From: a virus
Length of the DNA: 64,000 nt
Virus record (IMG/VR): IMGVR_UViG_3300035183_000841
Coordinates: 20,710-84,709 of that record
Direction: 5' to 3' (one strand)
In this document: piece after piece, positions 1 to 64,000 of the stretch
Layout of the letters: every line of letters begins with the position of its first letter
How positions within the stretch are numbered: position 1 is the stretch's first letter
The notes under the pieces: generated by a model
What the model was told of the DNA's origin: nothing
Seen by the model: the letters and a program-made list of their open reading frames with translations, nothing else
Databases searched by the model: none
Position numbers and translations under genes: made by a program

Positions 1-12
1 GAGATCTTCTGA

Positions 13-327
13 ATGGCTGAACCTATCGGAGAATACCTATGCAAGAAGTGCGGCAAGATGCCGATAGATAATCCGTCTGCCGTGGTCATCACGTTCCCCG
101 AAGGGCTTAAGATGCCTGTCGCCGAGATAAAGTGCCACGGATGCGGCTCGAAGGTCCGTTCCGAGCTCACTTGGGAGGATGCCATCTTGTTCGATCAGGC
201 GGGCGTCACCGTGAGGGGCTTCTCATTCGTAAGAGGGCCAGCACTCACCCAAGAAGAGATAGATTCATTCATCGCGAACTTCGACCGGGAAGTCGAACGA
301 TTCTTGGATATCTGTAGCCGCAAATGA
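13..327 (+). CDS. Small Zn-ribbon hypothetical protein
   Basis: CKKC and CHGC pairs; ATGA overlap with the next gene. Confidence 0.6.
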   Translation: MAEPIGEYLCKKCGKMPIDNPSAVVITFPEGLKMPVAEIKCHGCGSKVRSELTWEDAILFDQAGVTVRGFSFVRGPALTQEEIDSFIANFDREVERFLDICSRK

Positions 328-1304
328 TCGACTCCATCGCTATCTACATGGTTCCACCATCACAGGGGCCCGTGGATGGGTACTCCTACGCTGGTCTGAA
401 GATGGTCGAGGCACTGAAAGCACTAGGGTACTCGACCCCATGGCGCGATGATGATGCTCCCGTTTCGATCTCTTTCTGCCAGCCGGAATGGTATTCCCAT
501 GCGCAGTCTCAGTTCCGTATCGGATACACCCCATGGGAATCCACCGTGATACCGAAATGGTGGCCCCAACACATGAACGAGATGGATCTCATCTGGACCA
601 CTTCGAAGTTCTGCAAGGAAGTATTCGAAGACAATGGGGTTACGACCGAGATCCTCGTGGTACCGCACGGGATCGACATCAATGAATTCACACTATCACC
701 TCGCAAGGAGGAAGATACCTTCTATTTCCTCCATATAGGAGAACCGGCGACCAGGAAGGGCGGGCAGATGGTCGTCGATGCGTTCTGCAAGGTCTTCGCC
801 GATGACGATTCGACCAGGCTCATCATCAAGGCGAACGGATGGGCCGAGTGTCGGCTCCGCGAGCCGTTCGGGCCGGTCGATACTCACCCGAGGATAGAAC
901 TGATAAAGGAACTTCTGAACATCCACGAGTTAAACGCCCTTTACCACCGCTGCCATGCGCTGATCTACCCATCGAACGGAGAAGGGTTCGGACTTATCCC
1001 GTTCCAGGCCATCGCCACCGGTATGCCGACGGCAGCGGTCGTATGGGGGGGCATAGCGGAGTTCGGCGAGTACTGCATCCCTATCGATTACAAGGTGGGG
1101 TCATCCGGCCACAGCTACCATCTCGGCGATTGGGCGCATCCAGACTTCGACAGCCTCTGCGAGGTGATGTATGATATCCGGCACCGGTACTCAGACTATG
1201 CAAGGGATGCCTACGATAACGCATTGGACGTTAGGAGGGAGTGGCAGTGGAAAGATATCATAGAGAACGCATTGAACATCAGTCTTTCTAAAGGCAAATC
1301 CTGA
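324..1304 (+). CDS. Glycosyltransferase, GT-B fold (GT4-like)
   Basis: GYTPWES, VVPHGID, RKG and YPSNGEGFGLIPFQAIATGMP motifs. Confidence 0.88.
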   Translation: MIDSIAIYMVPPSQGPVDGYSYAGLKMVEALKALGYSTPWRDDDAPVSISFCQPEWYSHAQSQFRIGYTPWESTVIPKWWPQHMNEMDLIWTTSKFCKEVFEDNGVTTEILVVPHGIDINEFTLSPRKEEDTFYFLHIGEPATRKGGQMVVDAFCKVFADDDSTRLIIKANGWAECRLREPFGPVDTHPRIELIKELLNIHELNALYHRCHALIYPSNGEGFGLIPFQAIATGMPTAAVVWGGIAEFGEYCIPIDYKVGSSGHSYHLGDWAHPDFDSLCEVMYDIRHRYSDYARDAYDNALDVRREWQWKDIIENALNISLSKGKS

Positions 1305-1378
1305 CCCCCTCAGGGGACGGGAGTATACTTTCCCTCATCTTCGGTTGATTCGAGTAAACCATTCAGGAGGTGCTTCAG

Positions 1379-4132
1379 TTGTCTTCACCGCAACTTACGG
1401 AACAAGCTATCAGGGTATTGGAGGAGAGGTATTTCGATAAGGACGAGAACGGGAACATCATCGAGGATTGGGAAGGTCTTTCACGAAGGGTCGCCAGAGC
1501 TATAGCTTCTATCGAGTCCAGGTACGGGGTTGACCCGAGGCCGTGGGAGGAGTCGTTCTTCGACGCGATCTACAACCTCCGTTTCGTGCCGAACAGCCCA
1601 ACACTGTTCAATGCTGGATCGCGTGGCGGGCTCGGGCTGCTGAGCGCCTGCTTCGTTCAGGTGCCCGACGATTCACTTGACTCTATCATGTTGCATGCTT
1701 GGCGTTCGGCGAAGCTGTTCCAGGCTGGCGCTGGAGTAGGGTATAACTTCTCCAACCTGCGGGAAGAAGGGGCCATGGTCCGTTCTTCCATGCGTCCATC
1801 CTCTGGAGCGATCTCCTTCATGTACCACATCTTCAACTCCATCGGCGAGGTCGTGAAGCAGGGCGGTCGTCGGCGCGCAGCGATGATGGGTCTTCTGAAC
1901 GATGACCACCCAGAGATCGAGAGGTTCGTCACGTTCAAGAATCATGAATCTTCACTTACGAACTTCAACATCTCGGTGTTCGCCTCCAACCGGTTCATGG
2001 AATCCGTTGAGAAGAACAAGCCGTGGCACCTCCTGGGTAGAACCAGCGGCAACGTTGTGAAGACCATCTCTGCGAAGGCGCTGATGGAGCAGATCGCCGA
2101 GAACAACTGGAAGATGGCCGAACCCGGGATGATCTGGCGCGACGCCATCAACCGGTACAACCCACTAGCTCATCTCGGCGAGAAGTATCAGATCAACGCG
2201 GTGAATCCATGCGTCAGTGGAGACACCCGCATCCTGACCTCCCATGGTTATGTGCCGATACGTTCGGTGGTGGGGACCAAGGTGGAGGTCTGGAACGGCC
2301 AGCAGTGGTCGAAGGTTACCCCTAAGGTGACGGGTAGGAACCAGGACATGCTGAAGGTCACGCTGAGCGACGGCTCCCAGCTGCGATGCACCCTGTACCA
2401 CGGGTTCCACATCTGGGATGAGTCTCGTCCGTTCAGCCGGAGCACCCCGGTCCTGGTGGAGGCCAAAGACCTCCGTCCGGGCATGAAGCTGTGGAAGTAC
2501 CAGATGCCCGTCATCGTAGAGGGCGAAGAGGTCGATACATCCGTCGCCTACACCCAGGGCGTGTACGCCGGGGACGGCTATCTCGCTAAGGATCGGCAAC
2601 AGCCGTGGGTGTACCTGTACGGGGAGAAGACGAACCTGCTGGACGGGATGGTGTACAGGTACCAGCACACTTCCGATAAATCACGCAGGGTAGAGGTCTG
2701 CCTCGATAGGGATGTGATCAAGGAGAAGACCTTCGTACCGTTCAACTGGTCTCTCGACGCCAGGTTGGCATGGCTTGCTGGGCTGATCGATACCGACGGG
2801 ACCATCACTCGAGATGGGAGCATCCAGATCGGAAGCATCAACAAGGAGTTCCTTGATGAAGTGAGGCTGATGCTTACCACGATGGGTGTTCGGGCTAAGG
2901 TGACGTTCATGCGTTCCGGCGGTCCTCGTCGGATGCCCGATGGTCATGGGGGGACGAAGGAGTACGAGACCAAAGACTGCTACCGTTTGATCATCGCGGG
3001 GTCTGATGTCGTCACCCTCCGCCAGTACGGGCTCAGCGACTTCCTCCGCAGGGTGGACGTGCGGAACGTCTCCTGCAACCGCAGCGCCACCCAGTTCGTC
3101 CGCGTCGTCTCCGTAGAGCCGGATGGATTCGAGGAGGAAGTGTTCTGCTTCAATGAGCCGATCAATCACACCGGCACGTTCAACGGAATAGTCACGGCGC
3201 AGTGCTCCGAAGCTACCCTTCTCAATTTCGGCAATTGCTGTTTGGGGAGCATCAACCTCGTGAAACACTTGCATGGCAAGGAGATCGACTGGGATGCGCT
3301 TGAAGCGACCACCCGTCTCGCCGTGCGGTTCCTCGATGATGTCATCGACGCCGACAACCATGTCGCGCCGGAGTTCGAGAAGGCCGCGAAGGATGTGCGC
3401 CGTATCGGCATCGGCGTAACCGGTTTCGCAGATGTGCTCGTGATGATGGATATCGTCTACGGCTCCGAATCCTCGTTCCGGGTGGCTCATGAGGTAGCTT
3501 CGTTCCTGAACCGGATCGCCGTTGATGAGTCGAGCAAGATCGCGATGGAGAAAGGACCGTATCCGCTGTGGGACAAGAGCCTTCACAAGGACATGGGGCT
3601 CGTCCTTCGGAACATCTCGCTCCTTTCCATCGCACCAGAGGGTTCGAGGTCCATCATCACCAACACCTCGCCTTCGATAGAGCCGAACTTCGGCAGGGTT
3701 ATAGTGAGGACCAACAAGGGGATCGGATCAGGAACGTTCCCCCATCCGCTCGCATCGAACCCGGCGTTCCGGACGACCTACGAGGTCCCGTTCTGGGCGC
3801 ACATCAAGATGCAGTCCGTGTGGCAGAACGCGATGAACGAGAATATGGTCGGTCAGGCGATAAGCAAGACGAACAACGCGCCGAAAGACATAAGTCCTGA
3901 CGAAATGGCAGAAGCGTATCTCGAGGCATGGCGGATCGGATGCAAAGGGCTCACCGTGTATCGGGACACCAGTCGAGATGCGGTTTATTACGAGCATAAG
4001 GATGATGAAGTCCGGGACGAACACGGCAGGCTCGTGCTAGAATGCGCTACCGGTGTATGTGACATAGGTATGGCGAAGCCTCCTGTAAGGGCATTCAAGG
4101 AGCACGATGACGCAAAGGTATTACGGGGATGA
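1379..4132 (+). CDS. nrdJ: Ribonucleotide reductase, probably class II (adenosylcobalamin-dependent), intein-containing
   Basis: PNSPTLFNAG, LSACFV, NPC-x-E reconstituted after intein removal, CCLGSINL, GCKGLTVYRD, C-terminal CATGVC; no NrdB in the window; TTG start 6 nt after GGAGGTG. Confidence 0.88.
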   Translation: MSSPQLTEQAIRVLEERYFDKDENGNIIEDWEGLSRRVARAIASIESRYGVDPRPWEESFFDAIYNLRFVPNSPTLFNAGSRGGLGLLSACFVQVPDDSLDSIMLHAWRSAKLFQAGAGVGYNFSNLREEGAMVRSSMRPSSGAISFMYHIFNSIGEVVKQGGRRRAAMMGLLNDDHPEIERFVTFKNHESSLTNFNISVFASNRFMESVEKNKPWHLLGRTSGNVVKTISAKALMEQIAENNWKMAEPGMIWRDAINRYNPLAHLGEKYQINAVNPCVSGDTRILTSHGYVPIRSVVGTKVEVWNGQQWSKVTPKVTGRNQDMLKVTLSDGSQLRCTLYHGFHIWDESRPFSRSTPVLVEAKDLRPGMKLWKYQMPVIVEGEEVDTSVAYTQGVYAGDGYLAKDRQQPWVYLYGEKTNLLDGMVYRYQHTSDKSRRVEVCLDRDVIKEKTFVPFNWSLDARLAWLAGLIDTDGTITRDGSIQIGSINKEFLDEVRLMLTTMGVRAKVTFMRSGGPRRMPDGHGGTKEYETKDCYRLIIAGSDVVTLRQYGLSDFLRRVDVRNVSCNRSATQFVRVVSVEPDGFEEEVFCFNEPINHTGTFNGIVTAQCSEATLLNFGNCCLGSINLVKHLHGKEIDWDALEATTRLAVRFLDDVIDADNHVAPEFEKAAKDVRRIGIGVTGFADVLVMMDIVYGSESSFRVAHEVASFLNRIAVDESSKIAMEKGPYPLWDKSLHKDMGLVLRNISLLSIAPEGSRSIITNTSPSIEPNFGRVIVRTNKGIGSGTFPHPLASNPAFRTTYEVPFWAHIKMQSVWQNAMNENMVGQAISKTNNAPKDISPDEMAEAYLEAWRIGCKGLTVYRDTSRDAVYYEHKDDEVRDEHGRLVLECATGVCDIGMAKPPVRAFKEHDDAKVLRG
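2210..3202 (+). mobile_element. Intein with LAGLIDADG homing endonuclease in RNR (331 aa, ends in Gln)
   Basis: NP|CVSGDTRIL ... GVYAGDG ... WLAGLIDTDG ... HTGTFNGIVTAQ|CSE. Confidence 0.92.
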
Positions 4133-4655
4133 GACGTATTGGTTCCGCCCTGTAGAGGAATCTGACCTCGAAGTACTGACAGAGCATAGGAACGACTTCG
4201 AGACTTGGACCAAGCTAACATCGCCCCTGCCCGTGATGGCTCATCGGCAGGCCAGATGGCTCGAGTCTTTAGGCCATGAAAATATGTATTTCATAGGCCA
4301 CTACAGAGAGGACGGCATGAGCCTGCTTCGGCTCACCGATATCGACTGGGCGAACCGTCATGCCGCCGTAGGGCTGGATGTGTTCAAGCCGTACCGTGGG
4401 TTCGGCCACGCGAAACCACTCTTCGCCCTGCTCTGTAGGTATGCCATACGGGAACTGGGGATGCACAGGCTATGGCTCTTGGTGCTCGAAGACAACATCG
4501 CCGCCCAACGGGTCTATCGTTCGGTGAACTTCATTGAGGAGGGACGGTTCAGACAGCACATATTCAGGCACGGGAAGTTCAAGGATTACGTATTGATGGG
4601 AGTATTGGAGGAAGAATTCGATGATTCAGCAATTCAAAGTTCATATGAATCCTGA
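4107..4655 (+). CDS. GNAT N-acetyltransferase (RimJ/PseH-like)
   Basis: YRGFGHA acetyl-CoA motif; LWLLVLEDNIAAQRVYRSVNFIEEGRFRQH. Confidence 0.85.
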   Translation: MTQRYYGDETYWFRPVEESDLEVLTEHRNDFETWTKLTSPLPVMAHRQARWLESLGHENMYFIGHYREDGMSLLRLTDIDWANRHAAVGLDVFKPYRGFGHAKPLFALLCRYAIRELGMHRLWLLVLEDNIAAQRVYRSVNFIEEGRFRQHIFRHGKFKDYVLMGVLEEEFDDSAIQSSYES

Positions 4656-5733
4656 GGCCGTCAACAAGGTGAGAACCGTTCTCGGTTCCGGCTACATCGG
4701 CCAGGGATCCCGCGTCGAGGAGTTCGAGGAGCGGCTGAAGGAGAAGCTTGGTTTCAGTTATGGGGTAACGGTGAACTCAGGGACGGCCGCACTCACGCTC
4801 GCGCTCCGATTGATCGGGGTCGGGCCGGGGGATTCGGTGGTGAGCACCCCGATGACCTGTTTGGCTACCAATGCCGCTATCACGCTCACCGGGGCAGACA
4901 TCGTATGGGCTGATATCGATAAGTACGGCAACATCGATCCCGAGTCGGTAAGTGAGTCGATAAGGCCGAACACGAAAGCGGTCATGGCTGTCGACTGGGG
5001 TGGTATCCCTTGCGACTTCGATGCGCTTCGGAAGGCGATCGATGCAGCTCCGGCGAGAGGCACCCACGATATCCCGATCATCCAGGATGCTGCCCACGCC
5101 TTCGGTGCGACGTACCATGGCCGTCCCGTCGCTGCATGCGCCGACTACACCGCCTTCTCTTTCCAAGCCATCAAGCACCTCACCACCGGTGATGGGGGGT
5201 TGCTCGTCGTCCCCGCGTCCCAGTACAAACGGGCTAAGCTGCTCAGGTGGTACGGACTCGATCGCACTTCCGGGGACAGGATGCGATGCCTCCAGAACGT
5301 CTATGAGATCGGCGATAAAATGCACATGAACGATATCGCCGCCGCGATAGGGCTCGGAAATCTCGAGTCCGTCGATGAGGTCGTGGCCAAACACCGCGAG
5401 AACGCCAGGTACTACAACGACATCTTCTCGCTCTACGGCGGACTGGTGGAAGTCCCACCAGGTGACGTAGATCCCTCTTACTGGATATACACCATCCACG
5501 TACCGGAACCAGCGGATTTCGAGCAGTTCATGTTCCACAACGGCGTCTCGGTATCGAGAGTACACAACCGGAATGACAACTACACCGCCTTCGAAGCATA
5601 CTGGAAGCCGCTGCCGAACCTAGATAAGTGGTTCTCCACCATGACCTGTATCCCCGTCGGGTGGTGGCTGACCGTCGAGGACCGTAGTCGAATCACTGAG
5701 CTGGTTATCCGCTACATCACTCCGAGCTGGTGA
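4621..5733 (+). CDS. DegT/DnrJ/EryC1/StrS PLP-dependent sugar aminotransferase
   Basis: VNSGTAAL, IIQDAAHAFGA, FSFQAIKHLTTGDGG (Schiff-base Lys). Confidence 0.93.
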   Translation: MIQQFKVHMNPEAVNKVRTVLGSGYIGQGSRVEEFEERLKEKLGFSYGVTVNSGTAALTLALRLIGVGPGDSVVSTPMTCLATNAAITLTGADIVWADIDKYGNIDPESVSESIRPNTKAVMAVDWGGIPCDFDALRKAIDAAPARGTHDIPIIQDAAHAFGATYHGRPVAACADYTAFSFQAIKHLTTGDGGLLVVPASQYKRAKLLRWYGLDRTSGDRMRCLQNVYEIGDKMHMNDIAAAIGLGNLESVDEVVAKHRENARYYNDIFSLYGGLVEVPPGDVDPSYWIYTIHVPEPADFEQFMFHNGVSVSRVHNRNDNYTAFEAYWKPLPNLDKWFSTMTCIPVGWWLTVEDRSRITELVIRYITPSW

Positions 5734-5734
5734 T

Positions 5735-6190
5735 ATGAAAACCAGGTTCGTCGATAAACTCATCGGTATGGCTTCGTCTGTGGACGGGCGGTACCGTCTT
5801 GCAGCTATGGTCTATGACGACAAACACAACCCGATATCGTTCGGGACAAACTCCTATGTGAAGACCCATCCCGTCCAAGCGGCGCTGACCGGAGCGCAGA
5901 AGATCTTCATCCATGCTGAGATACAGGCACTGCTTCGAGCTTCCGGGAGACAAAGTAGAGGCATCTTGGTCGTGCGTGTGAACAAACATGGGCTTGCCAT
6001 GGCGAGGCCGTGTCGTGCCTGTTATTGGGCCATCATCGTTTCTGGGCTAAGTGAGATTATGTATTCAGATGAAACTGGTTCTATCATGAAAGAGTATGTC
6101 GATAGACCTGATGAGATTCAAGGTAGGATTCGTATGTTTAACGGTCGGCCATTGGGATCTCATGTACGACCACATGAGGAGTTTGTATGA
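5735..6190 (+). CDS. Cytidine/dCMP deaminase-fold protein
   Basis: HAE ... PCRAC zinc-binding signature. Confidence 0.8.
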   Translation: MKTRFVDKLIGMASSVDGRYRLAAMVYDDKHNPISFGTNSYVKTHPVQAALTGAQKIFIHAEIQALLRASGRQSRGILVVRVNKHGLAMARPCRACYWAIIVSGLSEIMYSDETGSIMKEYVDRPDEIQGRIRMFNGRPLGSHVRPHEEFV

Positions 6191-6752
6191 GTGCTGGCCC
6201 CATCCAAACAAAGAGGTTTACATCGTACCGAATCTCGACTTCCGGTTATCTGTTTCCGGCGCACTTAACAAGGGCTTCCGTTGGGCCTTGCGGGATGGAT
6301 GCGACTACATCGTCTACGCCGCTGACGATGTGATCATCAAGGGTGACGACATCGAGCGGCTCCTCACGACGCTGATAGAGGAGGATAAGTGGGTCGTCTC
6401 CCTACAGCTCGGTGGGCTTGCGTTCTTCGCTATCAATCCGGTTGTCTTCGATGAAGTGGGATACTGGGATGAAGGGTTCTACCCGGCGTACTTCGAAGAT
6501 AACGATTGGTACTACCGCATCAAACTGAAAGACCCGAACAGGTACAAAGAGATACCCGGCCAATCGGTCCATCTAGAGAGTGTCACCTTGAAGCGGATGA
6601 GCCCGCATGAAGTGGAGAAGCATCATATCAATTTCCGCCGTAACCGAGACAGGTACATCGCCAAGTGGGGCGGAGAGCCTTACCATGAGACGTTCACCGT
6701 TCCATGGAACGGCGCGGAACCACCTGGTTGGGCGGTAGGAGATACAGCATGA
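6096..6752 (+). CDS. Glycosyltransferase family 2-like
   Basis: SVSGALNKG, AADD, VGYWDEGFYPAYFEDNDW. Confidence 0.85.
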   Translation: MSIDLMRFKVGFVCLTVGHWDLMYDHMRSLYECWPHPNKEVYIVPNLDFRLSVSGALNKGFRWALRDGCDYIVYAADDVIIKGDDIERLLTTLIEEDKWVVSLQLGGLAFFAINPVVFDEVGYWDEGFYPAYFEDNDWYYRIKLKDPNRYKEIPGQSVHLESVTLKRMSPHEVEKHHINFRRNRDRYIAKWGGEPYHETFTVPWNGAEPPGWAVGDTA

Positions 6753-7120
6753 TTAACGATCAGGAACGTGCATTCATACGCCGCATCAACAGAACTCGAC
6801 TATTGCATGGCCTCCCGAGACTGAAGCACGCACCGGACCAGGTATTCATCAACGCTCAGAGGCATAGCAAGAAGATGCTCGCGGAGAACCGTTTGTACCA
6901 CAGCGACCCGCTCTCGACCGCCGTTGAAGGTGTGGACGTATGGAAAGTCGCGAGGGAGAACGTAGGTGTCGGCCTGTCTGTTCGGTCATTGCACAGGGCA
7001 TTCATGGCATCTGAATACCATCGCCAGAACATCCTCGCTCGTGACGTGAGCAAGGTTGCCGTCGGCATCGCCTTCGGTGACGAAGGGCAACTTTGGGTTA
7101 CGGTCATCCTGTATGGATGA
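6749..7120 (+). CDS. CAP/SCP-domain protein
   Basis: AQRHSKKM, LYHS, ENVG, FMASEYHRQNIL, VAVGIA. Confidence 0.85.
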   Translation: MINDQERAFIRRINRTRLLHGLPRLKHAPDQVFINAQRHSKKMLAENRLYHSDPLSTAVEGVDVWKVARENVGVGLSVRSLHRAFMASEYHRQNILARDVSKVAVGIAFGDEGQLWVTVILYG

Positions 7121-7142
7121 TTAGCCGATTTCTGGCTAAATC

Positions 7143-7171
7143 TTGCCTTTTTCATCGAGAAACACTACGAT
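7143..7171 (+). promoter_or_regulatory. Sigma70-type promoter for the head operon
   Basis: TTGCCT-17 nt-TACGAT in an AT-rich intergenic gap. Confidence 0.55.
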
Positions 7172-7204
7172 TTCATCAGAAAATTCCTAAAAATGGAGTG
7201 ATTT

Positions 7205-7522
7205 ATGTCGAAATTATGGGTTCCACCCAACCAGACCTTCATCTGCTTATGGCTCGATGAGAACGGCAGATATGTGGTCAACGAAGATGGTGAGTTCCTC
7301 TGTGCGGAGTCCAAACGGATGGGTGATCCAGAGGTCGAGAAGAACATGAGGGCCGCTGCCAGGTACTACGGCATCGAAGGCGGTCAGCCGGTGTGGCGGC
7401 GCGGTCGGAAGGTCACGCATATGGAGTATGACACCCAGATGGAGCGACTCCTGGCCGGGCAGATCCCCGATGAGCGCGAGGCCATCGAAGCCGCAAAGGA
7501 GATTATGAAGGATGATGGATGA
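7205..7522 (+). CDS. Hypothetical protein preceding portal
   Basis: GGAG SD; overlaps the portal start. Confidence 0.7.
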   Translation: MSKLWVPPNQTFICLWLDENGRYVVNEDGEFLCAESKRMGDPEVEKNMRAAARYYGIEGGQPVWRRGRKVTHMEYDTQMERLLAGQIPDEREAIEAAKEIMKDDG

Positions 7523-9074
7523 TTTCAGTGAAGGATTCGTAGAGATCGACCTGGACATCCTAAGTACGCACTCCATCCAGAAAACTGGATTCGATGACCC
7601 ATTCTTCAAAATTCATATTGATGGACTTCCTGATGAGCTTCGCAAGGATATCTCTAAGCTAGAGAAACAGGCAGCACGAGAGGCGAAATCTAAGTCTCTA
7701 GATGCCGAAGCGCTCACCGCATACGATGTCTTCCAGCTCGTGCCTCCGCCATACAACCTGGAGGCTCTCGCCAAGCTCTACGAGAAGAACGCGGCCCACA
7801 ATGCGGCGGTGACCGCTAAGGCCATCAACATCTGTGGTCTCGGGTACGACATCATCAACTCTCCGGAAACCGAGCTGAAGATAGAACGTCTCCAGGGGAG
7901 CAAACAGAAACTCGAGAAGCTCACGACTGAGCTGAAGAAGGAGCGGATACGGCTTCAGCGACTCCTCGAAGAACTCAATGACGATGACGAGTTCTCGGAG
8001 ATTATGGTGAAGATATGGACAGATGTAGAGTCCCTAGGCAATGGGTACCTAGAGATCGGGCGGAACCTTTCCGGCAAGATAGGGTATATCGGCCATATCC
8101 CGGCCCACACGATACGGATACGAGCGAACAGGGACGGGTTCATCCAGGTCGTTGGAAATAGGTACGTATTCTTCAGGAACTTCCGTGATTTGGAAACACC
8201 TAACCCCCTGAAGAACGACCCAAGACCGAATGAGATAATCCACTTCAAGAAGTATTCTCCTAACTCAACCTATTACGGGATCCCCGACATCATCGCTGCC
8301 ATGCCAGCGGTTATGGGCGATGCGATGGCGAAGGAATACAACATAGACTATTTCGAGAACAAGGCTGTCCCGAGGTACGCCTTCATCACCAAAGGGGTCA
8401 GGTTGTCCCAGGAGGCCGAACGTACGCTGAAGGAATATTTCAGGACAGAACTCAAGGGCAAACATCACGGAACCCTGTACATCCCACTCCCAGCTGGAAT
8501 GAACCAGAACGTCGATGCCCGATTCGAGCCCATCGAGGTACGACCTCAGGAACAGTCATTCGTAACCTTCATTAAGGAATCCAGGCTCGAAGTCCTTATG
8601 GCTCACCGTGTTCCGCCGCCCAAGGTGGGCATCTACGAGGACACGAACCTCGCCGTCTCACGGGACGCCGACAGAACGTTCAAGGAGCAGGTCTGCCGAC
8701 CGGAACAGCGGCGGCTGGAAAAGAAGATGAACATCTTCTTCCAAGAACTATCAGGTTCAAGAGCATTCCGACTCAAGTTCAAGGAAGCAGACATCATCGA
8801 TGAGGATGTCCGCAGTCGGTTCCATGACCGATACCTGCGCACCAGGGTCCTCAAACCGAACGAGGTCCGCAACGCGCTCGGGTTCCCGTCCGTCCCCGAA
8901 GGTGAAGACTTCCTCCCCGTGCCCGGAACGGTGTCGGCGGGCAACAACCCGGTCGGACAGGCAGAGGGTAACCGCAGGAAGACCTCCGACAGGCTCCGTC
9001 CGACCGATGGCGGGCCCCTCCAGGCCGAACGCGGGGCGGAACAAGATCGGGGCGCCCCTGAGAGGAGACGATGA
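7512..9074 (+). CDS. Portal protein (PBSX-like family)
   Basis: LGNGYLEIGRN, NEIIHFKKYSPNSTYYGIPD, YFENKAVP, PNEVRNALG; position before protease and capsid. Confidence 0.9.
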   Translation: MMDDFSEGFVEIDLDILSTHSIQKTGFDDPFFKIHIDGLPDELRKDISKLEKQAAREAKSKSLDAEALTAYDVFQLVPPPYNLEALAKLYEKNAAHNAAVTAKAINICGLGYDIINSPETELKIERLQGSKQKLEKLTTELKKERIRLQRLLEELNDDDEFSEIMVKIWTDVESLGNGYLEIGRNLSGKIGYIGHIPAHTIRIRANRDGFIQVVGNRYVFFRNFRDLETPNPLKNDPRPNEIIHFKKYSPNSTYYGIPDIIAAMPAVMGDAMAKEYNIDYFENKAVPRYAFITKGVRLSQEAERTLKEYFRTELKGKHHGTLYIPLPAGMNQNVDARFEPIEVRPQEQSFVTFIKESRLEVLMAHRVPPPKVGIYEDTNLAVSRDADRTFKEQVCRPEQRRLEKKMNIFFQELSGSRAFRLKFKEADIIDEDVRSRFHDRYLRTRVLKPNEVRNALGFPSVPEGEDFLPVPGTVSAGNNPVGQAEGNRRKTSDRLRPTDGGPLQAERGAEQDRGAPERRR

Positions 9075-9242
9075 GTGGTGAATCTTGCGGATATCACTGT
9101 CCGGTATGTAACCATTGCTGCGCTTACGTATTGAAGATTTCCGGGCCACAGATAGAGTTGGAGTGTCAACGTTGCGGATGGAGATGGGCAGTAGAGATTT
9201 GACATTTGCCTTTTTACTTTAGATGTTTCATCTTCATATTGA

Positions 9243-11330
9243 ATGCCGTACCGTAACGTTGCCGAAGCGGAGAAGAAAAATCCAGGCATCCGCGGACTTT
9301 CGCCCAAGGCGAAACGCGCCTGGGTGGCAGCATTCAACTCGGCCAAAGCCGAGGGAAAAGACGACGAGGCAGCCGCGAAGATCGCCTGGTTCGCGGCGAA
9401 GAGGGTTATGACGAAGATACAGGTACAAGATGACAACCTAGCGATAGGTATCCCATTCGAAAAGATCGACATCAAGAACAGGACGGTAGAGGGTTTCGCG
9501 ACCCTAGATAACATCGATTCATCTGGAGAGATAGTTGATTTCGAAGCTTCCCGACAGGCTTTCCGTAACTGGCTCGGCAATATCCGCGAGATGCACGGCC
9601 CGAAAGCCGTTGGGAAGGCACTCCACGTCGAGGAACGCGACCGGGAAGTCGATGGGAAGAAGTACCGTGGCATGTACGTTAAAGCGTATATCTCCAAGGG
9701 CGCCCAAGACACCTGGGAGAAGATCCTCGACGGGACACTGAAAGGGTTCTCGCTCGGCGGTCGTGTGCTCGAGAAGCGGCCGGAGATCATAAAGTCCGAC
9801 AATGATATCTACGCACGCCGCCAGGTCATGCGGATCACGAAATACACCCTCGGTGAGCTATCGGTGGTGGACAATCCGGCGAACCCGCTTGCCCTGTTCG
9901 ACGGGGTAGAGCGCACATCCCTCGTGAAGTTCGCCGATGGGGCCCTGGAGGCGACCGATGTCCTGGCCGATGACGCTCCCATCGAGCGGTTCATCTTCTA
10001 CTGCGATACGTGTGACGTAGCCAAGGTCGTCTCGGACGTTTCCGATGCGGAATGCCCGACGTGCCCGGAAACCATGATCCACGTGGCGACCACGTACGAG
10101 CGGCCCGATGAAGGAGATATCCGCAAGATGGTGGAAGAGTTCAAGGATAAACTGAGCAAACTACAGGAAGAGGCCGTGGATGATACCGGCAAGGTCACGA
10201 AAGCATCCGTCAACTATCGCGTCGCCGACGGCGGATATTCGTGCGCCGGATGTATGCACTACCTCCAGAACCTCGGCAAATGCGAGAAGGTTGAGTACGA
10301 CATATCCGCGAACTACGTCTGCGATCTCTTCGAGAAACGCGCAGAGCCAGAAGAGATCGAGCCTATCGAGGTGTACGGCAACGTCACCCAGAAATCAGAG
10401 ATGACGGAGGAGGTGTCTCCCCTCATGGACGAGGAAGCCGAAGTGATCGAGAAGCGGGAGTTCTCGGATAAGGAACGTAAACGACTCGCTCGACAGGGGC
10501 TGGCGTTGCCGGATGGGAGTTACCCGATCGTTACGGTAGAAGACCTACAGAACGCCATCCGCGCATACGGTCGAGCCAGTGACAAGGAGAGGGTCAAGCG
10601 TTGGATCATCCGAAGGGCTCGTGCTCTGGGCAGGACGGATCTCCTGCCAGACGAGTGGAAGGTGTCCATGTCGAAGTCTGAAGATCCGGACTTGCAAATG
10701 AACTCTACAGATGATACTAATCTAGTTACTATTTTGGATGAGTTCATAAACGAGATAGTGAACAGGATAAACAAATCTGCCCCTCAGGCTGAACGGGGAG
10801 GTGATCTGGAAACGGTGGATAAGGATTCCCTATCTAGGATTCTGGACATCCTCAAGTCCGCCATCGGCAATGTTGAGGACATCCTTACGAAGGCCGGTAT
10901 CACTCGTCTGAATGATGAGGATGCCGCTGAAGTGGACCACGTTGAGGATGTATCGTTGCCCGCTGCGTCTGCCGACGCGGCCCCAGGAAAGGTCGATACG
11001 GACGGCGTTGGGGCAACCCAGGAGACGTTTGCCGAAACTCCTGGAGAGACGAACGTTCTCCCGCATGCCTTCGGCAAGGCCGAGGGTTCTGATGAGGAGA
11101 CGGAGAGTCTCGTGAAGGCGGTCATCACCGAGGAGATCGGCAAACTTGCAGGGAAACTGGACACCGCTTTCGAGGCTATCGAACAGCGTTTCTCTGAGTT
11201 CGCAGAGCGCATGGAGAAGCTTGAGAACAGCGGTGCTGGTAAGAAGTCTAGCGAAGTAAATGTCTCAGAAGAACTGAAGAAGTCCCGCGATTCGTTCTGG
11301 GGTGGAAAGTTCTTCTCGGGGGATATCTAA
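9243..11330 (+). CDS. Prohead maturation protease, multidomain, with C-terminal scaffold region
   Basis: VEGFATLDNID, NIREMH, LKGFSLGG, ELSVVDNPANP; extra modules described under findings. Confidence 0.88.
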   Translation: MPYRNVAEAEKKNPGIRGLSPKAKRAWVAAFNSAKAEGKDDEAAAKIAWFAAKRVMTKIQVQDDNLAIGIPFEKIDIKNRTVEGFATLDNIDSSGEIVDFEASRQAFRNWLGNIREMHGPKAVGKALHVEERDREVDGKKYRGMYVKAYISKGAQDTWEKILDGTLKGFSLGGRVLEKRPEIIKSDNDIYARRQVMRITKYTLGELSVVDNPANPLALFDGVERTSLVKFADGALEATDVLADDAPIERFIFYCDTCDVAKVVSDVSDAECPTCPETMIHVATTYERPDEGDIRKMVEEFKDKLSKLQEEAVDDTGKVTKASVNYRVADGGYSCAGCMHYLQNLGKCEKVEYDISANYVCDLFEKRAEPEEIEPIEVYGNVTQKSEMTEEVSPLMDEEAEVIEKREFSDKERKRLARQGLALPDGSYPIVTVEDLQNAIRAYGRASDKERVKRWIIRRARALGRTDLLPDEWKVSMSKSEDPDLQMNSTDDTNLVTILDEFINEIVNRINKSAPQAERGGDLETVDKDSLSRILDILKSAIGNVEDILTKAGITRLNDEDAAEVDHVEDVSLPAASADAAPGKVDTDGVGATQETFAETPGETNVLPHAFGKAEGSDEETESLVKAVITEEIGKLAGKLDTAFEAIEQRFSEFAERMEKLENSGAGKKSSEVNVSEELKKSRDSFWGGKFFSGDI

Positions 11331-11353
11331 AAAGGAGGTGAATCAGTAAAAAA

Positions 11354-12340
11354 TTGGACACTAGCGAACTGCTTCAGAAGGTAGTCGATACAACGCTAGT
11401 TGGCTCCGGCGGTGGCGGTATCCTCAACCCGGAACAGGCAGACCGATTCATCGACTACATGGTCGACAACGGCGTCCTGACGAAGGAAGCCCGTGTCGTT
11501 CGGATGAACGCTCCGGTGAGGGAGATTGACCGTATCGGACTAGGGACCAGGCTAGCCCGACTCGCAACGGAGAACGTCGATGATGGCGTCAACGCTGCCC
11601 CTACGTTCTCGAAAATCGCTCTCCAGACCGTGAAGATCCGTCTCGACTGGCGACTCACATCTGAATCACTGGAGGACAACATCGAGCGAGATGACCTTGA
11701 GGACCACGTTGCACGGATGATGGCAACCCAGCTCGGCAACGACCTGGAAGACCTGTACATCAACGGAGATGTGGCCAGCTCGAACGCACTGCTCAAGGCA
11801 CTCGATGGGTGGCGGAAGCTGAGCCTCAACAGCGCCCATGTCGTCGGCAACCCGTCTCAGAGCGGCACGTACAAGCTCTCTAAGGAGACCTTCAACGCTG
11901 CTCTCAAGGCGATGCCGAACAAGTACATGCAGCGCAGGGCTGACCTACGGTGGTACACCGGGTCCGGGGTCCTTCAGGACTTCCTGAACGGGCTGACCGA
12001 CCGGTCGACACCTCTCGGTGACGCCGTAATCTTCGGCACTCCCGGCGGGACCCAGGGTGGCGGCCTAACTTCGATTCGCCCCTTCGGAATCCCCCTCGTG
12101 GAGGTCCCTCTGTTCGACTCAACGCTGAGCGGCACCTACTCCGGTGCTTCGGGGAACCACAGTTACGTAGAGCTGACCTTCCCGCAGAACCGTATCGTGG
12201 GCATCCAGCGCGAGATCAAGGTCTACCGCGAGTTCATGCGGCGCACCGATGCCGTCGAGTTCACCGTCTACACCCGTGTAGCGGTGGCGACGGAAAATCT
12301 CGACGCCCTCGTGTACGTCAAGGATGTCAAGCTCCAGTAA
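11354..12340 (+). CDS. Major capsid protein (HK97 fold)
   Basis: GGILNPEQADRFID, LEDNIE, DLEDLYINGD; strong AGGAGGTG SD; followed by a terminator. Confidence 0.9.
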   Translation: MDTSELLQKVVDTTLVGSGGGGILNPEQADRFIDYMVDNGVLTKEARVVRMNAPVREIDRIGLGTRLARLATENVDDGVNAAPTFSKIALQTVKIRLDWRLTSESLEDNIERDDLEDHVARMMATQLGNDLEDLYINGDVASSNALLKALDGWRKLSLNSAHVVGNPSQSGTYKLSKETFNAALKAMPNKYMQRRADLRWYTGSGVLQDFLNGLTDRSTPLGDAVIFGTPGGTQGGGLTSIRPFGIPLVEVPLFDSTLSGTYSGASGNHSYVELTFPQNRIVGIQREIKVYREFMRRTDAVEFTVYTRVAVATENLDALVYVKDVKLQ

Positions 12341-12383
12341 CCGAACCGGGATAGCCTAGAGGCTAGATAAAAACAGCAAAGGT

Positions 12384-12420
12384 AAGTACGGCGGCAAGTC
12401 AGATCTTGTCGCCGTACTTT
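12384..12420 (+). terminator. Intrinsic terminator after capsid gene
   Basis: AAGTACGGCGGCAAG / CTTGTCGCCGTACTT stem followed by TTT. Confidence 0.75.
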
Positions 12421-12439
12421 CATCTAGCTGGCGCGACCA

Positions 12440-12448
12440 TGCTATACT
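12440..12448 (+). promoter_or_regulatory. Extended -10 promoter
   Basis: TG-C-TATACT, about 7 nt before a long hairpin. Confidence 0.5.
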
Positions 12449-12539
12449 GACCATGCAAGAGGGAACCCTCTCGCTCCTGCGTTGCGGGGGCGACTGGCCG
12501 GAGAAGGGGTTCCCTCTTGCTCATTTCTGGAGGTACACC

Positions 12540-13016
12540 ATGCGAGAAGACCTGGAGAAGCGGCTGCTCGGGATTAAGCCACGGTTCTTCGCTGGCATCG
12601 ACTACCCGAAGTCATCCCTCATGGTGTTCGGGTTCGAATGCGGGGACGGGTGGTTCCATCTTATAGAGGAACTGCTCCTTGCCGCGAAACAACGAGTCGA
12701 AGCCGGCGGATGGGGGTCATTCAGGGTCGTCCAGGTTAAAGAGAAGTTCGGTGGGCTGAGGTTCTACTACGAGGGCGGCGATGAGCATTTCGCCGGTATG
12801 GTGGAGATGGCGGAAAGGTTGAGCTTCCGTATATGTGAGGCATGCGGAGCGTGGGCTACTGAGACGAGGATAGCTCGTGACCCCGAAACAGGAGAACCTA
12901 GAGGTTATTGGGTCGCAACGCTGTGTGCCGAACACCACCGAATGAGGGATTCCGGGCTCAAGAGAGGAGAGGTGCCCAGCTCGGCCGCTCCAGCGTTCGA
13001 ACAGGGGAACGATTAA
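12540..13016 (+). CDS. Conserved phage hypothetical protein (QVKEKFGGLRFY type)
   Basis: GGAGG SD, ATG at 12540; GFECGDGW, QVKEKFGGLRFYY, CEACG, LCAEH. Confidence 0.75.
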   Translation: MREDLEKRLLGIKPRFFAGIDYPKSSLMVFGFECGDGWFHLIEELLLAAKQRVEAGGWGSFRVVQVKEKFGGLRFYYEGGDEHFAGMVEMAERLSFRICEACGAWATETRIARDPETGEPRGYWVATLCAEHHRMRDSGLKRGEVPSSAAPAFEQGND

Positions 13017-13125
13017 GTCGTAGGCTCCTTGATATACTGGCCGCGCCTTCCGAATGGAAGAGCCCCTCTCCCTGGGGGCGGGATGGTATCGTGGCCCGTC
13101 ATCCCGCCCCCTCCTCCTCAGAGGG

Positions 13126-13155
13126 TTGCAATAAGTATGTAAGTGGTGCTAAAAT
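13126..13155 (+). promoter_or_regulatory. Sigma70-type promoter
   Basis: TTGCAA-18 nt-TAAAAT with extended TG. Confidence 0.6.
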
Positions 13156-13265
13156 GAATATGCAATGGGGCGTCTTTATGGGGCCTTTGGTGCGGTTGTC
13201 GTCCCCGAACGCCTCTGCCGTGTCGGAGGCCCCATATGGACGCCCCAAGTTAAGACAGGAGGGCT

Positions 13266-13577
13266 ATGGAAATCTTCGAAGTGCCGGAAGGCAGTTGGTA
13301 TGATGAATCTAGTTTCACCGTCTCCAGCGATGGGGCGGTGTTCGTGTGGGGCAATAACCGTGTCCTTGGTTACGCCCCCCTCATCTCTGCCATAGATTCA
13401 GAGGAATACATCGAATCACTGGAGCAGTCGAAAATCCAGTACCGTTCCGATCTCAAGCCGATGATGTGGATCGACCTTACTGGCAAGACTTGCTCGATAT
13501 GCGACGCACCTGCGGCGAGTTTCATCCGGTTCGATGACGGAGATTACGAGTACTTCTGCGAACGTTGCTCGTGCTAA
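13266..13577 (+). CDS. Hypothetical Zn-finger protein
   Basis: AGGAGG SD; CSIC and CERC pairs. Confidence 0.65.
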   Translation: MEIFEVPEGSWYDESSFTVSSDGAVFVWGNNRVLGYAPLISAIDSEEYIESLEQSKIQYRSDLKPMMWIDLTGKTCSICDAPAASFIRFDDGDYEYFCERCSC

Positions 13578-13590
13578 GGAGGGAGTGGGC

Positions 13591-13986
13591 ATGGCGAAAG
13601 ACGCTGTAACCAGCGAAGATGTTCGTCCCCGGAGGGGCGATGCTGAGAAAGTCCTTGGAGGCCCCCCACCAGAAGAGGATGCCGATGTGGCTGGGACCAA
13701 CGTCGGCGCTGACACCGTAGAGGCCATCCAGGAGATGGCGAAGAAGGAAGAACAAAAGCTCCGTCAAGAGCAGACCAGGAAAGTTCTCGAAGAAGCTGCG
13801 CTACCTGGTCGCGTCTTGCTGAAGATGGAGCGCAAGAACTCTTCCTGGACCACCCGTTCCGGCGTGATCTTCACCCAGGAACACCCCTTCCAGCTCGTCC
13901 CCGAAGAAGAGGTCGAGGAGTTGGTGCGCGAAGGTGGTTTCCGCAGGGCAGATCCCCAAGAGGTCGTCTACTTCTACGCGTCATAA
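13591..13986 (+). CDS. Hypothetical protein (possibly virion-associated)
   Basis: GGAGGGAG SD, ATG at 13591; codon style matches the head genes. Confidence 0.65.
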   Translation: MAKDAVTSEDVRPRRGDAEKVLGGPPPEEDADVAGTNVGADTVEAIQEMAKKEEQKLRQEQTRKVLEEAALPGRVLLKMERKNSSWTTRSGVIFTQEHPFQLVPEEEVEELVREGGFRRADPQEVVYFYAS

Positions 13987-14005
13987 GCACAGAAAGTCCA
14001 TAGCC

Positions 14006-15118
14006 TTGAACATCGAGCAGAACATCAACGGGCATATAGTTCATACCGTTACGAGCTATGATGAATACCTCCTGGAGGGAATCGTCCAGAAGTACGGTTT
14101 GAATCATCGGGTCCTCAGGGCGAAACATTCCGACTTCGGGATAGAGGAGATAGCCGCTCTTCTGCCTGGCTATTCGAAGGTCCTCAGCGTGAAGACCGAT
14201 ACCGAACACGCTATCTTCCTCCACAAGAACAACGAAGAGTTAGTGAACGTCTACATCACGCCATCTCGGATGGTGAACCTCGTCGTCTGCGCCGTAGATA
14301 GTCGCGCAGAAGACATCATGAACCGTCTCTTGGGGCACCTACCGAGCCCGGTGGTCGGCGATGATAGCGTCCTCGTGAGGTTCTGGCATCTAGGGAGGTA
14401 CGCGGAATCCTACGACAGACGGATCGAGGTCCCGTCATTCGACTCGATAGTGCATAATTATGCGAAGTCTACGACTAGGCCAGCGCTGGAAGCACTTTTC
14501 AAGCGCTTCCTCCCAGATGCGGCGCAAGGGGGCAAACTCATCTTGTGGCACGGCGATCCTGGCACAGGGAAGACATATGCCCTGAGAGCGCTCGCCAGGG
14601 AATGGCGGGATTGGTGTAGGTTTCACTATATCCTTGACCCGGAGAACTTCTTCGGGTCAAACGCCTCCTACATGCTCGAAGTCCTCTTGCAGGAACATTT
14701 CGAAGACGACCTGTGGAAACTCGTGGTTTGCGAAGATACCGGCGAGCTCCTTTCCAGGACCGCTAAGGCCGAAACTGGTCAAGGGTTGTCGAGGCTCCTG
14801 AACCTCTGTGATGGGCTCATCGGGCAGGGCTTGAAGATCCTCATCCTGATTACTACCAATGAAGATCTGGGGCGCCTCCATCCAGCGGTGACGAGGCCGG
14901 GCAGATGCGTGGCCGATATCACGTTCCAGCCGTTCCAAGACAGTGAGGCTGCGGAGTGGTTGGAGGCGCATGGCGTTCCTCATGACGGCCATCGCCCCAG
15001 ACTTCTTGCTGAACTTTATGATATTATAAACAAGCAACAAATCAGAGATGACACCCCGGTGAAGCCTGTAGGGTTCGCACCGATAGACCTCACCGAGATG
15101 GTTATGGAGAAACGATGA
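14006..15118 (+). CDS. AAA+ ATPase
   Basis: Walker A GDPGTGKT, Walker B VVCED, LLNLCDG, TTN sensor, RPGR arginine finger. Confidence 0.88.
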   Translation: MNIEQNINGHIVHTVTSYDEYLLEGIVQKYGLNHRVLRAKHSDFGIEEIAALLPGYSKVLSVKTDTEHAIFLHKNNEELVNVYITPSRMVNLVVCAVDSRAEDIMNRLLGHLPSPVVGDDSVLVRFWHLGRYAESYDRRIEVPSFDSIVHNYAKSTTRPALEALFKRFLPDAAQGGKLILWHGDPGTGKTYALRALAREWRDWCRFHYILDPENFFGSNASYMLEVLLQEHFEDDLWKLVVCEDTGELLSRTAKAETGQGLSRLLNLCDGLIGQGLKILILITTNEDLGRLHPAVTRPGRCVADITFQPFQDSEAAEWLEAHGVPHDGHRPRLLAELYDIINKQQIRDDTPVKPVGFAPIDLTEMVMEKR

Positions 15119-15225
15119 ATATCGGAGAATTCGAAAGGGAGATCTGGGTGCCTGAACCAGAAGATGTTCCAATGCTTATCCCAGACAAGGAAGACGAACG
15201 AGAGAAAGAACCAGTTCCTGTATGA
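15115..15225 (+). CDS. 36-aa acidic Pro/Glu-rich peptide
   Basis: ATGA-coupled to the ATPase: MNIGEFEREIWVPEPEDVPMLIPDKEDEREKEPVPV. Confidence 0.6.
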   Translation: MNIGEFEREIWVPEPEDVPMLIPDKEDEREKEPVPV

Positions 15226-15344
15226 GGAGAAAGAAGAATCAAGACCCTCGAGAGTTAGAGAAGAGGGTCAGTGACCTCATCGAAAGAGTGAAGGCGATAA
15301 GAGAATCAGTGAAGGAGTTGATTGAACTTGTCAGCGGTAGATGA
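15222..15344 (+). CDS. 40-aa coiled-coil peptide
   Basis: ATGA-coupled; LEKRVSDLIERVKAIRESVKEL heptads. Confidence 0.5.
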   Translation: MRRKKNQDPRELEKRVSDLIERVKAIRESVKELIELVSGR

Positions 15345-16027
15345 GATAAAGCCCTGTGACAGATGCGGCGGTAAAGATTTCCCAGTATATCCTTGTCTCT
15401 GCGGCAAAGAGTTTTGCGCTTGGTGTGATTTCAGGCATTCCGATTGGTGTTTGATCCTGCATGACCGCTAGCTATGTTGGATATAGCACTTATCGTACTC
15501 TTACTGCTGGTTGTGCTATGGCTCGGGTGCCTAGGCTGTGATGGACAGTGAAGATCTACCTAAGTGGTGATACTAGAGATTCGATATTGAGATGCGAATG
15601 GTGTGGTCGCGAACTTGACCATATCCCCCCGATGGAAGCTCCTGAAACCATCTGTGGTCCATGTATGGCGAGACTAAGATTTACCCGTAACATAGGTGAG
15701 CCTAGGGATGAGAGGAATCGGTAATCTGGTGATTACTTACATACTTACCGTCATCATATTCACGACGCTCGCATGGGTCTTCTTCAACCTTCTGGAGCGA
15801 TTCGCTCGATGGTGGGATGCCAGGAAGGATGACATCCCTAGGACCGATGATTAGTCCCGTTTCACCAAACTACAAACCAAACTACAACTGGTACATGATA
15901 GCCAGTGTTAGTCTTATGATAAGACTATGTTGTGACTCGTTGCATCAAGAGCGGGCCATGAGCATCTCGCACAAATCGATGTTGAGTTGTGGGCCAACAT
16001 GGCATAAAATGGTAAGGATATTTAAAT

Positions 16028-16321
16028 ATGACACACGCATCGCCATGTCAAATCCATCGTTACCATAGTCCGCACGTCGTCGATACCGATGTGCATCATA
16101 TCGTGCCTCTTTCCTGGGGTGGTCCCAACATCCCTTCTAACAAAGTTTCCATCTGCCCGACCGGGCACCGCAACGTGCATGAACTTCTACGTGAATACGC
16201 TGAGTTTGGTGGAACTCCGCCGTGGGAGATTAGATGTCGGTTCTCGGTGGCAGAGAGAGAACTCGCCCAGCGAGGATGGGATGGATACATAAAACTGGAA
16301 AATGAAATCTTGGCGCATTAA
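16028..16321 (+). CDS. HNH endonuclease
   Basis: DVHHIVPLSWGGPNIPSNKVSICPTGHRNVH. Confidence 0.82.
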   Translation: MTHASPCQIHRYHSPHVVDTDVHHIVPLSWGGPNIPSNKVSICPTGHRNVHELLREYAEFGGTPPWEIRCRFSVAERELAQRGWDGYIKLENEILAH

Positions 16322-16330
16322 TCTGATTGC

Positions 16331-17224
16331 GTGCAGATATACTACCAGTCAACTTCTTTCTTAAGATTTACTATCATCGTAGATTCACAGCCCGCCGATG
16401 CAGACATCATCGCTGGGCAGTACCAGGTTTTCGCCACCGTTAAGAAAATCCCTGATGGCACCATCATCATCAGCGATGAGGCGACCGATCGTGAGTCGCT
16501 CGGTGTGTACCTGTTAACGCTCCCGCCGTCGAAGACATCGACGCTCGGGCGTTACCAGGTGACCTGGACGTATACCGTCTCCGGAGTCACGAACACGAGG
16601 ACGACATTCTACGAGGTCGTCGTCGCTCATGTGACCGCATCGGAGATACGCTCTGAGGTTCCTGAGCTTGCGAACAAGACCGACGACGAAATCTACCGGA
16701 AGGAACGACTGGCCAGGCAGATAATCGAGACGTACTGCAACCAGCGATTCACTTTCGAACTCGGGAAGACCTACAAGGTGCTCGGTACCGGCAGGAACAC
16801 GCTCCTGCTTCCGAACCGGATCTTCACACTCACCAGCGTGAAGGCCGGCGCAGATACGGTTGAGGATATCACGGCATACGTCGAGATACATGACGACTAC
16901 CACCTAAGGTGGGCACAAGCCCCCTGGGGGGTAGATCTTGCAAGGGAGTTCTTCGATACCTATCTGTTCAAGAAGAATGAGGTATACCGGGTTACCGGTG
17001 ATTGGGGGTGGCAGTACGTCCCCGAAGAGGTGAAGTTGGCCACGATATATCTAATCAAAGACTATTTCACCGACGATTACGTCCTCAGGCAACATGGGAT
17101 CATAAGTGCGAACATAGGAGATGAGTCTTACCGGTTCGCCGACGAGTTGTGGCCGAGCACGGGGAACGTTGATGTAGATGCGCTCCTGTCGAACTACGTC
17201 AGACCTCGCGTAGAGGTGATCTAG
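16331..17224 (+). CDS. Head-tail adaptor/connector with N-terminal Ig-like domain
   Basis: ARQIIETYCNQ, VTGDWGWQYVPEEVKLA, STGNVDVDALL; position. Confidence 0.72.
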   Translation: MQIYYQSTSFLRFTIIVDSQPADADIIAGQYQVFATVKKIPDGTIIISDEATDRESLGVYLLTLPPSKTSTLGRYQVTWTYTVSGVTNTRTTFYEVVVAHVTASEIRSEVPELANKTDDEIYRKERLARQIIETYCNQRFTFELGKTYKVLGTGRNTLLLPNRIFTLTSVKAGADTVEDITAYVEIHDDYHLRWAQAPWGVDLAREFFDTYLFKKNEVYRVTGDWGWQYVPEEVKLATIYLIKDYFTDDYVLRQHGIISANIGDESYRFADELWPSTGNVDVDALLSNYVRPRVEVI

Positions 17225-17575
17225 TTGAGGTCCTATACGCCGTACCCATTCCTCATCGATGTCTACAAGAAGACCATCGACTACGACGATTCCGGACAGA
17301 GCGTAGAGGTCTGGACGCTCGACAGGACGGTGAAGGTCAACTACATGCCGGCCCGAGGCGAGGAACGTCTCGTCGGGAGAGTGCAGAACCCACACAGCTA
17401 CACGATATGGACTGAAGATACCGATGTCTCGGTGACCGATCAGCTCCGGAATCTCCGCGATGCGGGTGGGAATCTCGTCGAGGAAGGGGCGCTGAATGTG
17501 ATCTCGGTCAAGAAGTTCCCGAGGCTCGGCAAGGTCAGACATTGCGAAATCAACGCACAGGTGATACTTGACTGA
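17225..17575 (+). CDS. Head closure/stopper protein (putative)
   Basis: Size, position, DDSGQSVEVW motif. Confidence 0.6.
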   Translation: MRSYTPYPFLIDVYKKTIDYDDSGQSVEVWTLDRTVKVNYMPARGEERLVGRVQNPHSYTIWTEDTDVSVTDQLRNLRDAGGNLVEEGALNVISVKKFPRLGKVRHCEINAQVILD

Positions 17576-18189
17576 TGGCGAACTTCATCATCAACAAGAG
17601 AACCAATGAAATCCTATACCGGGCGACCACCGGCCCCTTCAAGGGGACTTACGTCCGTATCAAGAATGCCGACATCCTGGGTAAAATCGCCAAAGCGAGC
17701 AACCTCACCACGAGGTATCTGGCCAGAGATGCCGCCAACGCTGCGTTCGATCTCTACGATTCGTGGTCACGTAGGATGCCGGAACCGGTGAAGGGTAAGT
17801 TCGTCATAGACGTTTCCCCTAGTTCAGACCAAAGATACCTCGTTCAAGCCACCGTCCTTCAAGAACCAGGTGAGAGACGACCGAAGAGTAGGGCCACCGT
17901 CTTCGTGGACAAATCCGGCAGGGTGATGCGCGGTAGGAGATACCGCAATCTACGCGAAGCTCCTTCGATCAGTCTTTACGTGGCTCGTGAACTGCACATC
18001 GCACTCGAGGCGGCGATGGTTGAGGTGCAAGAGGCATCCAGAGAGCGTGTGCAGAGAACGATCAGAGAAGCCATGCAAGAGTTCGGTGTTAAGATGGGTG
18101 GCAGAATCCGTGCCCCCATAGGCGGGATCGAATTCGGCGGGAAATACTATAAGGGAGGACAATACCTACCCGTCAAACAATGGCGATAG
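17575..18189 (+). CDS. Neck/tail completion protein (putative)
   Basis: Position in the head-tail cluster; basic protein. Confidence 0.5.
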   Translation: MANFIINKRTNEILYRATTGPFKGTYVRIKNADILGKIAKASNLTTRYLARDAANAAFDLYDSWSRRMPEPVKGKFVIDVSPSSDQRYLVQATVLQEPGERRPKSRATVFVDKSGRVMRGRRYRNLREAPSISLYVARELHIALEAAMVEVQEASRERVQRTIREAMQEFGVKMGGRIRAPIGGIEFGGKYYKGGQYLPVKQWR

Positions 18190-18692
18190 TAAACAACAAG
18201 GTAAGCGCACTTCGCAAAAGGACATCGACGAAGTCATATTCGGTAGAGGTGAAGGTCAACAAGCCAGACTTCACCGAAGCCGTGTACATCCTCAACGATT
18301 ACCTGATGTCCGATGCGCAACTGAAGAATCTGATGGGTGGTCCGTTCGTAATCCAACCTATGGTCATCGATGCTCCTTCCGGTGGGCCGAGCACCCCGTA
18401 TATTAGGTACGTGTCCCTCCCCGCGATAGGCCCGATATGGAGGGTGAGAGCCGATATCGTCAGATACTACATAGGTAGTAAGAGCTATAAAGAATCTGGG
18501 AAGATCCAGGAAAGGTTGAAGGAGTTACTCATCGTAGATGACTCCCTCCCACCTTTCCCTCTGAAAAATGACAAATTCAAGATACAGTCGATAGACTTCT
18601 TAGGCGGCACAGCCCCTACCGGCCCCGACCAGGAAGAAGGCGTGATGGAGCGTGGTGTGAACGTTGCGATAATATACACCGTGCTATCATGA
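18180..18692 (+). CDS. Tail terminator protein (putative)
   Basis: Immediately precedes the tail tube gene. Confidence 0.5.
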   Translation: MAIVNNKVSALRKRTSTKSYSVEVKVNKPDFTEAVYILNDYLMSDAQLKNLMGGPFVIQPMVIDAPSGGPSTPYIRYVSLPAIGPIWRVRADIVRYYIGSKSYKESGKIQERLKELLIVDDSLPPFPLKNDKFKIQSIDFLGGTAPTGPDQEEGVMERGVNVAIIYTVLS

Positions 18693-18748
18693 TATTGACT
18701 TTTAGATACTCACACGACAAACTATGATTGCCAAGGAGGTGAACCAGG

Positions 18749-19288
18749 ATAGCAGTCACAATCAACAACATCATCGTGGGTGCGGGGAACCTCTTCATTT
18801 CCGCCAAGAACGTTGCGCTTGAGAGCCTGAGCGCCGCTGCCCGTGAGCCGTATCACGTCGGGGCAACGGTTGATGGCGTGGAGATCGCATATGAGCCGGA
18901 TTACACGGATATCGTCGTAGACCAACTGAAGGACGCCGCCATCATCTTCCAGAACGGTTTCCGGGTGACGGTTAGGACCCAGCTCGCCGAAGCGACCCTC
19001 GCGAACCTGAAGATGGCATGGGGCATGCCGGACTCTGCGCTTACGTCCAACAAGCTCAGCATCGGCGTTCCGCCGGACGAGCCAACAGAGAGGAAGCTCC
19101 TCGTCATAGGACGCAACCCGCAGGACTTCGAGCGGAGGTACTTCGCACGTCGAGCGGTAGCTGTAGACACATCATCGCACATGCTCAGACGGGCCGAAGC
19201 GACGCTGTTCCCCGTCGCCTTCCGCCTCCTCGGCGATCCTGCATACACCGGCTCCGAGTACGGGTACATAGAAGACGCAACCTCATAA
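18749..19288 (+). CDS. Major tail (tube) protein, apparent ATA start
   Basis: NIIVGAGNLF, GATVDGVEIAYEP, VDQL, LAEATLANL; AGGAGGTG 7 nt before an in-frame ATA. Confidence 0.82.
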   Translation: MAVTINNIIVGAGNLFISAKNVALESLSAAAREPYHVGATVDGVEIAYEPDYTDIVVDQLKDAAIIFQNGFRVTVRTQLAEATLANLKMAWGMPDSALTSNKLSIGVPPDEPTERKLLVIGRNPQDFERRYFARRAVAVDTSSHMLRRAEATLFPVAFRLLGDPAYTGSEYGYIEDATS

Positions 19289-19330
19289 CGGCACTCGGCT
19301 ACCACTCCCTCCTTTCCCTCCCGAGTGCAA

Positions 19331-19360
19331 AGAAGGGGCGACCGCCCGGTCGCCCCTTCT
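19331..19360 (+). terminator. Hairpin terminator after tail tube gene
   Basis: Perfect 13-bp stem AGAAGGGGCGACC / GGTCGCCCCTTCT. Confidence 0.7.
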
Positions 19361-19529
19361 CCTATGACCAGATTCGCTTTGGATGTTATCGGTGTGGATA
19401 TCGGACATTTACCGGATGTATGTCAGCACTGACGCAACCTGGACTTTTCATCGCTGTTACTGCTAACATTAGATCGACGAATACAGCTGAGAGGGCCTCG
19501 AACAGGTCCGGCGAAGGAGGTTGTGTGTG

Positions 19530-19853
19530 ATGAGTAACAAAGATCATGTAGCAAGGATAGAGTCGGCTATCGAATTCGCCGACGGGAAGGTTCGAACGGT
19601 AAAACCACTCACAATCAAGTCTCTACGTAAGTTCGTCAAGGTTATCGAGGGCCTTAACGTCGGCCCTGATACGCCGATGACCGATGAGACGATCGACAAG
19701 ATGGTAGAAGCGGCTACGATAGCGCTGGAGCAGATTGACCCAGAGCTCGCCCGCGACAAAGAGGCGGTGGAGTCTGCCCTGGATATGGACGTTTTCCAGA
19801 AACTCATGACGGTGGCGATGGGTAATCGCCTGATGGACCCAAATCAAGGGTAG
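19530..19853 (+). CDS. Tail assembly chaperone (gpG-like)
   Basis: Lies between tail tube and tape measure; slippery site near its end. Confidence 0.8.
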   Translation: MSNKDHVARIESAIEFADGKVRTVKPLTIKSLRKFVKVIEGLNVGPDTPMTDETIDKMVEAATIALEQIDPELARDKEAVESALDMDVFQKLMTVAMGNRLMDPNQG

Positions 19854-20167
19854 AGGGGGGAGGAACGAAGTTCGAGGACATCCCGCTAGCGAAGTTCGAA
19901 TCGGAGGTCTTCTGCGAGGTCGGGGCGTGGAAGAACTATGAAGAACTCGAGGAATATATGACCATGGATGAGCTTTTCCTGGCTTATGAAGCAGCTGCGG
20001 AACGCCAGAAGCGGCTCATGAAAGTCGTGGCTGCTGCACTTGGAGCGCCCTACGACGAAGGTAGTTCTTCTTCAGAGTCTTCCGGATACCCCCCGGGAAC
20101 GTTCGTTGATGACAAGGGCAACGTGGCACAACTATTCGGTTACAGGAAGGTGGACAAGATTGAATAG
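19838..20167 (+). CDS. Tail assembly chaperone -1 frameshift extension (gpGT-like)
   Basis: C CCA AAT heptamer at 19838-19844; the -1 frame is open from there through the 19958-20167 ORF. Confidence 0.78.
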   Translation, partial: PKSRVEGGGTKFEDIPLAKFESEVFCEVGAWKNYEELEEYMTMDELFLAYEAAAERQKRLMKVVAAALGAPYDEGSSSSESSGYPPGTFVDDKGNVAQLFGYRKVDKIE

Positions 20168-23100
20168 GCCGGTCATCGGCCACACGCAATCCGGCAAACC
20201 GGTATATCCGATAGCCGGAGGAGCGGTATCGGATAACCAGATTACGGTCGAGGTCCAGTTCTCTGCGGATCTCGGTAACCTTGAGCACGCACTCAGAACA
20301 GCCAACGCTCAACTGAACCAGTTGTCCATGACCAATGCGAGGGTCATGCAGACGACCGGCAAACTCTTGCCCACCCTTTCCGACCAGATCCTCGTCCTAA
20401 AGGCATTGGCTTCTGAGGGAGACAAGACAGCGAAGACACTTATAGATGTTGCCCACTCTCAGGGAGCCTTTTATACCGCCTTCTCGGGTAACGTCAAACA
20501 GAACCTGGCAGCTCTATTCAGGAGCAGGACTTCTTACAAAGAGTTCACCAAGCAACTCCAAGCGGACTTCGCGAGAACTGCAGTCATCAGCAACCAGGCC
20601 GGGCAAGCGCTCACGACGGTTGCCGACGATATAGCTCTTCGGTACCGGCTGATGGGCCAGGTCATGGTCGAGAACATCGACCGTGCCGCCACGAAGATGA
20701 TCACGCTGGGTAAACAGGCCCAGTGGGTTGGTCGTCAGCTCATCGTCGGTGTAACCGCTCCCGTCACCGCCGCCTTCTACATGCTGAGCAGAGAAGCCCT
20801 GCAATTGTCCAGGGCAGAAACGGAACTCGTCAAGTTCATGATGGGGACCGGTGAAAGCGCTTCCGAGGTGGCTGCGCGCATCAAGAAGGAGCTTATACCG
20901 CAACTTCAGCAAGTCTCGGTAGAACTTGGCGTTGCACAAGAAGAGACCGTCAACCTGGCGGCTTCGTGGGTTGCAGCCGGTTTCGATAATGAAGCCTTGC
21001 TCGTTCAGATAACCAAACTTACAGAGCAACTCGCAGCTCTGACCCAAGGCGACCTCGAACTGGCTGATGCTCAGGAACTCGTTAGGTCAATCATGGCTAC
21101 CTTCTTCGACCAGACCGAAGAAGGGGTGAGACAAACCGAGGAGGCGCTGCACCAGCTCCAGCTCATCCAATCAATCACTTCGCTGCAGATGGCTGACATG
21201 GCCAAAGCGTTGCCGCTCGTATCGTCGGTGGCGAAGACACTTAGTCTGAGTGTATCCGAGATTGCAGCGATGCTGGCCGGTATGCGCCAGCTCGGTGTGC
21301 AGGCTCCGGTAGCGGCGAACGCATTGAAGTTCGGACTAGCGAGACTGGTTGAACCTACTGAAGAAGCGAAAGCATCATGGGAGGCCCTCACAGGCACCGA
21401 TCTCGGCAAGATCCTGTTCGAGGGTGGCGAACCGCGAGGGCTAGCCGCCCTTCGCGACATCTTCAACATCCTTTCGAAGCTGAACTCAGAGCAAAGGACC
21501 CAGATGGCTGCGCTGCTGTTCGGTGCCCGGCAGTATGACCGATTCCTGAAACTCATACAGGCGATGAAGGACCCAACGTCCGACTTCGCCAAGGCCATGC
21601 TCGCCGTGCAAGACCAGACGAAGGCCGACTCTTTCTGGCAGGAGCAGCTGAACGCCGTCCTCGATTCCGCAGTGAAGAAATGGGAGCGGTTCAAGGTTCA
21701 GATCCAGGTATTCGCGGCTAGACTTGGTGAGATAGTCCTCCCCCAGATGGAGAAGGTCATCAAGGGGTTCCTCAGGATGCTCGAAGTCATCGACAAGCTG
21801 CCAGATTCGGTGAAGAGGCTTGCCGTGACCATAGCTTCACTCGCCGCCGCGATGGGTCCGCTCATCTACTCCATGGCGTTCATCAAACAGATCATCCCGG
21901 GCAACATCATCAAGATCCCTGCGTTCATCGGCAGGAAGATATTCGGTGTTCGTGGCGTCGAAGCTCCTGAAGCTACAGTTCCCGGGATAGCTGGTTTGGT
22001 CCTTGAGGGCGTACCCTTGCTCGGACAGCCGATCACTGCAGCAGAACTAACGATAGCTAAAGAGATGCAAGTTAGAGAGATAGCCAAAAAACTTGCATCT
22101 GCAGTGCCTGGAGCGAATATCTCGCGGAAGATCTTCGAACTTCCGACCAGCACGTTGGTTGCTGCTGCTGGAGGCAAAGCACTCACTAAAGAAGAACTTA
22201 GGCCATTAGCATATACCCTCTTTAGGGAGACTGAGTCTGGCAAGAAGGTGATGCTTTCATACAACAAGATAAAAGAAGCGCTTGGCATCACCATAGCTGA
22301 GGCTACATCGTCAGGGATAGCCTCAGGCGCGACCGCAGCGGCAACCACGAAGAAAGGCTTTTTCAACAGCATACGATCTGTGTTCAGTACCGCCACTGCT
22401 GCGGGGATGGAAGACGCGACGAAGAACCGCACGTTCATAGGCAGATTCTTCGCCAACATGCAGAGCGGATTCAGGGGTCTATTCGGAAGTTTCGAGACGA
22501 ACGTTGTCGCTGGTACTGGCGCTCAAGGCGCAGGGAGATTCGCTAAGATACTGCTCCAATTCACTTCTGCTTTACCGAAGATAATCCTACTTGTCACGGT
22601 AGCGATCGGCGTGATGGCGCACTGGCGCCAGATATGGGAAGGACTTGCCCCTTCGATCACCAAGGTGATCAAGATCCTCTCCGGAACCTTCACGAGGATA
22701 GCCGAGACAATCACGAGAGCCATCAAGGGGGCCGGTGACGGAGCGAAATCAACCAAAGAGATTTGGGTCGAGTTCGGCCAAGTTGTCGGAATGATGTTGG
22801 AGGGGATTGCGAAAAGAATCGACGAACTCTCCAAAGCCTTTGGACCACTCATCGGGTGGTTCGTCCGTATCGGTAAGGTCGCATTCGAAGCCATAGCTCC
22901 TATATTCAACTTGCTCTCCGGCGATTTCAAGGGGTTCATCACCGGCATCACCAGGGCCGGGAAGGGTATCGATGCTATCACCCGATCCATCGGCTACATG
23001 GTGGCCATCCTCACGGTCGCATACACCGCTTGGAGGGTTTACAACAGTCAACTTGTTCAAGCAACACTTGGCACGTTCGGGTTAACGGAGGCAACGGTAA

Positions 23101-25895
23101 GTCTCGGTACTGCCTTGAAGGGCCTCAATTTCTCAGGATGGTTGGCGATGTTCAGCTTGGTAGCGGCCGGGATCGAGTTGATCATCAACCTGTTCCATAA
23201 GAACGACCAGACCGCACAAGAACTCGCAAAAAGTCTATCTGAACTCACTGACGAGTTCGCTGATTTCATCAACAAAGCCAAGCAGCTCACCTCAGAAGAT
23301 GATCTATCACAGTTCGCAGAACTAGCGGCTCAACAGTTCGACACCCTCAAGAAGAAGATCGGTGATCTCGCAGTTGAGTTCGGAAAACTCAGACCAGTCC
23401 CGCCACTTATGGATCGGGTCATCGCAGCGACAAACGTCTTGATCCCGCTTATGGCCGATCTTAATGAACTTACTGCTGATCAGCTCAAGATTACGCAAGA
23501 TGTTTTCGCACAGAAACTCAAAGAGGTCGGCCTTGAGAGGCGGATGACAGCCGAGATTATCAATGAGCTCAAACTTCGCAGAGCAGCACTTATCGCTCAG
23601 AGAGATGAGATCGTTAAGAATGCACAAGCCTCTATCTATGATGACGAAAGTAGATCCAAGTTCACCGGTGAGGTACTGAAGAAGCAACTATCATTCATAG
23701 ATAGCCAACTCGATCAAATCGATAAACTCCTCGAAGAGCAGAACATCAAACTGCAACGCTTGAACATCCTGTTGCCAGTCTTCACGAGGCTGAACAAGAC
23801 AGCGTTCGAAAGCGCTTGGGCTGATAAGTTCAACGAGTCCATATCTTCGACATATTCACTGCTTGATAAGGCGAAGTTCGCCATCGAAGGTATGGGAGGA
23901 GCCGCCGATAAGACGAAGAAGAGCATGGAGGATCTCAAGGATACCCTTGCGAATCAGCTCGGCGATGTGATTGACCGGTTCGTATCTGCCGTCCTGGAGT
24001 CTTTCGATAGGCAGACCGAGTCCATGGTCGATGCCATGCAGGCCAGGATAGACAAGGTTTCGGAGTTCTACGACAAACAGATCGAGAAGATTAATGAACT
24101 GAACGACAAAGAGGACTGGCTCCAACAGCAGAGGGAGTACCGCCAGCGCCGGGAAGAGCTGCTTCGTCAGATGGAACTCAACTCCGCCATCGCCGCACTG
24201 GAACGCCGCAAGGCCATCGCGATGGGCCAGTTCGACGAAGCGAAACTCATCTCCCTGCGCGCACAAGCCGACCGTGAGGCTTCTGAGCGACAGCTCAAGG
24301 AACTCGATGAACAACACAAACGTGATGTCATCCGCAGGCAGCGCGAGTTGCGCATCAAGGAACTCCAGGCGGAGAAGGAACGCAAGGTTGCCCTCCTCGA
24401 AGCGCAGCAGGAACAACTACAGAAGATGCGGGATGCCCAGCGAACAGTCCTGCAGAACATGCTCGATGACCTCACTGAGTTCGGTGCTCGCAACAAGAAA
24501 GAGTGGATGAATCTCAGGGATGAGATCCTCAAACTCGTCGACAACTACGGCATCAACCTGAACGAGATCAACAAGACCCATATGGAGGTATTCGGGCGCA
24601 ACCTGGCTCAAGAGTTGCGCGATGCCTTCCATGATGCGCAGATAGAAGCATCTCGAAGTGCCGAACAGACAGGCAAGACGATCGGCAACTCATTGGCCGA
24701 AGGTGTGTCGCAGAGCGAGGCGTTGAAGAAAGTCGATGAGATGTTCCAGAAGGTCAAAGAGTACGAACAGCGCATCAGGATGCTCAAGGCCAAGGGGATA
24801 CTCGATGAGGCAACCGCAACCCAGTTGTGGAACAAAACACTGGCCGGCATCAAGAAAGACATATACGAATTAACCCATCAGACATTCCACACAGGTGGCT
24901 TCGTTGGTGGCCGTGGAGAGGTTCCGGCCATACTCGAAAGCGGAGAATACGTCCTCCGTAAAGAAGCAGTTCAAGCCATCGGCAAGGCGCGGCTCGATCA
25001 GATAAACGACAACGAGCCGAGACGATACCACTTCGGTGGCTTGGTGAGAGCTTCATCTGCATATCTCACTTCAGGTATCGGTCAGATGATGAGCCTGTTC
25101 GGGTTCTCCGCCGGGCAGAGGATCGGGACCGGACTTGGCGTATACCTCATCAAAGCTCTGGTCGAGAATATCGCCGCGAGAGCTGGTGAGGCAGTGAAAA
25201 ATGTTGCAGTGCAAACGTTCAAGGGGAGGGGGCCGTTCAGGACGTTCCCTATCGCTGGAACGAGGAATTACAGTTACTCCGATACGTTCGGCGCACCAAG
25301 ACCTGGCGGTAGGACGCACCAAGGTATCGACATCATCGCACCGATGGGCACGCCGGTGGTCGCTACCTTCCCGGGGTTCATAGAGAGGGTACCGAACGAA
25401 CTCGGTGGACTTGCGGTTCATGTAAGAGGCTCGAGGGGTTACACGTACAATGCTCACTTCAGTAAGTATGGCAAGTCCGGTAGGGTAGGAACAGGGGATG
25501 TCATCGGATACGTGGGGCAGACCGGTAATGCCAAGTATTCGGTGCCTCACCTCCACTTCGAGTGGCACCCCAACAACGGCCCAGCAGTCGACCCGTACCA
25601 GTATCTGAGAGCCGTTGACCCGAAACTGAACCCGAAGATGCACACCGGCGGTATCGTGAGGTTCAACACCCCAGCCATGCTTCACTCAGGAGAGACGGTC
25701 ATCCCGGCAAGCGTGACGAAGGCTCTGTCTCGTGCAGGTAGCCAGCCTCCTGTGGTGAACGTGAACGTGACGATTGAGGGTGACATCTACGGAGACGAGA
25801 ACTCTTACCGCAGGCTCTATGAAACGCTCGAGCGGGTCGGTAACAAGGTTGCACGGCAAAGGGGGGTGGATAACGTCTACCTGACGATCGGTTAA
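20160..25895 (+). CDS. Tape measure protein with C-terminal M23 peptidase domain
   Basis: About 1900 aa, Ala/Leu-rich and helical; HQGID ... YNAH ... HLHFE M23 motif; TTG start at 20160 inferred. Confidence 0.92.
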   Translation: MNRPVIGHTQSGKPVYPIAGGAVSDNQITVEVQFSADLGNLEHALRTANAQLNQLSMTNARVMQTTGKLLPTLSDQILVLKALASEGDKTAKTLIDVAHSQGAFYTAFSGNVKQNLAALFRSRTSYKEFTKQLQADFARTAVISNQAGQALTTVADDIALRYRLMGQVMVENIDRAATKMITLGKQAQWVGRQLIVGVTAPVTAAFYMLSREALQLSRAETELVKFMMGTGESASEVAARIKKELIPQLQQVSVELGVAQEETVNLAASWVAAGFDNEALLVQITKLTEQLAALTQGDLELADAQELVRSIMATFFDQTEEGVRQTEEALHQLQLIQSITSLQMADMAKALPLVSSVAKTLSLSVSEIAAMLAGMRQLGVQAPVAANALKFGLARLVEPTEEAKASWEALTGTDLGKILFEGGEPRGLAALRDIFNILSKLNSEQRTQMAALLFGARQYDRFLKLIQAMKDPTSDFAKAMLAVQDQTKADSFWQEQLNAVLDSAVKKWERFKVQIQVFAARLGEIVLPQMEKVIKGFLRMLEVIDKLPDSVKRLAVTIASLAAAMGPLIYSMAFIKQIIPGNIIKIPAFIGRKIFGVRGVEAPEATVPGIAGLVLEGVPLLGQPITAAELTIAKEMQVREIAKKLASAVPGANISRKIFELPTSTLVAAAGGKALTKEELRPLAYTLFRETESGKKVMLSYNKIKEALGITIAEATSSGIASGATAAATTKKGFFNSIRSVFSTATAAGMEDATKNRTFIGRFFANMQSGFRGLFGSFETNVVAGTGAQGAGRFAKILLQFTSALPKIILLVTVAIGVMAHWRQIWEGLAPSITKVIKILSGTFTRIAETITRAIKGAGDGAKSTKEIWVEFGQVVGMMLEGIAKRIDELSKAFGPLIGWFVRIGKVAFEAIAPIFNLLSGDFKGFITGITRAGKGIDAITRSIGYMVAILTVAYTAWRVYNSQLVQATLGTFGLTEATVSLGTALKGLNFSGWLAMFSLVAAGIELIINLFHKNDQTAQELAKSLSELTDEFADFINKAKQLTSEDDLSQFAELAAQQFDTLKKKIGDLAVEFGKLRPVPPLMDRVIAATNVLIPLMADLNELTADQLKITQDVFAQKLKEVGLERRMTAEIINELKLRRAALIAQRDEIVKNAQASIYDDESRSKFTGEVLKKQLSFIDSQLDQIDKLLEEQNIKLQRLNILLPVFTRLNKTAFESAWADKFNESISSTYSLLDKAKFAIEGMGGAADKTKKSMEDLKDTLANQLGDVIDRFVSAVLESFDRQTESMVDAMQARIDKVSEFYDKQIEKINELNDKEDWLQQQREYRQRREELLRQMELNSAIAALERRKAIAMGQFDEAKLISLRAQADREASERQLKELDEQHKRDVIRRQRELRIKELQAEKERKVALLEAQQEQLQKMRDAQRTVLQNMLDDLTEFGARNKKEWMNLRDEILKLVDNYGINLNEINKTHMEVFGRNLAQELRDAFHDAQIEASRSAEQTGKTIGNSLAEGVSQSEALKKVDEMFQKVKEYEQRIRMLKAKGILDEATATQLWNKTLAGIKKDIYELTHQTFHTGGFVGGRGEVPAILESGEYVLRKEAVQAIGKARLDQINDNEPRRYHFGGLVRASSAYLTSGIGQMMSLFGFSAGQRIGTGLGVYLIKALVENIAARAGEAVKNVAVQTFKGRGPFRTFPIAGTRNYSYSDTFGAPRPGGRTHQGIDIIAPMGTPVVATFPGFIERVPNELGGLAVHVRGSRGYTYNAHFSKYGKSGRVGTGDVIGYVGQTGNAKYSVPHLHFEWHPNNGPAVDPYQYLRAVDPKLNPKMHTGGIVRFNTPAMLHSGETVIPASVTKALSRAGSQPPVVNVNVTIEGDIYGDENSYRRLYETLERVGNKVARQRGVDNVYLTIG

Positions 25896-25897
25896 CC

Positions 25898-26314
25898 ATG
25901 GCCATATCACTTCCCAAGGGATCACTGATAACGATCAACTCCACACAACTGAGCGAGCACAACAGAAGTGCGATGCAGTTGCAGCGGGAGATATTGAAGT
26001 CCGACCAGAGAACGGTCACTGGCGTGATGCGTAGGTATTTCATCGGCCAGAAACGCCGGATAGCGATATCGTGGGAACGGCTACCCGCACTCGACAGCCA
26101 GACCGTAGATGGGAAGACCGGTAGGAATTCGCTGAAAGCCCTCTACGAAGCTAACATCGGCAATACTGTGACGGTATCCTATTACGAGGTTGACTCTAAC
26201 AACAATCAGACGCAGGTGACGTTTACCGGATTCATCGATTCATATGAAGAGACGCTGCTGAAACGCTACAGTTCTCAGCTTTGGGACGTGAGTATAACCT
26301 TAGTGGAGCAGTGA
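25898..26314 (+). CDS. Distal tail protein (putative)
   Basis: Follows the tape measure; typical size. Confidence 0.6.
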   Translation: MAISLPKGSLITINSTQLSEHNRSAMQLQREILKSDQRTVTGVMRRYFIGQKRRIAISWERLPALDSQTVDGKTGRNSLKALYEANIGNTVTVSYYEVDSNNNQTQVTFTGFIDSYEETLLKRYSSQLWDVSITLVEQ

Positions 26315-26317
26315 TGT

Positions 26318-29047
26318 GTGATGCAATCGATAAGTGCAAACCTTACGAGCGCTCTCGGCGCTGGAGTTCTTTCTCCGAAAACCCGTATCGTTATGCATCT
26401 ATCGAACAACCGCACAGGCTCCCCTACCGTCACCGCCGATACCGACAAGAACAAGGTAGCGATAGTTGACGGTTGGTACGTCCCTTCCATGAAGTTCGCG
26501 AGAACCGATTCGGAATACCTCACTGACGACTGGGCTAGGATATGGCCGATGGATGTCGGCACGAACACGAAGGTGCCATGGACCAGCTCATCGAATCCAC
26601 CCACCACCATAACCGTCGACTACGGTCAACCGGTGAACTGCAACAAGATACTCATCAGCACTGACCCATTCGTCGATCGGGCCACCCAGATAACGGTGCA
26701 GATAGATAAAGGTTCCGGGTTCCAGACAATCGCCAACAACTATTCGCCTAGCGGGTACCTGACTGAACTATACCTGCAATCATCTGATGGGAACACCTGG
26801 AGCGATACAGTCAACAGGAACTATCTGACGCAGATCTATAAAGTCAGAGTAACCATCAATGCAACAGCATCTGGATACCCCGTCCAGGTCTATGAGATTG
26901 ATGCCATGATCGAGGCAGATATATCTGATGATGTACTATCCTGGACCATAAATAAAGACAGAGACATCTCTTCCCAAACAGCATCACCTATCGGGATGAG
27001 CAATGCCAATTCTGCATCGATAACGCTCGACAACTCATCGAATAAGTACAACAACGAGTCATCTCAGAGCCCATACAAGGACATGCTATACCCGAACGTC
27101 AGGTTCGATATATGGCTCGGTTTCAAACTCCCAGATTCCTCATACGAATATGTGAAACAGGGGGTTTTCTACGCAGACTCTTGGGATATGTCCAACGACA
27201 CATCTCAGGTCAGCGTTTCATGTCGAGATGGCTCGAAATTCCTGCAAGATTACAAAGTAACTTCGATCCTGTATGAAAACTGGCAGATAAGTGACATCAT
27301 GCGCGATATCACGGAACGAGCTGGCATAAAGGATAAAGCCATCGACACTTCCCTATCGCTAGATATCACGAGACCAGAAGGTGATCATGTAGATATCATC
27401 GATGTCGAGGACACCGTATGTATCCCGAAACGCCATACCGTTTGGACCGTGGATGACCAAACCTACTGGCAGTTCCTGCAAGAAATCGCACTTGCAGATC
27501 TAGGGTCATTCTATTTCGATGAGACCGGCACTTTCGTGTTCCAAACCAAAGAGTGGATGAAGAAAACCACGGTGAACCTCACCTTAGATCAGGATGTACA
27601 CATCATCTCCGCCAAGCACAGGAACGAGATCGTGAAGAACAGCTTCAGCATCGAGTACACGATACCGAAAGTGACAGATCACAGCGTCGGCCTTTGGGAG
27701 GCCGATGATCCCACCATCCTCGATGCAACGACCCTTGGAGGTTCCATCGCCGCGAGTAACACCGTTATCCCAGCCGGTGATATCAGCGACTGGCCAAAGA
27801 AGGGCTACATCAAGATAGACGACGAGATAATCCGTTACGATAACAGAACCGACAGTGCTTTCTACAACTGCGCTAGGGGAGAACTGCATACCAATCCTGC
27901 TAGCCACTCTGGTGGTAAAACGATATATGAGATAAGGAAGTTCGAGGTCGAATTCTCACAAGCCCCGGCAACAGATGTCGCGATCCTTTTTACGAATGAG
28001 GTGTACACAGACATCATCGCAACCAACTTCGGTCCGTTCAAGGGTGAGTTCTACCTCCTGAACAACAACAGTGGCCTTACCATCGTTGAAGGTGCGCACG
28101 TCGAAACCGCGCTAGATGGACTTCCAGAGTTCCTCATCATCTACGGCAGGGCGATAGACGACCAAGAACCGCAAACGATAAACGTTCGAGACGATACATC
28201 GATACGCAGATGGGGAGAACAAGAGTTCGTGATATCGTTACCATGGGTGCAATCAGAGATACACGCTAAAACACTAGCCGATTTCATGGTTGACGTGTTC
28301 AAGAAGCCCGTAGTATTCATCGATGCCGAAGTGTTCGCCATACCGCACCTGCAGATCGGTGATATCGTCAAGATCAACTATCCACGACTCGGAGTTCAGT
28401 CCAAGGCTTTCCATGTGGTGGGGATCACCATATCCGGCGGAGTGCCAGCAATCTCGCAGAGCCTAAGACTGAGGTCGGTGACGGTACATGACATGACGAC
28501 GTATGACATTATCACGAAGCCGCACTCAGTCGATGCTCTCTTAAAGGCGAGGAAGACAAGATCGGCCGCTATCGATGCCTACATAAACAAGAGATCCGTA
28601 AAGGTATCTATAGATTCATCGATACTGTTACGCGCAAGGACATCACACTATATCGACGCATATGTGTCCAAACCTACTGTTTCCCACTCGATAGATGCAT
28701 TCATACCTTCATACAACAAGGTTATACATAACCTGATAACCCAGATCACAGCCGCAAATAAGATTACCTGCAATGTTTTCTCGAGCACCAAGAAGACGAT
28801 CAATATCACCGGCGATGTTTCTTCTGCAATCCAAAAGACAAGCAAGATTAACCACTTAATGGACTCGAGCACCAAGAAGACGATCAACATTAACAACTCA
28901 ACGAACTCGGACATCAAGAAGACGACCCAGACCAACCACTCAATGAACTCGGACATCAAGAAGACGATTAAGACCAACCACTCAATGAACTCGGGCATCA
29001 AGAAGACGACCCAGACCAACCACTCAATGGACTCCATGATATCATAA
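26318..29047 (+). CDS. Tail tip/baseplate hub protein with C-terminal repeats
   Basis: ASITLDN, GVFYADSW, FYFDETG, SIRRWGEQ, PHLQIGDIVKI. Confidence 0.75.
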   Translation: MMQSISANLTSALGAGVLSPKTRIVMHLSNNRTGSPTVTADTDKNKVAIVDGWYVPSMKFARTDSEYLTDDWARIWPMDVGTNTKVPWTSSSNPPTTITVDYGQPVNCNKILISTDPFVDRATQITVQIDKGSGFQTIANNYSPSGYLTELYLQSSDGNTWSDTVNRNYLTQIYKVRVTINATASGYPVQVYEIDAMIEADISDDVLSWTINKDRDISSQTASPIGMSNANSASITLDNSSNKYNNESSQSPYKDMLYPNVRFDIWLGFKLPDSSYEYVKQGVFYADSWDMSNDTSQVSVSCRDGSKFLQDYKVTSILYENWQISDIMRDITERAGIKDKAIDTSLSLDITRPEGDHVDIIDVEDTVCIPKRHTVWTVDDQTYWQFLQEIALADLGSFYFDETGTFVFQTKEWMKKTTVNLTLDQDVHIISAKHRNEIVKNSFSIEYTIPKVTDHSVGLWEADDPTILDATTLGGSIAASNTVIPAGDISDWPKKGYIKIDDEIIRYDNRTDSAFYNCARGELHTNPASHSGGKTIYEIRKFEVEFSQAPATDVAILFTNEVYTDIIATNFGPFKGEFYLLNNNSGLTIVEGAHVETALDGLPEFLIIYGRAIDDQEPQTINVRDDTSIRRWGEQEFVISLPWVQSEIHAKTLADFMVDVFKKPVVFIDAEVFAIPHLQIGDIVKINYPRLGVQSKAFHVVGITISGGVPAISQSLRLRSVTVHDMTTYDIITKPHSVDALLKARKTRSAAIDAYINKRSVKVSIDSSILLRARTSHYIDAYVSKPTVSHSIDAFIPSYNKVIHNLITQITAANKITCNVFSSTKKTINITGDVSSAIQKTSKINHLMDSSTKKTININNSTNSDIKKTTQTNHSMNSDIKKTIKTNHSMNSGIKKTTQTNHSMDSMIS
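28780..29040 (+). repeat. 42-bp (14-aa) tandem repeat within the tail gene
   Basis: Unit near GAACTCGGACATCAAGAAGACGACCCAGACCAACCACTCAAT, about 6 copies with identity falling off upstream. Confidence 0.88.
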
Positions 29048-29051
29048 AGAC

Positions 29052-29357
29052 ATGACTAGGAGGAAGTCGGACAAACAGAGGTCGGACGAGATAACTGAGC
29101 GACTACACAGCATACTTCGCCCTAAAGTCCAACTGATAGAAGATGCTGCATGCGAAGACGGCCAGACATCCATACCTCCTCAAGAAGAAGATGACGAGGG
29201 GTCTGGTATAGACTATGATCTTGTGCCCCCAACGCTCACCGTTGTTTCAGAGACTATGAAGTGCAAACATAAGAAAGACTGGGTAAACATCACTGTCAGC
29301 TATGACGCGGTAGATGATTTTGAATATGAATTCGAAATAATCGAGGCTGATCTCTGA
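29052..29357 (+). CDS. Tail-region hypothetical protein
   Basis: Coupled to the downstream FN3 gene. Confidence 0.6.
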   Translation: MTRRKSDKQRSDEITERLHSILRPKVQLIEDAACEDGQTSIPPQEEDDEGSGIDYDLVPPTLTVVSETMKCKHKKDWVNITVSYDAVDDFEYEFEIIEADL

Positions 29358-30553
29358 TGTCTATAGAGTACAAGACGTTCAAGAGACTCGATTTCGATAC
29401 CAGGTATTTCATCAGGGCTCGAGTGAAGTATAAAGGCAAGGTCAGTCCATGGCTCGAACCACCCCTCGATTACACGACTATGAAGAGGACAGATGTCCCC
29501 GCCCCGACCGGGGTCTCCCTCTCTTTTGACCGCAAGGAGAAGAACAGGCATAACCCTATCCGCTGCATCGTGACATGCGACGAGGTTAAAAACCACTGCG
29601 GTGATGATGTCGATTACTACGTATTCCAACTGTGGAGATGGGATCCCGTAAATTGGTCTCTACTCGACACTGAGCCTGTGCAAAAGGCGAAGGTCGAGGC
29701 AAAAGATGAGGATGCCAACACGACCGTGAAGGCGATATTCACCAATGTCAGACAGAAAGGTTGGTACGTAGCCAGGGTTAGGGCCATCTCTGATCGACAC
29801 AGGAGTAAATGGTCTGCCTTCTCTTCTCCAGGAAGCGCATCCGACTCAGTGGCACCCCCTACACCGTTGAACGTCACTATCCATGACAAGGCGACGAACA
29901 GGATTGTCATCGACTGGGACGCGCCATCAGACGATAACGATAGCGAACAGATACACCCGGATATAGCTTATTTCCAGATACAGCTATCTACTTCAAGTGG
30001 ATTTTCCAGTATCTATAAATTCGATAGATACCATATCGGGACATCTAGGTCATGGAAGATCAGAGAGTCCGATCTAGGCGAGACTTTCTACGCAAGAGTT
30101 AGATCGGTAGATGGTTCAGGGAACAAATCGAGCTGGGTTCCGGCTACCATTATCGGAAACAGCTCACCAAGCGCAACACCAGATGGTGCCACCGTCGGGA
30201 CCGGCAAGACCATCCTCACCTTCACGATAGCAGGAGATGCCCAGGTCAAGGTCTACAAGCCACGAACCCGGGCGGAGGAGGACATGACTATCAAGAGGGT
30301 CACCGGCGACTTCGATGATGTGCCGACGGGGGCGGATCTCATCATCGACATCCTGGTCGGAGGTGTGTCTATCTTCAGTTCGCAAGCGAACATGTTGCAC
30401 ATCCAGGATGGCGGTGACGGTAAAGGAACGACTACCGCGATAGCCAACCCGAATATCTCCGAAGGTCAGTCGATAAAGGTCTCGGTTGTTCAGGTGGGCA
30501 CGAACCAGCCTGGCGGAAACGGTACAGTGCGGCTCGTGTGTACTACGAGGTGA
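29357..30553 (+). CDS. Minor tail protein with fibronectin type III domains
   Basis: APPTPLNVT, IDWDAPSD, YARVRSVDGSGNKSSW. Confidence 0.75.
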   Translation: MSIEYKTFKRLDFDTRYFIRARVKYKGKVSPWLEPPLDYTTMKRTDVPAPTGVSLSFDRKEKNRHNPIRCIVTCDEVKNHCGDDVDYYVFQLWRWDPVNWSLLDTEPVQKAKVEAKDEDANTTVKAIFTNVRQKGWYVARVRAISDRHRSKWSAFSSPGSASDSVAPPTPLNVTIHDKATNRIVIDWDAPSDDNDSEQIHPDIAYFQIQLSTSSGFSSIYKFDRYHIGTSRSWKIRESDLGETFYARVRSVDGSGNKSSWVPATIIGNSSPSATPDGATVGTGKTILTFTIAGDAQVKVYKPRTRAEEDMTIKRVTGDFDDVPTGADLIIDILVGGVSIFSSQANMLHIQDGGDGKGTTTAIANPNISEGQSIKVSVVQVGTNQPGGNGTVRLVCTTR

Positions 30554-30556
30554 TGG

Positions 30557-30883
30557 ATGGTGAGGACGAAGTATTGCCTCCGGGCCCAGTCTGCGAGTTT
30601 CGGACCGTGGCCCCTCACGTTGGGCTTGAGCGAAAGCAATACGACGGTGAACTCGTTCCTGCGGGTATCCCTGTACGTTCTCACGGCGCAGGACGCCATC
30701 CGTGGCTTCATCTACGACGGCAGCAAGTCCTGTCACGTCATGACCCCCAGCGACACCCGGACTTATTTCGGCCACGACCAGGCATACAACTACACACTAC
30801 GCTTGATCACATGGTGGTCGGCCGAGTCATTCAGCGGGATTAGCGGCGGGGAGCTACAGGTCGTCCAGGAGAGGGTGGGATGA
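30557..30883 (+). CDS. Hypothetical tail-region protein
   Basis: GC3-rich codons; ATGA overlap with the next gene. Confidence 0.55.
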   Translation: MVRTKYCLRAQSASFGPWPLTLGLSESNTTVNSFLRVSLYVLTAQDAIRGFIYDGSKSCHVMTPSDTRTYFGHDQAYNYTLRLITWWSAESFSGISGGELQVVQERVG

Positions 30884-31818
30884 CGACCTACAGCTGGCAG
30901 ATACTCCCGTCCCTAGGCTCCTACACCGACTACTCCGATGCCTACGCGATTAACGACTCCGGTAGGATCGTGGGGATTTCGTACCTGGGGAACACAGCGA
31001 ATGCGGTCGCGTGGGATCCAATCTCCGTCGTGAACGCGCTCACATCGGGGCAGAATAGCGCCGCGACGGACGTAAGCTCTAACGGGCACATCTGCGGTCA
31101 GGACAACTTCGGCCACCCCTGCGTGTGGACCTCCCTGGCGGCCAGCCCCATAATCCTCGATGACGGCGGGTATGGGAGCTGGGTCAACCCTCTCGGGATT
31201 AACGGGAGCGGGCAGGTGGTGGCCTTTAACACGCTCTCCAGCTCGCAGTACGGCTGGCTCTGGCCCACCTACGGGTCCACCCATCAGCTCTTGAGCCCTT
31301 TGCCTGGGACGACGAGCTCCGCCGCCTACGCGATTAACGACTCCGGCAGGATCGTGGGGATTTCGTTCCCGAACAATACGCCCACGTACTGGGAAGCCTC
31401 CGATCCCGCCACTCCCTACGCCCTGCCAATCGGGTCGGCGGATGTCGGCAACGCCAATAACATCTCGCCGAGCGGGATCATCTGCGGGAGCGTGCGGATC
31501 GGAGGTGTGTTCTACGGAGCGCTGTGGACGCCCCCCGGATACGCGCTCACCGTCCTTCCGGGATACAACAGCATCTGCTACGGCGTGAACGACGCCGGCG
31601 TGGCCGTCGGGGAGAGCGGTGGGCACGCCTGCGTCTGGGAAGGGGGACTGCTCACCTTCCTGCCCGAGCCTGTCGACGCACCGAACTCCTACGCCGGCGA
31701 GATCAACGCTGACGGCTGGATCGTCGGCCAGGTGGCGGATGCCAACTACAACTACCACGCGACCCTTTGGAGGCCGCAGACTTCCGATCTCTCCGGCTGG
31801 GGCATCATCCTGGTCTGA
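30880..31818 (+). CDS. Beta-propeller repeat protein (HAF-repeat-like)
   Basis: About 7 repeats of A-x-[AG]-IN-x-x-G-x-IVG...W. Confidence 0.75.
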   Translation: MTTYSWQILPSLGSYTDYSDAYAINDSGRIVGISYLGNTANAVAWDPISVVNALTSGQNSAATDVSSNGHICGQDNFGHPCVWTSLAASPIILDDGGYGSWVNPLGINGSGQVVAFNTLSSSQYGWLWPTYGSTHQLLSPLPGTTSSAAYAINDSGRIVGISFPNNTPTYWEASDPATPYALPIGSADVGNANNISPSGIICGSVRIGGVFYGALWTPPGYALTVLPGYNSICYGVNDAGVAVGESGGHACVWEGGLLTFLPEPVDAPNSYAGEINADGWIVGQVADANYNYHATLWRPQTSDLSGWGIILV

Positions 31819-31895
31819 ACTTGGTTCTGAGTTCACCCTCGACAAGAACCATGTGCCCCTAGATTGTCATAATGACTGTGAGGTAATATATAGAT

Positions 31896-32390
31896 ATGCC
31901 TTTCAAACCAGTGCAGTGGCAGGAACTAGAAGTAATCAAAAGTTCCAAACTTAACGACATGGTGAACAACGACGAGTTCCTGTGGCGTCGTAAGGTATCC
32001 GGTTCCGTCCGGAATATAGATCGCGATGGGAACCCTAGGGCCGTTCCTCGATACCTGAATGAGGGGCTCGTGATGTGCGCCGGGTACAACGAGTTCACTC
32101 CAGGAGCCTCATTCCCAGAAGATTCCAAGGATGGTAAGAGGAAGGTTACACCTGTCTTCGAACGGGAGTTCAAGTTCCCGAAAGATACCTTCGACCCAGA
32201 GTTCAAACCCATAGTGATATGCACGGTCGGCACCAAAAACGGCATAAGGAAGATAACCTGGACCATCAAAACAGTATCTTCTTCTAGATTCGTGATAACT
32301 ATACGTGAACTAGCAGCTTCAGCCAGCTTCGAAAGAGACATGGAGTACTTCGTCAATTGGATTGCCATGGGGGTAGGTCTGCTGCCATGA
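31896..32390 (+). CDS. Minor tail/fibre protein (putative)
   Basis: SSKLNDMVNND N-terminus and VNWIAMGV C-terminus. Confidence 0.55.
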   Translation: MPFKPVQWQELEVIKSSKLNDMVNNDEFLWRRKVSGSVRNIDRDGNPRAVPRYLNEGLVMCAGYNEFTPGASFPEDSKDGKRKVTPVFEREFKFPKDTFDPEFKPIVICTVGTKNGIRKITWTIKTVSSSRFVITIRELAASASFERDMEYFVNWIAMGVGLLP

Positions 32391-33577
32391 GATTCAAGGA
32401 AGATGTGACTTGGTACCCTGGCAAACCCGTAACGCTCGAGAGCCTCACCGATATGTACTTCAATGATCTTGCCTTGATGTACGGTAAGCTTGAGTGCAAA
32501 CTCAGCAATATCGACCCTTCAAACTACGAGCGCAGATCTAACAAATGGATCATCAATAAGATCGCCACCTATTCCAATCAATTATCGATAACACCAGGTG
32601 CCGATCTTGGATACGACTCAGATGAACACGCATATTTCACGAAAGAGCACGAGTTCCCGCCAGAGTACTGGCACAAACGATACTTGCCTGTAGTCACCAT
32701 AACCCCAGTAGGGAACCCGACGATTCCGCAAACGGTAACCATCAATAACGTGACACCAAGCAGGATCACCTATACTGTGTTCGTACCAGAGAAGAGGACG
32801 ATAGAGCGAGACAGGGAGTTCAATCTGTCTATCTTCGCCGTAGGTGTCAGGGGAGAAGATTCGATAATCCTCGATTCTGATATCAATCATACCCCTGGGC
32901 CGCCAGATACCGGACTGCAGGTTTGGTACGACGCCCAGTCACTTTCCGGATACTCGAACGGACAATCGGTGCCGTCTTGGCCAGATCTTTCTGGGCATAG
33001 CGGAGCGGCTACGCAACCGACAACAACGGCTCAACCCACCTACCTCTCGTCTGGCATCAACGGTCGTCCGGCCCTGAAGTTCGATGCGAACCAATATTTC
33101 AACATGCCATCCGTTGATTCGGTCAAGGTCCTGGAAGAGTGCACGATTGCAGCCGTAGTACTAGACAGGATGGATGTCGCGGATAGCACCCGTACTTTCA
33201 TAGAAAGGACCCAATCGATACGGGCTATACATGCTACATCTCCACTACGCTGGAAATACGAGGTGGCGAAATCGTCATCCCTATTTGTATCGGTAATCGG
33301 CCCAAATGTGCAAGCCAACACCCCTATCCTGTATATCGGCAATCACTCTGTCAATGACGGTGAAATCAATCTAAGGATAAATGGGATAGACCAAGGGACG
33401 AAAACCGGCTTGACAGAAATAAATTCAGGGACATCTTGGCAAATTGCTCGGCGTGACTCAACTGCCTTCGGCGCGTTCACGATAGGAGAAATACTGGTCT
33501 ACAAGCGCAGACTTACTAAGAACGAGATAGAAGACCTAGAGTATCATCTGGCCAATAAGTGGGGGTTGTCGATATAA
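32387..33577 (+). CDS. Tail fibre/receptor-binding protein with LamG-like domain
   Basis: LQVWYDAQSL, WPDLSG, GINGRPALKFD, IGEILVYKRRL, HLANKWGL. Confidence 0.72.
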   Translation: MRFKEDVTWYPGKPVTLESLTDMYFNDLALMYGKLECKLSNIDPSNYERRSNKWIINKIATYSNQLSITPGADLGYDSDEHAYFTKEHEFPPEYWHKRYLPVVTITPVGNPTIPQTVTINNVTPSRITYTVFVPEKRTIERDREFNLSIFAVGVRGEDSIILDSDINHTPGPPDTGLQVWYDAQSLSGYSNGQSVPSWPDLSGHSGAATQPTTTAQPTYLSSGINGRPALKFDANQYFNMPSVDSVKVLEECTIAAVVLDRMDVADSTRTFIERTQSIRAIHATSPLRWKYEVAKSSSLFVSVIGPNVQANTPILYIGNHSVNDGEINLRINGIDQGTKTGLTEINSGTSWQIARRDSTAFGAFTIGEILVYKRRLTKNEIEDLEYHLANKWGLSI

Positions 33578-33877
33578 CTAGTCGTCTTCTGTCTCTAACC
33601 CAGACAGGATCTCTATACATAAATCGCACGTTATCTGACTTTCCTGATCAAGTGGATGTAGAATTGCGGGGTCAATATCTCTACCCCACATATAGGTCAA
33701 CGTAAACCCACATAAAGTTTGCGGGACAGACACCATCCAGGTTGTGCTATCGATATTCTGTGTTCCAAAACACAGATGGGAAAATCCGTCCACGACATTG
33801 AAAACCCACATAAACCCCTTCAAAGTTAAGTAGTTAATCTCATGCTCTTTCAACGTGATGCCATTCTTAATGGCCAT
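33578..33877 (-). CDS. Small H-CG-CxxC Zn-finger-like protein
   Basis: SHLC...TLCG...ITCDLC. Confidence 0.55.
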   Translation of the reverse strand: MAIKNGITLKEHEINYLTLKGFMWVFNVVDGFSHLCFGTQNIDSTTWMVSVPQTLCGFTLTYMWGRDIDPAILHPLDQESQITCDLCIEILSGLETEDD

Positions 33878-33886
33878 CCCAGACCC

Positions 33887-34084
33887 TCAAGGGATGATAA
33901 GGGTTTCTTTGCCGCAATATCTGCAACGCACCTCGAAACGTCCAACGGTTTCCCACAGATGCCCCCAAGGCCATGACCAGAAACAGGCCCGTGAAGCTAA
34001 TCGCTGTTCCCTCATGTATCGGCGCTCCATCCTACGACACTCACGTATCTCATCAACCATCTGTCGCTTCGTACGCTCTACCAT
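33887..34084 (-). CDS. Small hypothetical protein
   Basis: GGAG SD; CFW..GH..CRYCG. Confidence 0.5.
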   Translation of the reverse strand: MVERTKRQMVDEIRECRRMERRYMREQRLASRACFWSWPWGHLWETVGRFEVRCRYCGKETLIIP

Positions 34085-34094
34085 CACATACTCC

Positions 34095-34277
34095 CTACTG
34101 CTTCCTCTTAGCCCGAAGCGCGGCATCGATCAGGTATTTGTTATAAGACTTCTCCTTGCTTCCACTCTCCAAGATCTTCAATTCACGGATGCGCTTCGCA
34201 CACAGACGGCAGGTACTGAACTTGTCCATGCCGTGCTCGATAAGCCTATCGCCGACGAGATGCGTGATGGTACCCAT
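34095..34277 (-). CDS. Small hypothetical protein
   Basis: GGAGGTG SD; CRLC. Confidence 0.5.
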   Translation of the reverse strand: MGTITHLVGDRLIEHGMDKFSTCRLCAKRIRELKILESGSKEKSYNKYLIDAALRAKRKQ

Positions 34278-34302
34278 CGCTACTCACCTCCCAACTTATC
34301 GC

Positions 34303-34524
34303 TCACTTCGGCCAACACCTCCCCTTGTGACAACGCTCGTGCGCGTGCCTCCGGTATTCCGCGTGACACAGCCTTATGCATTCCGACGAGCGGTGACACA
34401 ACTCGAAGGCGGGACCCCCGTAGTTGTCGAACAGAACCCACAGGGACATACCGCCCATGAAGAGCAGCAGGGGGACACCCATCACCAACAAAATCCCGAT
34501 GGCTTCATCATCCACTAATCTCAC
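34303..34524 (-). CDS. Small membrane protein with Cys-rich tail
   Basis: Hydrophobic helix followed by 5 Cys. Confidence 0.45.
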   Translation of the reverse strand: MRLVDDEAIGILLVMGVPLLLFMGGMSLWVLFDNYGGPAFELCHRSSECIRLCHAEYRRHAHERCHKGRCWPK

Positions 34525-34817
34525 TCCCTAGCTATTTCGTTTTTCTTAAGCACGAAGTCCACACAAATATCACATGTTATCGGCATATCGGTCCTTAACG
34601 GGTTATTGAATAATTGTGACATATCAAGCAGTGCCGTAAATATCGACAGCACCTTTACCCCGCATACCGTTGCTCTACAATCCTTATTAAAGAGGTGGAT
34701 ATTGTCTAGACTAGACACGTAGTAGATATATCCAGCTAAAGTATAGAATACGACTTCTTCCTCTGTCAGATAGATACGCGGTCTATCATTCCCGAACTTC
34801 GTCTGTGTCGACGACAA
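34521..34817 (-). CDS. Small H-CG-CxxC Zn-finger-like protein
   Basis: NIHL...TVCG...ITCDIC; TTG start after GAGGAG. Confidence 0.55.
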   Translation of the reverse strand: MSSTQTKFGNDRPRIYLTEEEVVFYTLAGYIYYVSSLDNIHLFNKDCRATVCGVKVLSIFTALLDMSQLFNNPLRTDMPITCDICVDFVLKKNEIARE

Positions 34818-35223
34818 CCTCTTGCTCCTCGAACGGAAGCAGCTCCACTCCATATAGGACAGGATGGTTCTCCCTAAACCTCCCGGTATTTATGATACTA
34901 CCGTCAGGGAATACCCACGATATACACTGCACGTTCTTCCCGTTCACCGTCTGTTGCCAGCCCACCATATGGATCGTCCAGTTCTTCTCCCCGGTGATGC
35001 CGGACATCGAATGCCGCTTACGGTAAATCAGGCGCTGCCCCGGATCGAGGGCATATGCGATAACGGTGAAGTCTTTCCCCTTCAGGCGAAGGTGGAACTC
35101 CGACACTCTCTTCCTGTCAATATCCTCGTAGCGGTTCTCCGTACCGTCTGGCTCGTGCTGGCGCAAGATGGACCCGTCAGCATAAACCGCAATCCACTCC
35201 AGATTGTCCATTTCATTACTCAT
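34786..35223 (-). CDS. Conserved phage hypothetical protein
   Basis: WIAVYADG, RLIYRKR, VGWQQTVNG; strong coding bias. Confidence 0.7.
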   Translation of the reverse strand: MSNEMDNLEWIAVYADGSILRQHEPDGTENRYEDIDRKRVSEFHLRLKGKDFTVIAYALDPGQRLIYRKRHSMSGITGEKNWTIHMVGWQQTVNGKNVQCISWVFPDGSIINTGRFRENHPVLYGVELLPFEEQEVVVDTDEVRE

Positions 35224-35249
35224 ATATTCATGATACCAGATTCCCCAGA

Positions 35250-35624
35250 CTACTTGGGTATCTCATCGTATGTTACATCGAAATGTGAGATAGCCCATGC
35301 GAAAAGCGCTAGAAGACAGCCCAATGAAAATGGCCTATGGAATCCTAGCCATGTCGCTCCTATGGAACCCGTGAAGAAACCTATCAGCGTTACTATAAGC
35401 CATCTTGGCAGGAAGAACGCGGAAACATAGGTAAGCGGGGGCAATCTGTCCCCCTTATGGAGGAGCGCCACCCCTTCTGGTATGCCGAACCCGATTGCGG
35501 CTGCTACCGCCCATGCCCGGAATGGAACGAAGAACGCTGAGACTAGAAGGGATGCAGCGATAATCCCCCACATGAATATCCACCATCTCGCCCACTGTGA
35601 GGGGCGTTCACTCCACCTCTTCAT
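35250..35624 (-). CDS. Multi-pass membrane protein (holin/antiholin candidate)
   Basis: About 4 hydrophobic segments; near the lysin. Confidence 0.5.
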   Translation of the reverse strand: MKRWSERPSQWARWWIFMWGIIAASLLVSAFFVPFRAWAVAAAIGFGIPEGVALLHKGDRLPPLTYVSAFFLPRWLIVTLIGFFTGSIGATWLGFHRPFSLGCLLALFAWAISHFDVTYDEIPK

Positions 35625-35824
35625 TCTGAGAACCCGTTCACCCCACGGACCTTACGCAGCCAAGCCCGCATCTTCCGGGCTTCCCACCAGATTCGCAACC
35701 TCGATGGCTTCTGCTGTTTCTGCCGTTCACAACGGCAGAACTCTGGGGGCACAACTAGACCGTCATTGATCTCTGCCAATGACCAGTGACCACATTCTCC
35801 CCGTACCGAAACTACCCAATTCAT
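35621..35824 (-). CDS. Small hypothetical protein
   Basis: ATGA-coupled at both ends. Confidence 0.5.
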   Translation of the reverse strand: MNWVVSVRGECGHWSLAEINDGLVVPPEFCRCERQKQQKPSRLRIWWEARKMRAWLRKVRGVNGFSE

Positions 35825-36066
35825 GGCACAGCAGTTCTACTTTTCTTGTTTGGATGTTGCCTAACAGTATTCTCTACCCGCTCCAGACGGTCAACGACCT
35901 TCTCTAGTGCAACCCTGACCTCTGTCAGGGCTTCGGTATGGGCGCTCATATGATTCCCTAGGAATCCTAGTGTGTCATTCATCGTCCTGCGCAGAGTTCT
36001 CGCGACGTGTATAAGTCCGATGATGGCAGCGACACCTACCGTGATATCACCCCACTGTATCACCAC
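35821..36066 (-). CDS. Putative holin (1 TM plus coiled coil)
   Basis: GAGGTG SD; ITVGVAAIIGLI TM segment then heptads; directly after the lysin. Confidence 0.55.
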   Translation of the reverse strand: MVIQWGDITVGVAAIIGLIHVARTLRRTMNDTLGFLGNHMSAHTEALTEVRVALEKVVDRLERVENTVRQHPNKKSRTAVP

Positions 36067-36067
36067 A

Positions 36068-36733
36068 TCACCTCGCACATGGTGGAACCCCCGTGGCAAG
36101 TGGGAATCCAGAAACATGGATATGGTCGGTATGCGGGTCGATGCCGCCGTAAGCGTGCCACCCTTCGCTCCTTGTCCATATCCTCCTGTTGTAGATGACC
36201 TCTGCGACATCGAGGACATCGTAGTTCTTAACCAAGAAGTCAGCAATATCCCCCATCAGTGTGTCATGATGGATATCCCAAGCATTCTTGAATGCGTGCT
36301 GGCTCCAATTCGATGAGCCGGCTATATGGCGGCAGTTGTAGATGCCCCAGCTCTCTACGCCATGGAACTGATTAACGACCGTCCCGTAAATCTTATCTAT
36401 CGCCGGGGTTCCTATCGTGTCAGCAACGACGACGAGGTTTATCTCGACTTTCCTAATCTCCCAGACCGCACCGTCAGAAGACTTGATGCGATACATAGTC
36501 CCAACATCGACCTTGGGGAGAACTTCTCTTAACCTCCCAATGATATCGCTGAGCGGTTTCGGAGTACTCCACCTACCTTCGCCTCGCTTCAGTCGGAATT
36601 CTGGTTCATGCTTCGAGGCTCTATTCTGGAGGATGTCGAGGACCCGCTCCTTCTTGGCGGGTTTCGTCCACTTCCCGTCCGGCACATTCCGTAGGCGGTA
36701 ACGGGTCTGGATAAGAGAGTCACTCATATTCAC
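36068..36733 (-). CDS. Putative endolysin, Zn peptidase (M15-like)
   Basis: CR...SQHAFKNAWD ... HTDHIHVS. Confidence 0.68.
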   Translation of the reverse strand: MNMSDSLIQTRYRLRNVPDGKWTKPAKKERVLDILQNRASKHEPEFRLKRGEGRWSTPKPLSDIIGRLREVLPKVDVGTMYRIKSSDGAVWEIRKVEINLVVVADTIGTPAIDKIYGTVVNQFHGVESWGIYNCRHIAGSSNWSQHAFKNAWDIHHDTLMGDIADFLVKNYDVLDVAEVIYNRRIWTRSEGWHAYGGIDPHTDHIHVSGFPLATGVPPCAR

Positions 36734-36873
36734 ATTGTAGCAACTATATTTTCACGTTCAACAAATCGAGCAAGAGTGATGGCCCTTTATATTCCTCCAA
36801 GCGACAGCGAAGCCCCTCGCGTCTTACGCGCTGGGACTCCGCTTGTGCTTTGTGCCTTGACGAACTAGGACGT

Positions 36874-37419
36874 TTACGTTTCGTCGTACTGCCAAGTGAG
36901 CTGTTCTGCTGTCGTGACTCCGGGTCCGGCGGTCGAGACAACGGCGACCTGGTAGATGACGAAGTCCCCGAAGTCACCGGTCGTCGATCCGATTGAGCCG
37001 TTCACCGATAGCGGCGAAGCGGACGTGTACTGGAACGCGTTTGTGGCAGTAGTCGGGCTCAACGCCGATGTGTAGTTCGCAGAAGTGAGCTGGTTGCCGC
37101 TCGTACCGACAGTGCCGCTAGCCTGCACATACGCGCTACACGTCGCAACGTTGAGCGAAATACCTGTCCCCATCGAGTTCGTGCCGTCCGTGTACCACTT
37201 GATGTTGTTGATCGCCGTTGATGGAGCGGATGTTGCAGACAGCCTCGTGGCCACCCAGAACGAGTAGTTCGTACCGGAAGAAGGCACCGGGATAGGGTTG
37301 TTGGTTCCAGGGTTCGGGTCATCAGCCGTTGCCGCCCTGTTGGTTGTCCCGGTGATGTCGGTCTTCGTTGGAGAAGCGCTCGAACCGGTCCACCTCATTA
37401 TTTTAACTGTTGCTGCCAT
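36874..37419 (-). CDS. Ser/Thr-rich beta protein, probably virion structural
   Basis: Ser/Thr/Gly-rich; NPIPVPSSGTNYSF, ends WQYDET. Confidence 0.6.
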   Translation of the reverse strand: MAATVKIMRWTGSSASPTKTDITGTTNRAATADDPNPGTNNPIPVPSSGTNYSFWVATRLSATSAPSTAINNIKWYTDGTNSMGTGISLNVATCSAYVQASGTVGTSGNQLTSANYTSALSPTTATNAFQYTSASPLSVNGSIGSTTGDFGDFVIYQVAVVSTAGPGVTTAEQLTWQYDET

Positions 37420-37587
37420 CTCTTCCTACATCAACTCCTAGTTGCAAGATTTATTTATCTTGGGTGACTCCACACCTCCACATGAGGCTAAACGATATTC
37501 GACTACAAGGCAATACCCGTGTGGAGCGGTCGTTCATGAGAGATACGATATTCAAATCGCTATCGTTTGAGCGATAATTTTAAATCT

Positions 37588-38016
37588 TCAGCCTCTAAAC
37601 CGCAATAGAGGCAGAGGTTTAGCGGCGCAACCACGGTGATTCTTCGTGGTTATCCCTATCCGCTCTAGACATACGTCGCATATATCATCGCCAACTCTCA
37701 GATGGCGGAAACTCACGAGACAATCTCTGTACCCCGAATCGTCGTAGAGCCTCGTCAGTCCAGTAAAAGTGCTGACCTTTATGAGGAGATCTGCCTCACT
37801 ATTTGCTAGATCGATACTTTTGATTGAAGTCGGGATGATGTAGACCATCATATAGCGCACACCGCACAGGGTATCTATGGCCAGATCATTTCTTGTTGAT
37901 AGATGCGCTTTACGATCAGATAACCACGCCTTGAATGTCTTAATCTTGCGCTTAATGACCATGTACCGCTCATCCCTGAACTTGATATAGACAGCCTCTG
38001 CTTCGCAGATGCGCAT
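37588..38016 (-). CDS. H-CG-CxxC Zn-finger-like protein
   Basis: KAHL...TLCG...ICDVC; GAGGAG SD. Confidence 0.55.
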   Translation of the reverse strand: MRICEAEAVYIKFRDERYMVIKRKIKTFKAWLSDRKAHLSTRNDLAIDTLCGVRYMMVYIIPTSIKSIDLANSEADLLIKVSTFTGLTRLYDDSGYRDCLVSFRHLRVGDDICDVCLERIGITTKNHRGCAAKPLPLLRFRG

Positions 38017-38037
38017 GACATCTCCTCTCGGGAGGGG

Positions 38038-38110
38038 TGGGGCGAGTGGGGATCGAACCCACGACCGTCGGATTAAAAGTCCGCTGCTCTGCCAACTGAG
38101 CTACCGCCCC
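38038..38110 (-). tRNA. tRNA-Lys (UUU)
   Basis: GGGGCGGTAGCTCAGTTGGCAGAGCAGCGGA-CTTTTAA-TCCG...GGTTCGATCCCCACTCGCCCCA cloverleaf. Confidence 0.95.
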
Positions 38111-38118
38111 CTCCATGC

Positions 38119-38195
38119 TGGTTGGGCGCCAGGGAATCGAACCCTGCTCCAGATGTTTATAAGACATCCGCCAGCTACCAGCTAGCATGCGCCCA
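38119..38195 (-). tRNA. tRNA-Ile (UAU)
   Basis: Acceptor TGGGCGC/GCGCCCA, anticodon arm GATGT-CTTATAA-ACATC, T arm CAGGG-TTCGATT-CCCTG, encoded ACCA end. Confidence 0.88.
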
Positions 38196-38292
38196 TAAGT
38201 GGCGAGGACGGGAGTATGTGGCGCATTCGCTTACCTTCCCCAAGGGTCTATATTCTTTTGTAAAGAAGCCTCCCGCCCTCGCCGAGAGGATT

Positions 38293-38934
38293 CTACCCGA
38301 CGGACAAATCCCGCTCCATCGCTAAACAAATCTCTAGAGCAAGCTCTCTCGGTATCTTTGCTTTTATCTCAGATGGGGTTCTACTTTGGACGCCTGTCAA
38401 TGACCCCCTAGGAGCCCTTACATGGCAAGGGTCTCCATTACTACAGATAGGTCTGGGGGCCCAACTTTTAGGGAACCCTCCCCAAAGGTCGGTCGGCTTC
38501 ATGTACTTCAGCCCGTACTGGCAGTAAGTTACAGTAACCCTATCGAACCTGGCCATCATAGGAAGTTTCCTGAGCTTAGCCCTGGGGTTCTCTATAACGA
38601 AGAATCTAGGAGACATCTGTTCGATAAGATTTATTGTCTTCTCGACCAGCTTAACTGCATGTGCAGCTTCCGGCGTCTTCGGGGAATGGGGGTTCGGGTC
38701 ATCCGGTCCGGTCCAGTTCCGCCCAATCCGAAGAACCGAAAACGCCTCGCACGGAGGGCTAGCGAGGATCGCATCTGGCCTCCATGGGAAATCCTCTGGT
38801 TCTACTTCCAAGATGTCAGCAACGATATCAGGGTGGAACTTCGGATCTATATCGAGGGTGATAACTTCATGCCCGCGCTCTAGAAACGGCTCACTCCACC
38901 CCTTGAGACCACAGAAAAGGTCTATAACATTCAT
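38293..38934 (-). CDS. DNA cytosine-C5 methyltransferase-like protein
   Basis: IDLFCGLKG (motif I), ASPPCEAFS (IV), IENP (VI). Confidence 0.82.
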   Translation of the reverse strand: MNVIDLFCGLKGWSEPFLERGHEVITLDIDPKFHPDIVADILEVEPEDFPWRPDAILASPPCEAFSVLRIGRNWTGPDDPNPHSPKTPEAAHAVKLVEKTINLIEQMSPRFFVIENPRAKLRKLPMMARFDRVTVTYCQYGLKYMKPTDLWGGFPKSWAPRPICSNGDPCHVRAPRGSLTGVQSRTPSEIKAKIPRELALEICLAMERDLSVG

Positions 38935-38936
38935 GG

Positions 38937-39224
38937 CTACTCGACCTTTAGATACTTGTTGTCCAATACTCCCAATATCTGTTTCGACTTCTTCTTCCCG
39001 AGATAGACGCCATAGACGGATATAGTATACGAGAAGTTCTCTTGGTCTTTGTTGTACTCCCAGTACAACTGCGGCAGGATGTCGATTACCGGCACATACC
39101 CCCTCTCACGCATATCCTCGATCAACCTATCTTCCAGCTCTTTACGGATACGTAGGATCGCCTCGCCGTCTACTGCAACGCCATCTATTGAGAATCTCTT
39201 TATGTTCCTCGTTACGATAGACAT
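38937..39224 (-). CDS. Hypothetical protein
   Basis: ATG at 39224; MRERGYVPVID. Confidence 0.6.
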   Translation of the reverse strand: MSIVTRNIKRFSIDGVAVDGEAILRIRKELEDRLIEDMRERGYVPVIDILPQLYWEYNKDQENFSYTISVYGVYLGKKKSKQILGVLDNKYLKVE

Positions 39225-39243
39225 GTATATGTACTCCGATAAT

Positions 39244-41520
39244 CTACCAATCGTGGACAGTAAAGACCCCAGCGTCCCAATCCCAAGTCGCCTTGAATGC
39301 AAACAGCTCTGACCTCCTGGACTTCTTAGCTTCAACCGTGACAAGTTGCCCAGATCTGAACAATGATAGAACCAAGTCACTGTCGTAGGCAAGCTGTTTG
39401 CTCCAGGCCACCTCATTGAGTTCCGGTGCTCTACTGTCATGACCTTCCTCCATGGTAACAGCAACTATATCTATGATCGGGATACCGTATCTTACTGCCA
39501 TCCTTTTGAAATCCTTAGACAGGTTACGGTGTCTTTCTGTTTCAGAACTTCCTCTTCTTGAATCACTAATGAGAGCGTGGTAATCGCAATTATGGCTCAT
39601 ACCGAAATCGGTCAGATAGGTATGACTGTTCGTCTGGATCGGGACGAATACATCCTGTCCGATGGGCGTCACGCTTTTCACCCTCGTCCATAGGAAACCC
39701 GAGTCTATGAAGGCAGACCTCATCCCGTTTCCGGCATCATCATAAGAGACAAGTGCATACGTCTGCTTCGTTTCTGAAACTATCCCGTTCGGGAACTCTC
39801 TTATACCTGGAGCCGCCGACTTGTATATGGAAGAGGAAACCCCCAGCCTAGCCAATATCCTTCTCAGTGCCAGTAATCCAGGAAGATGGACGCTAACGAT
39901 GCTCCTCCTCCTGTCTGTGTCTCTTGAACCGTCGGCGGCGAAGTACCCGTCTACAAGTGCCCTCTGATATGTGAAGTCGATCCTCTCCACCCAATCGGGA
40001 GGACACTTCATAGAGTTCCCTACCCTCCAGGTCCTCAACCACCTAGCCAATGCGACGTTGCAGAAACTTACCTTTTTGCACCCATTCAACTGGCGCACAA
40101 GGTACTTCTTGTTGCTGAGTAACGACGTGATCCTTTCGAATGTTTCTGTGTCGTTATCCGCTATAGAGACTTCAACTCTGTTTTGGTTGAGATTGCCGTC
40201 TCCCCACCAATACCCGAAGAACCACCACCAATCTTTATCATAGAATTCATCTGGAACGTATTTGATGACTTTGCTTCTTATCTTATTTTCTATTGGTTGC
40301 GGTTCAATCACCTCGTAATCTATCGGGAACCCTATGTAATGCGAAGAAGTCAGATCCTTGGCCTCTACCCAACCGTCTACGCCTCGTATGTTCAGGTATG
40401 AGTCAGCGATGTCTGGATTCTCTTTCAGATAGTCTTTACCACGCGATTTCCAATCAAGTATCCTATTCACGATCCTAATCCTTTCTTTGAAATCTACGAA
40501 TCTAGCCCAATAACGATGCTCATGGGTGACTATCTCGCTGAACGGTATACCCCTGAGTCGCACCTCAACGCCTTCAGATACTCGCTCTATTGCTGTTGGA
40601 TGTTCCTCAACACGCATCCACTTGCCTTCATCGAAGATCATCGTGCCTTTCTTATGGCAAACAACCATATCCGGCCTATATTGTTCAATCTTCATTTGAA
40701 TTGTTGTTTGTGTTATCTCATCAAGACCTTCATTCGTAACTATCCAGAACGGCTGTTTACCAGGATAGGTCTTGGCAGCCCAATCTTCGTACGAGTCTAT
40801 GTTGATGTTCCTGGCGTTTATGAGTCCGGTGTTCGATAGCGAACCGCCGCCCAGTAGCGTGTCAACCCGATACCCGATCTGTATATCGTCCATCTCCAAT
40901 GACACATACATCGGCTTGTACCCCATCTTCCATGCATGGGTAGCCAGGTACGTAGCGAACCATGTCTTCCCACTACCGGTCCATCCCATGATGACGATGA
41001 AGTCACCCTTCTGCCATCCGCCGAAGAGGAGGTCGAGCTGCGGGATGCCGGATGGGATGCCGAGGATTTGCTTCCCGTTGTCGGACAACTCGGCCCTTTC
41101 CCGGAGGGAGTTCACCCTCAACCAATATTCGTTCGCAAGATCTCGGTCGCGGACGACATCGGTCTGATATCCAAGGACTGAAGACTTGGCGAAGATGTAT
41201 TCTAGAGCTTCTCTTGGGTTTTCTTCGAGCATCCTCGAAGAGTTGACGAGTAAGTCTTCGATCCTGAATCTGAGGTACTCGTTGTTCACCTCATCGATCA
41301 GGTATTCGAGCGTAGCCTCAGTATGCTCAGGGTCGAAGTCAGGGAACTTATCTTTGATTATATCGAGGGTGGGCGAAGTGCGATACTTCATGTAATAGTT
41401 CTCGATGAAGTTCCATATGTCCTTATGGAACTGTATCGAGTTGGCCACCTTCCCGTTTATGGCCTTCGTGACATCGCGCTCTTCTAGGACCTTCGTGATA
41501 AGTGCAGCTTCAAGATTCAT
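39244..41520 (-). CDS. dnaB: Replicative DNA helicase (DnaB-like), intein-containing
   Basis: GIPSGIPQLD, Walker A GWTGSGKT, SLEM, VV|CDY, AYDSDLV. Confidence 0.9.
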   Translation of the reverse strand: MNLEAALITKVLEERDVTKAINGKVANSIQFHKDIWNFIENYYMKYRTSPTLDIIKDKFPDFDPEHTEATLEYLIDEVNNEYLRFRIEDLLVNSSRMLEENPREALEYIFAKSSVLGYQTDVVRDRDLANEYWLRVNSLRERAELSDNGKQILGIPSGIPQLDLLFGGWQKGDFIVIMGWTGSGKTWFATYLATHAWKMGYKPMYVSLEMDDIQIGYRVDTLLGGGSLSNTGLINARNINIDSYEDWAAKTYPGKQPFWIVTNEGLDEITQTTIQMKIEQYRPDMVVCHKKGTMIFDEGKWMRVEEHPTAIERVSEGVEVRLRGIPFSEIVTHEHRYWARFVDFKERIRIVNRILDWKSRGKDYLKENPDIADSYLNIRGVDGWVEAKDLTSSHYIGFPIDYEVIEPQPIENKIRSKVIKYVPDEFYDKDWWWFFGYWWGDGNLNQNRVEVSIADNDTETFERITSLLSNKKYLVRQLNGCKKVSFCNVALARWLRTWRVGNSMKCPPDWVERIDFTYQRALVDGYFAADGSRDTDRRRSIVSVHLPGLLALRRILARLGVSSSIYKSAAPGIREFPNGIVSETKQTYALVSYDDAGNGMRSAFIDSGFLWTRVKSVTPIGQDVFVPIQTNSHTYLTDFGMSHNCDYHALISDSRRGSSETERHRNLSKDFKRMAVRYGIPIIDIVAVTMEEGHDSRAPELNEVAWSKQLAYDSDLVLSLFRSGQLVTVEAKKSRRSELFAFKATWDWDAGVFTVHDW
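39589..40659 (-). mobile_element. Intein with LAGLIDADG endonuclease in DnaB (357 aa)
   Basis: VV|CHKKGTMI ... VTHEH ... GYWWGDG ... GYFAADG ... GMSHN|CDY. Confidence 0.9.
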
Positions 41521-41860
41521 CTATCTTGAATTCCCCCATCTTGCGCCTAGTCTTTTCCAATAGTTCCTCAACCCTTTTCTTCGCGGCATCTTCATTTTCT
41601 GATGCTCGCAAGCACTCATCTATCTTCTCTATGAAGGACCATAGATCATGCTTAGTCCTGGTCCTGAAGTAGTACTCCAGCGCCCTACCGACCTCGCTAA
41701 CGGTATAGTGTTCACCGACCCTTTCCGCTGCTCTCACCATCGGCCAGTTGACGAGATACTTGCTGCCGTGAGCGTACTCGTACTGGTCGATGAACATCTC
41801 AACGATCCTCTTCGAGGCATTGGTTCTCTTCTTGCTCGATTTGGATCCCGTAGACATCAC
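41510..41860 (-). CDS. Hypothetical protein upstream of helicase
   Basis: Overlap-coupled to dnaB. Confidence 0.6.
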   Translation of the reverse strand: MMSTGSKSSKKRTNASKRIVEMFIDQYEYAHGSKYLVNWPMVRAAERVGEHYTVSEVGRALEYYFRTRTKHDLWSFIEKIDECLRASENEDAAKKRVEELLEKTRRKMGEFKIDES

Positions 41861-42093
41861 TCGTTCATTATGCTTTCGGCCCGCTCCACGGCGTTATCGA
41901 CCTCCCGCTCGACGACACGCCAAGCCCTGTCCCACGCCTGTTCATCCGACTCATCGGGACGCCTGGTGATGGACACGGAAGAGCCGAAACTGATCGATGA
42001 ATAGTTCGGTAGCCCTTTCTTGAATTCGAGATGGACAGTGATCTTGTCTCCGGGATCAGTGAGATCGATGTCCTTTGCAGATTTCTTCGGCAT
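41857..42093 (-). CDS. Hypothetical protein
   Basis: AGGAGG SD, ATG at 42093. Confidence 0.6.
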   Translation of the reverse strand: MPKKSAKDIDLTDPGDKITVHLEFKKGLPNYSSISFGSSVSITRRPDESDEQAWDRAWRVVEREVDNAVERAESIMNE

Positions 42094-42245
42094 CAGTTTT
42101 CCCTCCTTACCAATAGTTCTTCGTATTTGTCTACCTTCATGAAAACAGTTCTGCCGCAATTGATACACAACAGCTCGACATCATCCCTGCTGTCAGATTC
42201 AACCTTGACGACGAACCCCTTGCACCGATTGCACCTTAGAGACAC
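42093..42245 (-). CDS. 50-aa Zn-ribbon protein
   Basis: CNRC..CINCG; coupled on both sides; below the ORF-track cutoff. Confidence 0.55.
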   Translation of the reverse strand: MSLRCNRCKGFVVKVESDSRDDVELLCINCGRTVFMKVDKYEELLVRREN

Positions 42246-43405
42246 TATGCTTTATCACCCCTGAACACCATGTGGGGTAGAGCCTCTACCGCCCCATTAT
42301 AAGTCACCTCGATGAGCCGATCCATCTCATGGACATCATCGATAGAGCCGCAACCCATGTAGGCCAGTCCAAGACGTATGCCTTTCACGAAATCGGCGAA
42401 CGTCTTCTCGAAATCATAGTCGATATCGAGCAGGAACTCCTCCCCCTCTACGGCATAATCGACTTCCCCCTTATCCTTCAGAGCCGAATCGGAGGCCATC
42501 CCCCTGAATACCTTCTTCTTCACGATACGTTCGCCGAAATCTATCTCGGTAACCCCCTTCTGCAACAACTCACCTGTATCGGTACCTTTAACCGGAGCGA
42601 CCATGGAGCGCACCACACTGTTGAGATTCGACTTCTCTCCGGTATTCACTAGCATGACCGGCCCCGCCGAAACTGGGTACGGAGCCAGTACGCCTCCCAG
42701 CATCACCGCATCAGCTCCGGCCGCTATCGCCTTCACGGCATCGCCACTCGTGCGGATACCGCCATCAGCAACTATCACAACCTGACTATCTAGATGATCC
42801 CTCGCCCTGGCTGCATCCATGATCGCCGTTATCTGGGGAACACCTACACCAGCTACTTTCCTGGTCGTACAGGCACTCCCTCCTCCGATGCCGACCCGCA
42901 GCACATGAGCGCCAGCCTCTATATAGTCACATGCCGCCTCGTAAGTGCATATATTGCCGGACATCACGATGACATCATGGCCAAGACCGACCAGCTTGTC
43001 CGTCCTGTCCAGAGCGGCTTCGGTATGCCCGTGAGCGACATCGATGGTGATGAGGCTAGCCCCAGCCTCGATGAGACTCAATGCACGTTCCCACGAGTCG
43101 CCGTTCACGCCGACAGCCGCACCAACATAGAACCCCTCATCGGCCAATGTCTTCACAATCTCTACCTGGGTGTCGATGGCACAGTACCGATGTACTACCC
43201 CGATCCCCCCATTCGACGCAATGAACCTAGCCATGCTATAGCCGGTTACGGTGTCCATGGGAGAAGAGAGGATGGGGATATCCAGAACCAGCTCCCAGTC
43301 TGAAGCGCGACCGATATCTACAGAGACATCTACATCACGCCAACCAAGAAGATTGGAGCGAGCCGGAACACAACTTACATCGTCAAACGTCAGAGCTCGC
43401 TTCAT
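42245..43405 (-). CDS. IMP dehydrogenase/GMP reductase family protein (no CBS domain)
   Basis: ALTFDDV, SSPMDTVT, IDVAHGH, GIGGGSACTTR, ADGGI, FRGMAS. Confidence 0.92.
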   Translation of the reverse strand: MKRALTFDDVSCVPARSNLLGWRDVDVSVDIGRASDWELVLDIPILSSPMDTVTGYSMARFIASNGGIGVVHRYCAIDTQVEIVKTLADEGFYVGAAVGVNGDSWERALSLIEAGASLITIDVAHGHTEAALDRTDKLVGLGHDVIVMSGNICTYEAACDYIEAGAHVLRVGIGGGSACTTRKVAGVGVPQITAIMDAARARDHLDSQVVIVADGGIRTSGDAVKAIAAGADAVMLGGVLAPYPVSAGPVMLVNTGEKSNLNSVVRSMVAPVKGTDTGELLQKGVTEIDFGERIVKKKVFRGMASDSALKDKGEVDYAVEGEEFLLDIDYDFEKTFADFVKGIRLGLAYMGCGSIDDVHEMDRLIEVTYNGAVEALPHMVFRGDKA

Positions 43406-43613
43406 CTGTGTTGTCCTGTCCTTCTTGTGCCGTATAGTTTTCCACTATCTCCTTCAGCATCTTCAGTATGTTCACGTATCCCGTTACCTCGCCGAGGATA
43501 CGTCCTCTCTCCAGTAGGGACTTCATCGCTCTACGCGCATAAACCAGAGCGACAACTAGGAATAGGTTGAGTGTTACAGAAGCAGACAGCAACAACAATT
43601 GCAGGTTATCCAT
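43383..43613 (-). CDS. Small membrane protein
   Basis: N-terminal TM helix. Confidence 0.5.
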   Translation of the reverse strand: MDNLQLLLLSASVTLNLFLVVALVYARRAMKSLLERGRILGEVTGYVNILKMLKEIVENYTAQEGQDNTDEASSDV

Positions 43614-43830
43614 CTTTACCCTCCATAAACTTAGCTAGGTCATGAGCCATATCTGACATGATTTCGAACCCCTGAACGAGCACCAGACGGAGGTCCCTCG
43701 GCAAATCGTGCCGACCCCTCAGTGTCTCAGCGATTTCATTCAGTTCGAAGTGATAACTCAGTATATCTCCCACTTCGCGTGTCTTATGATTTCTGCTCCT
43801 CGTATATTCCTGTGACAATTGAACCTCCAT
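43606..43830 (-). CDS. Hypothetical protein
   Basis: Coupled ORF; start uncertain. Confidence 0.45.
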   Translation of the reverse strand: MEVQLSQEYTRSRNHKTREVGDILSYHFELNEIAETLRGRHDLPRDLRLVLVQGFEIMSDMAHDLAKFMEGKDG

Positions 43831-44363
43831 TCTAGATATTCACAAACCTCTAGTGCGTCCTTCCCTTTCCACTGCAGATAAGCGTTATCGTGGTACGGCA
43901 AGAACGAACCCCCGTAAATCTGACTAACTTTATGTAGGCCATCGATATTCACCGAGCCTATCCTGATGTACGGATACCCCCTTTCGACATCCACATCACC
44001 GAGTGAATCTATAAGGCTTCTCATATACTCCTTCCTCATCGACAGTGATGTCGATATACATCTCGGCACGTTCCAGTTCCTACGAGTGAAATCTACGAAT
44101 CCCATATCATTCAGCATGAGGTAAAGTTCTTTCGAATAGAAGGAGACATATGCACCATTCCTCATATACTTCTCGTGACCCAGAACCAGAATCCTATCGA
44201 GGAGATTTTTCATATCCGCTATCTGGTTCAATGTGAAAGTGAAGCGGTACCCGGCTCCTCCACGTCCGCCGGGATGTATCCGGAACCCCCCCTCAACCTG
44301 GGCGTAAACACCTATACGGAGGAGGTCTAGATCGCTAACCTTGGCTATCTTTCCGCGTGCCAT
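43758..44363 (-). CDS. Free-standing LAGLIDADG-like endonuclease
   Basis: IGVYAQVEGG and YMRSLIDSLGDV helices. Confidence 0.6.
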   Translation of the reverse strand: MARGKIAKVSDLDLLRIGVYAQVEGGFRIHPGGRGGAGYRFTFTLNQIADMKNLLDRILVLGHEKYMRNGAYVSFYSKELYLMLNDMGFVDFTRRNWNVPRCISTSLSMRKEYMRSLIDSLGDVDVERGYPYIRIGSVNIDGLHKVSQIYGGSFLPYHDNAYLQWKGKDALEVCEYLEWRFNCHRNIRGAEIIRHAKWEIY

Positions 44364-44557
44364 AGTGACATGTGTGGAGAGGTTATCAGTGCTATAGCGA
44401 ACAGGACCAACACTGAGTCGAAGAAACCGATGGCCGGTACAGCCGGGAACACCATATGCAGTAGCATGAAACCCGCCATGGTGCTTGCAGCAGAAGCAGC
44501 AACAAGTGCTGCCAGTACAGCCCCTAACAGTAGCGCTTTTATGAAGAGCATCTTCAA
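44345..44557 (-). CDS. Small 2-TM membrane protein
   Basis: Two hydrophobic segments. Confidence 0.5.
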   Translation of the reverse strand: MKMLFIKALLLGAVLAALVAASAASTMAGFMLLHMVFPAVPAIGFFDSVLVLFAIALITSPHMSLWHAER

Positions 44558-45372
44558 TCCTTCACGAAACGTAGTTCCCCATGGGTATCCACCAGTATCT
44601 GGTGCCTTTCCGAGGACAGACTAACATATGGAGCGCCATCAGGTGTAGGGGAATACTGAGCGGCCCGGCTATAGTCAGGCTCACTGATGAACGACCCAGT
44701 ACGCACCAGATGGATGAGCTTGCGCTTCTCTTCTCCATCAATCACCCGCTTCTTCACGACGAGCTTCTCTCCGAGGAAATGGTTGTTGCCCATCGCCAGG
44801 ACATCGGCATCGTCATACACCACTAGCCTCTTCTCTAGCTCATGGTACGGATTCTGTGCCGCCGAGTACCCATGGAAGATCGCGAACGTGTAAGTATTAT
44901 TCCCGACACCGAGCTTCACATACCCACCATGGCGGTTGTAGAAGCAACCGAACTCTCGGGCTACGAACTCCATGATGTCGATGGATGTTTTCTTCCAGAC
45001 ACGCAGGTCATGGTTACCGGATATGGTCATGACGATGCGGTCCCTGAACGGCCAGAAATACTCGATGACCTTTTCGACCTGAGAGTGAGGGTTCATGACC
45101 TGCTCCCACACGCTCTGCTCTATCCTGCTCGGTAGCGCGACTTCCATCAGGTCACCCAGAAGGAGTATGTAGGCGTTCAACTTTTCGGCCAGCGCGAGAT
45201 GTTCTAGGAATAAATCTTCTCTGAACGACTCTGCGCCTATATGGATATCGGAAAACATGAACACATGAGCCCATCCCTGCTTGTCTGGAGTCAGCTTGAC
45301 GAAGGGGATTTCGGAGCCTTTGTGTGTTTTACAGACCTTGTTCGGTTTCGGGGGTGCGATATAGTTGCTCAA
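44554..45372 (-). CDS. Calcineurin-like metallophosphoesterase
   Basis: SDIHIG, LGDL, GNHD, FHG, GNNH. Confidence 0.87.
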   Translation of the reverse strand: MSNYIAPPKPNKVCKTHKGSEIPFVKLTPDKQGWAHVFMFSDIHIGAESFREDLFLEHLALAEKLNAYILLLGDLMEVALPSRIEQSVWEQVMNPHSQVEKVIEYFWPFRDRIVMTISGNHDLRVWKKTSIDIMEFVAREFGCFYNRHGGYVKLGVGNNTYTFAIFHGYSAAQNPYHELEKRLVVYDDADVLAMGNNHFLGEKLVVKKRVIDGEEKRKLIHLVRTGSFISEPDYSRAAQYSPTPDGAPYVSLSSERHQILVDTHGELRFVKD

Positions 45373-45636
45373 TCAGATCAAACCTCCAACATATCGTTTA
45401 CATAATCTGCACTTACTGTTGCTGTTCACCCATGATACCCTTTTCGGATTCCAGTACGACATCGATCTGAACAGTCCACAGACCGACACGTACTCCGGCT
45501 CTTCGAATGTTCTGTATTGTTCTACCACACACAAGTGAACGGTGTTATCGTACCAGCTCATCAGAGCGATGGGATTGAACATCGCATGCATGACTCTCTT
45601 TTCGGTTATGGATGGTTCACGTGTCTTTTTACTCAT
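45373..45636 (-). CDS. H-CG-CxxC Zn-finger-like protein
   Basis: TVHL...SVCG...KCRLC. Confidence 0.55.
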
Positions 45637-46009
45637 CAGAAATGCCTACGAATCTGCCCGAGCTGTCTCGCACGAATCGACCGCTCCGGCGCCGCTGCGT
45701 TTTCCTGATCTTCGCCTTCATGCTCATCGGGAGACTTGCCCCGATCTTGTGAATCTTAGAGTGCTCATTCTTAGTGCATAACCAAAGGTTCTCTATCCTG
45801 TTGTCATCTTTTATCTCATCTATGTGATGAACCACTTCATCCGGATCGAGGTAGCGCCCCAGGTAGTCCTCCATCACGAGACGATGTTCGAGGACCCATC
45901 CATCCCGTTGCGCGAAAGGATGTTCGGGGCACCACCGCTCGACGTATCCCCGCTCGTCGTACCGGCGAGGTCGAGTCGACCATTCGATCTTTTGCCAATC
46001 GTTCTTCAT
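45629..46009 (-). CDS. HNH homing endonuclease
   Basis: VLEHRLVME...[18 protein letters not shown]...EHSKIH; C-terminal RDSSGRF motif. Confidence 0.88.
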
Positions 46010-46058
46010 GCGACTCCGATTCTACACCAAGTCGCCCGATACGTCTCAGAATCTCGGC

Positions 46059-46232
46059 ATGAAAGGATGGGTGTTCTGCCGGCTATGCGGCAGGCCGCTG
46101 CCGCCGTACATCGACGACGACATCTGCGGGACTTGTCGCGGCAAACAAGAACCGGTAAAGAAGGTTAAATCTTTGTGGGTTTTCCGTGAAATTTCCCAAC
46201 AAAAGCCCCGAAGTGTGCTACTGTCCCTATAA
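46059..46232 (+). CDS. Small Zn-finger protein
   Basis: CRLCG...ICGTC. Confidence 0.4.
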   Translation: MKGWVFCRLCGRPLPPYIDDDICGTCRGKQEPVKKVKSLWVFREISQQKPRSVLLSL

Positions 46233-46266
46233 GGGACTAAGGGACTAAGGGACTAAGGGACTAAAG
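46223..46266. repeat. (TAAGGGAC)x4 tandem repeat with adjacent inverted copy; candidate origin iterons
   Basis: Four exact copies at 46230-46261 preceded by GTCCCTA; at the coding-strand switch upstream of primase. Confidence 0.85.
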
Positions 46267-46684
46267 CCGATGGCCGAAGTCTCGTTGGCTCTAAGAGCCA
46301 ACGGCTTAATATGCCGACTGAATAACGTTAAAAGAGGTTATATTGTCTATATTCTCTACGGTCTTACGAAATCATCCCCCCCTTCGGGGGGGATTTAAGA
46401 AAGAGATTAAGAAAATCCTAAAGTCCTGGGCGTCTGTACCCTTCAAACTCCGCGGCAACCGGGCTTTCGGCCATCTAGAAAAAAGAAACAGAATTTCTCT
46501 TCTTGAATCTCTATGGCCAACGGCCTTATGGGCTGTGTATGTGTTAACTCTCTATTCACGGAAGACAAATAAGGCCGCCATCATGAAACTCTTTCTGGTT
46601 TTCCTTGCCGCCCAAACAACGGCTTTCAGGACGAAACCCCAGCGTAGAAGGGGTGAGTTAAACATTAAAATCGGTGAGGACTCG

Positions 46685-47668
46685 ATGCTCTCATTGCTGG
46701 ATGAGCTAGGTATATCTGTTAAAGGAGAAACTTCTACGCATTTCATCGCTTATTGCCCGTTCCATAACAATACCGATACCCCGGCTTTCAACATCGACAA
46801 ACGTCTTGGGGTCTGGAGGTGCTGGAATCCAGATTGCGGATCGTCCGGGACATTGGTAGCGCTAATCATGCGTATCGTTGGAGGTTCTGAAGCCAAAGCA
46901 CGAAGGATGATTGTCCGGCATGCCAGAGGAAAGGTAAGGTCGGCACGACGGATTGAATCCGAGCCTGACGACCTCAGCACTGATTCGATAGATGAAGAAT
47001 CTCTACTGAAAAATCTCAGACGAGATATCTCGAACCTCACGTACCTCGTGGAGAGAGGGTTCACCGAGAAGACCATCCGCGACTTCGAGGCAGGCTGGGA
47101 CGGCGAAGCGATCTGTATGCCGGTGCGTGATGAACAAGGACGACTGCTCGGACTCACGCGGAGGATTGTGAGCGGGAACGGGCCGAAGTATAAAGACAAT
47201 GATTTACCGAAAAGTAGGACCTTGTTTAACATCGATAAAGTCATCGATTCTCGAGAGGTCGTAGTAGTTGAAGGGCCGTTCGATGCGATGAAGGTTCACC
47301 AGGCAGGGTTCCCGGTCGTTGCCACGATGATGGGCGGACTTTCTGAAAGGCAGAAACGGTTGCTACTTAAACACTTCGACACGATTGTCATATTCACCGA
47401 TAACGATGAGGCCGGACGTAGGCTAGGCAAGCTCGTAGAGGACTCCTGCGCAGGTAAACGCATATATTGGGTCCCTTACCTGTACCCCGTAAAGGACCCC
47501 GGCGAGATGGATGATGAACAGATACGCGACTGTATCTCGAAAAAAATTCCCGCCTTCCTACTCAGGATGGGTAGGTATGGTAAGATGGGGACAAATCCCG
47601 AAAGGAGTGATATTGGATATGTCGAAGGGCACATTGACAGGGCTAAAGGCTCTGAAGAAGCTAGCTGA
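46685..47668 (+). CDS. dnaG: DNA primase (Zn-binding domain plus TOPRIM)
   Basis: CPFH...C..DC, VVEGPFDA, FTDNDEAG, KDPGE; GAGG SD before ATG 46685. Confidence 0.9.
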   Translation: MLSLLDELGISVKGETSTHFIAYCPFHNNTDTPAFNIDKRLGVWRCWNPDCGSSGTLVALIMRIVGGSEAKARRMIVRHARGKVRSARRIESEPDDLSTDSIDEESLLKNLRRDISNLTYLVERGFTEKTIRDFEAGWDGEAICMPVRDEQGRLLGLTRRIVSGNGPKYKDNDLPKSRTLFNIDKVIDSREVVVVEGPFDAMKVHQAGFPVVATMMGGLSERQKRLLLKHFDTIVIFTDNDEAGRRLGKLVEDSCAGKRIYWVPYLYPVKDPGEMDDEQIRDCISKKIPAFLLRMGRYGKMGTNPERSDIGYVEGHIDRAKGSEEAS

Positions 47669-48233
47669 GACAGGCTCAGAGAGACAGGATTCCTTCCTGA
47701 AGCTCAAAGACGGACAGTCTGTAACGATAAGGTTCCTACAGGAACTAGATGAAAGTGGAAAGTATTACGATGAATCACGTGGGCTCGCTGTGACGGTGTT
47801 TGAGCATCTCGATCCCGACAACCCATCCATCCGTTTCCTTTGCACTGCAGAGGAAGAAGGCAAGTGCGTAGGCTGCGAGCGTGTTGTCGTCTCGAACAGG
47901 TGGAAGCGGCGTTCCAGGATATTCATCAATGCATGGGTGGAAGAACTCCAAGCCACGAGGATTGTTGCGAGCGGGTTTTCCCCTAAAGGTATCGGCGGAG
48001 CGCTCATCGAGTATGCAGAGGACTTCAAGACCCTCTGTGACCGGAACTATAAGCTTAAGCGGAACGGAGAGGGCTTGAAGACGACGTACACCCTCCTTCC
48101 CCGCGAGGTATCCCAGTTCGATGTGGCCTCCAAGCCAATCATCGATCTGTCGCAGTTCACCAAGTACCGCACTTATGACGAGTGCCTCGCTATGGTGCAG
48201 GGCCAGAAGCAAGGAGATTCCTCTGGTTGGTAA
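47619..48233 (+). CDS. Single-stranded DNA-binding protein (gp32-like)
   Basis: LKLKDGQSVTIRFL, C..CVGC, YKLKRNGEGLKTTYTL. Confidence 0.72.
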   Translation: MSKGTLTGLKALKKLAETGSERQDSFLKLKDGQSVTIRFLQELDESGKYYDESRGLAVTVFEHLDPDNPSIRFLCTAEEEGKCVGCERVVVSNRWKRRSRIFINAWVEELQATRIVASGFSPKGIGGALIEYAEDFKTLCDRNYKLKRNGEGLKTTYTLLPREVSQFDVASKPIIDLSQFTKYRTYDECLAMVQGQKQGDSSGW

Positions 48234-48796
48234 TCTGCGTCGATATCGACGGGGTACTTGGTGATTTAGCCACTCCAGTGGGGGGTGAGCTCCTGAAGGC
48301 CCATGGGGTTCACCTCCCACCGGAGATTTCGTGGGAGGACCTACGGGACTTCCTCGCATCGAACAACATCGGTCATAACTGGATCAGGAAGTTGTTATCT
48401 GATGAGTGGTTCTGGGCAAGGGTGCCCCCATTCACAGAAAATATCGAGGCGGTACAGGCGTGGATAGATGCTGGACATGATGTCCACATACTCACTTCGC
48501 GGCCGCAATCAAGCATGATTCCGACGAGAGCGTGGTTGGCCAAGAACGGGGTGATGACCACGAAGGTCGCCTTCTATCCAGCCATGAAGAAATACGAATA
48601 TATGCAGAAAGTAGAAGCGGATTTCATCGTGGAGGACCTTTTCTACGAGGCATATAAGTGCTCTGCTTTCGGGTTCAGGAGTTATGTCGTCAGAAGGCCA
48701 TACAACGTGGAATTCGAAGAACGTATAATCAATAAACTATGTTCATTCATAGACACTTTGTGGGACATAGACCTGAACGAGGTGCGATATGAGTGA
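48227..48796 (+). CDS. HAD 5'(3')-deoxyribonucleotidase-like protein
   Basis: CVDIDGVL, ILTSRP, K, IVED. Confidence 0.8.
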   Translation: MVICVDIDGVLGDLATPVGGELLKAHGVHLPPEISWEDLRDFLASNNIGHNWIRKLLSDEWFWARVPPFTENIEAVQAWIDAGHDVHILTSRPQSSMIPTRAWLAKNGVMTTKVAFYPAMKKYEYMQKVEADFIVEDLFYEAYKCSAFGFRSYVVRRPYNVEFEERIINKLCSFIDTLWDIDLNEVRYE

Positions 48797-49277
48797 TATC
48801 AACGAAGATCTCTATTATCTGGGTCTAGCGAAATACGTTTCGCAGAGGGGGACATGCCCGGCCAAAAAAGTTGGTGCTGTCTTGGTGGACAAGGCAAGGG
48901 GGGTCGTCCTATCTGTGGGGGCTAACGGCGCTCCCGAAGGAACTGCTTTATGCGGGGAAGAATGTGCCACTAGAGAGGTCGGCGAGAATTCGAAAGCCTG
49001 TAGGGCGATACATGCGGAAGTTATGGCTATCATCAATGCGGCCAGACTAGGTGTCTCCGTAGATGGTGCTTCAGTGTATGTGACTATATCTCCTTGCCAA
49101 TCATGTGCTAGGATACTTATCCAGTCAGGTATAAAGGAAGTTGTCGCATCTGCGCATTCACCATATACGAAGGCGCTCGACCTCCTTTCAGAAGCTGGAG
49201 TTAAGGTTCGTATCCTTTCTGGGGTCAGCGTGCCGAAGCTGCGGGTGATCCCCGTCACTCAAATAGTGGAAGAATGA
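48789..49277 (+). CDS. dCMP deaminase
   Basis: KVGAVLV, GANGAP, IHAEVMAI, SPCQSC. Confidence 0.9.
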   Translation: MSDINEDLYYLGLAKYVSQRGTCPAKKVGAVLVDKARGVVLSVGANGAPEGTALCGEECATREVGENSKACRAIHAEVMAIINAARLGVSVDGASVYVTISPCQSCARILIQSGIKEVVASAHSPYTKALDLLSEAGVKVRILSGVSVPKLRVIPVTQIVEE

Positions 49278-49450
49278 TAAAAACAGTTCCATACGTAGAG
49301 GCAGTGAAGATAAAGCCACCGATATGGACGAGTGACGAGAGGTGGTGCTCCTGTCTCGTATGCGGCCGATTCACCGGGATTGCGATGGTGAAGCTGTGCG
49401 GCCGGATAGATTGCCAGAACATCTATTGGGAGAAGGAATCAGATGAGTGA
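49274..49450 (+). CDS. Small Cys-rich protein
   Basis: ATGA-coupled; CLVCG, CGRIDC. Confidence 0.45.
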   Translation: MIKTVPYVEAVKIKPPIWTSDERWCSCLVCGRFTGIAMVKLCGRIDCQNIYWEKESDE

Positions 49451-50732
49451 TTTCGTCCATCTGCACGTTCACACCATGGGGTCGTTGCTCGATGGCTTCG
49501 CAACGCCAGAAGAGGTCGCCGCACGTGCCAATACACTAGAACAGCCAGCAGTCGCCATCACGGATCATGGATCGTTGGCTTGCACTGTAAAGTTCTATGA
49601 GGAGTGCCGTAAAAACGGTGTCAAGCCGATCATAGGTGTCGAGGCGTATCTCGCCGATGACATGTCTTCGCGCAACAAAGAAGATGCCATCTACCATATC
49701 GGCTTTTTAGCGAAGAACAACGAGGGACTCCAGAAACTTTTTCGCATATCTGAGGCAGCATGGAACATTGGATTCTACAAGAAACCTCGTGTTGACTTGG
49801 ATTTCTTGTCATCACTCTCTTCAGGCAAAGAATCAGACTTGGTGGCTCTAACCGGATGCGTGGATGGCATTTTGAGTCGATCTCTTGCAGGAGATACGCC
49901 ATATACCCCACAGGATGTGATCGAGAAACTATCCTTATTCGAGCATCTATTCGTGGAGGTACAGCCGTGGAACCCCCCCGAATTGAACGAAGCATTACTT
50001 GCAGTAGCGGATTCTAATGGGCTGCAAGTAGTTGTTACGGCTGATGCACACTACGCTGACAAAGATGACAAGGTGGCTGCTGAGGTTGGGTTGCTCCTCT
50101 CTCAGGTGTCTTCTTTCAAGGATAGTGATAGGGAAAGAGCGATGGGGTTATTCACGGAGTCTCGCAGGTACGACCTTATGGAGAGGATAAACTTCTTGTG
50201 GCCCAATCGCAGGTTGCGGTTCGATAAATATGACAACTACCTGTTGTCTAGGACAGAGATCGAAAAATTCATGGTCGGTATGGGCATCGACAGGACGGAT
50301 ATCTACGACAATACCGTTGCGATAGCCGATCTCTGTGATGTTGAACTCGCCCTGGGCGGGAACAATCTGCCGCGATTCTCGAAGATGACCGACTCTGCTG
50401 AGTTCCTGAAAGAGGTTGCGTGGGAACGATTCGAGAAGTTGGGACTTGGTGAAGAATACGTGTCAAGGTTGGAAGATGAGCTGGACATCGTTATCAAATC
50501 CGGATTCGCAGACTATTTCTTAATCATCTGGGATATGGTGCATGCGAGTAAGACGAACGGCATCATGGTTGGGCCTGGACGCGGTTCTGTCGGCGGCTCA
50601 CTTCTCGCATATGTCCTAGGCATCACCGAGGTCGATCCTATAAAGTTCAATCTGATCTTCTGGAGGTTTCTGAATCTTGAAATCCAATATGACCCGAAAT
50701 TTAGAGAGATTAAGCTTTCTCGAACTGCTTGA
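49443..50732 (+). CDS. dnaE: DNA polymerase III alpha, N-terminal piece (PHP domain and start of palm)
   Basis: FVHLHVHT, AITDHG, TADAHY, GPGRGSVGGSLLAYVLGIT, RFLN, then stop. Confidence 0.92.
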   Translation: MSDFVHLHVHTMGSLLDGFATPEEVAARANTLEQPAVAITDHGSLACTVKFYEECRKNGVKPIIGVEAYLADDMSSRNKEDAIYHIGFLAKNNEGLQKLFRISEAAWNIGFYKKPRVDLDFLSSLSSGKESDLVALTGCVDGILSRSLAGDTPYTPQDVIEKLSLFEHLFVEVQPWNPPELNEALLAVADSNGLQVVVTADAHYADKDDKVAAEVGLLLSQVSSFKDSDRERAMGLFTESRRYDLMERINFLWPNRRLRFDKYDNYLLSRTEIEKFMVGMGIDRTDIYDNTVAIADLCDVELALGGNNLPRFSKMTDSAEFLKEVAWERFEKLGLGEEYVSRLEDELDIVIKSGFADYFLIIWDMVHASKTNGIMVGPGRGSVGGSLLAYVLGITEVDPIKFNLIFWRFLNLEIQYDPKFREIKLSRTA

Positions 50733-53043
50733 CCTGGTTAAGAAGTCAGAAAGAACGGTGCTTGACCCGAAATGGGTCGAGGATGAGTTGCTCGCAATAC
50801 GGGTTCTCGGCGGAGCAGAGGCGATGTTGCGATTGCTGCGGTCTGGGAAGAAATACACGAACGACTCAGGATCGTCCGTCGCTTATCTCATCGGGATAAC
50901 CGACTACGCACCGACCGGGCCAGCGGCGATTATCAACCAGGGGAGGGTCGAGCCTCCAGATATCGACCTAGACTTCGAAGATGCTAGACGTGATGAAGTT
51001 AAAGAATATCTCCGGCGTCGATGGAAGAACGTAACGAACATATCGGTATTTACGAAGTTCTCGTCGAGGAACCTCGTTAGGGATATCTCCAGGGCATTCG
51101 CCGTTCCGATTGATGATGTTAACAGGGTATGCAAGCAGTTCGAGGATATCGATACGTTCCTCTATTCTCACGATACGAAGTGGTTCAGAGATAAATACAG
51201 CGAGGTTGTCCATCTCGTTAAACGATTCGAGGGTAGATGGAGGCAGAGCGGCGTCCATGCAGCAGGAGTCGTGGTGGCCGGTAAAATGCTGACCGATATC
51301 CTGCCTTTGGAGTCTCGAGCCCAGCATGGACGTGAGCGAGTCCCTTGCGCTGCATACGATATGGAGGATTGCGCCAAGGTCGGTCTCATCAAGATGGATA
51401 TCCTCAGCTTGGAGATCCTTACCTGTATAAGGGAATGCCTCGACAAGATTAAGGAACGGCACGGCATAGAGGTAAACCTTCAGGACATACCTCTTGATGA
51501 CGAGACGGTGTTCAGGGAGCTATCGGAAGGTCATACCGTAGGAGTATTCCAAGCTGAAGCCGCCCCTCTTACGAAACTCATGAAAGAGATGGGCGTCGAC
51601 TCGTTCGCTGATATCGTTCTAGCGACTTCACTGGTAAGGCCAGGGGCACTCCTCACGGTGGGGGATTCGTGCATAAGGAGGAAGAAGGGGCTCGAGGAGA
51701 TTACCGAGATACACCCGATACTGACAGAGATCACGAAAGATACGTACAACCTCTTCATATTCCAGGAGCAACTCATAGAAGCACTCGTTAAGGTGGGCGG
51801 GTTCTCCTGGTCGGATGCAGATAAAGTTAGGAAGATCATCGGCAAGAAACAAGACCCAGAAGAATTCAAGAAATACGAAAAGAGGTGGCTTGAATCTGCC
51901 TCGAAGACACTCGGAAAGACTACATCTAAGAAACTATGGTCTGACTTTGAGAAGTTCTCAGGCTACGCCTTCAATAAAGCACATGCTACCGCATATTCGT
52001 TGATAACGTATCGCTGCATGTGGTTGAAAGCGCACTTCCCAGTGGAATATATGTATGCATTGTTCAAACATGAAACGAAGAGGGAAAAACTCACCACTTA
52101 TTACATGGAGGTGAAGCGTCTCGGAATAGAACTGTTGCCGCCAGACGTGAATAAGTCGGACACGTCCTTTTCCCTGGAAGGAGATTCCATACGTTATGGA
52201 CTGATGAACATCAAAGGGGTCGGCGCTGTCGCTGCAGAAGAGATCATCGCTAATCGACCTTATCAGTCTGTCGATGACTTCATCGCAAAGGTCGCCAGGA
52301 GGAAATGCACATCTGCAGTTGTCGCTCGTCTTCAAGAGGCTGGAGCGTTCTCGGAGATAGGGCATCCTGGTGATGAGCGTAAGGCGTATGAACTGCTCGG
52401 CATCGTAGACCTAGATGAGCTAGACATCCCCTTCGAAACCGTCGGTATCGGTGATATCGATGGGGCTGGGATTGTGAAAGCGATCGTCAAAGAAGTGAAG
52501 AAGTATTCGGACAACACCAGGATAACCATAGAAGATCAGTCTGGGTCGATGACGGTATATGTCGACTCCGGTGTCGTCGATGAGGATGCGGTCATCATCG
52601 GCTTGGTTTGCGGAAACAGGCTGGCCGGCTTCACTTATCTTGCTGACTACCAACAGAGGAAACGGGCCGGGCTGCCCCTCACTCCATTCGAACGGCTCTG
52701 TGAGGGAGATATCTTCTCAGAGGACGAGAAAGAGTTGTATAATCACGGTATCGGAAAACTCACCGACGCAAAGGCACTGGTCGCACCCCTGTCGGTGAGG
52801 ACATTCAAAACCAGGAAGGGTGAGTACATGGCCAGGGCCATAGTGACCGATGGGGAAAACGTAGAAGATATAGTGATATTTCCAAGCCAATACAAGAAGG
52901 TAGCCGCTTGGCTACAGCCGTATACGAAGATATGCATCAAGACAACCAGAACGGATAGCGGAGATCTCACCCTTGCCGATGATGGCCTCATCCTGGCCTC
53001 CAGGATTCTAGAGCTGAAGAGGGGGCAGGATGGGCGAACTTAG
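50677..53043 (+). CDS. dnaE: DNA polymerase III alpha, C-terminal piece (catalytic palm, fingers, HhH, OB)
   Basis: PDIDLDF, GVHAAGVV, KMDIL, GVFQ, YAFNKAHA, LPPDVNKS; GGAGG SD 10 nt before TTG 50677. Confidence 0.92.
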   Translation: MKSNMTRNLERLSFLELLDLVKKSERTVLDPKWVEDELLAIRVLGGAEAMLRLLRSGKKYTNDSGSSVAYLIGITDYAPTGPAAIINQGRVEPPDIDLDFEDARRDEVKEYLRRRWKNVTNISVFTKFSSRNLVRDISRAFAVPIDDVNRVCKQFEDIDTFLYSHDTKWFRDKYSEVVHLVKRFEGRWRQSGVHAAGVVVAGKMLTDILPLESRAQHGRERVPCAAYDMEDCAKVGLIKMDILSLEILTCIRECLDKIKERHGIEVNLQDIPLDDETVFRELSEGHTVGVFQAEAAPLTKLMKEMGVDSFADIVLATSLVRPGALLTVGDSCIRRKKGLEEITEIHPILTEITKDTYNLFIFQEQLIEALVKVGGFSWSDADKVRKIIGKKQDPEEFKKYEKRWLESASKTLGKTTSKKLWSDFEKFSGYAFNKAHATAYSLITYRCMWLKAHFPVEYMYALFKHETKREKLTTYYMEVKRLGIELLPPDVNKSDTSFSLEGDSIRYGLMNIKGVGAVAAEEIIANRPYQSVDDFIAKVARRKCTSAVVARLQEAGAFSEIGHPGDERKAYELLGIVDLDELDIPFETVGIGDIDGAGIVKAIVKEVKKYSDNTRITIEDQSGSMTVYVDSGVVDEDAVIIGLVCGNRLAGFTYLADYQQRKRAGLPLTPFERLCEGDIFSEDEKELYNHGIGKLTDAKALVAPLSVRTFKTRKGEYMARAIVTDGENVEDIVIFPSQYKKVAAWLQPYTKICIKTTRTDSGDLTLADDGLILASRILELKRGQDGRT

Positions 53044-54040
53044 CTTGGAAGAACTCATCAACCAGGTCAACGAGATAAACAGGAAGTTCGGCCAGAAAGT
53101 CATCGGTACCGGATCTGAATACAGCATACCAGCAAGAGTGCCAACGGGTTCGCTATCCTTGGACCATGCGTTGGGTGGCGGGTGGCCGGCTGGTCGATTC
53201 GTAATGCTTTGGGGGAATAGGTCTAGCGGGAAAAGCACACTCTGTTTGCGCAGCATAGCTGAAGCCCAGAGGGCCGGGATGAGGCGATGCCTCTATATCG
53301 ATGCAGAGAAAGGGTATGACGCCACTTGGGCGGAGAAGAATGGTGTCGATACAGAGTCGTTGTTGGTGATGAGGAAGAACAATCTCGACGACATCCTGTC
53401 CGCCACGAAAGATCTACTACAGAACAACATGGTCGATGTCATAGCACTGGATTCGATAAATACCATAAATTCACCGAAGTTCTTCGAAGAAGAGAACAAC
53501 TCTATAGGCCAGAACGCACGGGCTGTTGGTGAACTCCTTTCGAAGTGGAACGCCTGGAACCAGGATGCGCTGATAATCCTCATATCCCAGGCCAGGAACA
53601 AATTCGCCGGAACGATGGTGTTCGCTGATCATGGAGGAGGGCTTGCGGCAGAGCACTTCCCATCCGTCATCGTGAAACTATTCTCAGGTAAAGACAAAAC
53701 GTCATTCCTATACGAGAAGAAGAATGTCGGGGGCAGGGTCATAGAAGTTAAGATAGGCCAGATGATCAAATGGGAGATAACGAAGTCGAAGGTATCGAAC
53801 CCATTCTTGTCTGGACAGTTCCCTCTGTATGCAGATGGTAGACGCGATGACTCTATCGAACTCATCGACTTGGCCTTGAAATGCGGTGTGGTTGAAAGGG
53901 CTGGTAGTTGGTTCAAGATCGGTGACGAGAAGTTCCATGGCGAAAACGATCTGAGGAAGTTCATACAGGAGAACCAATCAGTATCTGAAGAGATCAAAAA
54001 GAAGGTGTTCGATGTTGAAGTTCCTCAAGAAGAAGATTGA
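53030..54040 (+). CDS. recA: RecA-like recombinase
   Basis: PTGSLSLDHALGGG, GNRSSGKST, YIDAE, IALDS, ISQ, GSWF. Confidence 0.92.
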   Translation: MGELSLEELINQVNEINRKFGQKVIGTGSEYSIPARVPTGSLSLDHALGGGWPAGRFVMLWGNRSSGKSTLCLRSIAEAQRAGMRRCLYIDAEKGYDATWAEKNGVDTESLLVMRKNNLDDILSATKDLLQNNMVDVIALDSINTINSPKFFEEENNSIGQNARAVGELLSKWNAWNQDALIILISQARNKFAGTMVFADHGGGLAAEHFPSVIVKLFSGKDKTSFLYEKKNVGGRVIEVKIGQMIKWEITKSKVSNPFLSGQFPLYADGRRDDSIELIDLALKCGVVERAGSWFKIGDEKFHGENDLRKFIQENQSVSEEIKKKVFDVEVPQEED

Positions 54041-54218
54041 GCAAGAAGAGCCTGAGGAGCAGAAACTACAGGTGCGCAATAAGTTCCAAGCTACTATCCA
54101 GTGCGACGGTTGTGAGTATTGGGGCAAGATGGAGGGTGGGGTTCTTGTGGATGACCCTCAAACCGCAGTGTTCATATGCCCCGAATGCGAATCGCTGAAG
54201 AAAGTGAAGTGGTTTTAG
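54012..54218 (+). CDS. Small Zn-ribbon protein
   Basis: CDGC and CPEC. Confidence 0.55.
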   Translation: MLKFLKKKIEQEEPEEQKLQVRNKFQATIQCDGCEYWGKMEGGVLVDDPQTAVFICPECESLKKVKWF

Positions 54219-54508
54219 TGAGCGAGGCATCGGTAGCGAAGAAGATTGGGGCCAAAAAGGTCAAGAACTCGGGGCGCGGCTTGAGGAAGGGCGACATGAT
54301 CAAAGGCAGGGTCGTCTTCGACCTCAAAGAGGTCGAGAGGTCTTTCTCACTGAATAAGTCTGTATGGGCCAAGGTATGTACTGATGCATCCACGTATGGA
54401 TGGGAATACGTCCCGGTTTTATTGGTCGAGTTCAAAGATGGGATGAGACTGGTAGTGATGGATTACGATGATTGGGAGGAAGGATGGCAGATCCGAGGTA
54501 TCTCGTGA
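54218..54508 (+). CDS. PD-(D/E)xK nuclease / Holliday junction resolvase-like protein
   Basis: E...NSGRG..KGD...FDLKE. Confidence 0.65.
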   Translation: MSEASVAKKIGAKKVKNSGRGLRKGDMIKGRVVFDLKEVERSFSLNKSVWAKVCTDASTYGWEYVPVLLVEFKDGMRLVVMDYDDWEEGWQIRGIS

Positions 54509-54762
54509 AGAAGGCGGTCGAGCGTCTCGATGCGGTTATCGACTCGCCGATGGTGCCAAAAGAAGAGTTGGTACCCATGATGAATGAGCTGGCGGCGATA
54601 GTAGGGCACCTCTACTTGGCGGCCCATGATGCAGAGAACAAGGAGGAGGCTAGGAAGATAAAGGATCTCATCAAGGGATTAGAGGGGCTTATAGGAACGC
54701 TGAAGTATCAGTACAGGTCATACACAGATTTCAAAAACTACTGGGCCGGGGAGGCAGAGTGA
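54484..54762 (+). CDS. Hypothetical helical protein
   Basis: GGAGG SD. Confidence 0.55.
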   Translation: MADPRYLVKKAVERLDAVIDSPMVPKEELVPMMNELAAIVGHLYLAAHDAENKEEARKIKDLIKGLEGLIGTLKYQYRSYTDFKNYWAGEAE

Positions 54763-54959
54763 TATTCCTGTGGGTTCTGGTATCTCCGGAAGGGGTTAGG
54801 TGCTTCCTGTCAGAAAGCATAGCTATTCATGAGATGAATAATTATGCAGAAAAGCACGGATATGTAGTTTACTCCTCAGGCAGGGAAGATTACCTATACG
54901 CCGGACCAGAACCGGGAGAAGAAGTCGCGACCCTAAACTACGTGAAAGTAGAGATGTGA
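54759..54959 (+). CDS. Hypothetical protein
   Basis: GGAGG SD; GTGA coupling. Confidence 0.5.
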   Translation: MIFLWVLVSPEGVRCFLSESIAIHEMNNYAEKHGYVVYSSGREDYLYAGPEPGEEVATLNYVKVEM

Positions 54960-54960
54960 T

Positions 54961-55734
54961 ATGTCGCTAGAAAGAATCCTAAAAAGGCACGATAAGAGAT
55001 TCGTAACCCATAAGTCAGACAAAGTCAGAACAGCTCCGCCAGGGGGTACGGCTGATAGCTTGAAGAAGTCGATCGACTCGTATCTGCTCGAGAGGAATGC
55101 TCCTGTCTTCAAGAAACTGAATGGGTTCCACCCTTCTTACAACCAGGTATGCCCAAGATGGTGGTATCTGATGTTCAAGGGGGTCGAAGTGACTCCCAAG
55201 ATTGATGCGAGGTTGTACCGGATCTTCGATAATGGCCATCTCATGCATGAGCGTATATGCGGTTACCTCAAAGAGATGGGGATATTGGTTGACAGGGAGA
55301 TACCGATAAAACTGGACACCCCTGTGCCGATAGTTGGGACTGCAGACGGGGTGATCGATTGGGACGGATATAAACTCATCGAGTTGAAAAGTATATCCCC
55401 AGAGGGTTTCCAGTTCAGGAAATACTACAACAAGCCCAAGCCCGAGCATAACGCACAAGCTCAGGTATATCTCCGAGCACTAAAGCTCGAGAATGGGTTC
55501 GTCATCTACGAATCGAAGGGGAGTCAGGAACTCCTGATATTCGAGATCGAGCGCGATGATTCTGAGTTCGAAAAAAGGGCTAAGGTTTGGTCTAAAGCGT
55601 ATGACTATATCCAGAGGGATGTCTTGCCTTCTCGGCCGTACAAACGGGATTCGTCTCATTGCTCAGCGTGCGATCTTGAGAAATACTGCTGGGAGGTGTT
55701 GCCAGATAGCGACCAGAAAGATAGTCATACGTGA
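54961..55734 (+). CDS. Cas4-like / PD-(D/E)xK exonuclease
   Basis: CPR, GHLMHE, GTADG, IELKS, QAQVY, C..C.....C Fe-S-type cysteines. Confidence 0.85.
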   Translation: MSLERILKRHDKRFVTHKSDKVRTAPPGGTADSLKKSIDSYLLERNAPVFKKLNGFHPSYNQVCPRWWYLMFKGVEVTPKIDARLYRIFDNGHLMHERICGYLKEMGILVDREIPIKLDTPVPIVGTADGVIDWDGYKLIELKSISPEGFQFRKYYNKPKPEHNAQAQVYLRALKLENGFVIYESKGSQELLIFEIERDDSEFEKRAKVWSKAYDYIQRDVLPSRPYKRDSSHCSACDLEKYCWEVLPDSDQKDSHT

Positions 55735-55984
55735 TGAGATTATCACTTGCGCATTACCAGAGTGTGGAAAGAAGTTCAAGAAACGTTCACATAACAGCAA
55801 ATACTGTTCTCAGGAATGTTGTCGAGTTGCAACCAACAGGAAGATCCTGCAGAGATATCACGAGAACAAGAAACGCCCGAAACCTGGTCGGACATGCAAA
55901 ACCGATGGGTGCGGGACCATCCTATCTGTTTACAACAAAAGCGAGTACTGCTACAGATGCGCTGAGGATATAGGGTTGTTATGA
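55706..55984 (+). CDS. Cys-rich Zn-finger protein, apparent ATA start
   Basis: CALPECGK..YCSQEC, CKTDGC..YCYRC; GGAGGTG 7 nt before an in-frame ATA. Confidence 0.65.
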   Translation: MATRKIVIRDEIITCALPECGKKFKKRSHNSKYCSQECCRVATNRKILQRYHENKKRPKPGRTCKTDGCGTILSVYNKSEYCYRCAEDIGLL

Positions 55985-56223
55985 GTGCTGAAGATGAGGT
56001 GGAGAAGATCTTAGCGATGCGGGTCTTCGTCCGCACCATCATGAGGATGCGCTTCGGGTCGCACTCCTTCCGTTTCGATGATTGGTGGTGCGATCTTTGC
56101 AAGATAACCATCGGTGCATCTTCGGTTAGGGGAGACAGCATGAAGTACTATAGGAAAGTGATATGCCACTACAAATACGTCCATAATGAGCAGTTCGCTT
56201 TGGCCCTCTTGGTGAACGCATGA
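55981..56223 (+). CDS. Hypothetical protein with C2H2-like motif
   Basis: CDLC...HYKYVH; ATGA coupling. Confidence 0.5.
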   Translation: MSAEDEVEKILAMRVFVRTIMRMRFGSHSFRFDDWWCDLCKITIGASSVRGDSMKYYRKVICHYKYVHNEQFALALLVNA

Positions 56224-56792
56224 AGAAAGCGGTTCAATCAGTGGCGAAGAGGTACGACAGGGTCATCGGTATCGATGTCTCGACGAAACTCATAGCTGTT
56301 ACTGTAGTTGATCGTGGTGAACCACTTGCTCTCGTGTCCGTTGGTCTCCCACGGGGAGATATCAATTTGAGACTTTCATATGCCAGGAAATGGTTCTCGA
56401 TCGTCCTCGATGTGTATAAGCCTGGCGCTTGCTACATCGAGGCACCGATATTGGTACAGAACCCGCTCGCTACGAAGCATCTTGCCTACATGGTCGGCAT
56501 CCTCTTCGGTGAATGCCTCGAACGAGGCATAGAAACAGCAGACGTGCCCCCTATGGAGTGGAAAAGCCATATCGGGTATCGGGCTATATCGAAGCAAGAG
56601 CGTGAGAGGGTGCTGTCGGAATATGGAGAGACTGAGGGACGGAAGGAGTTGCGCAAGATCAGGAAAGCGCAGGTGCAGGAGAAACTGAAGGATAGGTATC
56701 CGATGTTCGCTAAACAGCTCGAATCGGACGACTTGGCCGATGCTCTAGGTATCGCATTGTACTGTTGGGAGAAACTAGGCAAACACAACTAG
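56220..56792 (+). CDS. RuvC-like Holliday junction resolvase
   Basis: VIGIDVS, YIE, PPMEWK, DDLADALGIA. Confidence 0.82.
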   Translation: MKKAVQSVAKRYDRVIGIDVSTKLIAVTVVDRGEPLALVSVGLPRGDINLRLSYARKWFSIVLDVYKPGACYIEAPILVQNPLATKHLAYMVGILFGECLERGIETADVPPMEWKSHIGYRAISKQERERVLSEYGETEGRKELRKIRKAQVQEKLKDRYPMFAKQLESDDLADALGIALYCWEKLGKHN

Positions 56793-56816
56793 TCAAAAAA
56801 TGGGGAATGGACTAAA

Positions 56817-57170
56817 ATGGAGGACGTGGAGCACAAGGTGCCAGACGAGGTAACGGTCCCGAACAGCATAAAGATCGGGCCGTATAGGTATCAAGTTAAG
56901 GTGACTTCGCTCGACCCATTCGGTGCTGGGGACATCAACTACGGGATCACGCAGCGAGAACACCAGGTAATCCTGCTTGAAGAAGAACAGGCTGATGACG
57001 CCATGGCTGACTCGCTGCTGCATGAGGTGTTGCATGCGATCATATTCGTATCTGGTTATAACGAGATGAACAATGATGAAGAGGAGGATCTGGTAGCACG
57101 CATATCACCATTCCTCCTCAGTGTTATCAGGGATAATAGGGCATTTATAAGGTTCCTGATGGGTAGGTGA
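56817..57170 (+). CDS. HExxH metallopeptidase-like protein
   Basis: DSLLHEVLHAI ... EEDLV. Confidence 0.7.
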   Translation: MEDVEHKVPDEVTVPNSIKIGPYRYQVKVTSLDPFGAGDINYGITQREHQVILLEEEQADDAMADSLLHEVLHAIIFVSGYNEMNNDEEEDLVARISPFLLSVIRDNRAFIRFLMGR

Positions 57171-57177
57171 TTCCAAC

Positions 57178-57369
57178 TTGAAGATTTATGAGGACAGAGA
57201 TTGGCTGTTTGAACAATACGTGAAGCAAGGTAGGACGGCGAAAGATATAGCCGATGATGTAGGCGTCACAGAGATGACGATATATAACTGGCTCAAGAAG
57301 TTCGATCTTTTGAGATACAAAGGAAAAGGAAGAAGTCTCGGCCGAAGAGTAATCAAAAGGGATTGGTAA
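57178..57369 (+). CDS. HTH DNA-binding protein
   Basis: TAKDIADDVGVTEMTIYNWLKK. Confidence 0.8.
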   Translation: MKIYEDRDWLFEQYVKQGRTAKDIADDVGVTEMTIYNWLKKFDLLRYKGKGRSLGRRVIKRDW

Positions 57370-57466
57370 ACAAGGCATTCCTGAGGGGGTGCCGACTTGG
57401 AAACTCTCATTTCGGATGTGATGGGAAACGAGATTCGGACATAGGAAGCAGATCGAGGATAGGATT

Positions 57467-58090
57467 TTGAGATTCATACCATGGTCACAGGTTTACGTTG
57501 AGCCGTTAGGCGGTGTTGATTCATTGTTCTTCCGGATGAAGCCGCGCCCAGTTGAGGTGTTCAACGACGTAGACGGGTGGCTCATAGATTTGGTTCGATT
57601 GTTGCAAGATCCCGAGTCAGAGGTGGTCTTCCGTCAGCACTTGATCTCTGGCGGATACGATACCCATGACCTCGACATCAATCGGTCACTTGAGATATTC
57701 AGGTTCCAAACTGGTGGAGTATCGTTGCCATCATTCGATGACGATTGGCGAAGGGTCTACGCATTAGATAGAACTACTGTTGCTTCTATCGAGATGTTTA
57801 GCAGATGGTTTGACATCATCTCTCACGTACAGGTTGATTCTCGTCCAATACTTGATGTTATTGCTTATTGGGATGGTGATGATACGACTCAGTACGTAAA
57901 TATACCATGCGGTAGAACCTGCGATGAGTATCTGTTGAGAGCCATCATGTCGTGCGATGGCAAGATTGTTATGTCGACTTGTTGTGATGGCAACGATTAC
58001 GAAGACCTCTTAAGTGCTGGCTGGGTGAAGGTCAGCCTTAACGAGCAGGTGAACATCTACCGCAATCCGAGGGCTGTTGAAGATGGTTGA
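57467..58090 (+). CDS. Degenerate Dam-like (D12) methyltransferase, catalytic motif lost
   Basis: YVEPLGG and EVFND retained; DPPY replaced by NIPC. Confidence 0.55.
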   Translation: MRFIPWSQVYVEPLGGVDSLFFRMKPRPVEVFNDVDGWLIDLVRLLQDPESEVVFRQHLISGGYDTHDLDINRSLEIFRFQTGGVSLPSFDDDWRRVYALDRTTVASIEMFSRWFDIISHVQVDSRPILDVIAYWDGDDTTQYVNIPCGRTCDEYLLRAIMSCDGKIVMSTCCDGNDYEDLLSAGWVKVSLNEQVNIYRNPRAVEDG

Positions 58091-59003
58091 TGTGAATGCC
58101 GCATTCGGATCGAAATGGTTCAAAGAGCAGAGATTGCCCGGCCCTGTCCTATGGTACGGCGGGAAAGGCTCCTGGAACTTGCCAAGGATATTGAAGGTTC
58201 TCCCCATCACCAGCACATATGTTGAGCCTTACGGCGGCGCAGCATCGGTGCTCCTTTCTAAGGATCGCTCAGACCTTGAAGTCTATAGCGATCTCGACTG
58301 GCGGATAGTGAACTTGCTCAAGACCATCCAGGACCCGGATCGTTTCAGGCTCCTATACCATAGGGTTTTCTATACCCTCTATTCGAGGAGCGAGTTCGTC
58401 CGTGGTCTGGAGGTCATGAAAGACCCATCGGCAAGTGATGATGATAAGGCATGGGCTTTCTTCGTAATCCAGAACCAGGGGTATGGGGGAATATCGCACC
58501 TACCGGGCCATTGGGGGCGCGCCTTCACGGATGACAAAGGTGTAGCGAAGAAGGTAAGGACGTACACCATACGGATAGACAGACTCCCTCGTCAGCATGA
58601 GAGGTTGCAGGGGGTCGAGATTTTGAACAGGGACGCCATCGAGGTGATGCTCGAATACGATAGTGATGATACGACCGTATTCCTGGACCCTCCATATGTC
58701 CCAGATACGCGAGTTAATAAAAAAGTCTATCATATAGACCAACCAATAGAACACCACGAACTCCTGGTGGACACCATATTGAAACTCAGGTCGGCCGTCG
58801 TGCTCATCGGGTATGAGCATCCCGTCTATACCCCACTTGAAGATGCTGGGTGGGAGAAGATACCATTCAAGTCTTATGCGAGTGCAGCGGCGAGGAACCG
58901 TGGGACGAAAACAGTTGGCAAGGGTGCTCTGCTCAAGCATGCTTCTCGGATAGAGACGATATGGAGGAACCCGAGGGCTGTAGAGTTGAAGCCATTGACA
59001 TAA
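58077..59003 (+). CDS. DNA adenine methyltransferase (D12/Dam family)
   Basis: WYGGK, YVEPYGG, FLDPPY. Confidence 0.9.
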   Translation: MKMVDVNAAFGSKWFKEQRLPGPVLWYGGKGSWNLPRILKVLPITSTYVEPYGGAASVLLSKDRSDLEVYSDLDWRIVNLLKTIQDPDRFRLLYHRVFYTLYSRSEFVRGLEVMKDPSASDDDKAWAFFVIQNQGYGGISHLPGHWGRAFTDDKGVAKKVRTYTIRIDRLPRQHERLQGVEILNRDAIEVMLEYDSDDTTVFLDPPYVPDTRVNKKVYHIDQPIEHHELLVDTILKLRSAVVLIGYEHPVYTPLEDAGWEKIPFKSYASAAARNRGTKTVGKGALLKHASRIETIWRNPRAVELKPLT

Positions 59004-59031
59004 CCACACTTCATATGGGAATATTCAAACG

Positions 59032-59598
59032 ATGGGTGCCAAATCTTCTCTCGATAAGATGAACGACTTCGAAAGGGCCGAGAAGGTCTACATGATCGCC
59101 AGGCTCTACATGCAGGGCAAACCGAAGGTGTCGATAGCAAAGGAACTTGATATCCCACTTAGCACCGTGGAGAAGGCCATCAAAGAGTGGGATGAATACA
59201 TATCGATGCGCGCAGAAGCCGACCCCGACATCATGGAGAAGTTCACCGAGAACGTCTTCAGGTTCGATGAAGAGATAAGGATGATCAATGAGCAGGCATG
59301 GGAAGTCGTGAGGTTGGCCGAAGAGAATGGCGCCATGTCAACGAAACTACAGGCTCTTCGTTTGGCGAAAGACCTCATGGAGACCAAGGCTCGGCTCTTC
59401 CAGCTTATGTCCCCGCGACTCGAATCCGGGTACATCGAGCGGACCAAGAAAGTTGAGCGCGTTAACTCAATTTTGTCGGAGATAATCAGGACTACCATAA
59501 GTAACTGCCCCAGATGCTCTGACCTCGCTTGGTCGCAGTTGCAGGATGCCTGGCGTAACCAACCAGAGCTTAGTGATGGAGAAACGCTAGACAGATGA
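59032..59598 (+). CDS. Terminase small subunit (putative)
   Basis: N-terminal HTH; ATGA-coupled to the large subunit. Confidence 0.7.
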   Translation: MGAKSSLDKMNDFERAEKVYMIARLYMQGKPKVSIAKELDIPLSTVEKAIKEWDEYISMRAEADPDIMEKFTENVFRFDEEIRMINEQAWEVVRLAEENGAMSTKLQALRLAKDLMETKARLFQLMSPRLESGYIERTKKVERVNSILSEIIRTTISNCPRCSDLAWSQLQDAWRNQPELSDGETLDR

Positions 59599-61853
59599 CC
59601 ATGCGTAGATTCGGCGGGAACATAACGCTTGAAGACTTCAGGTCTTTGCTCCAGAAGGAGGAGTTCGAGGAAGAGCCGGTCGATCTGCATAGGTTCGTGA
59701 CGGACCCGTATTTTTTAGGGCTTAAACCACTGTCTCCTGTACAGGAGCAGATCGCGTCGAAGATGACCCAGATCTTCCTCCCCCACACACTAGAGAAGAT
59801 GCATGGGAAGAAGGAAGCGCAACAGATCTGGGAGTCCACGGTAAATGAGGTTATATGTCAGATCGGCAAAGGTGGGGGGAAAGATTGGTGCTTCGCGTAT
59901 GAAACCGAAATAATCACCAAAGACGGGATAAGGAAGATCGGGGATGTGGCGAACACCGTTCAGACGCTGCTGACTTCGCAGGGATGGAAAGAAGCTAAGG
60001 TCCTCGAGACGAGTGTGCTTCCGATATGGAAGTTGGTTGTGAAACGGGGCGACGAAACGAAAGAGATCCACACGACCAGATATCACAGATGGTTTGCGAC
60101 TAAGACCTTAGATAGGGCCAAGAGGAAGTTCGAAGAGACTTACACTTGCGACTTGGTGCCGGGTAGTTGGTTACAGGTTAACTATGAGCATCGCGATATC
60201 CATCCTGGCCCAGAGGCTCACTGGAAGGTGGTATCGGTCGAGGAAACGGATAGGGTTGAACAAACATATTGCCCGGACGTTCCAGAGATACATAACTTCA
60301 CCTTAGAGGGCAATATATTGACCGGCAATACCCTTCGTATAGCGTTCGCCAGGATCATCTATCTGATGCATTGCTTAAGGGACCCACTTGACTATTACGG
60401 TATCGGTCATGGGGAGTACATCGACCTCCTGAACATCGCTCTGAACTCCGAGCAGGCACAACGGGTATTCTTCGACCCATTGAAGAACTTGCTCATCGCC
60501 AGCCCGTATTTCCAGAAGAAGGGGTTCATCCCGATGAGCAAGAAGATCGAGTTCATGGAGCGACCCATCAGGTGTTTCTCTGGCCACTCTGAGGCTGAGG
60601 GGTGGGAGGGGTATAACCTGATTGCGGTTACGTTGGACGAGATCTCCGCATTCAAAACTCAGGATGACTCTTCCCACACCCAAGAATCCGTGAAGTTTTC
60701 TGCTAAGGCCATCTACGACATGGCGAGGCTGTCGGTCATCTCGCGTTTCCCCCAGGTCGGAAAGGTTGCGCTGCTTTCGTTCCCGAGGTATGAGAACGAC
60801 TTCATCCAGCAACGGTACGATGGGGTGATAGAGAGGAAGATCACGAGGAAGGTGACGAAGGATCTCGGCCCGATAACGGTATGGTGGGAAGATGATGAGA
60901 TCCTCGAGTATCGAGAACCGAGGGTATGGGCTATAAAGTGCCCCACTTTCGTATCCAATCCCACCAAGAAACCAGAAGATTTCACCTCCGACTTCATACG
61001 TGACCCGGTGAATGCGAACGCACGCATCCTTTGCCGGCCACCGAAGATGGCGGAAGCGTATTTCCGCGATCCATATAGGGTCATGGCCTGCTTCCATAAA
61101 CACGATGAATCTTGTACGGATAAGTATTGCGTTCGGTCGCCGTTCGACGAGGAAGGGCGTCTGCCTCCTATGTTCCGGGATAAAGATGACAGCGCAGCAC
61201 CGAGGTTCATCCATATCGACCTCGGCCTTAACCGCGACAGGTCTGCGCTGTGTATGGTTCACTGTGAAGGATTCATGAAAAGTGAAACGGATGGGCAGAT
61301 AATGCCTGTGATACGGATGGACCTCATCAAGTATTGGGAAGCCCCTCCGAACGGCGAGATAGACTTCAATGACGTTCGCAGATTCGTGTTCATGCTGAAC
61401 GACAGGTTCAATGTGGCGATGGTGACGATGGACAGGTGGCAGAGCGTCGATACGAAGAACATCTTCATGAACAAAGGCATCTACACGGAGTTCATGGTGG
61501 TGAAGAAAGACCACTACGATACGCTTTCCACCTCCATCTATGATGGGCGTCTTCGTGCGTATTACCATCCCATCCTCGTCGATCAGGAACTCCTGAAGTT
61601 GCAGCTCATCAGGGGGAACAAGGTCGATCACCCAAGGAAGGGGTTCAAGGACGGAGCCGACTCCTTAGCTGGCGCTGTATATACCTGCACTGTGAATACT
61701 CCGGTCGAGGAGGTCATCGATATCGACATCCTCGGTACTACGCAATCTGTCAAACGCGACGAAGAGGAGAAGGAGAAGCGAGAGGAACACGTCCAGGAGA
61801 AAGAGATGCCGGATGACATAGAAGAGTATCTCGGCGGGATGGGGTTAATCTGA
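59595..61853 (+). CDS. Terminase large subunit, intein-containing
   Basis: Walker A GKGGGKD, Walker B VTLDE, LLSFPR, HIDLG, DHP..G.KDGAD. Confidence 0.9.
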   Translation: MTMRRFGGNITLEDFRSLLQKEEFEEEPVDLHRFVTDPYFLGLKPLSPVQEQIASKMTQIFLPHTLEKMHGKKEAQQIWESTVNEVICQIGKGGGKDWCFAYETEIITKDGIRKIGDVANTVQTLLTSQGWKEAKVLETSVLPIWKLVVKRGDETKEIHTTRYHRWFATKTLDRAKRKFEETYTCDLVPGSWLQVNYEHRDIHPGPEAHWKVVSVEETDRVEQTYCPDVPEIHNFTLEGNILTGNTLRIAFARIIYLMHCLRDPLDYYGIGHGEYIDLLNIALNSEQAQRVFFDPLKNLLIASPYFQKKGFIPMSKKIEFMERPIRCFSGHSEAEGWEGYNLIAVTLDEISAFKTQDDSSHTQESVKFSAKAIYDMARLSVISRFPQVGKVALLSFPRYENDFIQQRYDGVIERKITRKVTKDLGPITVWWEDDEILEYREPRVWAIKCPTFVSNPTKKPEDFTSDFIRDPVNANARILCRPPKMAEAYFRDPYRVMACFHKHDESCTDKYCVRSPFDEEGRLPPMFRDKDDSAAPRFIHIDLGLNRDRSALCMVHCEGFMKSETDGQIMPVIRMDLIKYWEAPPNGEIDFNDVRRFVFMLNDRFNVAMVTMDRWQSVDTKNIFMNKGIYTEFMVVKKDHYDTLSTSIYDGRLRAYYHPILVDQELLKLQLIRGNKVDHPRKGFKDGADSLAGAVYTCTVNTPVEEVIDIDILGTTQSVKRDEEEKEKREEHVQEKEMPDDIEEYLGGMGLI
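59889..60329 (+). mobile_element. Mini-intein (147 aa, no endonuclease) in terminase
   Basis: KDW|CFAYETEIIT ... TTRYHRW ... HNFTLEGNILTGN|TLR. Confidence 0.88.
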
Positions 61854-61854
61854 A

Positions 61855-62115
61855 TTGGCACCGAAGTGGATGGAGAAAGCATTATGCGCTGAACTTGACA
61901 TACCGCTGAATCACTTCTTCGATGATTACCTCAGATCATTGGAGGTGTTCAATCAGGTAAACGACTTATGTATGGAGTGTCAGGTTAGGGATATATGTTT
62001 CCGTTATGGAGAAACGACGAAATCGACCGGCGTTTGGGGGGGTAAGTGGCTCTCGTTCGGCCAGGTGGTACAAGTAGAACTCGATTATGGAGATGGAGAT
62101 GCCGAAGAAAAATAA
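61855..62115 (+). CDS. WhiB-family transcription factor
   Basis: WMEKALC...CMEC.V...C...GVWGG. Confidence 0.85.
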   Translation: MAPKWMEKALCAELDIPLNHFFDDYLRSLEVFNQVNDLCMECQVRDICFRYGETTKSTGVWGGKWLSFGQVVQVELDYGDGDAEEK

Positions 62116-62341
62116 AGGAACCGTATTGATGTGTCCGAAGTGCGGCGGTACCGTTACGATGTACATCAGGCACAAAGGGGCCTGGTGTTCACGTCCTGGT
62201 TGTGTAGATCGTAAGGGGTACATGCAGCCGATGGTAGAAGTCGAGAAGAAACCCAGTGGGAAGAAAGATGATGCTGTAGGAGAGCTTGGTTTATCCGGGT
62301 ATCTGAAGTCGTATCCCAAGGATGGGGGTAAGGAGGGGTAA
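62087..62341 (+). CDS. Small Zn-ribbon protein
   Basis: CPKCGG, CSRPGC. Confidence 0.5.
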   Translation: MEMEMPKKNKGTVLMCPKCGGTVTMYIRHKGAWCSRPGCVDRKGYMQPMVEVEKKPSGKKDDAVGELGLSGYLKSYPKDGGKEG

Positions 62342-62706
62342 TGACGATGTACGAGTACCTTGAGTACACCGGGTCATCCGGCACGAATACGTATTACAAC
62401 TACCCGTATTACAGATACATATCTGATGACAACTCTACATATCCGTACACATCAACTCCAACATACCCGCCTCAGAATACGTATTCGTATTCCGAATATT
62501 CGAGGGTGCTGCAGAAACTCCAAGAGGTGTTGAGTAGGCTGGATATCCTCGAGAAGTCGTTCATCGACATGTCCAGACTGATCTGGGACATGGCTTCGGA
62601 GGATTGCATATCAGGTGGTGATTGTGGAAGTTGTCTTCCGTGTCGGGCTCGTGAGGCTATGTCTGACGTGGTTTTCGCTAAGATGATCGATGGGCTGAAA
62701 AGTTGA
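62341..62706 (+). CDS. Hypothetical protein with Tyr-rich N-terminus
   Basis: AGGAGG SD; C...CGSC..C near the C-terminus. Confidence 0.55.
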   Translation: MTMYEYLEYTGSSGTNTYYNYPYYRYISDDNSTYPYTSTPTYPPQNTYSYSEYSRVLQKLQEVLSRLDILEKSFIDMSRLIWDMASEDCISGGDCGSCLPCRAREAMSDVVFAKMIDGLKS

Positions 62707-62732
62707 CAAAAAATCTTTGTCATAGATAATAT
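62703..62732 (+). promoter_or_regulatory. Sigma70-type promoter overlapped by a palindromic operator
   Basis: TTGACA-18-TAATAT (or 16-GATAAT); TGACAAA-5-TTTGTCA inverted repeat. Confidence 0.6.
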
Positions 62733-62743
62733 CTCTTGATGAT

Positions 62744-62911
62744 ATGGCCAGAACGAGATGCTATATGTGCGGAGAAGTTAAGTTCAACGCCTACTTCTAC
62801 CGCCGTAAAGATAGGAAGGCCGTTCATCAACCATGTCGTTCATGCGCTAAAAAGATTGCAAGGGAACGATATTGGAAAAAGAAAGGGGGAGGTGAAGATA
62901 TAGATGGCTAA
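62744..62911 (+). CDS. Small Zn-finger protein
   Basis: CYMCGEVK...FY...CRSC. Confidence 0.5.
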   Translation: MARTRCYMCGEVKFNAYFYRRKDRKAVHQPCRSCAKKIARERYWKKKGGGEDIDG

Positions 62912-63131
62912 CGTAGTTGCATTCAACGCCCAGGAGGCCGGCGATGTCCTGTGGTGGAGACCACTTGGTTCCGATACCGCTGTCGTATATAAGTACGTGT
63001 GCCCGGTAGACTCTCACAAGGTTCTCGCTGCGGTACGACTCGGTTACAACTCTTCCGGTACTCAGGTCGATACCGCGAAGTGCCCTGTCCATGACGTTGC
63101 CCTCACCGGGGAGACGGCGGTCGCCCTGTAA
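62904..63131 (+). CDS. Small Zn-ribbon protein
   Basis: GGAGGTG SD; CPVD..H, CPVH. Confidence 0.6.
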   Translation: MANVVAFNAQEAGDVLWWRPLGSDTAVVYKYVCPVDSHKVLAAVRLGYNSSGTQVDTAKCPVHDVALTGETAVAL

Positions 63132-63147
63132 CCTTCGATAGCGCCAG

Positions 63148-63201
63148 ATCGGTTACGGCGAGGCATACCTCTTTATATGGGGTAGCCTCGCCGCCGATTT
63201 T
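63148..63201 (+). terminator. Intrinsic terminator
   Basis: CGGCGAGGC/GCCTCGCCG stem with TTTT tail. Confidence 0.6.
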
Positions 63202-63234
63202 AATAACGAGATTAAGTTCGCCAAATGGTCTTGA

Positions 63235-63633
63235 TTGCTTGCTATGATGGGTGGTGTGTTGGATGCCATGAAAGGAGGAAGGGTGCCAGAGCAAGATATC
63301 ATCCCTATCGATCCGGAGCATCTACCGGACCGGAAGACCAGGCGGCGTAGGTCAGCTCAGGTGGAGCGGCTAGTGAAGATCCTCGTCGATTCTGCCGATA
63401 GTGGGTCATGGTATTGCGTGCCAGAAGTTGCACCCGAGAAGAAATCTGCCTGGATGGGTAAGATTGGCTACGCAGCGAAGATTGCCGGTAGAGAGGTTGA
63501 ATCGTTCTACGTACATCCAGACAACGCTGGCAAATATACCCCTGGTCTGTACTTCAGGGGGCATCATGTGGGGGATGCTCCTCCGCGTGGTCGCCGCAAG
63601 AAGGTTTCAGAGTTCGAATTTTTCAGAGGTTGA
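63235..63633 (+). CDS. Hypothetical protein
   Basis: Open frame; start uncertain. Confidence 0.55.
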   Translation: MLAMMGGVLDAMKGGRVPEQDIIPIDPEHLPDRKTRRRRSAQVERLVKILVDSADSGSWYCVPEVAPEKKSAWMGKIGYAAKIAGREVESFYVHPDNAGKYTPGLYFRGHHVGDAPPRGRRKKVSEFEFFRG

Positions 63634-63636
63634 TCT

Positions 63637-64000
63637 ATGTCTGTATATAGAGGACCAGCAGTCATCTACGAAGGTCAAGGGCTCCCCCCTTCTAGGGCAC
63701 ATGAAGGGATGCGGTGGGTGCTCGTATTGAATAGGTACGAGCGCGATAACCTCCTTTGGCTCCTGAACCTACTCGGGTATGGGAAAGCCGGTGTTGAACC
63801 GTTCACGATAGCGAACACAGGGGATTGGGTCGGCGAGATTGCGATGATGCTGGCTGATCCTGACGACTATTCACTAGACGCAGAGGAGAGCGGTAAACCT
63901 AACCTCCGTACAGAAAGGGTTGTTAATCTGTTAGATAGCTGGGTTGCCAGGAAAGTTAGAGAGAAGTTTTCAGAGATTGATAGGAGTTATCATGACCGAG
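63637..64000 (+). CDS. Hypothetical protein (truncated by window end)
   Basis: GAGG SD, ATG at 63637; frame open to the end of the window. Confidence 0.5.
   Translation, partial: MSVYRGPAVIYEGQGLPPSRAHEGMRWVLVLNRYERDNLLWLLNLLGYGKAGVEPFTIANTGDWVGEIAMMLADPDDYSLDAEESGKPNLRTERVVNLLDSWVARKVREKFSEIDRSYHDR

What the first reader, a model, noticed from the sequence alone, without database searches (positions are those of the whole stretch)
49443..53043. DnaE split into two genes without an intein, with a duplicated degenerate palm segment
Seen: piece 1 runs through LEDELDIV...GPGRGSVGGSLLAYVLGITEVDP...RFLN and stops 18 codons later. Piece 2 (+1 frame, own GGAGG SD, 56-nt overlap) does not resume at that point. 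It first re-encodes a diverged copy of the same segment (VEDELLAI...NDSGSSVAYLIGITDYAP...IINQGRVEP) before the catalytic PDIDLD. No intein motifs are present at either end. Established: in DnaE, GRGS...RFLN and PDIDxD are contiguous parts of one active site, and the well-known split DnaE is rejoined by a split intein. Inference: fission by partial duplication, giving a two-subunit C-family polymerase in which the intact GRGS motif and the catalytic aspartates lie on different chains (domain-swapped heterodimer). Alternatives are a recoding or bypass event of about 260 nt, or a stand-alone PHP proofreader. The strong divergence between the two copies argues against an assembly artefact. This is the strongest candidate for an undescribed system in the window.
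Basis: partly seen in the sequence, partly recalled or inferred. Interest (0 to 1): 0.82.

Follow-up and report, generated by a model that had tools for sequence, protein, structure and literature searches.

The report
Phage DnaE polymerase split by cassette
A hot-spring phage encodes its replicative DNA polymerase as two adjacent genes, cut inside the catalytic centre by a small inserted cassette that related phages share and that in some of them still carries a homing endonuclease gene.

Summary
Piece 1 (49443-50732) holds the PHP domain and the first palm segment with an intact GPGRGS motif. Piece 2 (50677-53043, +1 frame, 56-nt overlap, own GGAGG) starts with a diverged copy of that palm segment (hhalign 90-94%, E about 1e-6 to 1e-7). 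It then carries the catalytic PDIDLD strand, fingers, HhH and OB domains. The split is not an artefact: two IMG/VR relatives and two further assemblies have the same frames without indels, and dN/dS is 0.02-0.13 throughout.

Compared with unsplit relatives, the split form has a 268-nt insert at one fixed site (RFLN | R-x-[DE]-x-PDID). This insert is shared by about 45 protein clusters. On the polymerase tree it is scattered: one clade is rejected (AU p 8e-71) and at least 12 changes are needed. In three IMG/VR contigs an HNH endonuclease gene sits inside the insert, and one of these differs from an 83%-identical unsplit phage only by the 859-nt cassette.

My reading is a two-subunit DnaE made by a mobile, endonuclease-associated cassette that brings its own assembly pieces. 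The window holds an endonuclease-free relic. The closest precedent is phage Aeh1 nrdA/mobE. I rate it a new variant of a known kind.

The parts
49443..50732 (+). Piece 1 gene (dnaE N-part, 429 aa): PHP domain, first palm segment and a short new tail.
   Evidence: ORF; Pfam; PDB hits; a family of 408-438 aa homologues.
49458..49964 (+). PHP domain core (aa 6-174). D41, H42, E67, H85, C139, D201 and H203 are invariant in the family.
   Evidence: Pfam PF02811 E 4e-35; invariant columns. That these residues are the PHP metal ligands is recalled, not tested.
50406..50681 (+). Genuine first palm segment (aa 322-413), running through ...FWRFLNLE.
   Evidence: Pfam DNA_pol3_alpha positions 3-97. The local profile alignment to unsplit DnaE ends here.
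50577..50588 (+). GRGS (GS motif of the Pol-beta-like palm), aa 379-382.
   Evidence: Sequence. P378, G379, R380, G381, S382, G385 and S386 are invariant in 24 of 24 aligned homologues.
50662..50666 (+). GGAGG Shine-Dalgarno for piece 2, embedded in the W-R codons of FWRFLN.
   Evidence: Codons 404-408, which hold it, are unchanged in L003 and L004.
50676..50943 (+). The 268-nt insert (cassette) relative to unsplit DnaE. It lies between the N of RFLN and the R of R-V-E-P-PDID. Unsplit relatives have about 2 codons here.
   Evidence: Junction comparison with unsplit relatives.
50682..50732 (+). New C-terminal tail of piece 1 (aa 414-429, IQYDPKFREIKLSRTA) plus its stop codon.
   Evidence: The Y-[DN]-P-K-F-x-x-[IV] tail is conserved in the family. 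pLDDT is below 50 when piece 1 is folded alone. It lies at the interface in the complex model.
50677..53043 (+). Piece 2 gene (dnaE C-part, 788 aa from TTG; 784 aa from ATG 50689).
50701..50925 (+). Pseudo-palm module (aa 9-83). It is a diverged copy of piece 1 aa 322-403 that lacks the strand and GRGS loop, and has K-Y-x-N in their place.
   Evidence: hhalign; conservation; helical with pLDDT 85-92; dN/dS 0.03-0.13.
50956..50973 (+). Catalytic strand PDIDLD (D95, D97; D99 also invariant).
   Evidence: pLDDT is below 50 when piece 2 is folded alone. In the complex model it touches piece 1 residues 374-377.
51397..51399 (+). D241, aligned with the third catalytic aspartate of Taq Pol III alpha (position 618 by the alignment).
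   Evidence: Alignment; invariant. Its identity as a catalytic residue is recalled.
51418..51906 (+). Finger domain (aa 248-410).
   Evidence: Pfam PF17657 E 1.7e-40.
52123..52365 (+). Helix-hairpin-helix domain (aa 483-563).
   Evidence: Pfam PF14579 E 7e-23.
52435..53013 (+). Two OB-like folds (aa 587-656 and 696-779).
   Evidence: VIA-align matches to OB and SSB folds, Z 8-9.4, rmsd 1.6-2.8 over 71-82 residues. Weak Pfam OB hit.

Best explanation
The phage makes its C-family replicative polymerase from two polypeptides. Piece 1 supplies the PHP (proofreading-type) domain and the first palm segment with the GS motif. Piece 2 supplies the three catalytic carboxylates, fingers, HhH and OB domains.

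The gene was cut at one fixed site, between RFLN and the catalytic strand, by a cassette. The cassette adds a short C-terminal tail to piece 1 and an about 85-residue helical 'pseudo-palm' to the N-terminus of piece 2. The pseudo-palm is an old, diverged copy of the polymerase's own first palm segment.

In some relatives the cassette also holds an HNH homing endonuclease gene. I infer that this endonuclease spread the cassette among phage dnaE genes and was later lost here, leaving a fixed split. The two chains reassemble non-covalently so that the GS loop of piece 1 sits against the catalytic strand of piece 2. The tail and the pseudo-palm act as assembly pieces.

Shown: the anatomy, the duplication, purifying selection, the site-specific insert, its scatter on the tree, and the HNH association in three contigs. 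Inferred: assembly, the role of the tail and pseudo-palm, and the endonuclease as the spreading agent.
For: 1. Not an artefact. L003 and L004 (IMG/VR) have identical ORF lengths, 184 of 3601 differing bases each and no indel. Contigs of two further runs span the stretch with 184 and 207 substitutions, 0 gaps and no joints.

2. Both pieces are selected. dN/dS is 0.04-0.06 for piece 1, 0.03-0.13 for the pseudo-palm and 0.02-0.05 for the rest.

3. The family is real. 24 aligned piece-1 homologues (36-61% identity) all keep GPGRGS, and 22 of 24 end in the short tail. All 15 aligned piece-2 homologues carry the N-terminal module. Pairs share contig lengths. An exhaustive profile search of 1.84 billion representatives gave 48 hits. 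In 45 of them the match starts within the first 44 residues; one of those, P0295, is spurious.

4. The insert is site-specific. Bacterial DnaE and 79 of 80 IMG/VR relatives run straight from GRGS to PDxDxD. The split forms all break at RF[LI][ND] | R-x-[DE]-x-PD[IV]D.

5. Endonuclease association. In L177/L206, L128/L207 and L208 a 192-193 aa HNH ORF (Pfam E 1e-10 to 1e-12) lies between the pieces. All 3 close HNH relatives in IMG/VR sit there, and the 4 distant ones do not.

6. Presence/absence polymorphism. L128 and unsplit L068 are 83-84% identical in their flanks and differ by an 859-nt cassette that replaces 34 nt.

7. Scatter on the tree. On the C-part tree the split state needs at least 7 changes (17 split, 33 full). 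One clade is rejected, p-AU 7.7e-71. With 11 bacterial DnaE added, at least 12 changes are needed.

8. Assembly model. ipSAE is 0.90 against a best control of 0.00 (3 controls). That mark was reached by 58 of 80 solved complexes and 2 of 110 mismatched pairs. The runs agree in at least 94% of contacts and the partner pLDDT is 90. The pass may reflect likeness to solved single-chain DnaE. Piece 1 residues 372-385 and 402-425 touch piece 2 residues 90-101. Pseudo-palm residues 36-44, 58-66 and 83-87 are also at the interface. The tail (410-429) and the catalytic strand (87-104) have pLDDT below 50 when each chain is folded alone.
Against: - Only 3 of the 7 split loci whose DNA I could read carry the HNH (5 distinct lineages, 2 with HNH).
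- Identity of the pseudo-palm tracks identity of the host C-part (means 44% and 49% over 153 pairs; N exceeds C in 28%). There is therefore no sign of recent jumps between distant lineages.
- There is no divergence gradient next to the L128 cassette (76-86% per 150 nt against 63-91% further away), so the direction (gain or loss) is open.
- Two proteins (P0282, P0288) carry the pseudo-palm in-frame after a genuine GS palm in one chain. The duplication may therefore predate any endonuclease, and splitting is not required for the module.
- The trees are quick LG+G4 searches with some long branches.
- The complex model gives no coordinates, so where the pseudo-palm sits is unknown.
- No biochemical or expression evidence exists.
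Confidence: 0.6

Rival explanations
1. Duplication-first fission. A tandem partial duplication of the first palm segment arose once inside a continuous dnaE. The gene later broke in the linker. The HNH gene is a late, incidental insertion into that permissive linker in one sub-lineage. The scatter on the tree comes from recombination and allele replacement among phages, not from endonuclease-driven spread. The enzyme still works as two subunits.
For: - Fused forms P0282 and P0288 hold a genuine and a pseudo palm in one ORF.
- The HNH is seen in only 2 of 5 lineages with readable DNA.
- Pseudo-palm divergence tracks host divergence.
- The deep branches of the sampled tree are all split or fused forms.
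Against: - The cassette sits at the same codon boundary in DnaE backgrounds that are interleaved with bacterial DnaE, which is hard to obtain without a targeted mechanism.
- L128 and L068 differ by the whole cassette including the HNH, as one unit.
- All 3 close HNH relatives in IMG/VR are at this site.
- Unsplit relatives have the canonical bacterial junction, so they are not imprecise deletions.
Confidence: 0.25
2. The two proteins do not assemble. Piece 2 is a self-sufficient polymerase in which the pseudo-palm takes the structural place of the first palm segment. Piece 1 is a stand-alone PHP nuclease or pyrophosphatase.
For: - Piece 2 contains a complete, if degenerate, Pfam palm. In some relatives Pfam reads it from profile position 28 or 56.
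- Piece 1 folds confidently on its own up to residue 400.
Against: - GPGRGS and the following helix are the most conserved part of piece 1 (24 of 24), which a free PHP enzyme would not need.
- The pseudo-palm has lost the strand and GS loop in every member seen.
- The catalytic strand is disordered in piece 2 folded alone.
- The complex model puts the piece 1 GS loop on the catalytic strand.
- The two genes are adjacent, in the same order, in 7 of 7 loci.
Confidence: 0.08
3. Recoding. A programmed +1 frameshift in the 56-nt overlap, or a long bypass, gives one polypeptide.
For: Both endonuclease-free arrangements with readable DNA (the window and L163) put piece 2 in the +1 frame with an overlap of 56 and 26 nt.
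Against: - In L177, L128 and L208 an entire HNH gene separates the pieces.
- Piece 2 has its own SD and start.
- A TGA in the piece 2 frame lies two codons before its start.
- The segment that a bypass would skip is conserved as protein.
- There is no Rfam element.
- I saw no known slippery motif in the overlap (read by eye).
Confidence: 0.04
4. Assembly error or decaying pseudogene.
For: None found.
Against: The same frames occur in independent assemblies without indels. dN/dS is 0.02-0.13. The family is deep and conserved.
Confidence: 0.01

Closest known systems
Aeromonas phage Aeh1 nrdA-a / mobE / nrdA-b (Crona et al. 2010, PMC3045599; abstract and Discussion read)
   Same: An essential phage replication-related gene is cut inside its active-site region into two adjacent genes, in association with a free-standing HNH-family homing endonuclease. 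There is no RNA or protein splicing. New C- and N-terminal tails are present that unsplit homologues lack, and in Aeh1 these are needed for activity.
   Different: - The target here is the C-family polymerase, not RNR.
- One 'tail' is an about 85-residue folded module derived from the target gene itself.
- The arrangement is shared by about 45 protein clusters in many DnaE lineages, not by one phage.
- The window copy has no endonuclease.
- Nothing has been tested biochemically here.
'Fractured genes' with split inteins and a free-standing endonuclease, including three DnaE loci (Dassa et al. 2009, PMC2677866; passages read)
   Same: Metagenomic, phage-like DnaE genes are broken into two neighbouring genes with an endonuclease gene between them.
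   Different: Those are rejoined by split inteins. Here no intein family is hit, the piece 1 tail is 16 residues long, and the piece 2 N-terminus is homologous to the palm, not to an intein. Their insertion points are in supplements I could not open, so identity of site is not excluded.
Cyanobacterial split DnaE with the naturally split DnaE intein (as described in PMC2677866)
   Same: DnaE is encoded by two genes.
   Different: Those halves are in separate loci at a different site and are covalently rejoined by trans-splicing. Here the genes are adjacent and overlapping, with no intein, and non-covalent assembly is inferred.
Split family-B polymerases: gp43 of some T4-like phages and PolB of Methanothermobacter (as cited in PMC2677866, passage read)
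   Same: A replicative polymerase made from two separately translated chains without splicing. In one gp43 case a GIY-YIG endonuclease lies in the gap.
   Different: The polymerase family and fold differ, and no duplicated segment of the host gene is reported there (from the passage only).
Canonical single-chain DnaE / Pol III alpha (PDB 2hpi, 3e0d, 2hnh, 4jom)
   Same: All domains are present in the same order: PHP, palm, fingers, HhH, OB. Structural match is Z 29.6, rmsd 13.7, 455 residues aligned to 4jom from model residue 97 on.
   Different: There are two chains and an extra pseudo-palm module. The GS motif and the catalytic aspartates lie on different chains.

Membership tests
C-family DNA polymerase (DnaE / Pol III alpha) | PHP domain, palm (DNA_pol3_alpha), finger and HhH domains in order. 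| tested here: met
   Pfam; PDB sequence hits E 4e-58 and 3e-85; fold match Z 24-30.
C-family DNA polymerase (DnaE / Pol III alpha) | GS motif plus three catalytic carboxylates. | tested here: met
   GRGS 379-382 in piece 1; D95, D97 and D241 in piece 2, all invariant in the family. They lie on two chains. Their catalytic role is recalled from the literature.
C-family DNA polymerase (DnaE / Pol III alpha) | Single polypeptide. | tested here: not met
   Two ORFs in three near relatives and in the wider family.
Split-intein DnaE / fractured genes | Intein N- and C-halves flanking the break (HINT blocks, Cys1, terminal Asn followed by Cys, Ser or Thr). | tested here: not met
   No intein or HINT family at E <= 0.1 in either piece. 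The tail is only 16 residues. The N-terminus is homologous to the palm. Inteins do occur in relatives, but at the FNK|SHA site.
Endonuclease-fragmented gene with assembly tails (Aeh1 NrdA type) | Essential gene cut into two adjacent ORFs where relatives are continuous. | tested here: met
Endonuclease-fragmented gene with assembly tails (Aeh1 NrdA type) | Free-standing homing endonuclease gene between the halves. | tested here: not met
   Absent in the window, L003, L004 and L163. Present in the relatives L177/L206, L128/L207 and L208.
Endonuclease-fragmented gene with assembly tails (Aeh1 NrdA type) | New terminal sequences at the break that unsplit homologues lack. | tested here: met
   Tail aa 414-429 and N-terminal aa 1-89.
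Endonuclease-fragmented gene with assembly tails (Aeh1 NrdA type) | Tails needed for assembly or activity. | not testable with these tools
   Only a model is available. Both the tail and the N-terminal module lie at the predicted interface.
Programmed translational bypass or frameshift | Non-coding gap, or a slippery site with a stimulator, giving a single product. | tested here: not met
   The gap encodes a conserved protein segment. A whole gene lies in the gap in relatives.
Group I / II intron | Ribozyme core in the insert. | tested here: inconclusive
   No Rfam match at E <= 1 in 49300-53200. Coding conservation argues against an intron, but the Rfam blank alone is not proof.

The most novel reading that the evidence does not exclude
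The cassette is a self-contained 'cut-and-mend' mobile element. It is a homing endonuclease that invades the catalytic core of an essential replicative polymerase in many phage lineages. It can do so because it carries, as cargo, a domesticated copy of the target's own palm segment plus a short tail. Together these form a new inter-subunit clasp, so that neither RNA splicing nor protein splicing is needed. Once the endonuclease is lost the split cannot revert, and the phage is locked into a two-subunit polymerase.
Probability: 0.35. Interest if true: 0.8.

Novelty: new variant of a known kind. Interest (0 to 1): 0.68.

Why it matters
1. It would be the first intein-free, two-subunit C-family replicative polymerase that I could find. 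Six full-text searches found no description. The break lies between the nucleotide-binding GS motif and the metal-binding aspartates, which gives a natural test of how far the Pol III alpha palm can be taken apart.

2. It extends the single Aeh1 NrdA precedent, in which a mobile element supplies the antidote to the fragmentation it causes, to a widespread family. It also shows a different kind of antidote: a duplicated piece of the target.

3. The pseudo-palm and tail may be a portable, splice-free way to reassemble a split polymerase.

4. For annotation, such gene pairs in phage metagenomes should not be called pseudogenes or frameshifts.

Tried and rejected
**BLASTP between the pieces.** Not significant; profiles were needed.

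**Tail as a degenerate copy of the catalytic strand.** The hhalign local alignment stops at RFLNxE, and forced alignments have near-zero confidence. I dropped this as a claim, and the 'reciprocal swap' geometry stays speculation.

**Position of the pseudo-palm.**
- Foldseek gives no ranges.
- VIA-align aligns the piece 2 model only from residue 94-104 on, so the N-terminal module was not placed.
- The complex tool returns contact lists but no coordinates.

**GenBank phages.** tblastn with the 92-residue N-terminus found nothing at E <= 1e-3. The best isolates are Streptomyces phages with continuous DnaE at 36-39% identity. PHROGs has no family for the N-terminal module.

**IMG/VR scan with the piece 1 alignment.** It returned only unsplit genes: 79 of 80 continuous and 1 cut by the locus end. 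The motif scan found 5 split loci among 119, 3 of them new lineages.

**Bacterial genomes.** The best 80 loci all match from query residue 32-65 on, so none shows the module.

**Co-conversion tracts next to the L128 cassette.** None seen.

**Own record.** There is one distant HNH ORF outside the window (32% over the core). It is not the cassette endonuclease.

**RNA evidence.** No RNA holder was listed. All runs laid were contigs, so nothing can be said on transcripts, ends or expression.

**Earlier notes of this scan.** None concerned this locus.

**Rows left out.**
- From the 120 rows, I aligned 24, chosen for length 408-438 aa.
- From the 120 rows, I aligned the 15 PHP-less rows of 752-807 aa. 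P0171, P0172 and P0214 (715-725 aa) were not examined.
- From the tree, I dropped 4 long-branch split rows and 2 redundant bacterial rows.

**Papers.** PMC12926913 (passages read) does not mention split DnaE. PMC11210271 (passages read) is irrelevant. The supplements of PMC2677866, which list the DnaE break points, were closed and could bear on whether this site was seen before.

Full report
**What is there.** The window is part of an 84.7-kb IMG/VR virus record, estimated 64% complete. Two ORFs cover the finding: 49443-50732 (429 aa) and 50677-53043 (788 aa from TTG; an ATG follows at 50689). The second is in the +1 frame and overlaps the first by 56 nt. GGAGG lies at 50662-50666, inside the Trp-Arg codons of FWRFLN. 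A TGA in the second frame lies two codons before its start.

Pfam reads the domains as follows:
- Piece 1: PHP plus positions 3-97 of the 260-position palm profile.
- Piece 2: positions 68-259, finger, HhH and a weak OB.

Against Taq Pol III alpha, piece 1 covers residues 7-457 and piece 2 begins at 427. The neighbouring genes are a dCMP deaminase and a RecA. These two ORFs are the only C-family polymerase matches on the record.

**Is the duplication real?** Pairwise BLASTP is not significant, but profiles are.
- The first 92 columns of a 15-sequence piece 2 alignment match piece 1 residues 322-403 with 90-94% probability (E 1.3e-6 to 1.3e-7, 28% identity).
- An 18-sequence N-terminal profile searched against 86 unsplit DnaE (1152 columns) hits only that palm segment (91.7%, E 7.6e-7).
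- The copy lacks about 11 residues that hold the strand and GRGS loop, and has a conserved K-Y-x-N instead.
- It is not decaying. Ten residues among its first 92 are invariant across 15 sequences of 37-61% overall identity, and dN/dS among three near relatives is 0.03-0.13.
- AlphaFold models it as four helices with pLDDT 85-92.
- The piece 1 tail, by contrast, shows no detectable similarity to the catalytic strand.

**Not an artefact or a pseudogene.** Two IMG/VR contigs from other samples carry the same two ORFs with identical lengths, 184 of 3601 differing bases each and no indel. Synonymous to non-synonymous codon changes are 55:14 and 60:8 in piece 1, and 92:18 and 91:20 in piece 2. Logan contigs of two more runs, labelled hot-spring metagenomes, span the whole stretch with 184 and 207 substitutions, no gaps and no joints. 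The likely source run is a microbial mat. These assemblies may overlap with the IMG/VR samples, so I count them as agreement, not as four independent replicates.

**A family, and an insert at a fixed site.**
- Piece 1 has many homologues of 408-438 aa. In the 24 I aligned, GPGRGS..GS is invariant, and 22 end 13-25 residues after RF[LI]x with an aromatic-x-x-x-Phe tail.
- Piece 2 has PHP-less homologues of 752-807 aa that all carry the N-terminal module. Eight piece 1/piece 2 pairs share a contig length.
- A profile of the module, scored against 1.84 billion representative proteins, found 48 proteins at E <= 1e-3. In 45 the match starts within the first 44 residues. Two hits (P0293, P0295) are not DnaE.
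- Two others (P0282, 1149 aa; P0288, 1675 aa) carry the module internally, after a genuine GS palm, in one reading frame.
- Unsplit relatives run straight from RF[LI]N-PE-R-x-D-x-PDID: 79 of 80 IMG/VR loci, with the 80th cut by the locus end, and 13 of 13 bacterial loci inspected.
- The split forms therefore have an insert at one codon boundary. In the window this is 50676-50943, 268 nt.

**The endonuclease.** A motif scan of IMG/VR found three further split lineages among 119 loci.
- L163 is arranged like the window, with a 26-nt overlap in the +1 frame.
- In L177 and L128 a 192-193 aa ORF with an HNH domain (Pfam E 1e-10 to 1e-12) lies between the tail and the module.
- All three close relatives of this HNH in IMG/VR (L206, L207, L208) sit between dnaE pieces. 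The four distant ones do not.
- L128 and the unsplit phage L068 are 83-84% identical over 3.9 kb and 1.2 kb of flank. They differ by an 859-nt block (tail, HNH, 80 codons of module) that replaces 34 nt..LLFFRFI|NPDRD|DFPDID.. against ..LLFFRFI|SGDQ..AI** HNH M..HGRE|DFPDID...

**Scatter on the polymerase tree.** The trees used the part from the catalytic strand onwards.
- With 17 split and 33 unsplit forms, at least 7 changes of state are forced by well-supported branches. The tree with all split forms together is rejected: 1500 log-likelihood units, p-AU 7.7e-71.
- With 21 more split forms, 2 fused forms and 11 bacterial DnaE, at least 12 changes are needed, and split forms interleave with bacterial lineages.
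- The modules share motifs and the same deletion that the genuine palm lacks, so they have one origin. The cassette, or the gene segment carrying it, has therefore moved between dnaE backgrounds.

Caveats on this point:
- These are quick LG+G4 trees with some long branches.
- Module identity tracks host identity (means 44% and 49%), so the spread looks old.
- No co-conversion gradient flanks the L128 cassette.
- The direction of each change is open.

**How it most likely works.** Piece 1 keeps every PHP residue that is invariant in the family, together with the GS motif. Piece 2 keeps D95, D97 and D241. D241 aligns with position 618 of Taq; its catalytic role is recalled, not tested.

The complex model scores 0.90 against 0.00 for the best of three controls. 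That mark was reached by 58 of 80 solved complexes and 2 of 110 mismatched pairs. The runs agree in at least 94% of contacts and the partner pLDDT is 90. As these are halves of a protein with solved single-chain relatives, the pass may show likeness only.

In the model, the piece 1 GS loop (372-385) and its last helix plus tail (402-425) touch the piece 2 catalytic strand (90-101). Module residues 36-44, 58-66 and 83-87 are also at the interface. Folded alone, the tail (410-429) and the catalytic strand (87-104) are the low-confidence parts. This fits mutual completion.

Separate translation is supported by the SD-like sequences before each piece 2 start and by the relatives in which a whole gene separates the pieces.

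**Origin.** I favour an endonuclease-associated cassette whose endonuclease was lost here. Duplication first, with the HNH arriving later, remains a serious rival because of the fused forms. The unsplit relatives P0131-P0135 nest among split forms and have a linker 6 residues longer than canonical (RFLN-VDESGKSG-RIDPPDID). This may be a scar of re-fusion, but that is inference only.

**Comparison with what is known.** The closest case is Aeh1 nrdA split by mobE. There, tails that arrived with the insertion are essential, and the authors predicted similar tails elsewhere (PMC3045599, abstract and Discussion read). Fractured DnaE genes with split inteins and endonucleases, the cyanobacterial split DnaE intein, and split family-B polymerases are related but differ in mechanism (PMC2677866, passages read). 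Six full-text searches found no description of an intein-free split DnaE.

**Verdict.** This is a new variant of a known kind, of good interest.

Noticed in passing
Relatives: P0255 (piece 2 of the L163 phage), P0260, P0290, P0282: Inteins are inserted at the FNK|SHA finger motif of the same split polymerases. The P0255 intein contains an HNH-like motif (read by eye in the sequence). This dnaE lineage is therefore hit by several kinds of mobile element, at sites other than the split.
   Followed up: partly
Relatives P0282 (1149 aa) and P0288 (1675 aa): Single-chain DnaE proteins with the genuine GS palm followed in-frame by the pseudo-palm module. They are either ancestors of the split or re-fusions of it. 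Their DNA could not be read.
   Followed up: partly
Relatives P0131-P0135: Unsplit DnaE nested among split forms, with a non-canonical linker 6 residues longer than usual (VDESGKSG) at the cassette site. This may be a re-fusion scar. P0134 also has about 250 extra residues before the GS motif.
   Followed up: no
Trees: Split forms tend to have longer terminal branches than their unsplit sisters (L177 0.61-0.73 against 0.15-0.18; L128 0.074-0.086 against 0.030-0.035; P0137 0.32 against 0.20-0.23). This may mean faster evolution after the cut.
   Followed up: no
G000:C1:17536-17745 (outside the window, upstream): A 109-aa open frame with a distant HNH core (32% over 69 residues to the cassette endonuclease).
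   Followed up: no
window 48789-49277 and 53030-54040: A dCMP deaminase lies directly upstream and a RecA-family recombinase directly downstream. The RecA start overlaps the end of piece 2 by 14 nt. The same 162-aa and 336-aa ORFs flank the pair in L003 and L004.
   Followed up: partly
window 47511-48233 and L128 3299-3949 (minus strand): A 216-240 aa protein with no Pfam hit (the window copy was scanned) lies upstream of the dnaE pair in the window, and a similar-looking one (C-x-G-C-E motif, read by eye) in the distant split phage L128.
   Followed up: no
Runs X1-X7: The stretch is held almost fully only by two microbial-mat runs. The four runs laid include three hot-spring runs (X3, X4, X6), which hold about 94-95% identical relatives. 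No RNA run was listed.
   Followed up: partly
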